The translations under genes were made by a program, and so were the position numbers. Shown here one piece after another: positions 1 to 47,129 of a stretch of DNA of 47,129 nt (the first letter of the stretch is position 1; each line of letters starts with the position of its first letter). The stretch covers positions 1 to 47,129 of the forward strand of contig JAPLXD010000011.1 in assembly GCA_026396255.1 (NCBI GenBank). Reading direction: 5' to 3'. The notes beneath the pieces are model-generated. The model had not been told where the DNA came from, did no database searches, and was given only the letters and a program-made list of their open reading frames with translations. The DNA comes from Candidatus Moraniibacteriota bacterium (GTDB taxonomy: Bacteria; Patescibacteriota; Minisyncoccia; Moranbacterales; UBA11712).

Positions 1-116
1 GTATGATTACAAACGAGGAGATTGCTTTCGCTGAATATGATCTCAACACTAGGCCCAGAAAAAGGCTTAATTGGAAAACACCATTAGAAATTCTCAGTGT
101 TGCACTTGAGGGTTGA
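1..116 (+). mobile_element. IS30-family transposase, C-terminal end only (gene truncated by window edge)
   Basis: The frame starting at nt 3 reads MITNEEIAFAEYDLNTRPRKRLNWKTPLEILSVALEG, then TGA (114-116). The N-x-RPRK-x-L-x-x-KTP-x-E tail is the conserved C-terminus of IS30-type DDE transposases. The element end and inverted repeat cannot be defined from one copy. Confidence 0.55.
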
Positions 117-220
117 ATTCGCCCTGCGTGGGCTTGACAAAGTATGACTATATCTGCTAGGGTAATAAACTCACAAAGAGGTCGAATGAGATCAATTAAT
201 TAATCATTTTCATCAAATAT

Positions 221-868
221 ATGACAAAAAAGACCAAGAGTTATGCGAAAGTGCTGGTTGTTCTGCTTGCGGCCTTGTTTCTGGGCGTTGCTGGTGCGTC
301 AGCAAATAGCCAGTCACAATGGCAGTCCAGCACCAACACGAACATCAACAAGAACGAAAACACGAATGTGAACAAAATCAGCATCAGCAACAGCGCGAGT
401 GCCAGTTCGTCTTCGAGCGCGGCGGCTGCGGCCAGCGGTGGCAAAAATGCCGGCGCGGCGGCTGCGGGAGCCTCAAGCGCAGGTTCCAGCTCAAGCAATG
501 GAACAAATGTAGTTCCTGCCACATCGGGCTCAAGCTCTTCTTCAGCGGCAGCGGCTAGCGCGGGGAAAGGTGCCTCGGCTTCCGGTTCAGTTTCAGCGAA
601 TGGCGCGTCTTCAAGCGCGGCGGCTGCGGCCAGCGCGAGAGCAAACGATGATCACAAGGATAATCATAATGACAAAGATCACAGAGATTATCATTATGAC
701 AAGGATCACAGATGCTATTACCACGACAAAGACGGAAAAGTTGTCTTTGTGAAAACATTGCCGGCGACAGGCGCAGGCGCGGCCGGAATGGTTGGAATCG
801 CAGGCCTTGCCTCTCTTGCGGCGGTCGGAATCAAGAAATACAAATTACTTTCTCTTTTGAAGAGATAG
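221..868 (+). CDS. LPXTG-anchored surface protein, Ser/Ala-rich with a His/Asp/Lys-rich segment
   Basis: Signal peptide MTKKTKSYAKVLVVLLAALFLGVAGASA and a long S/A low-complexity region. Duplicated DKDHRDYHY/DKDHRCYYH block. C-terminal sorting signal: LPATG, a hydrophobic stretch, then KKYK. Confidence 0.8.
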   Translation: MTKKTKSYAKVLVVLLAALFLGVAGASANSQSQWQSSTNTNINKNENTNVNKISISNSASASSSSSAAAAASGGKNAGAAAAGASSAGSSSSNGTNVVPATSGSSSSSAAAASAGKGASASGSVSANGASSSAAAAASARANDDHKDNHNDKDHRDYHYDKDHRCYYHDKDGKVVFVKTLPATGAGAAGMVGIAGLASLAAVGIKKYKLLSLLKR

Positions 869-896
869 TATAAAGCCAAAAAATCAAAAGAAATTT

Positions 897-1032
897 CAGG
901 AGTCCCGATGTTCTTCGGGGCTCCTGTGCGTAAAAGACTAGGCTCTCTCCCTTTATGAAAGGGAGAGCCGGAGAGGGATTTCTGGGGTTTCAATAAATAA
1001 AATCCCCCTTAATCCCCCTTTAGAAAAGGGGG
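897..1032. repeat. Three consecutive GC-rich palindromes (stem-loops) plus a 10-bp tandem duplication in the LPXTG-sortase spacer
   Basis: Hairpin 897-926 is caggagtcccg/cggggctcctg. Hairpin 941-969 is ggctctc(tc)ccttt-atga-aagggagagcc. Hairpin 1014-1032 is ccccctt-tagaaa-aggggg. aatccccctt occurs twice in tandem (1001-1020). None is followed by a clean T-run. Confidence 0.6.
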
Positions 1033-1050
1033 AGAATCTAGATTGAACAT

Positions 1051-1914
1051 ATGACGTCTATCATAAACTTTTTCAAAAAATTTAAGAATGGTCTGAAAAC
1101 TGTGGCTTTTGCTGCCTTGGTCTTTTTGGCCGTGTACGCGATTTTGTACTATTCCACCAGTTGGAATACCCAACCGGTTTTTGAAAAAGCTTCGACCGGC
1201 GGATCGTCTTTTGCCGGTTCGATCAATAGTGATGACCAAAGCTTAGCGGCGGCGAATGGTATCGTCCTTGCGGATTACAATATTTGGGCGAGTCAAAACG
1301 GCTTGAAGGGTGCCAATGCCAAATTGAACGCGGATCCGGATGGCGACGGGCTGCCGAACTATCTCGAATATCTCCACGGAACGGATCCGAACAAGGCGGA
1401 TACGGACGGGGACGGCTATACTGACAAACAAGAAATCACAAACGGATATGATCCGGCTGCGCCGGGAGACGCGCGGCCTGCGGTCGAGCTAACGATCGCG
1501 AAAATAAACGTCACGGCGCCGATGGTTTGGTCAAAAAGCGAAAACGAAAATGATCAGCTGATTGATCTGGCGATTGGCGTGGCTCATTTTCCGCAAACGG
1601 CGTCGCCCGGACAAAATGGGAATATGATCATTTCCGGGCACAGCTCGAACTATATCTGGGCGAAAGGCAGCTATAATTATATTTTCAAAAATCTCAACAA
1701 CTTGATACCGGGCGACATAGTGGATGTGAAAACAGTCCAGCAGAACGGAAAAATCATCACCTTTCACTATAAAATCAGTGAAAAGTTCACGACCGTGCCG
1801 AATGACGCCAGAATATTTGAGGATTCGGGCAGTCCAGTGCTGACACTCTCCACTTGCTGGCCGCTGGGGACGAATTTGCGCAGATTGATCGTGAAGGGGG
1901 ATTTGGTGCAATAA
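1051..1914 (+). CDS. Sortase (membrane-anchored transpeptidase) with N-terminal thrombospondin-type-3-like Ca-binding repeats
   Basis: N-terminal TM helix. DPDGDGLPN...DPNKADTDGDGYTDKQE repeats. Catalytic signature ISGHSSN ... TLSTCWP ... RRLIV. Lies directly downstream of an LPXTG substrate gene. Confidence 0.8.
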   Translation: MTSIINFFKKFKNGLKTVAFAALVFLAVYAILYYSTSWNTQPVFEKASTGGSSFAGSINSDDQSLAAANGIVLADYNIWASQNGLKGANAKLNADPDGDGLPNYLEYLHGTDPNKADTDGDGYTDKQEITNGYDPAAPGDARPAVELTIAKINVTAPMVWSKSENENDQLIDLAIGVAHFPQTASPGQNGNMIISGHSSNYIWAKGSYNYIFKNLNNLIPGDIVDVKTVQQNGKIITFHYKISEKFTTVPNDARIFEDSGSPVLTLSTCWPLGTNLRRLIVKGDLVQ

Positions 1915-1982
1915 GCAAATTTTACTTGACAAAAAATTCATTATCGATAATAATAACCAACTAACAAATTATTCAAAATCCT

Positions 1983-2855
1983 ATGGAATCTTCGAAAAAC
2001 CTCGCCATCAAAGACCGGATCACCCACGCTATCTTCACGGGAGCAGCGGTGATGCTTGTTGTGTTTTTGATCTCATTAGCTCTCCCTAAACAGTGGCTCG
2101 TAAGCGGCAAGGTTGTTGTTTTTCCTTCCGGGCAACCGGTGAGCGCGTCTGCCAATCTTTTGCCGGAAGTTGGCAATACAGCGGAAATCATCAAGAGTAA
2201 ATCTTTTCAGAAAAATATTTTTGCCGATCAGACAGCGAACTTGCCTGCCGGTGAGGCAGGTTTTGCGGGCGCGAGAACCGTGAGAAATTCTTCCATGGTC
2301 CAGGTGAGCTTTCGCAGCTCCGAGAATGATATTCAGGCCTATGAAGACTTGATTGTGAAAATCCCGGGTCAAGTCAATGATTATGCCCGCGACCTCTATG
2401 ACGGTTCGCCTTTCAAATACAAAATGGCGGGCGATCCCGAAATTTCCGCGAGTCCCGTCCAGCCAAATCTCCTGCTCAACGCGATTCTTGGGTTTGTCGC
2501 CGGGATCATACTCTACGTGATTTATGTGCTTGGATTTGAATCAAGAGAACCGAAAACTGAAGATGAAGAAATTGAAATTGAGGAAAGCAAGTCAGCTATA
2601 ATTTCTCCTGAAATCAAGCCTGAATCCGCCTCTTCGGCGGACAAGGCTCCGATTGAAGAGAAGATTGGCAATGGAAAAGTGGAAATGAAGGACGGCCGGC
2701 CGCATTTCGTGCCAGGAAAAACGGATGAGAAAAAATCTGTCGCACCGGAAAATCTTCCTTTTGTAGATGAATTGATTTCTTCTTCCAGTATCCAGGAACC
2801 TTCGGATGAGGAAGTGAAGGAAAGATTGAACCGGCTGATGCGGGGAGAATTGTAA
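1983..2855 (+). CDS. Wzz/chain-length-determinant-like bitopic membrane protein (tentative)
   Basis: N-terminal TM, a ~150-aa loop, a Pro-rich segment (PEISASPVQPN) immediately before a second TM, and an acidic tail. This topology and the polysaccharide-gene context fit Wzz/YwqC-type proteins. No diagnostic motif was verified. Confidence 0.4.
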   Translation: MESSKNLAIKDRITHAIFTGAAVMLVVFLISLALPKQWLVSGKVVVFPSGQPVSASANLLPEVGNTAEIIKSKSFQKNIFADQTANLPAGEAGFAGARTVRNSSMVQVSFRSSENDIQAYEDLIVKIPGQVNDYARDLYDGSPFKYKMAGDPEISASPVQPNLLLNAILGFVAGIILYVIYVLGFESREPKTEDEEIEIEESKSAIISPEIKPESASSADKAPIEEKIGNGKVEMKDGRPHFVPGKTDEKKSVAPENLPFVDELISSSSIQEPSDEEVKERLNRLMRGEL

Positions 2856-2915
2856 GAAGTTAAAATATTTCAAATACATTGTTGAGGTGAGCTCTCGGCA
2901 AAGGAGGGAGAAATT

Positions 2916-3260
2916 TTGAATAAGGAAAAGTTACTAAATCTGATGAGGCAGCTCGCCGAAGCCCGCGGCGAGGCAGAAATCAAGGACATAGATAAGCAGA
3001 TTAAATATCTGCTCGGCAAGGACATGGGGCCGATTTACAAGAGGAAAGACAAGCTCAACTGCCACGCGGCTCTGGATTTTCTCAAAGCCGCGGAGAAAAG
3101 TTTTTCGGCACTGGCGGGGGATTTGGGAGCAACAGCTGAGAATCTGGACGCAAAGGACACCAGACAGCCCGTACTCTATTTCTTGCAAGCGATGGCAGAG
3201 CGTTTTGCAGGAGAAGCAAAGGAGGCGCACGATACTATCGATAAGATAAACAGATTCTAG
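2916..3260 (+). CDS. Hypothetical helical protein (TTG start)
   Basis: 114-aa ORF with a strong SD (aaaggaggga) 6-8 nt upstream of TTG 2916, followed by a clean terminator. No recognisable family. Confidence 0.5.
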   Translation: MNKEKLLNLMRQLAEARGEAEIKDIDKQIKYLLGKDMGPIYKRKDKLNCHAALDFLKAAEKSFSALAGDLGATAENLDAKDTRQPVLYFLQAMAERFAGEAKEAHDTIDKINRF

Positions 3261-3285
3261 GCGCTAAGTCTAGAACCTATAACTA

Positions 3286-3310
3286 GGACCCAGAACAGCG
3301 GGTCCTTTTT
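3286..3310 (+). terminator. Intrinsic terminator
   Basis: ggaccc-agaacagc-gggtcc followed by ttttt. Confidence 0.7.
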
Positions 3311-3369
3311 GATTTTTTGGGGAAAATGTATTAGCATAAAAATACTAAATAAGCTTAAAAAGAAACACT

Positions 3370-3825
3370 ATGATCGAAGGTGTGAAAATAAAGCAAATAA
3401 GAAGAAACTCCGATGATCGCGGATTTTTTTGCGAGGTCATCAAATTCGGGGAAGATACTTTTTGTGAAGTGAAACAAACGAGCTACACGGAGACATATCC
3501 GGGCGTGATCAAGGCTTTTCACTGGCACAAAAAGCAGATTGATGTCTGGTTTCCGGTCAAAGGGAATATGCAGATTGTTCTTCATGATATGCGCGAAGAT
3601 TCGCCGACCAAAGGGGAGACTCAGGTGATATATGGAGGAGAAAACAATCCGGTCCAGGTTTTTATCCCGATCGGCGTGGCGCACGGGTATCGCGTTCTTG
3701 GGAATGTACCAGCGACGCTTTTTTATCACACGAGCGAAGCCTATGATCCGGCTAATCCAGATGAAGAAAGAATTCCTTTCGATGATCCAGAGATTGGATT
3801 TGATTGGACTACGAAAAATAAATAA
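3370..3825 (+). CDS. rfbC: dTDP-4-dehydrorhamnose 3,5-epimerase (short cupin form)
   Basis: RmlC-like motifs: DDRGFF, KQTSYT, IKAFHWHKKQIDVWFPVKGNMQIVLHDMREDSPTKGE, IPIGVAHGY, and YDPANPDEERIPFDDPEIGFDW. Sits in an rfb gene cluster. Confidence 0.8.
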   Translation: MIEGVKIKQIRRNSDDRGFFCEVIKFGEDTFCEVKQTSYTETYPGVIKAFHWHKKQIDVWFPVKGNMQIVLHDMREDSPTKGETQVIYGGENNPVQVFIPIGVAHGYRVLGNVPATLFYHTSEAYDPANPDEERIPFDDPEIGFDWTTKNK

Positions 3826-3826
3826 T

Positions 3827-3898
3827 ATGAAACTATTGGTCACTGGAGGCGCGGGATTCACCCCTCACCACCCAACCATTAGCATATTGAAATTATGA
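3827..3898 (+). pseudogene. Remnant of the 5' end of an NAD-dependent sugar dehydratase/epimerase gene
   Basis: ATG 3827 lies 1 nt after the rfbC stop and encodes MKLLVTGGAGF (Rossmann GxxGxxG N-terminus). It then degenerates (TPHHPTISILKL*) and ends overlapping the real rfbB start. Confidence 0.45.
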
Positions 3899-4914
3899 AA
3901 AAAATGTCCCAAAAAATTCTTATCACGGGTGGTGCGGGGTTCATCGGTTCCAATTTTATAAGATATATGTTTGCCAAGTATCCGGATTACGAAATTGTCA
4001 ATCTCGACCTTCTGACGTACGCGGGGAATTTGGAGAATTTGAAAGACGTCGAAAGCAATAAAAATTATAAATTCATCAAAGGTGATATCGCCGACAAAGA
4101 ATTGGTAAACGATCTGGTGAAAGACGTTGATGCAATTGTCAACTTTGCGGCTGAATCGCATGTTGACCGGTCGATTCTCGATAGTTCGGATTTCATCCGG
4201 ACGAATGTAGTCGGGACGCACAATCTGCTCGAGGCGGCGAAAAACAATGGTCTCAAGCGATTTCACCACATCTCCACAGACGAGGTTTTTGGCCATTTGG
4301 ACCCCAATGACCCTGCTTTCAATGAAAGCACGCCCTACGCCCCCAGAAGCCCTTATAGCGCCTCCAAAGCGGCTTCAGACCACTTGGTCCGGGCCTATTT
4401 CCACACTTTCGGGCTGCCGATCACGATTTCCAACTGTTCGAATAATTTCGGCCCATTTCAATTTCCGGAAAAACTGCACGGACTATTCATTACGAATTTG
4501 ATCGAAGACAAAAAAGTTCCTGTCTATGGGGATGGACTGCAGGTTCGGGATTGGCTGTATGTCGAGGATCACTGTGAGGCGATCGACCTGATTCTTCGAA
4601 AGGGCAAGATCGGCGAGACATACTGCGTCGGTGGCAATTCGGAAAAAACGAATATGGAAATTGTGAAAAAAATTCTCGAGCTTCTTGGAAAAGGCGAAGA
4701 GATGATAGAATATGTGAAAGACCGTCCCGGCCACGACCGCCGCTATGCCATTGATTTTTCGAAAATAAAGAGCGAACTGGGTTGGGAGTCGCGGACCAGT
4801 TTTGATGAAGGGATGAAAAAAACGGTCGAGTGGCATAAAGCCAACGTTGATTGGTGGCGCGAAATTAAGAGTGGAGCGTATTTAGAATATTATAATAAAC
4901 AATATGGCGAATAA
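3895..4914 (+). CDS. rfbB: dTDP-glucose 4,6-dehydratase
   Basis: ILITGGAGFIGSNF, YSASKAASDHL (YxxxK), DRPGHDRRYAID. Length 339 aa. Confidence 0.92.
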   Translation: MKKMSQKILITGGAGFIGSNFIRYMFAKYPDYEIVNLDLLTYAGNLENLKDVESNKNYKFIKGDIADKELVNDLVKDVDAIVNFAAESHVDRSILDSSDFIRTNVVGTHNLLEAAKNNGLKRFHHISTDEVFGHLDPNDPAFNESTPYAPRSPYSASKAASDHLVRAYFHTFGLPITISNCSNNFGPFQFPEKLHGLFITNLIEDKKVPVYGDGLQVRDWLYVEDHCEAIDLILRKGKIGETYCVGGNSEKTNMEIVKKILELLGKGEEMIEYVKDRPGHDRRYAIDFSKIKSELGWESRTSFDEGMKKTVEWHKANVDWWREIKSGAYLEYYNKQYGE

Positions 4915-5773
4915 GGTTCTCATCATTGGCTCTCACGGAATGCTTGGGCAAGACCTGGTGCGGGTGTTTGAAAAGGATATGAATTGGGAAGTTTTTGGGT
5001 ATGACCGCGATCAAATCGACATCGCGTCCGAAGAAAGTCTGCGCGGGAAAATCGAAGAAGTCGGGCCGGATGCAGTGATCAACGCGTCGGGATACAACGC
5101 CGTGGACAAATGCGAATCGGATGAGATTGAGTTCGAACTGGCCAAAAAGATCAACGGATATGGTCCGGGATTGCTCGCAAAAATATGCGCTGATATGGAA
5201 ATCCCGGTTGTTCATTATGTGAGTGATTATATTTTTGACGGAGAAAAGGGAGAATATACGGAAACTGACAAACCGAGTCCGATCAGCAATTATGGTCGAT
5301 CGAAGCTGCTCGGGGAAGAAGAAATCCAAAAAAACACGGATAAGTTTTATCTCATCCGCACGTCAAAATTGTTTGGGAAGCCGGGAAAATCGGAAATGGC
5401 CAAAAAAAGTTTTTTTGACACGATGATCGGGATGGCCAAAGACAATAAAGTTTTGAAAATAGTCGACGAGGAAAAAAGCTGCTTCACCTATACGCCGGAT
5501 CTAGCCCTCGAAACAAAAAAAATGATCGAAGAAAAAATTCCGTTCGGGATATATCACGTTGTGAACGTTGGCGCTTGCACTTGGTATGAAGCCGCGCTTG
5601 AACTCTTCCGGCTCGCGAAAATGGATGTGGAGGTAATCCCGGTGAGCTCAAGCGAATTCCCGCGTCCGGCCAAGCGCCCGCGTTCTTCGGTGCTGCTGAA
5701 TACGAAATTGAAACCGCTGCGGAATTACAAAGAAGCGCTCGCGGAGTATTTGAAAGAAAATTATTCAATATAA
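4904..5773 (+). CDS. rfbD: dTDP-4-dehydrorhamnose reductase
   Basis: VLIIGSHGMLG, NYGRSKLLGE (YxxxK), RPAKRPRSSVL. Overlaps rfbB by 11 nt. Confidence 0.88.
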   Translation: MANKVLIIGSHGMLGQDLVRVFEKDMNWEVFGYDRDQIDIASEESLRGKIEEVGPDAVINASGYNAVDKCESDEIEFELAKKINGYGPGLLAKICADMEIPVVHYVSDYIFDGEKGEYTETDKPSPISNYGRSKLLGEEEIQKNTDKFYLIRTSKLFGKPGKSEMAKKSFFDTMIGMAKDNKVLKIVDEEKSCFTYTPDLALETKKMIEEKIPFGIYHVVNVGACTWYEAALELFRLAKMDVEVIPVSSSEFPRPAKRPRSSVLLNTKLKPLRNYKEALAEYLKENYSI

Positions 5774-5778
5774 TCCAT

Positions 5779-6585
5779 ATGAATAAAATGAAGGGCATTA
5801 TTCTGGCCGGAGGGACGGCGACGAGACTGTTTCCGCTCACGGCGACGACTTCAAAGCAGCTTCTGCCAGTGTACAACCGCCAGATGATCTTCTATCCGCT
5901 CAATGTTTTGATAAAGGCGGGAATAAAAGATATTTTGATGATCGTTTCGCCCGAACACTCCGGACAATTCCTCAATCTTCTCGGGCGCATTTTTGAGCGG
6001 CATGACGTGCGGCTTGAGTTTAAAGTGCAAAGCGTGCCTCGCGGACTGGCCGATGCTTTCATTCTCGGAGAAAATTTTATCGACAATGACAACGTGACGA
6101 TGATCCTAGGAGACAATATTTTTGAGGACGATTTTTCCAGAATTATCAGAAATTTTCGCTCCGGCGGCCAGATTTTTGCCAAGAAAGTTCCCGATCCGGA
6201 AAGATATGGAGTTGTGAAGTTCGACGAGTCGGGTAAAGCCGTGCAAATTGTGGAAAAACCGCAAGAATGGATCAGTGACTACGCGATTCCGGGACTCTAT
6301 ATCTATGACAACCGGGTTTGCCGGGCGGCGAGAAACGCCCAGCGCTCTGAACGGGGTGAAATTGAAATCACAACGCTTCACAACTACTATCTGGAAAAGG
6401 GTGTATTGCAGGTGAGCACATTTGAGGGCGAATGGCTTGATGCCGGAACGTTCGACACGCTGCTTGAAGCGGGACGGATCGTGAAAGAAAAAGAAATATA
6501 CAAAAATTTCGACCCGCAAATCGAAAAAGCGATCGAAGAATTCAACGCGGAACTCAAAACAATCGCCAAAAAGCAATTGTTATAA
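5779..6585 (+). CDS. rfbA: Glucose-1-phosphate thymidylyltransferase-like nucleotidyltransferase
   Basis: KGIILAGGTATRLFPLTATTSKQLLPVYN, ILGDNIF, EKP..W.SDYAIPGLY. Sits in the rfb cluster. The start could also be the ATG at 5788. Confidence 0.8.
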   Translation: MNKMKGIILAGGTATRLFPLTATTSKQLLPVYNRQMIFYPLNVLIKAGIKDILMIVSPEHSGQFLNLLGRIFERHDVRLEFKVQSVPRGLADAFILGENFIDNDNVTMILGDNIFEDDFSRIIRNFRSGGQIFAKKVPDPERYGVVKFDESGKAVQIVEKPQEWISDYAIPGLYIYDNRVCRAARNAQRSERGEIEITTLHNYYLEKGVLQVSTFEGEWLDAGTFDTLLEAGRIVKEKEIYKNFDPQIEKAIEEFNAELKTIAKKQLL

Positions 6586-6607
6586 TTTTTTATTTTTTTG
6601 ATAAACC

Positions 6608-7468
6608 ATGAAGATCAAAAAAGCCATCATTGCCGTTGCCGGATCCGGAACCAGATTTTTGCCGGTGACAAAGGCGATGCCCAAAGAAATGCTTCCGATT
6701 GTCGACAAGCCGATCATCCAGTTGGTTGTGGAAGAACTGGTCGAAGCGGGGATTGAAGATATCATCCTTGTCACGAAATGGGACAAGAAGCCCTTGGAAG
6801 ATCACTTTGACCATTCTTGGGCGCTTGAAAATGAGCTGGAGCAAGCCGGAAAAACGGAAAGACTGGAGGCGGTGAGGAGAGTGGCGGATATGGCCAATTT
6901 CATTTATGTTCGCCAAAAAGGGCCGTATGGGAACGGTACACCCGTGCTTTCGGCTGCCAGTCTTGTGGATGACGAACCTTTTGTTTTTGTCTGGGGCGAC
7001 GACCTTGTGAAGTCGAAAGTTTCTTTCACGAAACAGATGGTGGAAGATTTTGAAAAAAACGGCCAACCAATGATCGGCGTGCAAAAAGTTGCAAAAGAAG
7101 ATGTCGTGAGATATGGAATCGTGAAACTGCGCGAAGGGACGAACGAAATTGAGGATATAATCGAGAAACCGTCGATCGAAGAGGCACCGTCACAGCTGGC
7201 CGATTTTGGGCGGATGATTTTGAATCAGGAAATTATTGATGTCTTGAAAGATACTGCGATTGGAAAAGGAAACGAGCTTTGGATCACGGATGCGATCAAA
7301 AAATATGTCCAAAATGGCGGCAAATTTCTGGCAAAAGAAATTCAGGATGGCGAATGGCTCACAACAGGCGATCCTCTCAATTATCTCAAAGCTCTTCTCA
7401 AATACGCTGCAGACAGGAAGGACATCGGCCAAGAATTGAAAGAATACACGCAGAAATTGTTTTGCTGA
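6608..7468 (+). CDS. galU: UTP--glucose-1-phosphate uridylyltransferase
   Basis: KAIIAVAGSGTRFLPVTKAMPKEMLPIVDKPIIQ, VWGDDL, EKP. Length 286 aa. Confidence 0.88.
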   Translation: MKIKKAIIAVAGSGTRFLPVTKAMPKEMLPIVDKPIIQLVVEELVEAGIEDIILVTKWDKKPLEDHFDHSWALENELEQAGKTERLEAVRRVADMANFIYVRQKGPYGNGTPVLSAASLVDDEPFVFVWGDDLVKSKVSFTKQMVEDFEKNGQPMIGVQKVAKEDVVRYGIVKLREGTNEIEDIIEKPSIEEAPSQLADFGRMILNQEIIDVLKDTAIGKGNELWITDAIKKYVQNGGKFLAKEIQDGEWLTTGDPLNYLKALLKYAADRKDIGQELKEYTQKLFC

Positions 7469-7480
7469 TATATTTTAAAT

Positions 7481-7510
7481 AAAAAAAGGCCTTGCACACA
7501 GGGCAAGGCC
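7481..7510 (-). terminator. Intrinsic terminator of the minus-strand RNA
   Basis: On the minus strand, ggccttgc-cctgtgt-gcaaggcc is followed by ttttttt. On the plus strand no T-run follows, so it does not look like the galU terminator. Confidence 0.7.
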
Positions 7511-7736
7511 ATAGGGGTGATAGCGCTACCGCACTAATTCAGGAGAGTGCCTAGAGCTTCGATTACTTTAGTTCATCGGCTATAGCATTTGGTTTGTTGC
7601 TTTAAAGCCGCAGACTTAGCTCTTAGTCTGCGGCTTCTCCCTCTCGTCTCTCCAGCCACACTGGGCCGCGTTAATCAAACAACTTTGCCGCTCCTTCGAC
7701 GCTGTTGGTAATTGAGAGGCTTTCGCACTACCACTT
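7481..7736 (-). ncRNA. Orphan structured RNA gene of unidentified class (~250 nt)
   Basis: There is no ORF on either strand across the ~285-bp gap. A minus-strand consensus promoter lies immediately upstream. A 10-bp closing helix pairs GUGGUAGUGC (7734-7725) with GCGCUAUCAC (7526-7517). An internal perfect 10-bp hairpin spans 7634-7607. A stem plus U7 terminator lies at 7510-7481. Confidence 0.6.
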
Positions 7737-7743
7737 GATAAAA

Positions 7744-7771
7744 AGTATACTACAATGAAAATTGCTGTCAA
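7744..7771 (-). promoter_or_regulatory. Sigma-70-type promoter for the orphan RNA
   Basis: The minus strand reads TTGACA-16 nt-TATACT. The predicted start is around 7736-7737, 2-3 nt before the closing helix. The promoter overlaps the first codons of the divergent glycosyltransferase gene. Confidence 0.6.
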
Positions 7772-8867
7772 TGCCGCTGATTTGGATCATTCTCGGATCG
7801 ACGGCACGCGGATATATATCCAGAATCTGCTCAGGAATTTCGGCCATTTGAATAAAAATGACCGATTTTTGATATATCACAAAAGCAAATTCAACCCGCA
7901 GCTCAGATTTCCGATTTTTGAAAATTATGAAATCATCCAAAAGCCGTTTCCGTTTTGGTGGACGCAGACGCGGTTCGCGTGGGAAATGCTGCGCACCAAG
8001 CCGGATATTCTCTTCATGCCGATGCATTCCCTTCCATATTTGCGATCGAAAAAAATCAAAACCGTCGTCACGATCCACGATCTCGCTTTCAAATTTTTCC
8101 CTGACCATTTCCCCAAAAAAGATTTGCGCAGACTGAACTTTTTCACGGATCATGCCGTCGAAAACGCAGACAAGTTGATTACGATATCAAATTCGACCAA
8201 AAACGATCTCCTGAAAATTTATCCGAAAATAAACGCAGATAAGATAAAAGTCATCTATCATGGATATGACAAAGGGTTATTTAACAAGAATATATCTCGA
8301 GAACAAATATTAAAAATAAATACAAAATACAAAATACAAAATACAAAATACATAATTTTCGTCGGTACTATCCAGCCCCGCAAAAATATCGAAACATTGC
8401 TCGAAGCTTTTGAAATATTGAGAAAAAAAGAGAAATATAAAGATTTGGGACTCGTGATTGCTGGCTGTTCCGGCTGGCTGGCGGAAAATATTGTCGCAAA
8501 AATAAAAAAAACTCCGGGTGCGCTGATGACCGGAAAATTTGAGACCGAGGATTTGCCGGCGCTCATTGCCGGGGCGGAAGTTTTTGTTTTGCCCTCGCTC
8601 TATGAAGGATTTGGTTTGCCCGCTCTCGAAGCGATGGCATGCGGCACGCCCGTAGCTGTGGCCGACAATTCGAGTTTGTATGAAGTCGTTGAAGATGCCG
8701 GTCTTCTTTTTGATCCAAATTCAGGTCAAAAAATAGCCGATGCATTGCTCGAAATCCTGGAAAATGAAAAAATGCGAAACAGCTTGCGCGAAAAAGGGCT
8801 CGAGAGAGCCGAATATTTTTCCTGGGAGAAGTGCGCGAAAGAAACGCTGGAGTGGATAGAAATGTAG
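7755..8867 (+). CDS. Glycosyltransferase, GT4 (GT-B, RfaG-like)
   Basis: FVGTIQPRKN, VFVLPSLYEGFGLPALEAMACGTPVAVADNSSLYEVV (E-x7-E region). Confidence 0.85.
   Translation: MKIAVNAADLDHSRIDGTRIYIQNLLRNFGHLNKNDRFLIYHKSKFNPQLRFPIFENYEIIQKPFPFWWTQTRFAWEMLRTKPDILFMPMHSLPYLRSKKIKTVVTIHDLAFKFFPDHFPKKDLRRLNFFTDHAVENADKLITISNSTKNDLLKIYPKINADKIKVIYHGYDKGLFNKNISREQILKINTKYKIQNTKYIIFVGTIQPRKNIETLLEAFEILRKKEKYKDLGLVIAGCSGWLAENIVAKIKKTPGALMTGKFETEDLPALIAGAEVFVLPSLYEGFGLPALEAMACGTPVAVADNSSLYEVVEDAGLLFDPNSGQKIADALLEILENEKMRNSLREKGLERAEYFSWEKCAKETLEWIEM
8321..8355 (+). repeat. Heptanucleotide tandem repeat (TACAAAA)x4 plus one imperfect unit inside the glycosyltransferase CDS
   Basis: Perfect units at 8321-8327, 8328-8334, 8335-8341 and 8342-8348, then tacataa. 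Encodes NTKYKIQNTKY in the inter-domain linker. Confidence 0.9.
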
Positions 8868-8889
8868 AGCACGAGACAGTGCCTCGTCT

Positions 8890-9261
8890 CTATTCTCCTT
8901 TTATCAAGATTTTTTCCGCACCAATGAGAAGAGGAACGGAAATGGCGATCACGACCACGATTTCCCAGACATGCATCTTATAAAGACTCAAAACCAGCAT
9001 TATCGCGATAAGAAACAAGATAATGTTGATCAAATTGCGCGAGATGGCCTGAAATTTTGGATTTTCAGGCTTTTTTATATGCTTGCCGAATTTTGAATAG
9101 GCCAGCCCCAGAAGAAGGATGAAAATCAAAAGGTATTCCGGGTTGAAGTGGGCGCTGACAATGCCGGGCAGAACCAATTCAGGAACAAGCAAGATGAAAT
9201 AAGTCGCTATCAGGGCGGTCAAAAGATCCTTGGCTATTTTTGAAAAAATTTTTTGATACAT
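8890..9261 (-). CDS. Small integral membrane protein (about 4 TM)
   Basis: 123-aa hydrophobic ORF, co-oriented with and 6 nt from the upstream gene. No family recognised. Confidence 0.5.
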   Translation of the reverse strand: MYQKIFSKIAKDLLTALIATYFILLVPELVLPGIVSAHFNPEYLLIFILLLGLAYSKFGKHIKKPENPKFQAISRNLINIILFLIAIMLVLSLYKMHVWEIVVVIAISVPLLIGAEKILIKGE

Positions 9262-9267
9262 GACTTA

Positions 9268-10257
9268 TTACTTATAAAAGTATCTGTTCAGTACCGAAGC
9301 AACAATGTTTTTCAGTGATTCTTTGACGGTTGCGATTGATTTTTCGGAAGAAAAGCTGATTTTTGAAGCGGCCGGATGGATATTGTCAATCGCGCAATTT
9401 GTCGGAAAGTTCACTGTGAAAAGATAATATCCGCCAATGCCGGAAAGACTTGAACCGTCAAATTGGCAAGATATCCCTTTTGCGGCGTTTGGTGTTTCGC
9501 ATTTCAGGGCGCTTGCGGATCCCGGATCACTCACGGGGATGGCATAATTCTCCGGCCAGACCGAATCGAGAAGTTCCTTGCTCGCAATCGGATATTTTTT
9601 GCCGTCAGAAACAAGATAGAGAGCGTGCGAAGGAAAAGACTGGAAGATGGTTCCGTCCGGGTGGGGCATGGTCCACAAAAAGACCTTTTGGTCGGCACTC
9701 GGAAACTGGTCGATGTCCGATTGTTCAACGTCGATCATATTGTCGAAACTATATCCGAAAGCCAGCAGGATTTCCGGTCCGGGGAAAAGAATTTTTTTTC
9801 CGTGGGTGATGAGAAAAACTTCGTTTGTCGGCTTGAGGTGAAGAAGGGATCCGTTGGGGAATTTGGTTTTGTTGTCTTCAAAGAGAAGATTGCGCAACTG
9901 CTCTTCGGAAGTTATTGCGTCAGCGGTCGGATTGAGGAAGGCCTGATAGGTTTTTGCCAAACTCACTTCGGGCGCGGCGCTCGCGCAACTGGCTTTTTCG
10001 CTTTTTTTGAAGCTCATTAAAAGGTCAATATAGCGGAAGTTGCGCAAAGGGAAAACTCCAAATGTGAGCTGATTTGCATCGGGACTTTTTTCAATTTCGA
10101 ATTTGGAAAGCTTCGGATCATTCGGATAGAAGTTGTATGAATCTATCGGAAAAAAAACCAAATAGGCTCCAATGACTATGACAATCACGGGAATGAAAAG
10201 AATTGCCACCCGGATCATTCGATAAATTTTTTCAAGTTTTTCTTCAGTCATATGCAC
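9268..10257 (-). CDS. Membrane-anchored extracytoplasmic protein, unknown function
   Basis: 329 aa with an N-terminal TM (VAILFIPVIVIVIGAYLVFF). Two internally similar segments: VFLITHGKKILFPGPEILLAFGY and LYLVSDGKKYPIASKELLDSVW. Confidence 0.55.
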   Translation of the reverse strand: MHMTEEKLEKIYRMIRVAILFIPVIVIVIGAYLVFFPIDSYNFYPNDPKLSKFEIEKSPDANQLTFGVFPLRNFRYIDLLMSFKKSEKASCASAAPEVSLAKTYQAFLNPTADAITSEEQLRNLLFEDNKTKFPNGSLLHLKPTNEVFLITHGKKILFPGPEILLAFGYSFDNMIDVEQSDIDQFPSADQKVFLWTMPHPDGTIFQSFPSHALYLVSDGKKYPIASKELLDSVWPENYAIPVSDPGSASALKCETPNAAKGISCQFDGSSLSGIGGYYLFTVNFPTNCAIDNIHPAASKISFSSEKSIATVKESLKNIVASVLNRYFYK

Positions 10258-10383
10258 TCTTTCATATTAAACAAAGAAGCGCCTTGCGTCAAAGGTATGC
10301 ACCCCGCCAATTCTCAATGCCTGTATTTCATTGTGTATTTGTTGTGGTTTTAGCCGGTACGTAAAATTGATGTGGGGGACAAA

Positions 10384-10412
10384 TTGTCATCCTGTCAAAT
10401 TATAGGTATAAT
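10384..10412 (+). promoter_or_regulatory. Sigma-70-type promoter upstream of ftsA
   Basis: TTGTCA-17 nt-TATAAT. The -10 ends 10 nt before ATG 10423. Confidence 0.5.
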
Positions 10413-10422
10413 TGAACCAGCT

Positions 10423-11688
10423 ATGGGACTATTTTCCAAAATCATCGGACGAAGAAGCGGAGGCAATTTTGCGCTTTCTCTTGATATTGGAACGGAGGTT
10501 GTGAAAGCCCTTGTTTTCAAGATTGATGAGGAGTCGGGAAAAGGGATTGTGGCGGGTGTTGGACGGATTCGGCAAAAGCTGGGGGACATGCAATCGGGAG
10601 CGGTGAGTGATATTTCCAGCGTTGTTTCTTCATGTGAAAAAGCGATCGCGATCGCCGAAGAAATGGCAGGAATAAGAAGAGTTGAACAAGCGATTATGGG
10701 AATTGCAGGAGAGCTCGTGAAGGGATCGACCACGACCGTTCACTACGAAAGGCTGAAACCGGAAACGCGCATTGATCTGCCCGAGCTCAAAAATATTGTC
10801 CAAAAGGTTCAGTGGAAAGCTTTTGACCGCATCCGGCAGCAGCTGGCTTGGGAAACGGGGCACAGCGAGATCGACGTGAAGCTCATCAATGCGGCGATCG
10901 TGGATGTGCGAATTGACGGCTATCGAGTGACAAATCCCCTTGGTTTTCAGGGTCGCGATGTTTCCATCGGAATTTTCAACGCTTATGCTCCGATGGTTCA
11001 CTTGGGCGCCTTGCAAACAATTGCCGAGGAGTTGGATTTGGATCTTTTGAGCATTGCGGCCGAACCGTATGCTGTTGCGAGGTCAATGGGGATGGAAAAC
11101 ACAATGGATTTCAGTACAATTTTCATCGATATTGGTGGCGGAACGACGGATATCGCGGTGGTGCGAAACGGCGGCCTTGAGGGAACAAGAATGTTCGCGC
11201 TGGGCGGAAGAGCTTTCACAAAAAGATTGGCTCAGGAGCTGAACATCAATTTTGAGGAAGCGGAAATGCTCAAAATCAGATATGGTCGCGGAGAACTGAA
11301 TCGGGAAGTTGTTTTGAGATTGGAAAAAATATTTGAGGAGGATTGTCGGGTTTGGCTTGATGGCGTGGAACTTTCACTTTCGGAATACGCCGAAAGTGAC
11401 CTCCTGCCTTCAAGAATTTTGCTTTGCGGCGGCGGGTCGGCGCTCCCGGGAATCAAAAAAATTCTCACCAGTCCCGCGTGGCTCAAAAATCTTTCTTTTT
11501 CAAAACCGCCTTCTGTGAGCTTTCTTCAGCCAAAGGATGTTGTGAATATCCAAGATTTGACCGGCCTCCTGCGTGATCCCCAGGACATCACTCCGATGGG
11601 ACTGGCGAATCTCGCCCTTGAGCTTGTCGGGGAAGAGAAAGTATTGTCATCAATGCTCCGACGGGCGGTAAAAATGATGCAAAATTAA
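10423..11688 (+). CDS. ftsA: Cell division protein FtsA (actin-like ATPase)
   Basis: SLDIGTEVVKALVF (phosphate 1), FIDIGGGTTDIAVV (phosphate 2), LLCGGGSALPGI (adenosine motif), and a C-terminal amphipathic tail SSMLRRAVKMMQN. The ORF track extends to a GTG at 10372, but that lies upstream of the promoter. Confidence 0.7.
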   Translation: MGLFSKIIGRRSGGNFALSLDIGTEVVKALVFKIDEESGKGIVAGVGRIRQKLGDMQSGAVSDISSVVSSCEKAIAIAEEMAGIRRVEQAIMGIAGELVKGSTTTVHYERLKPETRIDLPELKNIVQKVQWKAFDRIRQQLAWETGHSEIDVKLINAAIVDVRIDGYRVTNPLGFQGRDVSIGIFNAYAPMVHLGALQTIAEELDLDLLSIAAEPYAVARSMGMENTMDFSTIFIDIGGGTTDIAVVRNGGLEGTRMFALGGRAFTKRLAQELNINFEEAEMLKIRYGRGELNREVVLRLEKIFEEDCRVWLDGVELSLSEYAESDLLPSRILLCGGGSALPGIKKILTSPAWLKNLSFSKPPSVSFLQPKDVVNIQDLTGLLRDPQDITPMGLANLALELVGEEKVLSSMLRRAVKMMQN

Positions 11689-11698
11689 AATTATAATC

Positions 11699-13702
11699 AT
11701 GCACAAAACCTTATACATCGACATCGACGAAGAGATCACTTCCATCATTGACCGGATGAGAAAAGCGGAAGCGAAAGAAGTTATTATTGTGGCGCCCAAA
11801 AACGCGATGCTCCTTCAGAGCATCGTCAATTTGAAATTACTCAAAAAAGAGGCTGATCGCCGGAAAAAACAACTTTTGATCATCACGCAGGACAAAATCG
11901 GAAAAAAACTGATTGAAAAGGCGGGAATTTTGGCGCAAGCCAAGCCCGGAAAAGATCTCTATCTAGATGCCGAACCGGACGAAAAATCATATGACCCGAT
12001 GTACGCGACCGAAGCCTCCCAAATCAAAGAAGAGCTGGAAAAAGAAGAACAAAAAAAAGAAATTGGCTCGAGCAACTTTTTTGATCAGCCATTACCAAAG
12101 GAACCCGAAATGGCTGTGGATGAGCCGGTATTGACCCCTGCGCCAAGGCAGGCCAGAGGAAGAAAGGCGCCGCAGGCAACAGCAAAAAGGCCGGCGATGA
12201 ATGAAAAGATGCCGTCCATCAGTCAAAATAGCGAGACAATTGACAAAAAAGAAGAAAAATCGCGCGTCAGTATGTCTGACATCGTGATGAATGATGTTCA
12301 ACCGAAAAAAAAGAAAGCAAAACCCGAGATTATTGAAATTGAGCAGGAACCGGAGCCTCAGCCAAAGGCTGACCAGCCTCGGGCTGGGGAAGATAAGCAA
12401 GACAAGAAAATACTGTTTTCAAATTCTTTCACTCAGGCCTATTCGGCGGCGAATGCAATTCCTTCGACCGTGAGCCGGGTTTCAATAAAGAAAGCGGACA
12501 AGTTTTTTCGCGGATCAAGAAAAATGAAAAAGGACTTTGAAATTGCGAGAGTGGGTGGCGGCGCGAAGAAATTTTTCATCTTTTTTGCGGGAATATTCGT
12601 TTTACTGGCCGCGTTGGCTGCCGCCTATTTCTTTTTTCCGAAGGCAACGCTCGCTTTGCAGATCAAAAATCAGGAAAAATCAGTTTCGCTTGATCTGACG
12701 GCTGCCGCGCAAAACAATGGTACTAGTATATCCGACAAAACATTGCCGGCAAATCTGGAGCAAATCACGAAAGACGCAACAGAAGATTTTGATGCGACCG
12801 GATCAAAGGACGGAGGCGCGAAAGCGACCGGCCAAGCGGTCATATACAATGAATTCAGCGGTGAAAACCAGCCTTTGGTTGCCACGACTCGTCTTGAAAC
12901 GGGTGATGGAAAAATTTTCCGGATCACAAAAGGTGTCGTCGTTCCGGGAATGACGAACGTGGGCGGCGAAACAAAACCCGGCGCGATTCAAGTGGACATC
13001 GCGGCTGATCAGCCGGGCGACAGCTATAATATCGACCCCACAAGTTTCAAAATCCCCGGATTCAAGGACACTCCGGCAAAATATGAAAAATTTTCTGCGA
13101 AGTCGTCAAGTCCCACGACGGGCGGGTCGGCAGGCGCGGCCAAAGTGGTGACGGCGCAAGACATCGCCTCCGCGAAAGAGAAAATAGCCGTTGACGCGAA
13201 AAAAAGCGCCCTTGCGGAATTGAAAGGCGGCCTTTCGCCGGATCGCAAAATATTCGACGATGCAGTGCAGGTCGAGGTTCAAAATATTTCAATGTCCGAC
13301 AACGCCGGCGCCGAAAAAGAAAAGTTTTCCGCGACAGCCAAGCTGCAGGTCAGCGCGCTGTCTTTCCAGGAAGCGGACGTGAAGAAGTTGATGAAGGACA
13401 ATTTGGCGCAATCGGGCGCAAATGGAAGTGAAATATCCTTTGACAAGCCAATCACCTATGTCCTGGCCGATTCGAATATTGGGCAAAAAACGTTGAATTT
13501 TCAGGCCAAAACAGACGCCAAAATCGGAGCCGGCCTGGATGTCGAAAACTTCAAAAAAGGCATTTTGGGAAAAACCGAAGCCGACGCCCAAATATATGCC
13601 AAAAATTTCCCCGCCATCCAGCAGATGGACATCACTTTCTGGCCTTTTTTCGTCAACCGCATCCCGATGAGAGAGGGAAGAGTGGTTGTCGAGGTGAAGT
13701 GA
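11699..13702 (+). CDS. Large bitopic membrane protein, unknown function, in an operon with ftsA
   Basis: 667 aa. Conserved-looking N-terminal ~85 aa, a K/E/P-rich low-complexity linker, one TM (FFIFFAGIFVLLAALAAAYFFF), and a ~350-aa extracytoplasmic domain. Confidence 0.6.
   Translation: MHKTLYIDIDEEITSIIDRMRKAEAKEVIIVAPKNAMLLQSIVNLKLLKKEADRRKKQLLIITQDKIGKKLIEKAGILAQAKPGKDLYLDAEPDEKSYDPMYATEASQIKEELEKEEQKKEIGSSNFFDQPLPKEPEMAVDEPVLTPAPRQARGRKAPQATAKRPAMNEKMPSISQNSETIDKKEEKSRVSMSDIVMNDVQPKKKKAKPEIIEIEQEPEPQPKADQPRAGEDKQDKKILFSNSFTQAYSAANAIPSTVSRVSIKKADKFFRGSRKMKKDFEIARVGGGAKKFFIFFAGIFVLLAALAAAYFFFPKATLALQIKNQEKSVSLDLTAAAQNNGTSISDKTLPANLEQITKDATEDFDATGSKDGGAKATGQAVIYNEFSGENQPLVATTRLETGDGKIFRITKGVVVPGMTNVGGETKPGAIQVDIAADQPGDSYNIDPTSFKIPGFKDTPAKYEKFSAKSSSPTTGGSAGAAKVVTAQDIASAKEKIAVDAKKSALAELKGGLSPDRKIFDDAVQVEVQNISMSDNAGAEKEKFSATAKLQVSALSFQEADVKKLMKDNLAQSGANGSEISFDKPITYVLADSNIGQKTLNFQAKTDAKIGAGLDVENFKKGILGKTEADAQIYAKNFPAIQQMDITFWPFFVNRIPMREGRVVVEVK
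12357..12387 (+). repeat. 31-nt double-palindrome module, copy 1 (inside the 667-aa CDS)
   Basis: ctcagccaaaggctgaccagcctcgggctgg matches 20778-20808 at 30/31 positions. It contains cagcc-aaa-ggctg and ccagcc-tcg-ggctgg. Translated PQPKADQPRAG. Confidence 0.85.
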
Positions 13703-13707
13703 AAAAG

Positions 13708-13716
13708 TTATCCACA
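13708..13716 (+). promoter_or_regulatory. Perfect DnaA-box 9-mer TTATCCACA
   Basis: Exact consensus, 9 nt upstream of the -35 of the restriction-modification gene promoter. Confidence 0.5.
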
Positions 13717-13725
13717 GGCGGGGTC

Positions 13726-13754
13726 TTGCAGTGATATAATAATGGTGATATAGT
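13726..13754 (+). promoter_or_regulatory. Sigma-70-type promoter of the R-M gene
   Basis: TTGCAG-17 nt-TATAGT. Confidence 0.45.
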
Positions 13755-13803
13755 GATAGCGACTGATATCGTTAATAAAAATAATTATAAATAGAAAAAA
13801 ATT

Positions 13804-16179
13804 GTGAGTAATAATGAGCGCATAACGGAAAATATGGTCAGAAAAAAGCTGGAAAAGGCTGGCATAAGCGAGGCGAATGGATTTTTGATTGAGGAACAAA
13901 AAAGCCAAAGTCCGATAATCACAAATCTCTTAAAAAAATCCAGCAAATCGGGTGGTGGTCACGGCAAGCCTGAATTTTTGATTTCAAAAAATGACGAAAG
14001 AGATTTTATTCTGGTTATAGAATGCAAGCCCGACGGAAAACACCATGAATCCAAAGATAAAAATCAATTCAAGGACTATGCTGTCGATGGCGCTCTCTTG
14101 TACGCGGCGCATCTTTCAAAAGAATTTAATGTTATCGCGATTGGAATAAGCGGTCAAGCCGAAAGCTTATTAAAAATAAGTACTTTTTTGCATCCAAAAG
14201 GGGCATCAAGCGCGAATATTCTTTTTGACGAAAATAATCATCCAATTGAAAAAATTATTTCATGGAAAAGATACATCGATAGAGCAACGTTTGACCCAGC
14301 TCTGGCCAAAGCGCGTCATTCCGATCTTATGAAATTTTCACGCGAGCTTCACAATTATATGCGCGATTATGCAAAAATTACCGAAGCACAAAAGCCTCTA
14401 TTAGTGAGCGGGATACTGCTAGCTCTTATGGATAAGGGATTTGAAAAAGCATATATTGCCTATGAAGGAGAGGATCTAGCACAAGAAACTTTTCATGCCA
14501 TCAAGAGCGTCATAGGCAAAGCGCAACTGGGTGATACGCAAGATTCAAAAAAGAGGGCTGTAATCAACGCCTTCAGCTTCATTGAACATCATCCGGAACT
14601 TCACAAGATTGACAAGAAAAAAAATGAATCGCCTCTCCTTCATATAATTCGCGATTTGCATGTCCATGTGAATCCTTTCACGAAAGATCATTATGATTTT
14701 GATATCATAGGAAATTTTTACGGAGAATTTATTCGTTATACCGGGGGAGATGGCAAAGGACTGGGAATTGTTTTGACTCCAAAACATATCACGGATCTTT
14801 TCGCTGATCTTGCAAAACTCAACAAAAATTCAGTGGTTTTGGATACCTGTTGCGGCACGGGAGGCTTTTTGATTTCGGCAATGAAAAAAATGACAAAGGA
14901 TGTAAGTTCGGATGAAAAGAAATATATACTGGATAATTCCTTGATCGGTATTGAGCAGGAACCGCAAATGTTCGCGCTTGCAGTTTCAAATATGATTTTG
15001 CGTGGTGACGGGAAAACGAATCTTTACCAAGGATCCTGTTTCGACGAAACATTATTCGATAAAGTAAAAGGCAAAGCAAGCGCCGGATTCATCAATCCGC
15101 CCTATTCTCAAAAAGGAGAGGATCTGCATGAATGGAATTTTATCATTCAACTGCTCAACGCGCTTCAAAAAAATGCAGTCGGAATCGTGATTGTCCCGAT
15201 GTCATTGGCGATTGCCAAACATCCGCTTCGCGAACAACTTCTTAAAGAGCACCGACTCGAAGCAGTTATGAGCATGCCGGACGATCTTTTCTACCCCGCA
15301 GGATCTGTGCCTTGTATTATGTTATTTACTGCACATGTTCCACATGACAGCGATTCGCATCATGAAACCTGGTTTGGATATTGGAAAGATGACGGATTCA
15401 GAAAAGATAAAATACTAGGCAGAATTCCTAAAGATGAAAAATTATGGACAAAAATCAAAGAAAAATGGATTGTTGATTTTACTAATAGGAAAGAAATATT
15501 AGGAATATCCGCAAGACGAAAGGTTGGTATAAATGATGAGTGGTGCGCCGAAGCTTATTTGAAAACAAATTATGAAATCTTAGACCCAAAAGACTTTACA
15601 AAAACAGCTATTATGTTTGCCGCTTTCATGTTGGAAAACGGAGATATTTCATTCGCAAAAGAAATATTTGCTAATAAAAAGATAGTATTAAATCTTTCAG
15701 ATAGAAAATGGGAGTATTTCAGCATTGTAAATTTATTTGAACTCGAAAGGGGAAAATGCGGCAGCGCTGAAAAGCTTTTGGAAAAAGGGGATGAAATAAA
15801 CTATATTGGTGCAAAAAAGGAAAATAACGGTTTTATGTATAAAGTTGTAAGAGATGAAAAGTTTGTCACAAAGGGGAATGGTATAGTTTTCATAGGTGAT
15901 GGACAAGGGTCAGTTGGATATTCTACGTATCAGCCGAATGATTTTATCGGATCAACAACTTTATCTATCGGAAGAAATAAAAACTTAAACAGATATATAG
16001 GGCTTTTTATTGTCGCCCTTCTGGACAAGGAAAGATTTAAATATTCTTTTGGGAGAAAATGGAATGGAGAAAAATTGAAAAATACAAAAATAAAGCTTCC
16101 TGTCGATTCTTCTGGAAATCCTGATTGGCAATTTATGGAGGATTATATCAAATCATTACCGTATTCAGCTGAAATATAA
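13804..16179 (+). CDS. Single-polypeptide restriction-modification enzyme: PD-(D/E)xK nuclease, gamma-class N6-adenine methyltransferase and one HsdS-type target-recognition domain (Type IIG-like)
   Basis: N-terminal GKPEFLISKNDERDFILVIECK (ExK at 14020-14028; HsdR-N-like). Motif I DTCCGTGGFL (14842-14871). Motif IV NPPY (15094-15105). The C-terminal ~190 aa resemble one HsdS TRD half. No helicase/ATPase domain is present. The gene is AT-richer than its flanks by eye. Start is GTG 13804, or ATG 13834. Confidence 0.8.
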   Translation: MSNNERITENMVRKKLEKAGISEANGFLIEEQKSQSPIITNLLKKSSKSGGGHGKPEFLISKNDERDFILVIECKPDGKHHESKDKNQFKDYAVDGALLYAAHLSKEFNVIAIGISGQAESLLKISTFLHPKGASSANILFDENNHPIEKIISWKRYIDRATFDPALAKARHSDLMKFSRELHNYMRDYAKITEAQKPLLVSGILLALMDKGFEKAYIAYEGEDLAQETFHAIKSVIGKAQLGDTQDSKKRAVINAFSFIEHHPELHKIDKKKNESPLLHIIRDLHVHVNPFTKDHYDFDIIGNFYGEFIRYTGGDGKGLGIVLTPKHITDLFADLAKLNKNSVVLDTCCGTGGFLISAMKKMTKDVSSDEKKYILDNSLIGIEQEPQMFALAVSNMILRGDGKTNLYQGSCFDETLFDKVKGKASAGFINPPYSQKGEDLHEWNFIIQLLNALQKNAVGIVIVPMSLAIAKHPLREQLLKEHRLEAVMSMPDDLFYPAGSVPCIMLFTAHVPHDSDSHHETWFGYWKDDGFRKDKILGRIPKDEKLWTKIKEKWIVDFTNRKEILGISARRKVGINDEWCAEAYLKTNYEILDPKDFTKTAIMFAAFMLENGDISFAKEIFANKKIVLNLSDRKWEYFSIVNLFELERGKCGSAEKLLEKGDEINYIGAKKENNGFMYKVVRDEKFVTKGNGIVFIGDGQGSVGYSTYQPNDFIGSTTLSIGRNKNLNRYIGLFIVALLDKERFKYSFGRKWNGEKLKNTKIKLPVDSSGNPDWQFMEDYIKSLPYSAEI

Positions 16180-16457
16180 AAACTAGAGCCGGTGAGTTCG
16201 TCGCATCGGTGGAGTTTAAATAAAAAATAAGATAAAACAATGGCGAATCGCAAGCTAGGGAAAGGTCCTTATGTTCAGGACGAAGGTGGTGGAAAGCAAC
16301 CAAGAGCTAGAACAAAAAAAGGCTCGTGGCGAAGAAAAAGAAGCGACGCTAAGAAAAAATAGGGAACAAAAAAACAATGTGTGTTTGTTACAGCTTTTTC
16401 GCCCAAATTGAAAAATGGGGATGAGGATGAAAAACAGTAAAACAGCGCGAAGTTTTT

Positions 16458-16480
16458 CCAGCTCGAAAGGGCTGGTTTTT
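16458..16480 (+). terminator. Intrinsic terminator (GAAA tetraloop)
   Basis: ccagctc-gaaa-gggctgg (7 bp including one G-U) followed by ttttt. Confidence 0.6.
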
Positions 16481-16581
16481 CTTTGTGTTTAAAAAATTGA
16501 CTTTGCAAATACTGTTTGGTAGTCTTTTATCAAGGAATCCAGCACTTTCGACAATTCGAAAATATAAAGGGAGGGACGGAA

Positions 16582-17247
16582 ATGAGCTCTAAAAAAGCTA
16601 AAGAGAAATCTGGGTCGAAGCTAACTGATCCGATTGTGGCTTTCATTGTTGCTGCTTTCGGCAAGCCCGATACAACCGCCGAGAAAAACCTGCGGGAGAT
16701 GGTTGGTAAATTCTCCGCCCATCAAGGAGAATTCTTTCTTTTTATTAGGAGGGAGCAGGAATCTTTCAAAAGAGGGTTGATGCCGCCGCAGGATGATTTT
16801 TCTTACATCAAAACGACTCTCTATTTGTGCATAATCGAGGGAGAGTTGCGTTTCGGCGAAGCGGGGCATCCATTTCACTTTCCGATTCGGTTCCCTCACG
16901 CCGTGGGCGAGTTGATGGGCAATCCAAAACCCTGGGGACGTAACGTTTTTGAACCGGAGATTTTTTGCAGCTATGAGATACTCATGTCGCTCAAACAGCA
17001 GCAAAAAGTTTCGAGTATTGATCTTCCGGGGTTTGACATGGCTATTGGCAACGAGGAAGCAAAAGCCCTTATTATCGGCTATCAGACTATCCTTGATAAA
17101 CATCATGGAAAATTCCCATTAATGATCCCTGTCTATAAGATGTGCCTGCTCTTGGGTCGATGCCTGCATAATTTCCCTGAACAAGAGGCTCTGCTGATAA
17201 AAGACCGGGCGCAGTTTGCAAAAGCCACCAAAGAGATGGGAAAATAA
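16582..17247 (+). CDS. Hypothetical protein, no recognisable domain
   Basis: 221 aa from ATG 16582, with SD gggagggac 5-6 nt upstream. Followed by a strong terminator. The ORF-track start at 16516 is less likely. Confidence 0.55.
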   Translation: MSSKKAKEKSGSKLTDPIVAFIVAAFGKPDTTAEKNLREMVGKFSAHQGEFFLFIRREQESFKRGLMPPQDDFSYIKTTLYLCIIEGELRFGEAGHPFHFPIRFPHAVGELMGNPKPWGRNVFEPEIFCSYEILMSLKQQQKVSSIDLPGFDMAIGNEEAKALIIGYQTILDKHHGKFPLMIPVYKMCLLLGRCLHNFPEQEALLIKDRAQFAKATKEMGK

Positions 17248-17271
17248 TCTCCTGGAGGTATTGTATTCCCT

Positions 17272-17300
17272 GGACGGATCGCGTCAATCCGTCCTTTTTT
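17272..17300 (+). terminator. Intrinsic terminator
   Basis: ggacggat-cgcgtca-atccgtcc followed by tttttt. Confidence 0.8.
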
Positions 17301-17320
17301 ATTTCTATATTTTCAGACTA

Positions 17321-17348
17321 TTGACAAAAAATACTGACAGCTTATAAT
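17321..17348 (+). promoter_or_regulatory. Sigma-70-type promoter of the infA/alpha operon
   Basis: TTGACA-16 nt-TATAAT, about 90 nt upstream of infA. Confidence 0.6.
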
Positions 17349-17440
17349 GATTTTAGCGTTAAAAACAGATATTCAAGCCCTTGGATTGATCCGCAAATGA
17401 GACCTGCAATCTGAGGGGGCTTCGGCCTTCACTTTTATTT

Positions 17441-17662
17441 ATGCAACAAAAAGACAAGGAAATAATCAAACTCGACGGGGTGGTCAAAGAAACACTGCCC
17501 AGCACCACGTTTCGCGTGGAGCTTGAAAATGGCCACGAAATCCTTGCTCATATTTCCGGCCGGATGCGGGTGAATTATATCCGCCTTTTGCCGGGTGACA
17601 GGGTTTCCGTGGAAATGAGCCCGTACGACCTTACCAAGGGCCGTATAGTGAAAAGACTATGA
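17441..17662 (+). CDS. infA: Translation initiation factor IF-1
   Basis: 73 aa. [57 protein letters not shown]. Confidence 0.95.
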
Positions 17663-17772
17663 AAGTAAGAGCATCAGTCAAAAAAATTTGCCAAAAATGC
17701 AAAATTGTCCGGCGGAAAGGCAAGCTTTTTGTGATTTGTACAAATCCGAAACATAAGCAGCGTCAAGGATAA
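17659..17772 (+). CDS. rpmJ: 50S ribosomal protein L36
   Basis: Not in the ORF track (37 aa). [41 protein letters not shown] overlap with the infA stop. Confidence 0.92.
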
Positions 17773-17774
17773 AT

Positions 17775-18164
17775 ATGGCGAGAATTGCAGGGGTAAGCAT
17801 CCCCGACAACAAAAGAATAGTGATCGCCCTCACCTATATATACGGTGTTGGCTCTTCGAGGAGCAAAGAAGTGCTCACGGCTTTGAAATTGAACTCTGAC
17901 ACGAGAACCAAAGATCTTTCCGAAACAGACGTGAACAAGCTCAAGGATTATATTGAGAAAAACTTCACTATCGAAGGAGAGCTCAAACACCAAAAGCAGA
18001 TGAATATCCGGCGGCTCAAAGACATTGGTTGCTATCGAGGAATCCGCCATATGAAAGGGCTCACGGTGCGAGGACAGCGAACCCGGACGAATACCCGAAC
18101 TGTGCGTGGGAATGTGAGAAAGACAGCCGGAAGCGGCCGGCGCAAGGCGGCAGAAAAGACGTAG
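17775..18164 (+). CDS. rpsM: 30S ribosomal protein S13
   Basis: MARIAGVSIPDNKRIVIALTYIYGVG...CYRGIRHMKGLTVRGQRTRTN. Confidence 0.95.
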   Translation: MARIAGVSIPDNKRIVIALTYIYGVGSSRSKEVLTALKLNSDTRTKDLSETDVNKLKDYIEKNFTIEGELKHQKQMNIRRLKDIGCYRGIRHMKGLTVRGQRTRTNTRTVRGNVRKTAGSGRRKAAEKT

Positions 18165-18183
18165 TCAGTATTTAGTATTTTGT

Positions 18184-18705
18184 ATGGCAGAGGAAAATAT
18201 TGAAAAAGAAGCGAAAAAAGCGCCTAAAGCTGAAGAAAAATCAGCGGCTGTTGAAGTTGAAAAAAAAGAAGCCGAAGCCGGAACTGAAGGGAAAGCTGAA
18301 CCCGCAGACGGGGAAAAAGCGGCGGAAGTGAAAAAAAAGAAGAAAAAATTGCGGCGCCAAGTCCTCAAAGGTCAGGCCCATATCCAATGCACATACAACA
18401 ATACCTTGCTGACTTTTTCGGATATGAGTGGGAAAGTGCTGGCATGGGCAAGTGCCGGTTCCCTCGGTTTCAAGGGCGCGAAAAAAGCGACGCCGTATGC
18501 CGCGACGCAGATTGTGAATGCCGCTTCAGAAAAAGTCTCCAAATACGGATTGCGAGAGATTGAAGTATATGTCAAGGGAGTCGGAAGCGGACGGGAAGCC
18601 TCAATCCGGGCGCTCGTGAACAATGATTTTGAAATAATGCTCATCAAGGATATCACTCCCATTCCTCACAATGGCTGCCGGCCGCGAAAGCCGAGACGAG
18701 TCTAA
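18184..18705 (+). CDS. rpsK: 30S ribosomal protein S11 with a ~55-aa K/E/A-rich N-terminal extension
   Basis: Core GQAHIQCTYNNTLLTFSD...GFKGAKKATPYAA...ITPIPHNGCRPRKPRRV, preceded by AEENIEKEAKKAPKAEEK...KKKKKKLRR. Confidence 0.93.
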   Translation: MAEENIEKEAKKAPKAEEKSAAVEVEKKEAEAGTEGKAEPADGEKAAEVKKKKKKLRRQVLKGQAHIQCTYNNTLLTFSDMSGKVLAWASAGSLGFKGAKKATPYAATQIVNAASEKVSKYGLREIEVYVKGVGSGREASIRALVNNDFEIMLIKDITPIPHNGCRPRKPRRV

Positions 18706-18720
18706 TAATATAGCAAAAAG

Positions 18721-19359
18721 ATGACCAAATTATCCGCCAAATGCAAACTCTGCCGGCGCGCCGGAGAAAAACTTTTTTTGAAAGGTGACCGTTGCGGCAC
18801 GCCAAAGTGTGCTATTGTTCGGAAACCCTCTCCGCCGGGAATGCATGGCGCCAAGAGCCGCAGAGGAAACAAAAGCGAATATGGCCAGCAGTTGGCTATG
18901 AAACAGCGGATCAAGCGGATCTATGCCGTTTTGGAGCGCCAATTAAACAAGTATTTCAAGGAAGTGAGCAACAAGCAGGGCGTGACCGGGGATCTTTTGA
19001 TGCAAAAGCTGGAGCTGCGCCTTGACAATGTGGTATATCGGGCGGGATTTGCCTCCAGCCGGCGACAAGCCCGGCAATTGGTCAAGCACTCTCTTTTCCT
19101 GGTGAACGGAAAGAGTGCGAATATCCCCTCAATTGAATTGAAAAACGCAGACGTGGTGAGCATCAAAGAAAACAAGTCCAACAAAAACTATTTCAAACAA
19201 GTTTTGGCGACGATAAAAGAAAGTAAAGGAACCGGACTTCCAAAATGGATGCAAATGGATCCGGAAAAGGCTATTTTGGAGATCAAGGGGAGGCCGACAA
19301 GAGACGATTTTGGCGCCGGCATTGACGCGCAGATGGTGGTTGAATTCTATTCGCGCTAG
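18721..19359 (+). CDS. rpsD: 30S ribosomal protein S4
   Basis: [45 protein letters not shown]. Confidence 0.95.
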   Translation: [212 protein letters not shown]

Positions 19360-19407
19360 TTTTTATTAAGCATAAAAAGATTAAGTTTTAGAATTAAATT
19401 CAAAAAA

Positions 19408-20385
19408 ATGCAAAAAATTTCTCTGCCGTCCGCACCCAAATACACGGAAGTTGGCAAAAACATCGGAAAAATAGAAATTGACGGATGCTATCCCGGATAT
19501 GGGACGACTCTGGGCAATTCACTTCGCCGGGTGCTTCTTTCGTCTCTCGTCGGCACGGCCGCCACTTCCGTGAAGATCAAAGGCGTGTCGCATGAATTTT
19601 CAACTGTTCCCGGAGTTTTGGAGGATGTGATCCAAATAATCTTGAATTTGAAGAAAGTTAGATTTTTGTCCCACAGTGATGAGCCGGTGAAACTTACGCT
19701 CAAAGAAAAAGGCGTCAAAAAGATCACAGCGGCCCAGATCCAATGTCCTTCGGATGTTGAAGTGATCAGCAAAGATCTCCCGATTGCGACAATCACCGAC
19801 AAAAAAGGCGAGTTGGAACTGGAAATTGAAGTTCAGCTGGGATTGGGCTATGTTCCGGTTGAACAGCAAGTGCGCGAGAAAAAAGAAATCGGACTCATTG
19901 CAATCGACGCCGTGTTTACGCCTGTCCGCAGAGTCAATTATTCCGTTGAAAATACGCGTGTGGGAAAAAGGACCGATTATGACAAAATTGTGCTCGAAAT
20001 AGAAACAGATGGGTCCGTTTCTCCTCAAGAAGCGTTCCAGAAAGCGGTTGAAACGATTACGGAACAGTTCAGCGCGGTAAAAGATTTTGAGGTTGAAAAA
20101 GAAAGTATATCCAATGAAGAAGAGGATATTCAGGAGCAAGCGCCTGTTGCGGCGGAAAAAGATGAAGCTGAAAAAAACGATGCCAGCGCTAAAGACGTTT
20201 CGATTGAAAGCCTCTCCTTTTCCACCCGAACCATGAACGTGCTTGAGAAAAGCAATATCAAAACCATCGAGGATCTCATCGCCATGACAGAAGAAGAATT
20301 GATGAATATCGAAGGAATGGGGCAAAAGGGAGCCAAAGAAATAAAGAAAGCCGTAGGTAATTTTGGTTTAACGCTGAAATCATAA
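19408..20385 (+). CDS. rpoA: DNA-directed RNA polymerase subunit alpha
   Basis: GYGTTLGNSLRRVLLSSL, an acidic linker, and a C-terminal domain LSFSTRTMNVLEKSNIKTIEDL. Confidence 0.93.
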   Translation: MQKISLPSAPKYTEVGKNIGKIEIDGCYPGYGTTLGNSLRRVLLSSLVGTAATSVKIKGVSHEFSTVPGVLEDVIQIILNLKKVRFLSHSDEPVKLTLKEKGVKKITAAQIQCPSDVEVISKDLPIATITDKKGELELEIEVQLGLGYVPVEQQVREKKEIGLIAIDAVFTPVRRVNYSVENTRVGKRTDYDKIVLEIETDGSVSPQEAFQKAVETITEQFSAVKDFEVEKESISNEEEDIQEQAPVAAEKDEAEKNDASAKDVSIESLSFSTRTMNVLEKSNIKTIEDLIAMTEEELMNIEGMGQKGAKEIKKAVGNFGLTLKS

Positions 20386-20398
20386 GAATTTCAATTCA

Positions 20399-20821
20399 AT
20401 GAAGCATCAGAAGATTGGCAGAAAATTCAGCCGGGAAAAGAAGCAGCGAGAAGCCATGCTCAAGATCATGCTGGGCGATTTGTTCATCAAAAGAAAAATG
20501 AAGACAACCCTTGCCAAAGCCAAGGAGCTGAAAATGATTGCAGAGAAAATGATCGGCCAAATGAAAAATCCGCAGTCACTCCGGCTTTTGAAGTCAAGAT
20601 TGCCGCGCAATATCACCCCGGCGATCATTCGTGACCTGGCGGCAAAAACTGCTTCGCGAAACAGCGGATATCTGAGAGTTTTGAAGTGCGGCGCGCGCAA
20701 ATCAGATAGCGCGCAAATAGCGATCATTGAAATTATTGAAGATAAAAATAACGAGAGCAAGTCCGCCAAAGGCGGATCTCAGCCAAAGGCTGACCAGCCT
20801 CTGGCTGGCGCCAAAAAATAA
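20399..20821 (+). CDS. rplQ: 50S ribosomal protein L17 with a palindrome-encoded C-terminal tail
   Basis: MKHQKIGRKFSREKKQREAMLKIM...TTLAKAKELK. The tail is SAKGGSQPKADQPLAGAKK. Confidence 0.92.
   Translation: MKHQKIGRKFSREKKQREAMLKIMLGDLFIKRKMKTTLAKAKELKMIAEKMIGQMKNPQSLRLLKSRLPRNITPAIIRDLAAKTASRNSGYLRVLKCGARKSDSAQIAIIEIIEDKNNESKSAKGGSQPKADQPLAGAKK
20778..20808 (+). repeat. 31-nt double-palindrome module, copy 2 (inside the rplQ tail)
   Basis: ctcagccaaaggctgaccagcctctggctgg, preceded by a third palindrome tccgcc-aaa-ggcgga (20762-20776). Confidence 0.85.
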
Positions 20822-20824
20822 GCT

Positions 20825-21229
20825 ATGAAAAAGTATTATCTTATCAACTGTGAAAATTTCATCTTGGGCCGCATGTCGACTAAGATTGCTTTCTTGCTTC
20901 AAGGCAAGGATAAGCCGCAATATGCTCCGAACAAGGTAGGTGATTGTTTTGTCATTGTCACAAACACCGACAGGTTGAACGTTTCCGGCCGGAAAAAAAG
21001 TGACAAGATGTACCATTCGTTTTCCGGTTATCCCGGAGGGATCACATCGCGGAAACTCGAGGATGTTTTGGAAAGAGATTCACGCAAGATTGTTTGGGAA
21101 TCTGTCTATGGGATGTTTCCAAAAAATAAGCTGCGTGACCCGATGATGAAAAAAATGCTCATCTTCAAGGATGATAAGCATGGCGTGCAGAATGCCGAAA
21201 TCGAAGAAATAAAGGCGCAAAAAGCTTAA
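20825..21229 (+). CDS. rplM: 50S ribosomal protein L13
   Basis: ILGRMSTKIAFLLQGKDKPQYAP, YHSFSGYPGG, MFPKNKL. Confidence 0.93.
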   Translation: MKKYYLINCENFILGRMSTKIAFLLQGKDKPQYAPNKVGDCFVIVTNTDRLNVSGRKKSDKMYHSFSGYPGGITSRKLEDVLERDSRKIVWESVYGMFPKNKLRDPMMKKMLIFKDDKHGVQNAEIEEIKAQKA

Positions 21230-21252
21230 GTCTCAACTATTTTATATCCATT

Positions 21253-21771
21253 ATGGCAACAGCCAAGAAAATTTCAAAAAAAGAACCTGCCCGAAATGCT
21301 GCGCATAACGCTGCAGGCGGGTCAAAAGTTGTTGAATCTGCAGCCAAAACAGTTTTGGCGGAAAAATATTTCCAGGGAATTGGACGGAGAAAACTTTCCA
21401 CGGCCCGGGTGAAAATTTTTGTTTTCGCCGGGAAAAAAATATCAAAAGCCGAACCCGAAATCGTGGTCAACGGAAAGCCGCATAAGGAATATTTCACATT
21501 GCTCGAGCTCAAAGAAATTGTCGCCTCTCCCTTGAAAGCGGTTTCTCCTGATGGAATTTCGAAAGTTTCGGTCGCGGTGCGGGGCGGCGGAATCCGGGGG
21601 CAGGCCGAAGCGGTGAGATTGGGGATTGCGAGAGCCTTGGTTTTGAAAGATCAAGAATTCAAAAAGACGCTCAAGGATCTGGGCTATCTGACCCGGGATG
21701 CGAGAATGGTTGAAAGAAAGAAGGCCGGGCTCAAGAAGGCTCGCCGCGCCCCACAATTCTCGAAGCGGTAG
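21253..21771 (+). CDS. rpsI: 30S ribosomal protein S9 with an N-terminal extension
   Basis: GIGRRKLSTARVKI ... GGGIRGQAEAVRLGIARAL ... LTRDARMVERKKAGLKKARRAPQFSKR. Confidence 0.93.
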   Translation: MATAKKISKKEPARNAAHNAAGGSKVVESAAKTVLAEKYFQGIGRRKLSTARVKIFVFAGKKISKAEPEIVVNGKPHKEYFTLLELKEIVASPLKAVSPDGISKVSVAVRGGGIRGQAEAVRLGIARALVLKDQEFKKTLKDLGYLTRDARMVERKKAGLKKARRAPQFSKR

Positions 21772-21786
21772 CGTTTTTTCTATAAA

Positions 21787-21816
21787 TTGACAAAATTTCA
21801 GCAAAATTGCTATCAT
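21787..21816 (+). promoter_or_regulatory. Candidate sigma-70-type promoter
   Basis: TTGACA-18 nt-TATCAT, upstream of the 21856 gene. Confidence 0.4.
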
Positions 21817-21855
21817 AAAGCTCAAAGAACATTAATAACTTAGCTAGAAAGGAAG

Positions 21856-22512
21856 GTGTATAAAGTGGAAAAAGAACCCGTCACTTCTGAAGAGGAAAAT
21901 AAAGAAGAATCTTCAGAAAATGGGAGGGAAAAAATGAATGAGTGGTTCACGGAAAATCTTCGGATGATCGTGAGCGTCGTGATCGTAGTTGTCATCGCCG
22001 GGGGTATATATTCATATTCCAAGCGAGCCCAAGCTCCGAACATGAAGAGCGCTGCAACATCAACGGAACAGAATTCAGAAGGGAAAATCAGCGTGATCGG
22101 CGGAGACAACCAAGCTACAAATGACAATCAGCAAGCCGCTCCGGAAGCAGCCGCCCAGCCGCAAAACCAGACTTCGGAAAATGTCCAAGCCGCCGGGGTG
22201 CAAACCAGCCAAGAAACAGAAACTTCTTTTGTGGAAACTGCCGCAAAGGGAGAAGGATCAACAAATCTGGCGCGAAGAGCTCTCGCCAACTATCTGGAAA
22301 AAAATCCGGATTCATCGCTTACTGCCGAACACAAGATATATATTGAGGATCTTCTGCGCCGGCAAGTCAAGGATGGCAGGATGAAAATCGGCGACAAGCG
22401 TGAATTCAGCAAGGATATGATTGCGAAAGCAATCGAAAAATCGAAGAGTCTCAATGACAAGCAACTCAAGAATCTTCAAAAATATTCACATCGAGTTTCA
22501 GCATTGAAATAA
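21856..22512 (+). CDS. Membrane-anchored hypothetical protein
   Basis: Acidic N-terminus, one TM (MIVSVVIVVVIAGGIY), and a Q/A/T-rich linker. Start is GTG 21856 or in-frame GTG 21865, after SD aggaagg. A terminator follows. Confidence 0.55.
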   Translation: MYKVEKEPVTSEEENKEESSENGREKMNEWFTENLRMIVSVVIVVVIAGGIYSYSKRAQAPNMKSAATSTEQNSEGKISVIGGDNQATNDNQQAAPEAAAQPQNQTSENVQAAGVQTSQETETSFVETAAKGEGSTNLARRALANYLEKNPDSSLTAEHKIYIEDLLRRQVKDGRMKIGDKREFSKDMIAKAIEKSKSLNDKQLKNLQKYSHRVSALK

Positions 22513-22554
22513 CCATTTGAAAAATATCGTTCTTTCTGATATAACACCAAAGGG

Positions 22555-22577
22555 CACCGACATTGTCGGTGTTTTTT
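22555..22577 (+). terminator. Intrinsic terminator
   Basis: caccgac-att-gtcggtg followed by tttttt. Confidence 0.8.
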
Positions 22578-22662
22578 GGTACGAAATTAAGAATAAAAAT
22601 TAGACAAACGCTTAAAGATAATCTAGTATAGAATTGTTTGGAATAAGATTATTGCTTGAATT

Positions 22663-24135
22663 ATGACTGTTTTTTATCGCAAACTCTTTTTTTGGATATT
22701 TGTCCTTCTTTTTCTGACAACCACCCCGGTGGCTATTTTGTATTCCCAGGGTTATCGTTTCGACCAGTACAAGAAAATATTTATCCACAGCGGGTCGATT
22801 ACCGTGAAATCAACTCCAGCCAGCGCCAATATATATCTCAACGGGAAGCTTCAATCATCCAGCGCGTTCAACATAATCAACAATTCGACGACAATAAATG
22901 GCTTGCGTCCCGGAAACTATGATCTCAGGGTTTCGGCTGACGGATACGGAACTTGGGAAAAAAATGTTGATGTGCACAGCGGAGTGTCGACTGAATTTTG
23001 GAATATAGTTCTTGCTCCCCAAAAAAATACTCCCAAAGAACTTTCCGCCGCCGGCGTCGATCGATATTTTCCATCACCTTTTGGAAAAAATGTGGCCTAT
23101 GTCAAAAAAAATGGAGCAAATCTCGAAGTGTGGTCGATTACCAGAAGTAGCAACGCATCGACGCTCATTCTTTCCCAAAAAGACTTTGATTTTTCAAGCG
23201 ATGAACTTGAAAACATTGAATGGAACACCAAAGAAACATTATTCATTGTTCCGGTTGAGCATGGCGGTAAGGGCGATTTCATTGTTTTGGATTCAATAAA
23301 AGCACAAGATCCGATATTTCTCTCCCAGGCCACCGGTCTCTCCGGAATGGATCACGTCCGTTGGAGCCCGGCCAATCAAAACGAAATATATTTTGTCGCG
23401 AAAGACGACAGCGGCGCCCAAGATAACTTGTACAGGATGGATCTTAGCGCAGGTAAACCAGAAATTATTCTTGAAGGAATCAAGTCGTATGATCTTTCAA
23501 AAAATTCTATATATTTTCTGCGACAGAACAATATAGTTTACAAAACTGATTTGGACGGGAAGAATGAAGACCAGCTGGTCTTGGCGCCGATAGATCTCTC
23601 CGGATCGGATGAGAAAACAAGGCTCATTGCGTATGATGACAATCGGCAGGCTATCGTTTCCGAATCCGGCGAACTGTATGTCCACAACAACGGCGAAACA
23701 ACGGGAGATACTCTCAAAAAAATAGCCGATGGGATAAAAAGCGTGCAGTTTTCAAATGACGGAAAGAAACTTCTTTATTGGAGCGACAATGAAATCAACG
23801 TACTCTATTTGCGAAAGTGGGATGTTCAGCCGAGGAGAGAGGAAAATGAAACCCAACAAATCGTCCGTATCTCATCTCCCGTGAAAAATGTTTTTTGGTA
23901 TCGCGACTATGAGCATATTTTCTTCAGTACGCAAAATTACGTGAAGATCATCGAGCTCGATTCGCGCGATCACAGGGCAATCGATGATATTTTCAAATAT
24001 AATTCGGAAAATTTCTTGAGCTCGTATGACAGCGCAAACGGCATATACTATTATGTTGACGAAGTTGAAGGGACAAGAAAACTATTTTATCTTTATATCC
24101 CCGCACAAACAAATTTTTTCGGAGGAGGAGGCTAA
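22663..24135 (+). CDS. Membrane-anchored PEGA-domain protein with a beta-propeller-like (TolB-like) C-terminal region
   Basis: N-terminal TM. PEGA-like ITVKSTPASANIYLNGK...GNYDLRVSADGYGTWEKNVDV. The remainder has repetitive beta-strand character. The domain call for the C-terminal part is tentative. Confidence 0.6.
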   Translation: MTVFYRKLFFWIFVLLFLTTTPVAILYSQGYRFDQYKKIFIHSGSITVKSTPASANIYLNGKLQSSSAFNIINNSTTINGLRPGNYDLRVSADGYGTWEKNVDVHSGVSTEFWNIVLAPQKNTPKELSAAGVDRYFPSPFGKNVAYVKKNGANLEVWSITRSSNASTLILSQKDFDFSSDELENIEWNTKETLFIVPVEHGGKGDFIVLDSIKAQDPIFLSQATGLSGMDHVRWSPANQNEIYFVAKDDSGAQDNLYRMDLSAGKPEIILEGIKSYDLSKNSIYFLRQNNIVYKTDLDGKNEDQLVLAPIDLSGSDEKTRLIAYDDNRQAIVSESGELYVHNNGETTGDTLKKIADGIKSVQFSNDGKKLLYWSDNEINVLYLRKWDVQPRREENETQQIVRISSPVKNVFWYRDYEHIFFSTQNYVKIIELDSRDHRAIDDIFKYNSENFLSSYDSANGIYYYVDEVEGTRKLFYLYIPAQTNFFGGGG

Positions 24136-24139
24136 TTTA

Positions 24140-24207
24140 TCCCTCACCAATTTTTTTGCGAAAGAAAGAAAATACTTTCATCGCGAGTACTAAAAATTGG
24201 TGAGGGA
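24140..24207. repeat. Perfect 16-bp inverted repeat separated by 36 nt
   Basis: tccctcaccaattttt (24140-24155) and aaaaattggtgaggga (24192-24207). Confidence 0.85.
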
Positions 24208-24213
24208 CGAGCC

Positions 24214-24222
24214 TGTGGATAA
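24214..24222 (-). promoter_or_regulatory. Perfect DnaA-box 9-mer (TGTGGATAA on the + strand)
   Basis: Exact reverse complement of TTATCCACA, 10 nt upstream of the -35 of the micro-ORF promoter. Confidence 0.5.
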
Positions 24223-24232
24223 CTTTTTTGAC

Positions 24233-24261
24233 TTGCAATTGAAAAATAATCCATCTATAAT
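24233..24261 (+). promoter_or_regulatory. Sigma-70-type promoter of the Lys-rich micro-ORF
   Basis: TTGCAA-17 nt-TATAAT. Confidence 0.6.
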
Positions 24262-24321
24262 AAAAACAATTCTAAAAAAATCCAAGAAATAAAAAATAAA
24301 ATTGAAGGGAGGTGAAACACA

Positions 24322-24396
24322 ATGGCAAAGAAAAAGAAAGCAGCCAAGAAGAAAGTTGCAAAGAAAAAAGTTGCAAAGAAAAAAAAGAAAAGATAG
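24322..24396 (+). CDS. 24-aa polycationic Lys/Ala-rich micro-protein
   Basis: MAKKKKAAKKKVAKKKVAKKKKKR. SD ggaggtga (24308-24315) lies 6 nt before the ATG. It has its own promoter upstream and a bidirectional terminator downstream. It is below the ORF-track length cutoff. Confidence 0.5.
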   Translation: MAKKKKAAKKKVAKKKVAKKKKKR

Positions 24397-24427
24397 TCTG
24401 AATCAATTTTCTTTTTGCAATAGAAAA

Positions 24428-24455
24428 CAAAGGCGCCCCAAGCGGAGCGTCTTTG
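24428..24455. terminator. Bidirectional intrinsic terminator between the micro-ORF and prmC
   Basis: caaaggcgc-10 nt loop-gcgtctttg. T-rich sequence follows on both strands. Confidence 0.6.
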
Positions 24456-24473
24456 TGTTATTTCGTGTTTGTT

Positions 24474-25358
24474 TCAAAAGGACAGCTCGGCCATCCGCCA
24501 TTTTCCGGCCAGGTCTTTGAAGAATTCGGACTTGGCTTTCGGCAGATATCTGGTGATAATACGGCTTATTTCAGACTTTTGCTCGGGACTAAACTCCACG
24601 AAGCATATAACATGTAACATGTAACATTTATAGGAAAGATATCGTAGCTGTTTGAAAAAATCTTTATAGTGATTTAGCCCATTGTTTTCGCTGATCAATG
24701 CGTTTTTTGGTTCGAATTTCAAATTGTTTTTATTGACATGATAAATTTTCGAAGAAACGTAAGGAAGATTGGCAATGATCAAAATATTTTTTATTTTTTT
24801 ATTTTTCTCCGCCAAAAGCGGAAAATATTCCAAAAGATCTGATTGGATAAATTTTATATTTTTATCAGTTTTATTTTTTTTGGCATTCTTCTTTGCGACT
24901 TCTAAGGATTTTTTCGAGATATCAACTGCGTAAAAGTTTATTTTATTTTTAATTTTATTGGGAATATTTTTTGCAATTGAAACAATTATATTTCCTGATC
25001 CGGTGCCGACGTCGATGATAACATCCGGCATACCACATTTAGTATTTAGGATTCTTTCAATAGCATGTTCAACCAGCAGCTCCGTTTCCGGTCGAGGAAT
25101 CAAAACATTTTTGTTGACAACAAAATCCAATCCGAAAAATTCTTTTTTCCCGGCGATGTATGCAATCGGTTCGCTGGCAGACCTTCTTTTGGCAAATGAA
25201 TGATATTTTTTGATCTGCGCGGGTGAGAGTTTCTTTTCCGGGTGCGCCAGAATATAAACTTTTGGCATATTTCCCGCCAAAGACAAAATAATCTCCGCAT
25301 CAAGAGGAGATAATTTGTATTTCGAACAAGCTTTGCGCAAAGTTTCTTGGATTGTCAT
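24474..25358 (-). CDS. prmC: Release-factor glutamine N5-methyltransferase
   Basis: [11 protein letters not shown] (SAM motif I), IIANLPYV (NPPY-type motif IV). Overlaps prfA by 4 nt. Confidence 0.85.
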
Positions 25359-26416
25359 GCCGATATTTTTCGCTTCAAATCTTCATCCTCCAGCGCGTTG
25401 AGTATCTTATCGAGATCTCCATCAAGAATTCCTCCGATATTGCTCCAGCTTTCTTTGATCCGGTGATCAGTGATCCGGTCTTGTGGAAAATTATAGGTTC
25501 GGATTTTTTCCGACCGGTCGCCGGTTCCAATCTGGCTTTTTCGCGCAGCGCCCAATTCCTTCATCCTTTTTTCTTCTTGTTCGGCCAAAATGCGGGAACG
25601 CAAAACCTTCATCGCTTTTTCTTTGTTTTTGATCTGCGATTTTTGGTCTTGGCAAGAAACGACGGTTCCGGTCGGGATATGGGTGATGCGCACGGCGCTA
25701 TAGGTCGTGTTGACGCTCTGTCCGCCCGGTCCTGACGAGCAGAAAGTGTCAATGCGCAAATCCTTTGGATTGATATCGAGATCCACCTCCTCGGCTTCAG
25801 GCAGAACAGCCACGGTGGCGGTGGAAGTATGAACTCTGCCCATCTTTTCGGTTTCCGGCACTCTTTGCACGCGATGGACGCCGGATTCATATTTCATTTT
25901 TCCGAAAACGTTTTTACCTTCAATGCCGGCGATCACTTCCTTGAAGCCGCCGATTGAATTTGGACTTGAGTTCAAGATGCCAGCCTTCCAGCCATTCTTT
26001 TCCGCATAGCGCAGATACATTTTCAAAAGCTCGGCCGCGAAAAGAGCTGATTCGTCTCCGCCCGCTCCGGCCCGGATTTCCACGATGACGTTTCGGCTAT
26101 CGTGCGGATCACGCGGCACAATCATTTTCTGGAGTTCGTCTTCAAGTTCTTCTTTATTTTTTGATAATTTCAAGTTTTCTTCCATGGCCATTTCTTTGAG
26201 TTCCGCCTCTGCATCACTGTTCACGATTTCGGCGTTTTCGCGCATATTTTTTCCCATCTTCTCAAGCTCTGCGATTTTCGCAATCGTTTCTTCCAGTTCC
26301 GCCATCCTTTTCCCGATGGTTTTCATTTTCTGCGAATCTAAAACCACTTCGGGATTTTCCATCTCGGTTTTCAGTTCGCTATATTCATTTTTAATTGCGT
26401 CCAGCTGATTTTTCAT
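25355..26416 (-). CDS. prfA: Peptide chain release factor 1
   Basis: [17 protein letters not shown] (PxT tripeptide, RF1 type), [11 protein letters not shown] (GGQ). The start is taken at MKNQLDAIK (ATG 26416) rather than the upstream ORF-track start. Confidence 0.93.
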
Positions 26417-26508
26417 ATGGCTAGTCTTTATAATCGCAAAGAAAGAGGTCTTTGTCAAAAAAGACCGCACTTTGCGGCCTTTTAATCTGTACGGAATATT
26501 TACAAGGA

Positions 26509-26853
26509 TTATTTTGCAGTCTTGGCTGTCTTTTTCTTCAAAACCTTTTTCTTGGTAACGGCTTTAGCAGGCTTGACTGCCGGTTTTTCCGCTTTGACTG
26601 CCGGTTTTTTCTTCTTTTCAGCTCTTTCCACTTTATCCGCCGCTATTTGTTCGCTTTTTTCCATCCGCTTCTTGAAGCGGTCGACGCGGCCGGTCGAGTC
26701 AGCAAGGCGCTTTTTGCCGGTGTAAAAAGGATGGCAGGCGCTGCAGACCTCGACTTTCATCTCCTCTTTCACGGAACCGGTCGTAATCATATTTCCGCAG
26801 GCGCAGATGATCTTGGCTTTTGAGAAGTATTTCGGGTGGATATCTTTTTTCAT
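26509..26853 (-). CDS. rpmE: 50S ribosomal protein L31 (Cys-containing type) with a Lys/Pro/Ala-rich C-terminal extension
   Basis: [10 protein letters not shown]...CACGN...[11 protein letters not shown]. The tail contains the [14 protein letters not shown] 21-nt tandem duplication (about 26570-26611). Confidence 0.9.
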
Positions 26854-26907
26854 AAGATCTAAAATAATATTAAATTTACCTATAAATCCTAGCATAACAT
26901 TCAATAA

Positions 26908-26936
26908 TTGACAAGCCCTTGCCCTCCTGCTACACT
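26908..26936 (+). promoter_or_regulatory. Candidate promoter of rpsB-tsf
   Basis: TTGACA-17 nt-TACACT, leaving a ~90-nt leader before rpsB. Confidence 0.45.
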
Positions 26937-27032
26937 ATATATCGTTATCAAACATATCTCCCAGAGGCAAATCCTTGTCCTCGCCTAGCGGGGTAATCCG
27001 GGAGGTAGAAGTAAATAATTAAAGGAAAAACA

Positions 27033-27839
27033 ATGCAAAATAGTGAAAAGACCCCCGTGGTCGGGGAAAAAACGGAGGGCGAGAAATCGGCCGCTTTTTC
27101 GTATGAAAACCTGGAACTCAACATCGCCGAAATGCTCAAGGCCGGCGTCCATTTTGGTCACAAAAGTTCGCGCTGGAACCCGAAAATGAAGGAATATGTT
27201 TTCGGCGTGAAAAACAACATTCATATCATCGATCTTGAGAAAACAATTGATAAGTTTCAAAAAGCTCTGGATTTTCTAAACTCGACAGTTGAGAACGGCG
27301 GAAAAATACTTTTCATCGGAACAAAGCCCCAGGCTCGTCAGTTGGTTGAAGAAGTCTCGAATATTCTCGATATGCCGTATGTCAAGAACCGCTGGTTGGG
27401 AGGAACCTTTACAAACTACAGTGAGATCAAGCGCCGGATCAAATATCTAAACGATCAGGAGCACCTTTTGGAAAGTGATGAACTCAAGAAATACACCAAA
27501 TATGAACAAAGCCGGATCCGGAAAGAAATTGTCCGGATGAATGAGAAAATGGGAGGAATAAAGAAAATGGACAAACTTCCGCAGGCGGTCTTCGTGATAG
27601 ACATCAAAGAGAACGCCCTGGCTGTGAAAGAAGCCCAACGGGCCGGAATTCCGACAGTTGCCCTCACGGACACGAATACCGATCCGACACTGGTCGACTA
27701 TCCGATTCCGGCCAACGACGATGCCCTTTCCGCCCTGAAATATCTCCTGGGAATTGTGGCGAAGAATGTCGCGGAAGCAAAGAAGAAGATAAAAATAGAA
27801 AAGCCGGAAAAAGCGGAGATTAAACAAAATGTTAAATAA
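27033..27839 (+). CDS. rpsB: 30S ribosomal protein S2
   Basis: MLKAGVHFGHKSSRWNPKM, HIIDLEKT, ILFIGTK, VFVIDIKENALAVKEAQRAGIPTVALTDTN. Confidence 0.95.
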   Translation: MQNSEKTPVVGEKTEGEKSAAFSYENLELNIAEMLKAGVHFGHKSSRWNPKMKEYVFGVKNNIHIIDLEKTIDKFQKALDFLNSTVENGGKILFIGTKPQARQLVEEVSNILDMPYVKNRWLGGTFTNYSEIKRRIKYLNDQEHLLESDELKKYTKYEQSRIRKEIVRMNEKMGGIKKMDKLPQAVFVIDIKENALAVKEAQRAGIPTVALTDTNTDPTLVDYPIPANDDALSALKYLLGIVAKNVAEAKKKIKIEKPEKAEIKQNVK

Positions 27840-27846
27840 CAAAAAA

Positions 27847-28464
27847 ATGACTGACATTAAAATATCCGCCGATCTCGTGAAGGAGTTGCGCGAAAAAACC
27901 GGAGCGAGCATCATGGAATGCCGGAGCGCTCTTGTTGAAGCGGAAGGCGACCTCGAAAAGGCCGTGGAAAATCTTCGGAAACGCGGCAAAGAAAAAGCTG
28001 CCAAAAAGGCCGACCGGGCAACCTCAGAAGGCGTGGTCGTTTCCTATATCCACAGCAACAAGAAAATAGGCGCGATGGTTGAATTGCTCTGCGAGACTGA
28101 TTTCGTCGCGAAAAATTCTGAATTCCAAGAACTAGCCTATGACCTGGCGATGCATATCGCCGCGACCAATCCGAAACATATTTCTTTTGAAAATGTGGAT
28201 GAAAAGGAGAAGTCGGAATATGAAAAATTCACGAGAGAAAAATTCGCCAGCGAACCTGCCTCTTCGGCAGGCAAGAACAAGCCAGCAGAGCTGATCGATA
28301 AGATCGTGAAAGGGAAGACCAAAAAGCATTTTGATGAAATCTCGCTTTTGAGTCAACCGTTCGTCAAGAATCCGGATACAACAGTTGAAGACCTGATCAA
28401 AGAAAAGATCGCCAAAATTGGTGAAAATATCCAGGTGGGAAATTTCGTGAGATTTGAGATTTAA
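27847..28464 (+). CDS. tsf: Elongation factor Ts (short form)
   Basis: ISADLVKELREKTGASIMECRSALVEAEGDLEKAVENLRKRG, LLCETDFVAKN. Confidence 0.9.
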   Translation: MTDIKISADLVKELREKTGASIMECRSALVEAEGDLEKAVENLRKRGKEKAAKKADRATSEGVVVSYIHSNKKIGAMVELLCETDFVAKNSEFQELAYDLAMHIAATNPKHISFENVDEKEKSEYEKFTREKFASEPASSAGKNKPAELIDKIVKGKTKKHFDEISLLSQPFVKNPDTTVEDLIKEKIAKIGENIQVGNFVRFEI

Positions 28465-28467
28465 TCA

Positions 28468-29271
28468 ATGCTGCAAACTGTTTTTCTCAAAATACGCCGT
28501 TGGGAAAGTTCCCGTCCGGTCAAATGCGCCCAAGCGCTCGAAACGGGTGATATCGTTATTGTGGAAACGGAAGACGGCCTCGATTCAGCAATTGTTGAAA
28601 AAGTCAGGAACGAGAATGAGAAAAGCCAATCCGCCGGTTCTCAAAATGAACCAGTCGGGATCAAGTTTGTCCGCAAGGCCAATTTGAGAGATTTGAATGT
28701 CATCAAGGAACACAGACAGAAAGAGGCGGAAACCCTCAAGATATGCATCCAGGAAGCGAAAAAAAGCGATTTGCCGATGAAGATTGTTGGAGCGTCGTAT
28801 TCCTTCGACGGAGGAATCATCTCGTTTGCTTTCATTGCTGATGGAAGAGTTGATTTTCGGGAGCTGGTGAAAACTCTCTCAAAAAATTTTCAACGGTCGA
28901 TCCGCTTGCACCAGATCGGTGCCCGCGACGAGGCCCGGAGCAGCGGGGGATACGGGATCTGCGGGCGGGAGCTGTGCTGCATCCGCTTCAGCGACAATCT
29001 GCCAAGCATCAGCTCGGAAATGGCCAAGTCGCAGCATATCGTGCGGCGCGGATCGGACAGGATTTCCGGCCTTTGCGGAAGATTGATGTGTTGTCTGGCG
29101 TTTGAAGCCGAACAATATCAGGAAATGCTCAAGAAAATGCCGGCCATCGGGTCGGAGATAAAGACGGCTGAAGGAAAAGGCGTTGTGAAAAAAGTGAATG
29201 TCCTTTCGGATGTCATTCTTGTGGAATTGGCCGACGGAAAATATGTGAATATTTCAACAAAGGATATTTGA
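28468..29271 (+). CDS. PSP1-domain protein (RicT/YaaT-like)
   Basis: The Cys cluster ICGRELCCIRF ... GLCGRLMCCLAFE is typical of PSP1 C-terminal domain proteins. Confidence 0.75.
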   Translation: MLQTVFLKIRRWESSRPVKCAQALETGDIVIVETEDGLDSAIVEKVRNENEKSQSAGSQNEPVGIKFVRKANLRDLNVIKEHRQKEAETLKICIQEAKKSDLPMKIVGASYSFDGGIISFAFIADGRVDFRELVKTLSKNFQRSIRLHQIGARDEARSSGGYGICGRELCCIRFSDNLPSISSEMAKSQHIVRRGSDRISGLCGRLMCCLAFEAEQYQEMLKKMPAIGSEIKTAEGKGVVKKVNVLSDVILVELADGKYVNISTKDI

Positions 29272-29290
29272 TTAATTTATTGTCACCCAT

Positions 29291-30037
29291 ATGTTTTGGA
29301 TCTATGTCCCACCCATCATCCTAGTCGTCGCGCTTGCCTCACTGGCCGTGATGCTTGGCCGCAAGTCGGCTGATCTCAAAAAGATCAAGCCTTTCCGTCC
29401 GCAGCCAGACGTCACGGAAGAAAAAGTCAGTTTGTCTCGATTCGGCTCGCCTAGCCGCGAGGCTGGCGAAGCGGGTTGGAAAAAACGCCTGAACTTCATC
29501 GGCCGGAAAACATTGCACGTTCTGGAAAAAATATTGGATTTGTCAAAAATGGCCTTCAAAAAGACCGAACAAATATTCTCAATCTGGGCGGCGAAATTGC
29601 GTGCCAGGAGAAAAGGAAAGAAGTTTGAGGAAATCGCTCCCGGCAACTTTCCAAAAGAACCGGATGAAGCCAGTATTCTGGAAGAGCTTGAAAAGAACGA
29701 AGAGATTTCCGCAAGTCTGACAGAAAAAAGTGAGAATATTGGATATGCCGGAAGCGAAATGGTTGTTCGTCGCAGAATTCATGAAGAGCCGGTCGTCATT
29801 CCCAAGAAAGAACCACTTCCGGAAGACAGAGTCCGGGAAGCCGCCCTCATCTATCGCATCGCGGAAAATCCGAAAGACCTCGAAGCCTATCACGAAATCG
29901 GGGACTATTATATGGGAATCGGCAATATTAAAGACGCCAAGGAATCATTCAAGATGGTTTTAAAACTTCGTCCCCGCGATCTCAAAGCCAAAAGCAGCCT
30001 GCGGGAAATCGAGATGAAAATGCGGTTGGGCAGCTAG
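29291..30037 (+). CDS. Membrane-anchored TPR-repeat protein
   Basis: N-terminal TM. C-terminal TPR-like YHEIGDYYMGIGNIKDAKESFKMVLKLRPRDLKA. Confidence 0.6.
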   Translation: MFWIYVPPIILVVALASLAVMLGRKSADLKKIKPFRPQPDVTEEKVSLSRFGSPSREAGEAGWKKRLNFIGRKTLHVLEKILDLSKMAFKKTEQIFSIWAAKLRARRKGKKFEEIAPGNFPKEPDEASILEELEKNEEISASLTEKSENIGYAGSEMVVRRRIHEEPVVIPKKEPLPEDRVREAALIYRIAENPKDLEAYHEIGDYYMGIGNIKDAKESFKMVLKLRPRDLKAKSSLREIEMKMRLGS

Positions 30038-30045
30038 TAAGGTAT

Positions 30046-30117
30046 GCCGGGATAGCTCAATGGCAGAGCAACTGTTTTGTAAACAGTAGGTTGGGGGTTC
30101 GACTCCTCTTCCCGGCT
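30046..30117 (+). tRNA. tRNA-Thr (anticodon UGU)
   Basis: Acceptor gccggga/tcccggc. Anticodon stem actgt/acagt with loop uuUGUaa. T-arm ggggg-ttcgact-cctct. Short variable loop. CCA is not encoded. Confidence 0.88.
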
Positions 30118-30131
30118 CGGAAAATAAAATT

Positions 30132-30506
30132 ATGCCAAAGATTACACTGGGAATAAAAAAATTATTGGAAATAAATGCGGTTGGATTTTCTACTGTTGAT
30201 AAAAACAACAATCCGCATTCGATTGCTGTTGCTTCAGTGAAAGTTTTTCAGAACAATATTATCATAAGTAATATTAATATAAAAGAATCAATCAAAAATA
30301 TTGAAAAAAATAACAATATTGCAATTGTCATTTGGAATAAGGAGTGGGAAACGGCTCGTGTTGGTTTTGAGCTAAAAGGAAAAGCAAAAAATTATACATC
30401 TGGAAAGTGGTTTGATTTTGTGAAGAAAATGCCAGAAAATGAAGGTTATAAAGTTAAAAGCGCTATCGTTGTAAAAATTGAAAAAATAAAGAAATTAATA
30501 TCATAA
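30132..30506 (+). CDS. Pyridoxamine-5'-phosphate-oxidase-like (FMN-binding split-barrel) small protein (tentative)
   Basis: 124 aa and AT-rich. The pattern INAVGFSTVDKNNNPHSIAVASVKV ... IAIVIWNKE ... GFELKGKA resembles PNPOx-like split-barrel proteins. Not verified by search. Confidence 0.45.
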   Translation: MPKITLGIKKLLEINAVGFSTVDKNNNPHSIAVASVKVFQNNIIISNINIKESIKNIEKNNNIAIVIWNKEWETARVGFELKGKAKNYTSGKWFDFVKKMPENEGYKVKSAIVVKIEKIKKLIS

Positions 30507-30510
30507 ATTC

Positions 30511-30593
30511 GGGCAGGTACCAAAGCGGTTAACTGGGCGTGACTGTAAATCACGTGGTTTCGGCCTACGGGGGTTCGAATCCCTCCCTGCCCA
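30511..30593 (+). tRNA. tRNA-Tyr (anticodon GUA)
   Basis: Acceptor gggcagg/cctgccc. Anticodon stem cgtga/tcacg with loop cuGUAaa. Long variable arm tggtttcggcctac. T-arm ggggg-ttcgaat-ccctc. Confidence 0.9.
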
Positions 30594-30651
30594 CAATGAA
30601 AAAAGTCTACTGGCTGGACTTTTTTTGTTTTTTGTCATATATTTATAATGT

Positions 30652-31674
30652 ATGCTACCGAAAAAAATTGAGGAAATAAAAGCAAAAGCCATTTCTGAAA
30701 TCAAAAAAACCGCTTCGGATCGGGCGCTTTTTGACGTGAAGGTGAAGTATCTGGGCCGAAAGGGAAAATTGACGAAAATTTTGAAAGGCCTCAAAAATTT
30801 GAGTGAAAAGGAAAGAAAATCCGTCGGACCGCTGGCCAATCAGACAAGGCAGGAAATAGAAAAAGCGATTGCGAATCGCAAAAAAGAAATTTCCGGAAAA
30901 ATAGACTGGGGAAAAGAGAAGATTGACATCACTCTGCCCGGAAAAAAACAAGAACTCGGCCATTTGAGCCCGATCACTTTGGTGAATCGGGAAGCAGAGC
31001 AAATTTTTTCCTCCATGGGATTCGGAATTGCGGACGGACCGGAAATGGAAACAGATTTTTATAATTTCGATTCTCTGAATATTCCAAAAGACCATCCCGC
31101 GCGGGATGTGATGGATACTTTTCGGGTGAAAACAAAAAACAACGATTTGCTTCTTCGTACACATGTGAGTGCGATCCAGGTTCGTTATATGGAAAAACAC
31201 AAACCGCCGTTTCGAGTGATTATGCCGGGCAGGGTTTTTCGAAATGAAGCCACGGACTCTTCTCATGGACATACCTTCTATCAATTGGACGGGATGATGG
31301 TTGGCAAAGATGTGTCAGCCGCCAACTATTATGCCTTGATTGACGAATTTTTGAAGAAATTCTTTGAAAGAGACATCAAAACCAGAATGCGTCCCAGTTT
31401 TTTTCCATTTACTGAACCTAGTTTTGAGATTGATTTTGAATGCTTGCTTTGCAGCGGCAAGGGTTGTTCGGTTTGCAAGCAATCCGGCTGGGTGGAAATC
31501 ATCCCCGGAGGGATGATCAATCAAAATGTTTTGGTGGCGGCAGGCTATCCGCGAAACAAATATCAAGGCTGCGCTTGGGATATTGGAATTTCTCGCCTCG
31601 CGATGATGAAATATAAAATTGACCATATTCATTTGTTTCACGAAGGAGATTTGAGATTTATAAAGCAATTCTAA
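30652..31674 (+). CDS. pheS: Phenylalanine--tRNA ligase alpha subunit
   Basis: HPARDVMDTF, LLRTHVSAIQVRYM, GRVFRNEATDSSHGHTFYQLDG, FPFTEPS. Class II motifs 1-3. Confidence 0.93.
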   Translation: MLPKKIEEIKAKAISEIKKTASDRALFDVKVKYLGRKGKLTKILKGLKNLSEKERKSVGPLANQTRQEIEKAIANRKKEISGKIDWGKEKIDITLPGKKQELGHLSPITLVNREAEQIFSSMGFGIADGPEMETDFYNFDSLNIPKDHPARDVMDTFRVKTKNNDLLLRTHVSAIQVRYMEKHKPPFRVIMPGRVFRNEATDSSHGHTFYQLDGMMVGKDVSAANYYALIDEFLKKFFERDIKTRMRPSFFPFTEPSFEIDFECLLCSGKGCSVCKQSGWVEIIPGGMINQNVLVAAGYPRNKYQGCAWDIGISRLAMMKYKIDHIHLFHEGDLRFIKQF

Positions 31675-31675
31675 T

Positions 31676-33718
31676 ATGAAATACTCTTATACTTGGCTCA
31701 AAGAACTTTCCGGAACGAAATTATCGCCTGAAAAACTGGCGGATCTTTTGACCATGCATTCTTTCGAGTTCGAAGAGATGAAAAAAGAAGGCAATGAAAC
31801 GCAGATGGTTTTTGATATTCTCGCTAATCGTGGACATGATGCGCTGTCGCATATCGGCATGGCGCGGGAAATTTGCGCGGTGGAAGGACGGAAGTTTGCA
31901 AATGGAGATTCGATCTCCATTCGGGAGATCGAATCTCCAAGCCGTCGTTTGAAAATCGAAATCAAAGACTCGCCTCGCTCTAGCTCCGGCGGAGCGGGCA
32001 AAAAGCTTTGCTGGAGATATATCGGAGCGGTGATTGAAAATATAAAAGTTGCGCCCTCGCCGAAATGGATGCAGGAAAGGCTCTTGGTTTCCGGCGTGAA
32101 GCCGATCAATAATATTGTTGATATCACGAATTATGTGATGCTGGAAACGGGGCAGCCCCTGCACGCTTTTGATGCAAGTAAAACTACGGGAAATATAATT
32201 GTCAGACGTGCCAAGAAGGGCGAGAAACTCAAATTACTGGATGAAAAAGAATATGAACTGGGTGAAAGTGATCTTGTGATTGCCGACTCCCAAAAAGCCT
32301 TGGCGTTGGCCGGGGTGATGGGCGGGATAGAATCAAGTGTAACTAGAAAAACTAAAAAAATAATCCTCGAATCGGCCAATTTCAATTCGACCAATATCCG
32401 AAAGACAAGGACGGCGCACAACGTCATCACCGAATCATCCTATCGTTTTGAGCGCGACATTGACCCGAATCTCGCGGAAATCGGCGCCGCGCGGGCTATT
32501 GAACTCTTGCAAAAATATGGGGGAAATGATGTGAAACTAGCCGCATATACTGATGTATATCCGAAAAAATTGAAGTCGTGGCAGATAAAATTAAGCGCCG
32601 ATTATGTGAATAGTCTTTTGGGTGAAAAAGTTCCGGTTTCCAGAATTAAAAATATTCTCGAAAATCTCGGCCTTGGCGTGAAAATTTCGAAAAATATATT
32701 GAATTGCGAAATTCCGACCCGCCGCCTTGATCTCAAAACTCAGGAAGATTTGATTGAAGAAATCGGCCGGATATATGGATACGAAAATATTTCCGCCAAA
32801 GCCCCGTGCGTTGAACTTCAAACGCCGATGCGGAACGAAAAAAGGATTCTCGAAGACAAACTCCGGGATATTTTGATCGGAAGCGGTTTTTCGGAAGTGA
32901 TGAACTATTCATTCTATAGCCAGAGCGACATCGAAAAATGCGGACTTGGGATTGAGGGACATTTTGAAGTCGCCAACCCGATGAATCCGAACCAACAGTA
33001 TATGCGTCGCTCGATGATCCCCAACCTCTTGAAAAATATAGAATTAAACTTGAAGCATTTTGATAAAATAAATATTTTCGAAATTGGGCGGAAATATAGA
33101 GATGAGAAAAAATCATCACCAACAGAATTATCAATCTTGACCGGTGTACTTGCGGACACAAAGAATGAAAATCCTTTTTTCAATCTCAAAGGCGTCATCG
33201 AGGCTATATCCGAAAGACTTGGGTGCACTTCAAGCTATGAGATTCACAAGCCAAAATATACAGCCTGGCATGCCGGACGTGTCGCTGAAATATTCATCAA
33301 GGGTGAAAAAGTGGGGAAAATTGGGGAAATAAATCCATTGGTTTGTAAACGCTATGGCATCCAATCACGTGTTGCCTTGTTTGGAATATCTATTGCTAAA
33401 TTGCTTGACGTATCGGCCAAAGAAAAAACATACAGTCCTATTGGCAAATTTCCTTCCGTCAAGCGAGATATCTCGATGTTTGTCGGCGAAAAAACGAAAT
33501 ATGCCGATATTGAATCGAAAATATACCATGCTGGAGGAAAATTGGTGCTGGGCGTCGAACTTTTCGACATCTTTGAAAAAGAAGGCGAGAAAAGCATGGC
33601 TCTGCGCATTGAAATCGGCTCCCGCGAAAAGACTCTGACTTCGGCGGAAATCGACGGGGTGATGAAAAAAATTATATCTAAACTTGAGAAAGATTTGAGG
33701 GTGAAAGTGAGAAAATGA
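31676..33718 (+). CDS. pheT: Phenylalanine--tRNA ligase beta subunit (short, 680 aa)
   Basis: B3/4 domain ITNYVMLETGQPLHAFD. B5 and a C-terminal FDX-ACB-like region (DISMFV...ALRIEIGSREKTLT). Immediately downstream of pheS. Confidence 0.9.
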   Translation: MKYSYTWLKELSGTKLSPEKLADLLTMHSFEFEEMKKEGNETQMVFDILANRGHDALSHIGMAREICAVEGRKFANGDSISIREIESPSRRLKIEIKDSPRSSSGGAGKKLCWRYIGAVIENIKVAPSPKWMQERLLVSGVKPINNIVDITNYVMLETGQPLHAFDASKTTGNIIVRRAKKGEKLKLLDEKEYELGESDLVIADSQKALALAGVMGGIESSVTRKTKKIILESANFNSTNIRKTRTAHNVITESSYRFERDIDPNLAEIGAARAIELLQKYGGNDVKLAAYTDVYPKKLKSWQIKLSADYVNSLLGEKVPVSRIKNILENLGLGVKISKNILNCEIPTRRLDLKTQEDLIEEIGRIYGYENISAKAPCVELQTPMRNEKRILEDKLRDILIGSGFSEVMNYSFYSQSDIEKCGLGIEGHFEVANPMNPNQQYMRRSMIPNLLKNIELNLKHFDKINIFEIGRKYRDEKKSSPTELSILTGVLADTKNENPFFNLKGVIEAISERLGCTSSYEIHKPKYTAWHAGRVAEIFIKGEKVGKIGEINPLVCKRYGIQSRVALFGISIAKLLDVSAKEKTYSPIGKFPSVKRDISMFVGEKTKYADIESKIYHAGGKLVLGVELFDIFEKEGEKSMALRIEIGSREKTLTSAEIDGVMKKIISKLEKDLRVKVRK

Positions 33719-34185
33719 AACATCCCAAACCGACAAAAATTACGACTCTTTGCCTTGTGTATCAACACCCAAAGATACTACTAGGTCTCAAAAAACGCGG
33801 ATTCGGCGAAGGACGCTGGAACGGATACGGTGGAAAAGTGGATCCAGGTGAAACAATTAAAGAAAGCTTGGTTCGGGAAATGCAGGAAGAGTGCGGGCTC
33901 ACACCGACGAAATTTGAAAAACGGGCGACAATGTATTTTGAATTCAAGGGCTATCCGGAAATCATTGAAGTGAATGTATTCGCAATAGACGAATTTGAAG
34001 GCGAACTGATCGAAACGGAAGAGATGAAACCGAAATGGTTTGATATTGATGGCCTCCCTTGGAAAGATATGTGGCCGGATGATCTGCATTGGTATCCCTT
34101 GTTCTTTGCCGGAAAAAAATTCAAAGGCAACTTTCTTTTTGATGGTCAGGACAAGATAATCCGGCATGAGTTGGAAGAAATATAA
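33715..34185 (+). CDS. NUDIX hydrolase (MutT-like)
   Basis: Nudix box GGKVDPGETIKESLVREMQEECGL. Confidence 0.85.
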   Translation: MKHPKPTKITTLCLVYQHPKILLGLKKRGFGEGRWNGYGGKVDPGETIKESLVREMQEECGLTPTKFEKRATMYFEFKGYPEIIEVNVFAIDEFEGELIETEEMKPKWFDIDGLPWKDMWPDDLHWYPLFFAGKKFKGNFLFDGQDKIIRHELEEI

Positions 34186-34188
34186 TCT

Positions 34189-36543
34189 ATGAAAGAAATC
34201 TCCAAGCACTACAATCCTTCCGAAGTTGAGCCGAAGTGGCGGGAATTTTGGGAGAAAAATAATATTTATAAATTTGACCCCAAAGCCAAAGGGGGAATTT
34301 TTTCTGTGGACACACCGCCGCCGACAGTGAGCGGCAAAATGCACATAGGACACGCTTATTCATACACCCATGAAGATTTTATTGCCCGTTATCGCCGAAT
34401 GAGGGGCGAAAATGTATTTTTCCCTTTTGGAACCGATAATAATGGCCTTGCAACAGAAAGATTAATCGAGAAAACAAAAAATGTTCGGGCGAGCAAAATG
34501 GATCGGAACGATTTTATAAAATTGTGCAACCAAACCATCAAAGAAATCACTCCGGATTTCATTTCTGACTGGCAAAAAGCGGGAATGTCATGCGATTTTT
34601 CAAAGATATATTCGACGATTGATGACAATAGCCGCCGCATCAGTCAAAAAAACTTTATTGATTTATATAAAAAAAAATACACCTATCGCCAAGAAGCGCC
34701 GGTCATCTGGTGTTCCCATTGCCAAACAGCCATTGCTCAAGCTGAGCTGGAAGACAAAGAAATCGAAACTCTTTTCAATGACATTGTTTTCAAGCTCAAG
34801 GATAAAAAGGATCTGATTATCGCCACGACTCGTCCCGAACTCCTTTCCAGCTGTGTGGCTGTTTTTGTGCATCCGGATGACAAAAGATACAAAAAACTGG
34901 TTGGTCAAAAAGCGCAAGTGCCGATTTTCGGCAACAAAGTTGAGATTTTGGCGGATAAGAAAGTTGACCTGGAAAAGGGGAGTGGCGCGGTGATGTGCTG
35001 CACCTTTGGAGACAAAACAGACGTTGAGTGGTTCAAGGAATACAAGCTGCCACTTGTGATGTCGCTGGATAAATCCGGACGGATGATGGAGAAAGCGAAA
35101 AAATATGCGGGACTTTCCGCGAAAGTTGCCCGCCAAAACATTATTGAAGATTTGCAAAAGAAAAAGCTATTAGTCGGCCAGAAAAAAATCACTCACTCGG
35201 TCAATATCCATGAGAGATGTAAAAATGAGGTCGAAATTATGAATTCTCTGCAGTGGTATATCAGAATTCTCGACGAAAAGAAAGAATTTATCGACCTCGG
35301 AAAGAAAATCAAATGGCATCCGCCCTTTATGCGGGCGCGCTATGAGAATTGGATCAATAATCTCGGTTGGGACTGGGCGATTTCGCGCCAAAGATTTTTT
35401 GGCATTCCTTTTCCGGTTTGGTATTGCGGAAAGTGCGGAGAAATAAAAATAGCTGATATCGAAGATCTTCCTATTGATCCGCTTTCTGACAAACCCAAAG
35501 GCAAATGCGAAAAGTGTGGAAATTCGAAATTTATTCCAGAAAAAGATGTGATGGATACCTGGGCGACCAGCTCCATTTCTCCGCAACTAGCATTGCAATT
35601 ATTTTTTGACGAAAAAACGGCGCAAAAAATGATCCCAATGAATCTGCGCCCGCAAGCCCATGACATAATTTCCACTTGGCTTTTTTATACAGTTGTCCGC
35701 TCGCACTATCATTTTGACAAAATTCCGTGGAAAGAAGTGATGATTTCGGGGCACGTTCTTGATTCTCAAGGCAAAAAAATGTCCAAAAGTCTTGGCAATG
35801 TTGTTGCACCGCAGGAAATATTGGAGAAATACGGATCGGATGCACTGCGCTATTGGTCAGCCGGAAGCAGCTTGGGACAGGATATAAACTATTCCGAAGA
35901 TGAAATAAAAATTGGAAAAAAAACCACGACCAAGCTTTGGAACGTGGCGCGATTCATGGCGATGAACGTGAAGAAAGCGGAACTCTTGAAAGATAGCGAG
36001 ATGGTTGAACCGGCGGACGCCTGGATCATCGATGAGCTCAACAAAACGATCGCCAAAACAACCAAGGCCTTCGAAAACTATGCCTACGCCAAAGCCAAAG
36101 AAGAAATCGATGGATTTTTCTGGTCGAAGTTCGCGGACTATTATGTCGAATTTGTGAAATATCGTTTCTTCGGAGACGATGAAAAGTCAAAAAAAATTGG
36201 TGAAAAAACGATTGCAACCGTATTTTTCAATATTGTTAAGCTCTATGCTCCCATCATGCCCTTTGTGACGGAAGAAATTTTCCAGACCTGGTTCAAACAT
36301 CTTGAGAAGACAAAGAGCGTTCATATTTCCAAATGGCCGGAAGAAATCAAGCTCAAGAAAATGCCTGACATTTCAGATTTTGCGAGCGCGATCAAAGCCG
36401 TCGATGAGATCCGAAAGCACAAAACGAAGCAAAATATCTCTCTCGGCGCTGAGATCGATTCCATCAAGCTCAAAACCAAAACAAACTTGAAAAAATACGG
36501 GGAGTTTTTGAAAAAAGTGGGGAGAGTGAAAAAAATATCCTAA
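34189..36543 (+). CDS. valS: Valine--tRNA ligase (compact form lacking the C-terminal coiled coil)
   Basis: PPPTVSGKMHIGHAYSY (HIGH), TTRPELLSSCVAVFVHPDDKRY, WAISRQRFFGIPFPVWYC, KMSKSLGN. Confidence 0.88.
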   Translation: MKEISKHYNPSEVEPKWREFWEKNNIYKFDPKAKGGIFSVDTPPPTVSGKMHIGHAYSYTHEDFIARYRRMRGENVFFPFGTDNNGLATERLIEKTKNVRASKMDRNDFIKLCNQTIKEITPDFISDWQKAGMSCDFSKIYSTIDDNSRRISQKNFIDLYKKKYTYRQEAPVIWCSHCQTAIAQAELEDKEIETLFNDIVFKLKDKKDLIIATTRPELLSSCVAVFVHPDDKRYKKLVGQKAQVPIFGNKVEILADKKVDLEKGSGAVMCCTFGDKTDVEWFKEYKLPLVMSLDKSGRMMEKAKKYAGLSAKVARQNIIEDLQKKKLLVGQKKITHSVNIHERCKNEVEIMNSLQWYIRILDEKKEFIDLGKKIKWHPPFMRARYENWINNLGWDWAISRQRFFGIPFPVWYCGKCGEIKIADIEDLPIDPLSDKPKGKCEKCGNSKFIPEKDVMDTWATSSISPQLALQLFFDEKTAQKMIPMNLRPQAHDIISTWLFYTVVRSHYHFDKIPWKEVMISGHVLDSQGKKMSKSLGNVVAPQEILEKYGSDALRYWSAGSSLGQDINYSEDEIKIGKKTTTKLWNVARFMAMNVKKAELLKDSEMVEPADAWIIDELNKTIAKTTKAFENYAYAKAKEEIDGFFWSKFADYYVEFVKYRFFGDDEKSKKIGEKTIATVFFNIVKLYAPIMPFVTEEIFQTWFKHLEKTKSVHISKWPEEIKLKKMPDISDFASAIKAVDEIRKHKTKQNISLGAEIDSIKLKTKTNLKKYGEFLKKVGRVKKIS

Positions 36544-36546
36544 TTT

Positions 36547-37386
36547 ATGAAACCCAAAATCACCCTCGGCAAGCATTCCGGTTTTTGTTTCGGCGTGAAA
36601 CGCGCCTATGATTTGACGTGCGTGAACTCCAAAGACTGCGACGATGTCTATATTCTCGGCAAACTTGTTCACAACAATGATGTTTGCGAGGATTTGTACA
36701 AGCGCGGCATCAAAGAAATAAAAGCTTTGTCCGACATCAAAGAAGGGACAGTCATTTTCACGGCTCACGGCGTCGGGCCGGGCTTCTATGAAAAAGCGAG
36801 CGCCAAGGGTCTCAAAATCATCGACACGACTTGCCCGAAAGTGATGAAAGCGCAGAGGATCGCTAAAAATTTCGCCGGAAAAAAATATCAGGTCATCGTT
36901 TTCGGAGACAAAGATCACAAGGAAGTGAAAAGTATTTTTGAATGGTCCGGCAAAAAGGCCAAGATAGTTGGGAGCCCGACTGAAGCGAAAAGGCTGAAAC
37001 TCGACAAGGCTAAAAAATATTGTTTGGTCGCCCAAACTACCCAAAATGTCGAAGAATTCAAAAAAATAATCGCATTTTTAAGGTCGAACCTCAAAAATTT
37101 TGTTTTCTTCAACACCATTTGCGAATCAACGGATGACCGGCAAAAGGAAATCAGAAATCTTGCCAAGACAAATGACGTGGTTGTTGTCATTGGCGGGAAA
37201 GACAGCGCCAATTCAAAGATGCTGCACAAGATTTCAAAATCAATCAACAAAAAATCATATTTTGTGGAAAATTCCAAACAATTGAAGAAAAACTGGTTTA
37301 GTGATATAAAAAAGATAGCTGTTTCCGCCGGAGCTTCGACTCCCGAATGGATAATCGAAGAAGTTATCAATAAAATTCAGAAATAA
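36547..37386 (+). CDS. ispH: 4-hydroxy-3-methylbut-2-enyl diphosphate reductase
   Basis: GFCFGVKRA, LVHNNDV, TCPKV, and ANSKML with the third Cys region (NTICEST). Confidence 0.85.
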   Translation: MKPKITLGKHSGFCFGVKRAYDLTCVNSKDCDDVYILGKLVHNNDVCEDLYKRGIKEIKALSDIKEGTVIFTAHGVGPGFYEKASAKGLKIIDTTCPKVMKAQRIAKNFAGKKYQVIVFGDKDHKEVKSIFEWSGKKAKIVGSPTEAKRLKLDKAKKYCLVAQTTQNVEEFKKIIAFLRSNLKNFVFFNTICESTDDRQKEIRNLAKTNDVVVVIGGKDSANSKMLHKISKSINKKSYFVENSKQLKKNWFSDIKKIAVSAGASTPEWIIEEVINKIQK

Positions 37387-38615
37387 TGCGTCAATCCCAA
37401 CTTTTCACCAAAACCCAAAAAAACGCTCCGGCTGGCGAGATGAGTCTCAATGCCCGGCTTTTGATCCGGGGCGGTTTTGTCGACAAATTGATGGCGGGCG
37501 CTTATACGATCCTGCCGCTCGGCCTTCGCGTGATGAAAAAAATTGAAAACATCATCCGCGAAGAAATGAATGCGATCGGCGGACAGGAAATTTTCATGCC
37601 CTCTCTCCAGCCCAAAGAAAATTGGGAAACCACGGGTCGTTGGAAGACGATGGACGATCTGTATAAAGTGAAAGACGCGAGCGATCGGGAATTCGCGCTT
37701 GGGCCGACCCACGAAGAAATCGTTTCGCCGCTTGCAAAAAAGTTTTTGAATTCATACAAAGACCTGCCCTTTGCCGCCTATCAATTTCAAAACAAATTCC
37801 GGATGGAACTGCGCGCCAAGTCCGGCATTTTGCGCGGCCGTGAATTTCTGATGAAAGATTTGTATTCTTTTCACATCAGCCAGGAAAATCTGGATGAATA
37901 TTATGAAAAAGCCAAAATTGCCTACAAAAATATTTTCGACCGCGCCGGCATCGGGGAAAAAACATATCTGACTTTCGCGTCCGGAGGATCTTTCTCAAAA
38001 TATTCTCACGAATTCCAAACCGAAACCGAAGCGGGAGAAGATATCATTTTCGTCTGCGCCAGCTGCAATATGGCCATCAACAGAGAGATTAAAGATGAAA
38101 TCGCTCATTGTCCCGAATGTCAAAATCATGCTTTTCACGAAAAGAAGGCGGTAGAAGTGGGAAATATTTTCAAGCTGGGGACAAAATATAGCGCGCCGTT
38201 TGATCTCACTGTCATGAACGAAAAAGGCGAAAAAGTCCCGGTCATCATGGGCTGCTATGGAATCGGCCTTCAGCGATTGATGGGAACAATCGTCGAACTC
38301 TCGAGCGACGAAAACGGCATCATCTGGCCGGAATCCGTCGCGCCGTTCCAAGTGCACCTGATCAGTCTTGGAAAAAACGAAGGAGCGGAGAAGATACACA
38401 AAGATTTGCAAAAAAATAATATCGAAGTTTTATTCGACGACCGCGATGACACCAGCGCCGGAGCCAAATTCGCCGACGCGGATCTCATCGGAATCCCGTG
38501 GCGCGTGGTGGTCAGCGAAAAATCCCTTGCGAGCGGGGGAGTGGAAGTGAAAAAAAGAAATGAGAAAGAAAGCGAAATCGTGGAAATTGAAAAACTAATA
38601 GAAAAAATAAAATAG
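37386..38615 (+). CDS. proS: Proline--tRNA ligase (short form without the INS editing domain)
   Basis: LLIRGGFVDKLMAGAYTILPLGLRVMKKIENIIREEM, FQNKFRMELRAKSGILRGREFLMKDLYSFH (motif 2), GCYGIG (motif 3). Zn-ribbon-like insert CASC...CPEC. Confidence 0.88.
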   Translation: MRQSQLFTKTQKNAPAGEMSLNARLLIRGGFVDKLMAGAYTILPLGLRVMKKIENIIREEMNAIGGQEIFMPSLQPKENWETTGRWKTMDDLYKVKDASDREFALGPTHEEIVSPLAKKFLNSYKDLPFAAYQFQNKFRMELRAKSGILRGREFLMKDLYSFHISQENLDEYYEKAKIAYKNIFDRAGIGEKTYLTFASGGSFSKYSHEFQTETEAGEDIIFVCASCNMAINREIKDEIAHCPECQNHAFHEKKAVEVGNIFKLGTKYSAPFDLTVMNEKGEKVPVIMGCYGIGLQRLMGTIVELSSDENGIIWPESVAPFQVHLISLGKNEGAEKIHKDLQKNNIEVLFDDRDDTSAGAKFADADLIGIPWRVVVSEKSLASGGVEVKKRNEKESEIVEIEKLIEKIK

Positions 38616-38622
38616 AACTTGA

Positions 38623-39237
38623 ATGGATCCTCAAGAAACATCAACAGAAAACCAAAATATCACGCTCGACAAAAAATCCAAGATATTGTTTATCATTATT
38701 GGGCTTTTGATTGTTGGTTCGGTTGCGGTGACTTTTTGGCGCTATATGATCAAGCGCGACTATATCGTCCAAGCCCAGACCGATTGCGATCCAACGACGG
38801 AAAATTGTTTTGTCTGGAAATGTGATCCCAATTCAACCGTGGAAGGCGAAAAATGCACCGGAGACGCGGAAAAAGATATCTGGTATTATAAAATAATCCA
38901 TCGCAACGCCAAAAACATTCCCCTTTGCGACCCGAATGACGAAAATTGCACGGCTCTTGTCTGCGACCCAGGCGAAAAAGATTGTTCAGAAGCATCGTGC
39001 ACACCCGAAAACGTGAAAGCGCCCGACACTTGCAATGACCCCGCGCAATACAACATCGACAACCCACCGGAAGAAGACACCGGGGACACCACCGAATGCG
39101 CGCCTGACGACCAGGAATGCCTCGACGCGCAGAATACTGACCAGACGACTTGCGCCCCTGATGATCAAGCGTGCTTGGATGTCCAAAACCAAGACTCAAC
39201 CACAAGTCCCGACGGTTCAGACGCGACAACGCCATAG
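38623..39237 (+). CDS. Membrane-anchored Cys- and Asp-rich extracytoplasmic protein
   Basis: TM ILFIIIGLLIVGSVAVTFW. 16 Cys residues. Tandem CAPDDQ(E/A)CLD(A/V)QN repeat near the C-terminus. Confidence 0.6.
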   Translation: MDPQETSTENQNITLDKKSKILFIIIGLLIVGSVAVTFWRYMIKRDYIVQAQTDCDPTTENCFVWKCDPNSTVEGEKCTGDAEKDIWYYKIIHRNAKNIPLCDPNDENCTALVCDPGEKDCSEASCTPENVKAPDTCNDPAQYNIDNPPEEDTGDTTECAPDDQECLDAQNTDQTTCAPDDQACLDVQNQDSTTSPDGSDATTP

Positions 39238-39278
39238 TGGATGAGCAGGAGTCTTATTATATCTTATAAACAAAAAAG

Positions 39279-39298
39279 GCTCTTCAGAAAGAGCTTTT
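39279..39298 (+). terminator. Intrinsic terminator
   Basis: gctctt-caga-aagagc followed by tttt. Confidence 0.6.
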
Positions 39299-39310
39299 AT
39301 TCTCAATAGT

Positions 39311-39835
39311 ATGATAAAGCCGATCAAATCCAAAAAATTCACATTGCGGCCTTTTCGAATAAGCGATGTGGGATCAATTAGAAAACATGCTAATGACAAA
39401 ACTGTAAGCCGCAATTTATCCAGTCTTCCACATCCTTATACCGAAAAAGATGCCAGATTTTGGATTGGAAAACAAATCGAACTGCAACGTCAAAAAAATC
39501 CTGAAAATATTGTCTTCGCAATTGAAATAGGAAATCAGGTTGCTGGCACGATCGGTTTGCATAAAATAAAATGTGGTCACAAAGCGGAGCTCGGTTTTTG
39601 GCTGGGAAGAGAATTTTGGGGCGGAGGGATAATGACCGACGCAGTCAAAGATGTGGTAAATTTCGGTTTCAAAAATTTGAAGCTTCGCCGAATATATGCT
39701 GGCGTGTTTCTTTCAAACAAAGGATCAGCTCGCGTCCTCGAAAAAAACGGCTTCAAGCTCGAAGGAATTTCCAAAAAAGAAGTAAAAAAAGACAATAAAT
39801 TCATTGACGCATATATTTTTGCGAAAGTGCGATAA
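39311..39835 (+). CDS. GNAT-family N-acetyltransferase (RimJ/RimL-like)
   Basis: FTLRPFRISDVGSIRKHAND, ELGFWLGREFWGGGIMTDAV, LRRIYAGVFLSNKGSARVLEKNGFKLEG. Confidence 0.8.
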   Translation: MIKPIKSKKFTLRPFRISDVGSIRKHANDKTVSRNLSSLPHPYTEKDARFWIGKQIELQRQKNPENIVFAIEIGNQVAGTIGLHKIKCGHKAELGFWLGREFWGGGIMTDAVKDVVNFGFKNLKLRRIYAGVFLSNKGSARVLEKNGFKLEGISKKEVKKDNKFIDAYIFAKVR

Positions 39836-39890
39836 ATATTAATTCTTTTACTCATTTCATGCTACAATAACAATAGATAGTACTAAACCC

Positions 39891-40301
39891 ATGACCAACT
39901 CAACTTATCATTTCGGCGTGCATCTCACAATTGACGGATATGGCGGAAATCCGGAAAAGCTCAACGACAAAGAGCTGGTGCTGAAATGCCTCACTGAATT
40001 GCCGGAAAAAATCGAGACGAAAATCATCGGCGGGCCGGAAGTATATTTTGCCCAAGAGGGGAAATCGAAAGACCCGGGCGGTTGGAGCGGTTTCGTGGTG
40101 ATCGCCGAAAGCCACATCAGCATCCACACTTTTCCCAAAAGATGTTTTGTCAGCGCGGATGTTTATACTTGCAACGCTGAAGGTCTCGATCAGGCGTTGG
40201 TGACCGACTATTTCAAAAATGCTTTTGATCTGGCGGATGTGGAAGTGAATGTGATAAAGAGGGGGACGCGCTACCCGTCGTGCAACATAGATGGAGCATA
40301 G
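39891..40301 (+). CDS. speH: S-adenosylmethionine decarboxylase proenzyme (pyruvoyl, class 1)
   Basis: VIAESHISIHTFP contains the Glu-Ser self-cleavage site. The 136-aa size is typical of the small bacterial/archaeal form. Confidence 0.8.
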   Translation: MTNSTYHFGVHLTIDGYGGNPEKLNDKELVLKCLTELPEKIETKIIGGPEVYFAQEGKSKDPGGWSGFVVIAESHISIHTFPKRCFVSADVYTCNAEGLDQALVTDYFKNAFDLADVEVNVIKRGTRYPSCNIDGA

Positions 40302-40346
40302 AGGCTCCTGGTTTGAAAATTCTCCAAGCTGCCTCTCTAATCAAAA

Positions 40347-40369
40347 AGGCTTATATAAGGCCTTTTTTT
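40347..40369 (+). terminator. Intrinsic terminator
   Basis: aggctt-atata-aaggcct followed by a T7 run. Confidence 0.65.
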
Positions 40370-40453
40370 GTTGTGTGAAACAGAACGTTAGGCAAATACA
40401 GGGGAATTTTTGCCGAGTCCCTTGAAAATTTGATCAAAAATGGAGGTGTCGCG

Positions 40454-41236
40454 ATGAGCGACTGGCTGAAAAATATTGTCGCGAATTTCGCGACGCTTGG
40501 AAGTTTTCTTCACAAGCAGCAAAAGAGGATAGCCACAATTTTTGTGGGTCATGGGCTATATTCCATCCTCGGTTGGTTTTATAACAACCCGCTGTATGTT
40601 TTAGCGATTGCGTATTTTGGTCTTCTCTGGGGTGGCATATCCATGACCTTTGGATCCATGGTCATCTGTTTTCTTTTCCTGCGTCATTACCAGAAAAAGA
40701 AGATTGAATGGCTGGGTTACGACGCCCTAGACGACCTCAAGGCGCAGGGCATAGAGTATGCCAAAAAGCTGAAGGGGTGGAGTTTCAGAAAAATGCTGGC
40801 TAGTATTCCAGCGGTTCTATTTATTCATTTTCCTCTAGCTGCCATTGTGCCGATACTCTGGCTGATCGATAAGATCGTCTGGTTATGGCTCGATACAGAT
40901 GCAATAGCTAGAAGCCGGGCTCGGTGCATCAATAAACTTAAAGAGGCAAAAGAGGTGCTGTGCGCGGTAATCTTTTTCATTCCCGCGAACTTGTTTCGCC
41001 TTCTCATGTGGCTTTTGAGAGTTGGCGGGGATGTTATTGCTTTTTTTGCCCTTTGTATCTGGGAAGATCCATTCATCACCACGGCCTATTTGAGGCACGG
41101 GAGATGCGATGGTCTGACCAAGAAAGATTTGTTCATCTTTTTCGCCAGTGTTCTTGTGAGCAACGGCTACTGGATCGCAAGAACATACGCCGTGATTGAG
41201 GTGGCAAAAATAGCCATCAGGTCACTGTTTTACTAA
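40454..41236 (+). CDS. Polytopic membrane protein, unknown function
   Basis: SD ggaggtg lies 6 nt upstream of ATG 40454. At least 5 hydrophobic helices. A strong terminator follows. Confidence 0.55.
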   Translation: MSDWLKNIVANFATLGSFLHKQQKRIATIFVGHGLYSILGWFYNNPLYVLAIAYFGLLWGGISMTFGSMVICFLFLRHYQKKKIEWLGYDALDDLKAQGIEYAKKLKGWSFRKMLASIPAVLFIHFPLAAIVPILWLIDKIVWLWLDTDAIARSRARCINKLKEAKEVLCAVIFFIPANLFRLLMWLLRVGGDVIAFFALCIWEDPFITTAYLRHGRCDGLTKKDLFIFFASVLVSNGYWIARTYAVIEVAKIAIRSLFY

Positions 41237-41271
41237 AGGCGAAGTTGTGTCATGCACAGCTTCGCCTTTTT
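41236..41271 (+). terminator. Intrinsic terminator
   Basis: 14-bp stem aaggcgaagttgtg / cacagcttcgcctt with loop tcatg, followed by a T-run. Confidence 0.8.
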
Positions 41272-41400
41272 CAATATTTGAAAATTATTGTCGTCGCAAT
41301 TTTTTAGTCCTTTAATCCACGCTTCCTTCCCAAATATACATTTTTTGTATACAATAGAATCAGTGCTTCCTCAAGAAACATTTTATTATTATTTTCGTAT

Positions 41401-41934
41401 ATGCAAAAATTATCCTTGCTGATTCGAACAGATACTTTCATTCTGCGCAAGCTTCAAATGAGCGATGCCGAATCACTTGCAAAACATGCAAACGAGAAAC
41501 TGATTGCAAAGAATTTATCTCTTCTGCCATATCCTTATACCCTAGAATTTGCCAAAAAATGGTTAAGCAAGAGCTGTAAAGATTATCTTAAAAAGTTTCC
41601 CAATAGCTTTTCATATGCAATTGAAATAGATGGCGAAGCAGTTGGATATGTGAGTTTTAATTTTATTGTTCATGGCCACGAAGCGGAAATTGTCTATTGG
41701 ATTGGAAAAAAATACTGGGGTCGGGGTTTGATGACAAAAATTATCGAAACTGCAACCCATTTTGCTATGAAAAAATTCCATTTAAAGCGAATATACGCGT
41801 ACACATTTCCCCTCAATAAAGCATCAAAACGAGTGCTTGAAAAGAATAAGTTTAGATTTGAGGGTATTGCGCGTAAGGGAGTTAGAAAAGGAAAAATCTG
41901 CCTCGATGCGGATGTTTACAGTAAAGTTATTTAA
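41401..41934 (+). CDS. GNAT-family N-acetyltransferase, paralog of 39311-39835
   Basis: Collinear with the first GNAT: FILRKLQMSDAESLAKHANE, EIVYWIGKKYWGRGLMTKII, LKRIYAYTFPLNKASKRVLEKNKFRFEG. Confidence 0.8.
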   Translation: MQKLSLLIRTDTFILRKLQMSDAESLAKHANEKLIAKNLSLLPYPYTLEFAKKWLSKSCKDYLKKFPNSFSYAIEIDGEAVGYVSFNFIVHGHEAEIVYWIGKKYWGRGLMTKIIETATHFAMKKFHLKRIYAYTFPLNKASKRVLEKNKFRFEGIARKGVRKGKICLDADVYSKVI

Positions 41935-42002
41935 TAGTAATTCTAATGGCATAAACATTGAATACGGCAACCTGATGTGGACTAAATACTTGTTTAAAAA
42001 AT

Positions 42003-43574
42003 ATGTTTAACTTGATTTATAATCTTGAAAGTTGCCACAGTAATATACCACACATAATATATTACTCGCATGTACCCGTTATCATAGCCTCCCTCGCTCT
42101 CGGTATTTTTGTTTATTGGAGGGACAAAAAATCATTGTTAAATGTGTTGCTGTTTGTGTTGACCATTGATTTTTCTTTGTGGTCTCTTTTTGATTTAATA
42201 ACTTGGATAAGCTATGATAGCCGGATTATTTTGTTTTTTTGGTCATTGATAATCCCTTTGGGAATTTTTGTCTATGTTTTTGGGCTTTATCTTACTTATG
42301 TCTTTATAAACAAAAAAGACATCAATTTTTATTTGAAGCTACTTTTTTCCATTTTTCTACTGCCCGTATTTTTTTTATTGCCATCCAGGTTCAATCTTTC
42401 TGGTTTTGACGCGGCATCCTGCAACGGGTTGCAAGGGTTTATTGCAAAGCAATTTGCATACGGCGCTGAATTCGTCATTATCTTGATACTCATTATTTTT
42501 TCATCCTATAAAATCTACAGAAATAAAGAGCAATTTGAAAAAAAGAAATACACCTATTTTTCTCTAGGCCTTATTATTTTCTTAGTCGTGTTTTTCGTGA
42601 GCAATCTTATCGCCAGTATATATGATACAAATAATTTTCTTTGGTCTGTTTCTCAAGTTGGATTGTTCAGTGTCGCCATCTTTCTTTTCTTTCTTTCCTA
42701 TCTCATCGTCCGCTACAAAGCCTTTAATATCAAGCTCATTGGTACCCAAGCGCTTGTTGCCGCGTTGATCATTGGAATTGGTTCGCAATTCTTTTTTATC
42801 CAAAATACGACCAATATTATTTTGAATGGAGTTACTTTGGCATTGGTGCTCGGTTTCGGATATGTGCTTGTGAAATCGGTGAAGCTTGAGGTGAAGCGCA
42901 AAGAAGAATTGCAGTCGCTTTCTGATCAGCTCTCTGATGCGAACGCGAAGCTTCGCCAGCTTGACAAAGCCAAGTCGGAATTCATTTCCATCGCGTCGCA
43001 TCAGCTGCGCACGCCCCTCACTTCAATCAAGGGCTTTGGGTCCTTGCTTCTTGAGGGGACATACAGCGAAGTGCCCGAGGCGCAGAGGGGAGCACTGGAG
43101 AAAATATATATTTCCAACGAACGGCTCATCCAGTTGGTTGAGGATTTGCTCAATATCTCGCGCATTGAAGCGGGGAGGATGGAATTTGATTTCCAGGAAG
43201 CGCAAATCGACATCACCAAGGTCAAAGAAGTGATCTCCAATATGGTGGACAACTCGATCAAATATACCCAAAAAGGCGGAATCACGGTGAAATTGGAAAG
43301 CAATACCGATTGGGACACGGAGCACAAAGAGCATCAAAGCACTGTCCGCGTCATCGTTTCCGACACGGGAATCGGCATGGACGCGGAAGAAATTGGTATG
43401 ATTTTTGAGAAATTCCAGCGCGGGAAGCAAGTTTCGCACTATCACACCGATGGCACGGGTCTTGGAATGTATATCGGCAAGAAAATTGTCGCCGAGCATA
43501 AAGGAAAGATCTGGGCCGAATCAGAAGGGAAAGGCATGGGAAGCCGGTTCATTTTGGAATTGCCGGTGGGGTGA
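42003..43574 (+). CDS. Sensor histidine kinase with a ~290-aa polytopic membrane N-terminal domain
   Basis: Multiple TM helices and a coiled coil. H-box FISIASHQLRTPLTSI, N-box MVDNSIKYT, G1 VSDTGIGM, F IFEKF, G2 GTGLGMYIGKKIV. Confidence 0.85.
   Translation: MFNLIYNLESCHSNIPHIIYYSHVPVIIASLALGIFVYWRDKKSLLNVLLFVLTIDFSLWSLFDLITWISYDSRIILFFWSLIIPLGIFVYVFGLYLTYVFINKKDINFYLKLLFSIFLLPVFFLLPSRFNLSGFDAASCNGLQGFIAKQFAYGAEFVIILILIIFSSYKIYRNKEQFEKKKYTYFSLGLIIFLVVFFVSNLIASIYDTNNFLWSVSQVGLFSVAIFLFFLSYLIVRYKAFNIKLIGTQALVAALIIGIGSQFFFIQNTTNIILNGVTLALVLGFGYVLVKSVKLEVKRKEELQSLSDQLSDANAKLRQLDKAKSEFISIASHQLRTPLTSIKGFGSLLLEGTYSEVPEAQRGALEKIYISNERLIQLVEDLLNISRIEAGRMEFDFQEAQIDITKVKEVISNMVDNSIKYTQKGGITVKLESNTDWDTEHKEHQSTVRVIVSDTGIGMDAEEIGMIFEKFQRGKQVSHYHTDGTGLGMYIGKKIVAEHKGKIWAESEGKGMGSRFILELPVG
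43398..43574 (+). repeat. Direct repeat copy 1 (functional 3' end of the histidine kinase gene)
   Basis: 177 nt, collinear with 44577-44773 apart from a 20-nt insertion in the latter. About 86% identity by hand alignment. Confidence 0.9.
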
Positions 43575-43606
43575 TATTTTTCAACAGATGCGAAATCAAT
43601 GACCAA

Positions 43607-43634
43607 TTGACCGTTTTTACTAATATGGTATACT
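43607..43634 (+). promoter_or_regulatory. Sigma-70-type promoter of the Fic gene
   Basis: TTGACC-16 nt-TATACT in the 93-nt spacer after the kinase stop. Confidence 0.5.
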
Positions 43635-43667
43635 GCATATAATAGGCTAAACCATATTAAGAAACAC

Positions 43668-44786
43668 GTGAGATATTTGGACAAAAAACTTCAAAAAAGA
43701 ATCGATGACAAATTGATCCTGCTCAATTCGTTTCGTCCGCTTCCATCTTCCGCAGTCAAAAAACTCAAAGAACAATTTGAAATAGAAATGACCTATAACT
43801 CCAATGCTATTGAGGGCAATAGCTTGACGCTCAAAGAAACCTATTTGGTTATCAACGAGGGTCTGACTATAAAGGGAAAACCTCTCAAAGATCATCTTGA
43901 GGCAAAGAGTCACAAAGAAGCACTGGACTATTTATATTCACTGGTAGAAAAAGACAAAGAAAATACTGTGTCGGAAAGATTTATCAGATCGCTGAATCAA
44001 ATCGTGATGCAAGATGTTGACAAGGACTGGGCGGGAAAATATAGGAATAGCCGGGTGATTATCGGCGGTGCTGACCACAAACCGCCGGAAGCGTTGGAAA
44101 TCCCAAGATTAATGCAGAATCTTATCGGTTGGATTGACGACAATAAGAAAAAAATGCATTCGGTTGAATTAGCAAGTATTTTGCATCACAAATTGGTCTT
44201 CATTCACCCTTTTTTTGATGGAAACGGCAGGACTTCGCGACTGGCTATGAATATCATTCTGATGCAATCTGGTTTTCCGTTGGTGATTGTTTTGAAGAAC
44301 GACCGCAAAAGGTACTATCAGTCTCTGTCTTTGGCAGACAAGGGCAATTATATTCCATTTGTGAATTTCATTGCCAGGGCAGTGGAGAGAACGCTGGATA
44401 TTTATCTGAAAATATTGATGCCAAGCAAAAAAGGCAATGAAATATTTGTTCCTCTGGCGGAATTGGCAAAAAGCACCAAATTCACGGAAAAATATTTAAA
44501 TCTTCTAGCACGCAATGGAAAATTGGAAGCTCACAAAGAAGGACGCAATTGGCTTTCTTCAAGAAATGAACTTGCCATGATCTTCGAAAAATTCCAGCGC
44601 GGCAAGCAAGTTTCGCACTATCACACCGACGGCACGGGTCTTGGAATGTATCCGCCAGAGGACGGACAGGCATCGGCAAGAAAATCGTCGCCGAGCACAA
44701 AGGAAAAATCTGGGCGGAATCGGATGGGAAAGGCAAAGGCTCGAGGTTTATTTTGGAGTTACCGGTTTCCTGACAATTTGCTATAA
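43668..44786 (+). CDS. Fic-domain protein (AMPylase family) with an N-terminal inhibitory-helix motif and a C-terminal wHTH-like region. The last ~70 codons read into a kinase-gene fragment.
   Basis: Active-site HPFFDGNGRTSR (44205-44240). (S/T)xxxE(G/N) motif SNAIEG (43800-43817). GTG start. From 44577 the ORF continues into a duplicated histidine-kinase 3' fragment (MIFEKFQRGKQVSHYHTDGTGLGMY) and then out of frame. Confidence 0.8.
   Translation: MRYLDKKLQKRIDDKLILLNSFRPLPSSAVKKLKEQFEIEMTYNSNAIEGNSLTLKETYLVINEGLTIKGKPLKDHLEAKSHKEALDYLYSLVEKDKENTVSERFIRSLNQIVMQDVDKDWAGKYRNSRVIIGGADHKPPEALEIPRLMQNLIGWIDDNKKKMHSVELASILHHKLVFIHPFFDGNGRTSRLAMNIILMQSGFPLVIVLKNDRKRYYQSLSLADKGNYIPFVNFIARAVERTLDIYLKILMPSKKGNEIFVPLAELAKSTKFTEKYLNLLARNGKLEAHKEGRNWLSSRNELAMIFEKFQRGKQVSHYHTDGTGLGMYPPEDGQASARKSSPSTKEKSGRNRMGKAKARGLFWSYRFPDNLL
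44577..44773 (+). pseudogene. Displaced, frameshifted 3' fragment of a histidine kinase gene (direct repeat copy 2)
   Basis: Encodes MIFEKFQRGKQVSHYHTDGTGLGMY, then a 20-nt insertion (44652-44671), then in the shifted frame IGKKIVAEHKGKIWAESDGKGKGSRFILELPVS* (TGA 44771-44773). Confidence 0.85.
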
Positions 44787-45190
44787 TGCCCAATATGACA
44801 AAAGCTGAAAGAAAAAAAATGATAAAAGAGACGTTTACGGGCACTCAAGTCGGGATGGTTTTGGAAGATGTGCGCGATGATTTCAAGGTTATCGCAGAGC
44901 AGCATACAGATATAATGAAAAAAATTGGCGGACTTGATGATAAAGTCGGATCACTGGAAGGCAAGCTGGATAACTTTATCGTTGAAACCAGAGATAATTT
45001 CAAAGCAGTTTTTGATTATCTGTCTCGCATCGAAGATGACTTTGTCGCTCTCAAGGAAAAAGTGGAGGAATTGGACGCTAAAAAAACAAGCTCCAAAGAT
45101 TTCAAATGGCTGAAAAATAAGGTTTTGGAAATCGAGAAAAAACTCGAGGAACACAAAAAACAGCAAACTATGCTCTCGGCAAAAATGTAG
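44786..45190 (+). CDS. Coiled-coil hypothetical protein
   Basis: 134 aa with a heptad-like charged sequence (LEGKLDNFIVE..., VALKEKVEELD..., LEIEKKLEEHKK). An alternative start is ATG 44795. Confidence 0.5.
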   Translation: MPNMTKAERKKMIKETFTGTQVGMVLEDVRDDFKVIAEQHTDIMKKIGGLDDKVGSLEGKLDNFIVETRDNFKAVFDYLSRIEDDFVALKEKVEELDAKKTSSKDFKWLKNKVLEIEKKLEEHKKQQTMLSAKM

Positions 45191-45233
45191 GTTATCTTGT
45201 CTTGCAAATTTATATCTGCTGGACTATTATTAA

Positions 45234-45258
45234 ATAAGCTTTAACCAGCTTATTTTTT
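45234..45258 (+). terminator. Intrinsic terminator
   Basis: ataagct-ttaacc-agcttat followed by ttttt. Confidence 0.6.
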
Positions 45259-45264
45259 ATTTTT

Positions 45265-46581
45265 ATGCAAAAGCAAAAGGCCTGCCCGCCTCAAGTTGCG
45301 AAGCAAGTTGGGAGGGAAAAAGTCTGTGTGCTCGGCCTGGGGTATGTTGGGTTCCCCCTGGCAATCCAATGCGCGGCGAAAGGCTATGCGGTTTTCGGAT
45401 ATGACAAAGACGAGAAAAAGCTGGCTTGCATTGAAAAAGGCGAGAATATTGTTGATGAAAAATATCTTGAAGCGCTTCTACCTAAGACGAAAATAAACAT
45501 CATCCGCGATGAAAAAGAGATGGGCCAGTGTGATATTTTCATCATTGCCGTCCCCACGCCCGTGGATGAAAAATACTATCCCGATTTGGGTTTTGTCGAA
45601 GCGGCCTCGCGGACGGTGGCGGAGAATATGAAAAGCGGCGCGCTGGTCGTGGTTGAGTCGACGATCAACCCGGGAGTTTGCGAAGAAGTCGTTCGACCGA
45701 TTTTTGAAAAAGCCGGCTGGAAAGTCGGCGAAACAGTCTTCATTTCCCACTGTCCCGAGCGGATCAACCCGGGCGATCCGAAGTGGAATGTGACAAATAT
45801 TCCCCGCGTGGTCGGATCATTCGACGAAGAAGGTCTCGAAAAGTCCGTGAAGTTCTATGAAAGTATTCTCGATGGCCAAGTAATGCCAATGAAAACGATT
45901 CGCGAGGCGGAAGCCGCCAAGATCATTGAAAATTCTTTTCGCGACGTGAACATTGCTTTTGTGAATGAACTCGCCAAGTCTTTTGATCTCATGGGAATTG
46001 ATATTGTGAACGTCATCAAGGGCGCTTCGACCAAGCCTTTTGCCTTCATGCCGCACTGGCCGAGCCGAGGCGTGGGCGGACACTGTATTCCGGTGGATCC
46101 GTACTATCTCATTGAAAAAGCCAAAGAGAATGATTTTGATCACAAATTTTTGCGCTCGGCACGGGCTATCAATAATAGTATGCCGGCCTATACTGTAGAA
46201 GTCCTGCAAGAAATGCTCAATCAAATTGAAAAATCGATCAAGGGCACGCATATCGGCGTTCTGGGCGTTTCATACAAGGCCAACGTCGGCGACTTGCGCG
46301 AAAGTCCGGCCCTCAAAGTCATTGAAATCCTGGAAAAGCATGGCGCCAAACTCCATATTTTCGATCCGTATTTGCCGGAGCATTCCAATATGAAGAATAT
46401 TGAGGAAATGCTTGAAAAGTCAGAATCCGTTGTCTTACTTACAGATCATAGCGATTTTCTGAAGATTAAACCCGAACAATACAAAGAAAAAAATATTCAA
46501 GTCATTTTGGACGGCATGAATTGCCTGGACAAGGAAGCGTTCCTCAAAGCCGGATTGATCTTCAAGGGGATTGGGAGATAA
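45265..46581 (+). CDS. Nucleotide-sugar dehydrogenase (UDP-glucose/UDP-ManNAc dehydrogenase family)
   Basis: VCVLGLGYVGFPLA (NAD fold), FISHCPERINPG, GGHCIPVDPYY (catalytic Cys), GVSYKANVGDLRESPA. Confidence 0.88.
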   Translation: MQKQKACPPQVAKQVGREKVCVLGLGYVGFPLAIQCAAKGYAVFGYDKDEKKLACIEKGENIVDEKYLEALLPKTKINIIRDEKEMGQCDIFIIAVPTPVDEKYYPDLGFVEAASRTVAENMKSGALVVVESTINPGVCEEVVRPIFEKAGWKVGETVFISHCPERINPGDPKWNVTNIPRVVGSFDEEGLEKSVKFYESILDGQVMPMKTIREAEAAKIIENSFRDVNIAFVNELAKSFDLMGIDIVNVIKGASTKPFAFMPHWPSRGVGGHCIPVDPYYLIEKAKENDFDHKFLRSARAINNSMPAYTVEVLQEMLNQIEKSIKGTHIGVLGVSYKANVGDLRESPALKVIEILEKHGAKLHIFDPYLPEHSNMKNIEEMLEKSESVVLLTDHSDFLKIKPEQYKEKNIQVILDGMNCLDKEAFLKAGLIFKGIGR

Positions 46582-46641
46582 AAAAGTTGTTTTTATTGAG
46601 AAAAATGATATAATAAAAGCATAAGAGATAAGATCAAATAT

Positions 46642-47129
46642 ATGCCGAAAATAATTGTCGTCGAGGACGATCCGATGCTCGGGGAAATATACGAGAAAAA
46701 ATTCTCGGACGCCGGTTTTGAAATGAAAATGGTGACGAGCGGCAAAGCGGTCGAAGGCGAAGTGGCAAACTATCAGCCGGAAATGGTGCTTTTGGACATC
46801 GTACTTCCGGATATGGATGGTTATGAAATTCTCGAGGCTTTGTCAAAAAACGAGCTTACTCGTTCCGTCCCGACCTATGTTTTCAGTAATTTGAGCGCCA
46901 AGGAAGATATTGAGCGGGCAACAACGCTTGGAGCAAAAGGTTTCATTACCAAATCAAGCTTCACACCGTCCCAGTTGGTTGAGGAAGTGAAAAAAATCTT
47001 GGGAAGCCAAGGAACAGAAACTGCGGCCGCGCCTGCGCAGACAGACACTCCGACTGCAAGCGGTGCGGAAAAAACCATTTCCAACCAGCAAGAATCGAAC
47101 GGAAACAAAATTTTGATCATTGAAGACGA
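46642..47129 (+). CDS. Response regulator with tandem receiver domains (3' end beyond the window)
   Basis: Open frame from ATG 46642 to the window end. KIIVVEDDPML...MVLLDIVLPDMDG...SNLSAKED...GAKGFITK, then a T/A/P linker, then a second receiver beginning KILIIEDD. Confidence 0.8.
   Translation, partial: MPKIIVVEDDPMLGEIYEKKFSDAGFEMKMVTSGKAVEGEVANYQPEMVLLDIVLPDMDGYEILEALSKNELTRSVPTYVFSNLSAKEDIERATTLGAKGFITKSSFTPSQLVEEVKKILGSQGTETAAAPAQTDTPTASGAEKTISNQQESNGNKILIIED

Follow-up and report, generated by a model that had tools for sequence, protein, structure and literature searches.

A free-standing RNA gene family of CPR bacteria that reproduces a 23S rRNA domain II junction in miniature

Introduction

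The classical means of balancing ribosomal-protein levels is a short rRNA look-alike within the protein's own mRNA. bL20 recognises the H40-H41 junction through its C-terminal domain, in isolated 23S rRNA (Kd 6 nM) as well as in mRNA mimics (PMC1888825, PMC1865079). In the ribosome, bL20 binds H40 and H41, and uL13 binds H41 together with the H41/H42 junction (PMC13351717). The known bL20 operators (two sites upstream of E. coli rpmI-rplT, and the Bacillus infC leader, RF00558) are cis-acting parts of L20-operon mRNAs and reproduce the two-helix junction only. Other proteins are titrated by stable, strongly transcribed RNAs that mimic their target, as 6S RNA does for the RNA polymerase holoenzyme and CsrB/RsmZ for CsrA. 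In the literature searched, which includes few subscription journals, no described trans-acting mimic of rRNA and no such structured RNA of CPR bacteria was found.

Here, we describe a minus-strand RNA gene in a Candidatus Moraniibacteriota (CPR) MAG (GCA_026396255.1). The whole stretch of DNA analysed, hereafter the window, comprises positions 1-47,129 of contig JAPLXD010000011.1 (47,129 nucleotides). Like the bL20 operators, the family to which this RNA belongs reproduces the H40-H41 junction off the ribosome, but it does so as a stand-alone, rplT-unlinked RNA comprising a five-helix sub-domain. With 6S and CsrB/RsmZ it has no relation of sequence or fold; it would share only the mechanism that we propose, the mimicked target being rRNA and the presumed ligands ribosomal proteins.

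Results

The RNA lies between galU (6608-7468, plus strand), which converges on it, and the glycosyltransferase gene GT4 (7755-8867, plus strand), which diverges from it. There, a minus-strand transcription unit was delimited, with a promoter at 7771-7744, an RNA at about 7737-7514 and a terminator at 7510-7481. The promoter is of the sigma-70 type, with a -35 box TTGACA (7771-7766), a 16-nt spacer and a -10 box TATACT (7749-7744), just as a sequence-only reading of the window had placed it; it scores 11/12 and is the best promoter-like site within 7000-8300. The RNA body (7514-7737, minus strand) extends from a predicted start at about 7737-7735 to just beyond the 3' strand of the closing helix, for a length of about 224 nt, or about 257 nt including the terminator. 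The latter is intrinsic, an 8-bp GC-rich stem (7510-7488) with a 7-nt loop followed by U7, and was likewise correctly located before; since the plus strand has no T run after the stem, it works on the minus strand only. The same promoter arrangement was found in the related genomes G002, G005 and G006, and the terminator stem covaries in the last two.

No minus-strand gene lies downstream of the RNA, in agreement with the first reading. The accompanying statement that the gap held no open reading frame did not stand as worded, as TTG-started frames of 40 aa (7589-7711, plus strand) and 51 aa (7616-7771, minus strand) are present; the region is nonetheless noncoding, evolving by compensatory base-pair changes, insertions and deletions, unlike coding DNA. 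The reported overlap of the promoter with the first codons of GT4 is real, with the -35 box falling inside codons 4-6 on the opposite strand, and is confined to one family of genomes. Since homologues lie elsewhere in unrelated contexts, the transcriptional interference suggested along with it would be a side effect at most.

The gene is expressed. Metatranscriptome contigs from three lake runs cover exactly the RNA unit, and none lies on galU or GT4: that of run X10 spans 7514-7714, and those of runs X11 and X12 span 7597-7726 and 7593-7728, all at 100% identity. A fourth run, X13, gave no contig here, which is no sign that the RNA is absent. The contigs are unstranded, and the strand was called from two A-rich, non-templated tails, one per contig, on the 3' side with respect to the minus strand.

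The unit is also conserved in other genomes, where its helices covary. The earlier view is supported that the RNA stands alone, is transcribed separately and has a structure in which the 5' and 3' ends pair, and that it is neither a leader nor a riboswitch. A covariance model built from four close relatives (R1) matched the window at 7514-7737 with 185.6 bits and found 5 of 151 genomes; being too narrow, it was replaced by a core model (R2). True matches in three genome samples were 7/151, 1/150 and 5/121. In total, the family has 17 sequences from at least two CPR orders, namely the window copy and 16 homologues, twelve in genomes (G002, G005, G006, G130, G125, G089, G219, G300, G380, G315, G344 and G385) and four at metagenome loci (L027, L028, L031 and L032). 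R2 matches rejected as false positives were those in G021 (L042, L044), which are repeats of a AAGCGAAGCTTT-type palindrome, and one inside a coding region of G391 (L084). Family members are about 190-330 nt long; all those read carry their own promoter, almost always together with a terminator. In members other than the window copy, sigma-70-like hexamers, judged by eye, lie 5-8 nt ahead of the first helix.

The minus strand folds better than shuffled sequences (z = -3.05), and the G-U pairs of the closing helix form on this strand only. The fold is a five-helix junction, P1 to P5, with covariation in all five helices. In P1, P2 and P5, pairing is 97-98% and each position shows several pair types; the boundaries of these helices were set by eye, which favours the in-register count. 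P3 and P4 are 95% paired, with four pairs changed on both sides, and sliding the partner columns brings the pairing down to 20-58%.

The family reproduces in miniature the H36-closed multi-helix junction of domain II of 23S rRNA, a junction that we take to correspond to about positions 812-1195 in E. coli. The helices follow in the same order, P1 standing for H36, P2 for the base of H38, P3 for H40, P4 for H41 plus the first pairs of H42, and P5 for H45. H37 and H39 are deleted, and H38 and H42-H44 are trimmed to short lineage-specific stubs, with the exception of H43-H44 in the G219 member. When the RNAs were compared with the 23S genes of G130 and G219, the strands AGA, AA/GA, GGU/ACC and GGUA were identical, and GAAAGC was close to GAAAUA. 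Unlike domain II, the family RNAs are encoded by a separate gene with its own promoter and terminator outside the rRNA operon, and their helix sequences differ from those of the carrier's own 23S gene. Moreover, a family HMM picks both H41 strands, in order, in the G130 23S gene (5' block, E = 2e-4).

R2 itself hits H40-H41 in two 23S genes, those of G096 and G130; the G096 match (L043) is a real 23S gene and first pointed to the resemblance to rRNA.

In the G219 member, H43-H44, the L11/thiostrepton-binding centre, is nearly unchanged, and the Rfam LSU model recognises it with 60.3 bits (model positions 1092-1149), above the cut-off. Run on ten other family loci as well, this model matched the G219 member only, and in the window region 7400-7850 nothing matched it up to E = 10.

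Along the window copy, all on the minus strand, the 5' strand of P1, GUGGUAGUGC (7734-7725), equivalent to the 5' strand of H36, pairs with GCGCUAUCAC (7526-7517), equivalent to the H36 3' strand, which confirms the 10-bp closing helix noticed earlier; counted from the junction, its first five pairs show 97.5% pairing across 16 sequences, with three to five pair types per position. Directly flanking this helix are, 5', a GAA(A/U/C)G strand and, 3', a GGUA-like one (GAAAGC and GGUA in the window), an arrangement seen likewise in 16 sequences. The former is J1/2 (7719-7724), conserved as GAA(A/U/C)G in most members and equivalent to the strand after H36, which reads GAAAUA in the two CPR 23S genes compared; the latter is J5/1 (7527-7530), identical to the 23S strand that leads from H45 to the H36 3' strand. 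P2 pairs CUCUC (7714-7718), at the base of H38, with GAGAG (7648-7652), and is 98% paired over five pairs in 11 sequences, occurring as CUCUC/GAGAG, CUCCC/GGGAG, CAUCUU/AAGAUG and GCUAC/GUGGC. A variable, lineage-specific insert in P2 (7653-7713) occupies the place of the long H38 arm.

J2/3, ACGAGA (7642-7647), corresponds to the strands that flank H39 in 23S rRNA, H39 itself being deleted. P3 (7630-7641), the H40 equivalent, has the form GGG-loop-CCC in the family and is degenerate in the window (GGG ... CGC). J3/4, AGA (7627-7629), is identical to the strand linking H40 and H41 in 23S rRNA, the region recognised by bL20 (PMC1888825, PMC1865079). Next, CUAAGAGCU, AA and GUC (7613-7626) represent the H41 5' strand and the AA half of its internal loop, and AUC, GA and AGCUCUAG (7551-7563) the GA half and the H41 3' strand; the family GGU and ACC have become GUC and AUC in the window. 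Between the two P4 strands, the V4 stub (7564-7612) occupies the place of H42-H44 (the GTPase-associated centre) and measures 28-56 nt in ten members, versus 146 nt for the equivalent stretch of a real 23S rRNA. The P5 hairpin (7531-7550) is the equivalent of H45, and its first four pairs are 96.9% paired across 16 sequences, with covariation.

The window copy is an atypical member. It carries a perfect hairpin (7636-7605, minus strand), specific to its lineage and absent from all other members, whose presence had been recognised before with 10 bp and which really has 13 pairs. This hairpin overlaps the 3' strand of P3, J3/4 and the 5' strand of P4 and consequently competes with the rRNA-like H40-H41 fold. 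Forming P4 costs +12.2 kcal/mol over the minimum-energy fold in the window copy, versus 0-3.5 in six other members. Against R2 the copy scores 62 bits: AGA, the 8-bp H41 helix and AA/GA are kept, while P3 is degenerate and GGU/ACC is changed to GUC/AUC. Hence the interhelical H40-H41 junction that the family reproduces (GGG-loop-CCC, AGA and an H41-like helix) is altered and masked here, and the cost of P4, together with the altered P3 and GGU/ACC, suggests that the window copy may not present the bL20 site.

Rfam searches of 7400-7850 gave no credible match to the RNA. Sub-threshold matches in this region, to PyrR (23.8 bits; gathering score 54), Esr41, two miRNA families and tsr24, are far below threshold and driven by the terminator or hairpin, and were therefore set down to chance. 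For 6S (RF00013), nothing in the window reached the gathering score, 7400-7850 had no match even with E relaxed to 10, and the whole genome had none; SRP RNA (RF00169, RF01854) had no match in the region, the genome, 19 genomes of the family or five more of the order; the SRP helix 8 motif is absent from the RNA. Neither Ffh nor FtsY was found in the genome: the Ffh M domain (PF02978) is absent from it and from five relatives, PF00448 gave only weak P-loop matches (at most 29 bits) among 81 genomes, and no DTAGR motif occurs in the six frames of the own genome. With no SRP54-type GTPase and no M domain, an SRP RNA would have no partner. A 6S identity was rejected because covariation supports a five-helix junction and not a rod with a large central bubble between a long closing stem and a terminal stem. 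The genome's RNase P RNA (C59:10817-11283, 163 bits) and tmRNA (C42:9104-9576, 115 bits) lie elsewhere. An L20 leader was likewise dismissed on account of the own promoter and terminator, the lack of a same-strand downstream gene, the position of rplT on contig C42 and the lack of a match to RF00558. Of the two options offered by the sequence-only reading, a divergent 6S or SRP RNA thus falls, with no Rfam match in region or genome, a branched fold and no Ffh, and an undescribed RNA proves right.

In the same-genus genomes G001, G003 and G004 the galU-GT4 gap measures 12-15 bp, versus 271-286 bp in carriers. Since this site has no such RNA gene in close relatives, the RNA is dispensable, and it is not a housekeeping RNA. 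Genomic contexts vary across the family: between galU and GT4, after a formate-tetrahydrofolate ligase gene, upstream of tuf, or between rpsJ and rplC. Three members adjoin translation genes, L025 and L028 (between rpsJ and rplC) and G125 (upstream of tuf), and in both L025 and L028 a separate promoter-like site lies between the RNA and rplC. Across these contexts there is no conserved neighbouring gene, and defence or toxin genes are not consistently adjacent. The L20 gene is single-copy and lies on another contig or far from the RNA; carriers have no extra bL20 gene, with one PF00453 match per genome and zero in the incomplete G001 and G002. Three exact-pattern scans of viral contigs, which divergent copies could escape, returned no viral copy.

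Discussion

The locus is an expressed noncoding RNA gene of an apparently undescribed family of ultra-small (CPR) bacteria that condenses the domain II junction, and we put about even confidence in the full reading, in which this miniature acts as a putative decoy, buffer or store for bL20 and probably uL13. The partners and the effect we infer from the retained structure: the parts kept by the family are those of the published site of the early assembly proteins bL20 and uL13, which makes binding of these proteins off the ribosome the most likely mechanism. The free RNA would capture bL20 not yet assembled into ribosomes, and probably uL13 too, and so could change the supply of free protein available for ribosome assembly and autoregulation. 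Against such a decoy, the genomic contexts give no hint of bL20 or uL13, and a rare, dispensable RNA is an odd regulator for universal proteins; furthermore, conservation of the junction nucleotides could instead serve the tertiary fold of the RNA itself or a different ligand. A broader idea, which we hold only tentatively, is that CPR bacteria encode a set of free-standing, trimmed rRNA sub-domains, of which the present family, copying the bL20/uL13 site, would act in trans as a sponge or an assembly seed.

Several other explanations were weighed against the bL20/uL13 decoy. The same domain II mimic might serve another partner or role, either as a decoy for some agent that targets or recognises this rRNA region or pre-50S particles (a toxin, nuclease or phage product, or a factor for modification or assembly), or as a scaffold that seeds or chaperones assembly. 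Patchy presence and absence at one site within a genus is typical of conflict or niche genes, and retention of the L11/thiostrepton centre by G219 implies, in that member at least, a ligand set wider than bL20 and uL13; yet defence and toxin genes are not consistently adjacent, the three viral-contig pattern scans found no copy, and what every member retains is the portion that bL20 and uL13 bind in the ribosome, so that we consider this explanation rather unlikely, if a serious one. A decaying, transcribed but functionless relic of a partial 23S duplication would agree with the dispensability of the RNA in close relatives, its rarity among the genomes sampled and the departure of the window copy from the family fold. 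We judge it improbable, as compensatory changes maintain all five helices in members from two orders, each RNA read is preceded by its own promoter and nearly always followed by a terminator, and the same helices are trimmed in every lineage with junction strands identical or near-identical to 23S. Nor are the RNAs recent copies of their own 23S, H41 and H45 of G219 differing between RNA and 23S gene, and the substitutions that created the 13-bp hairpin of the window are coordinated and not random.

A local role, as an antisense or interference transcript or as a regulator of neighbours (GT4 and galU here, ribosomal-protein or tuf operons elsewhere), seems slightly less probable than a relic: the promoter extends over the start of GT4, galU and the RNA converge and three members adjoin translation genes, but neighbours vary by lineage while the RNA core is conserved, the unit has its own terminator, rplC has a separate promoter-like site ahead of it in L025 and L028, and antisense action leaves the rRNA-like junction nucleotides unexplained. 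That the RNA is a piece of a split 23S rRNA, filling a segment absent from the main gene, is suggested by its match to a closed sub-domain and by the lack of an assembled 23S gene in the window MAG. This is refuted for G130 and G219, which carry the RNA plus complete 23S genes with H36-H46 intact, and is very improbable overall, given that same-genus relatives lack the RNA and that members read, except G219, could not replace the 23S segment because they have no H42-H44 and no full-length H38. Least probable of all is a divergent 6S or SRP RNA, which the pairing of the 5' and 3' ends and the failure of Rfam to find either RNA anywhere in the genome might suggest; Ffh, FtsY and the helix-8 motif are lacking, the fold is a branched five-helix junction instead of a rod, and the RNA is missing from most close relatives.

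If the broader idea of a set of trans-acting rRNA sub-domains were true, it would amount to a layer of ribosome-biogenesis control, or of protection from ribosome-targeting agents, undescribed in any organism. A decoy would be a trans-acting version of the mimicry seen in ribosomal-protein mRNAs, comparable to 6S for RNA polymerase or CsrB for CsrA, with ribosome assembly proteins as its target. The host genomes are minimal, and every gene kept there needs a reason. Gain or loss of the RNA between close relatives provides a natural comparison of carriers and non-carriers, and the RNA itself is a compact, naturally selected minimal molecule of 190-260 nt for studying the folding of the domain II junction and the recruitment of bL20 and uL13. 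Moreover, as these genes are unannotated and have no Rfam match, a covariance model would fill a gap in CPR annotation.

Regarding the window copy, its 13-bp hairpin and changed GGU/ACC mask or weaken the rRNA-like H40-H41 site, and it may be a rewired or decaying member of the family. The RNA fragments with A-rich tails stop 8-12 nt past this hairpin.

Transcription unit and expression

The 286-bp gap between galU (6608-7468, plus strand, NTP_transferase) and the GT4 glycosyltransferase gene (7755-8867, plus strand) holds a complete transcription unit on the minus strand. Its promoter, TTGACA-16-TATACT (7771-7744), scores 11/12 and is the top such site within 1.3 kb; a 10-bp closing helix (7734-7725 with 7526-7517) follows, and the unit ends in a terminator with an 8-bp GC-rich stem and U7 (7510-7481). 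These three elements had been proposed in a sequence-only reading and are confirmed here, as is the existence of an internal hairpin, which has 13 pairs (7636-7605) and not the 10 bp first described. Since on the plus strand the terminator lacks a T run, and some closing-helix pairs are G-U, terminator and helix are functional on the minus strand only, where folding beats shuffles (z = -3.05). The same reading saw no ORF in the gap; strictly this fails, there being two short frames (40 and 51 aa) that start with TTG, despite which the evolution of the region is not coding-like.

One study of lake-water metatranscriptomes has four runs in which parts of the stretch are present. Over positions 7100-8100, three runs gave contigs at 7514-7714 (depth 17), 7597-7726, and 7593-7728, all 100% identical, and none of their contigs in this region covered galU or GT4. 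Two of the contigs, from poly(A)-type libraries, carry non-templated A-rich runs from 7597 and 7593 on the minus-strand 3' side, beginning 8-12 nt past the 13-bp hairpin, which look like 3' tails on decay intermediates from a minus-strand RNA in a CPR bacterium. The RNA contigs give modest support to the predicted unit and strand, coming from a single study with one contig per tail.

Distribution and common fold

BLAST and a covariance model built from four close relatives (R1) identified full-length homologues in one genome of the same genus (G002), in two further genera within the family (G005 and G006), and in another family (G130). Three more loci (L027, L031, and L032), plus a more distant pair (L025 and L028), came from pattern scans of collected genomes and metagenomes, and record titles placed the group in Moranbacteria/Parcubacteria (CPR). 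Furthermore, a search with a core covariance model (R2) added G125 and G089 in the same order, G219 from a phylum-wide sample, and G380, G315, G344, and G385 from the order of L025. True matches numbered 7/151, 1/150, and 5/121 in the three genome samples, false matches having already been taken out; matches in genome G021 were rejected as false, being caused by repeated palindromic AAAGCGAAGCTTT(T/A)GG units, which are intergenic (L042 1500-1600 and L044 1500-1580). The RNA family comprises 17 sequences from at least two CPR orders, and its presence is polymorphic within a genus. The GT4 orthologue is present in 18 of 18 relatives in the window organism's family. The galU-GT4 spacing is 12-15 bp in the same-genus genomes G001, G003, and G004 versus 271-286 bp in carriers; the gene for the RNA is hence accessory, with gain or loss at a single site inside the genus.

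Every member read starts 5-8 nt past a sigma-70-like promoter, almost all are closed by a terminator hairpin, and all share a fold in which the closing helix P1 and four more helices surround one junction. In the core alignment made with MAFFT (A4), pairing in P3 and P4 reaches 95%, against 20-58% with partner columns slid, and four pairs of P4 change on both sides (e.g., CUAG/CUAG, CCGA/UCGG, CCAA/UUGG, CACA/UGUG). For P1, P2, and P5, compared over 16, 11, and 16 sequences, respectively, pairing in the first 4-5 pairs from the junction is 97-98%, versus 8-64% in slid registers; these boundaries were set by eye, favoring the in-register values, and the variety of pair types, as many as five at a position, is the stronger evidence. 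Covariation supports all five helices, and a functionless relic is considered less likely.

Likeness to domain II of 23S rRNA

The first clue to an rRNA likeness was a weak R2 match within the 23S rRNA gene of genome G096. Compared with the 23S genes of carriers G130 and G219, the family corresponds element by element, in the same order (helix names and E. coli numbers follow the standard 23S diagram; the correspondence rests on the sequences compared). P1 matches H36, GAAAGC the strand following it (GAAAUA in both 23S genes), P2 the base of H38, AC and GAGA the strands flanking H39, and P3 (GGG-loop-CCC) H40; next come AGA, an identical strand in 23S rRNA, P4 (AGCU-AA-GGU / ACC-GA-AGCU), which equals H41 and the first H42 pairs in identical letters, P5, equivalent to H45, GGUA, again identical, and the P1 3' strand, matching that of H36. 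Unlike 23S rRNA, the family has no H37 or H39, and H38 and H42-44 are reduced to stubs; V4, the stub inside H41, measures 28-56 nt in ten members versus 146 nt for the matching stretch of real 23S genes. Moreover, a family profile HMM found in the G130 23S gene exactly the two H41 strands, in order (5' block, E = 2e-4; 3' block, the next-best match), and R2 aligned at the same place. The G219 member is larger and retains H43-H44, the L11-binding GTPase-associated center, almost unchanged, the Rfam LSU model matching it at model positions 1092-1149 with 60.3 bits, over the cut-off.

A piece of a split 23S rRNA was a less likely candidate and is rejected for carriers G130 and G219, since both have complete 23S genes over the full model length (2598 and 2613 bits), with the matching domain II region intact; the MAG of the window itself has no assembled 23S gene. 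The G219 RNA does not share the H41 and H45 sequences of that genome's own 23S gene, which marks it as an old, separately evolving copy and not a recent duplicate. All other members read lack the factor-binding center and a full-length H38, and would be unable to replace the 23S segment.

The window copy departs from the family. Its P3 3' strand reads CGC instead of CCC, GUC/AUC replaces GGU/ACC, and V4 carries an extra insert; in addition, coordinated substitutions give rise to the perfect 13-bp hairpin, which takes up AGA together with the 3' side of P3 and the 5' side of P4. This hairpin competes with the family fold, so the feature noticed in the sequence-only reading is the one departing from the family. 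Forcing the family P4 costs 12.2 kcal/mol in this copy versus 0-3.5 kcal/mol in six other members, and its scores are the lowest among close relatives (R2, 62 bits; R1, 185.6). Though still transcribed, it may have been rewired, behave as a switch, or be in decay.

Possible function and alternatives

What every lineage retains corresponds to the published binding sites of bL20 and uL13, both early assembly proteins. bL20 contacts the H40-H41 junction through its globular C-terminal domain, binding isolated 23S rRNA at 6 nM, and represses its own operon via mRNA look-alikes of this junction (PMC1888825, PMC1865079); its site is H40 and H41, and that of uL13 is H41 with the H41/H42 junction (PMC13351717). 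A strongly transcribed free RNA with this site should capture unassembled bL20 and probably uL13, and we infer that it would act away from ribosomes, serving these proteins as decoy, buffer, or store; a G219-type RNA would add uL11.

Against such a decoy stand the single-copy rplT, unlinked to the RNA gene, and the varied neighbors of the latter, which lies in the galU/GT4 gap, behind a formate-tetrahydrofolate ligase gene, upstream of tuf, in the rpsJ-rplC interval, or, in G315, downstream of a same-strand tRNA gene at L081 1169-1240. A purely local antisense role is less likely. It would also be odd for universal proteins to have a rare, dispensable regulator. Rarity and turnover favor the main rival, an rRNA mimic whose partner would be a different one, namely a factor, toxin, or phage product that targets this part of the rRNA, but conflict genes are not linked and three exact-pattern scans of viral contigs found no viral copies.

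The sequence-only reading had left two options, a divergent 6S/SRP RNA or an undescribed RNA. At gathering scores, Rfam 15 found two tRNAs and nothing else in the whole window, and sub-threshold chance matches only, none of them 6S or SRP, at 7400-7850; RNase P RNA and tmRNA are each encoded elsewhere in the genome. Rfam models for 6S, small SRP, and large SRP RNA had no match in the whole genome, and a 6S or SRP RNA is less likely. SRP RNA identity is rejected on this and, more strongly, on the absence from this genome of an Ffh M domain and an SRP54-type GTPase; the DTAGR motif is also missing from all frames of the 96%-complete genome. The second option is favored by the Rfam result and by the literature, in which, with incomplete coverage, we met r-protein leaders that mimic rRNA in cis and no stand-alone RNA of this kind. 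New here are the 17-sequence family with five-helix covariation, promoters at every member read and terminators at most, the within-genus polymorphism, the larger L11-center member, and the RNA-seq support.

Other observations

The signal recognition particle pathway seems missing across this CPR order (own and 80 further genomes), and we found no paper reporting such an absence there. No SRP RNA was detected in 24 genomes of the order with RF00169, or in the own genome with RF01854, six genomes (the own and five others) had no match to the Ffh M domain, and across the 81 the PF00448 matches were all weak P-loop ones (≤29 bits).

Insertions in rRNA genes are known for CPR. In G002 (L053, G002:C21), 23S matches stop at model position ~2046, with >1.1 kb of unmatched sequence preceding, and in G125 (L046-L048, G125:C3) they stop at ~2001/2046 and 1853/1854, which suggests insertions inside these 23S genes.

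Within the genus, GalU shares 94-96% protein identity versus 76-81% for the adjacent GT4 (window 6608-8867, loci L056-L059), and presence or absence of the RNA gene falls exactly between the two. In L025, two short ORFs, by eye a putative HicB-like/HicA-like toxin-antitoxin pair, lie between rpsJ and the RNA gene (~2960-3430, minus strand). A nearly identical copy of the rpsJ terminator hairpin stands on each side of them, which would fit insertion of the pair with a duplication.
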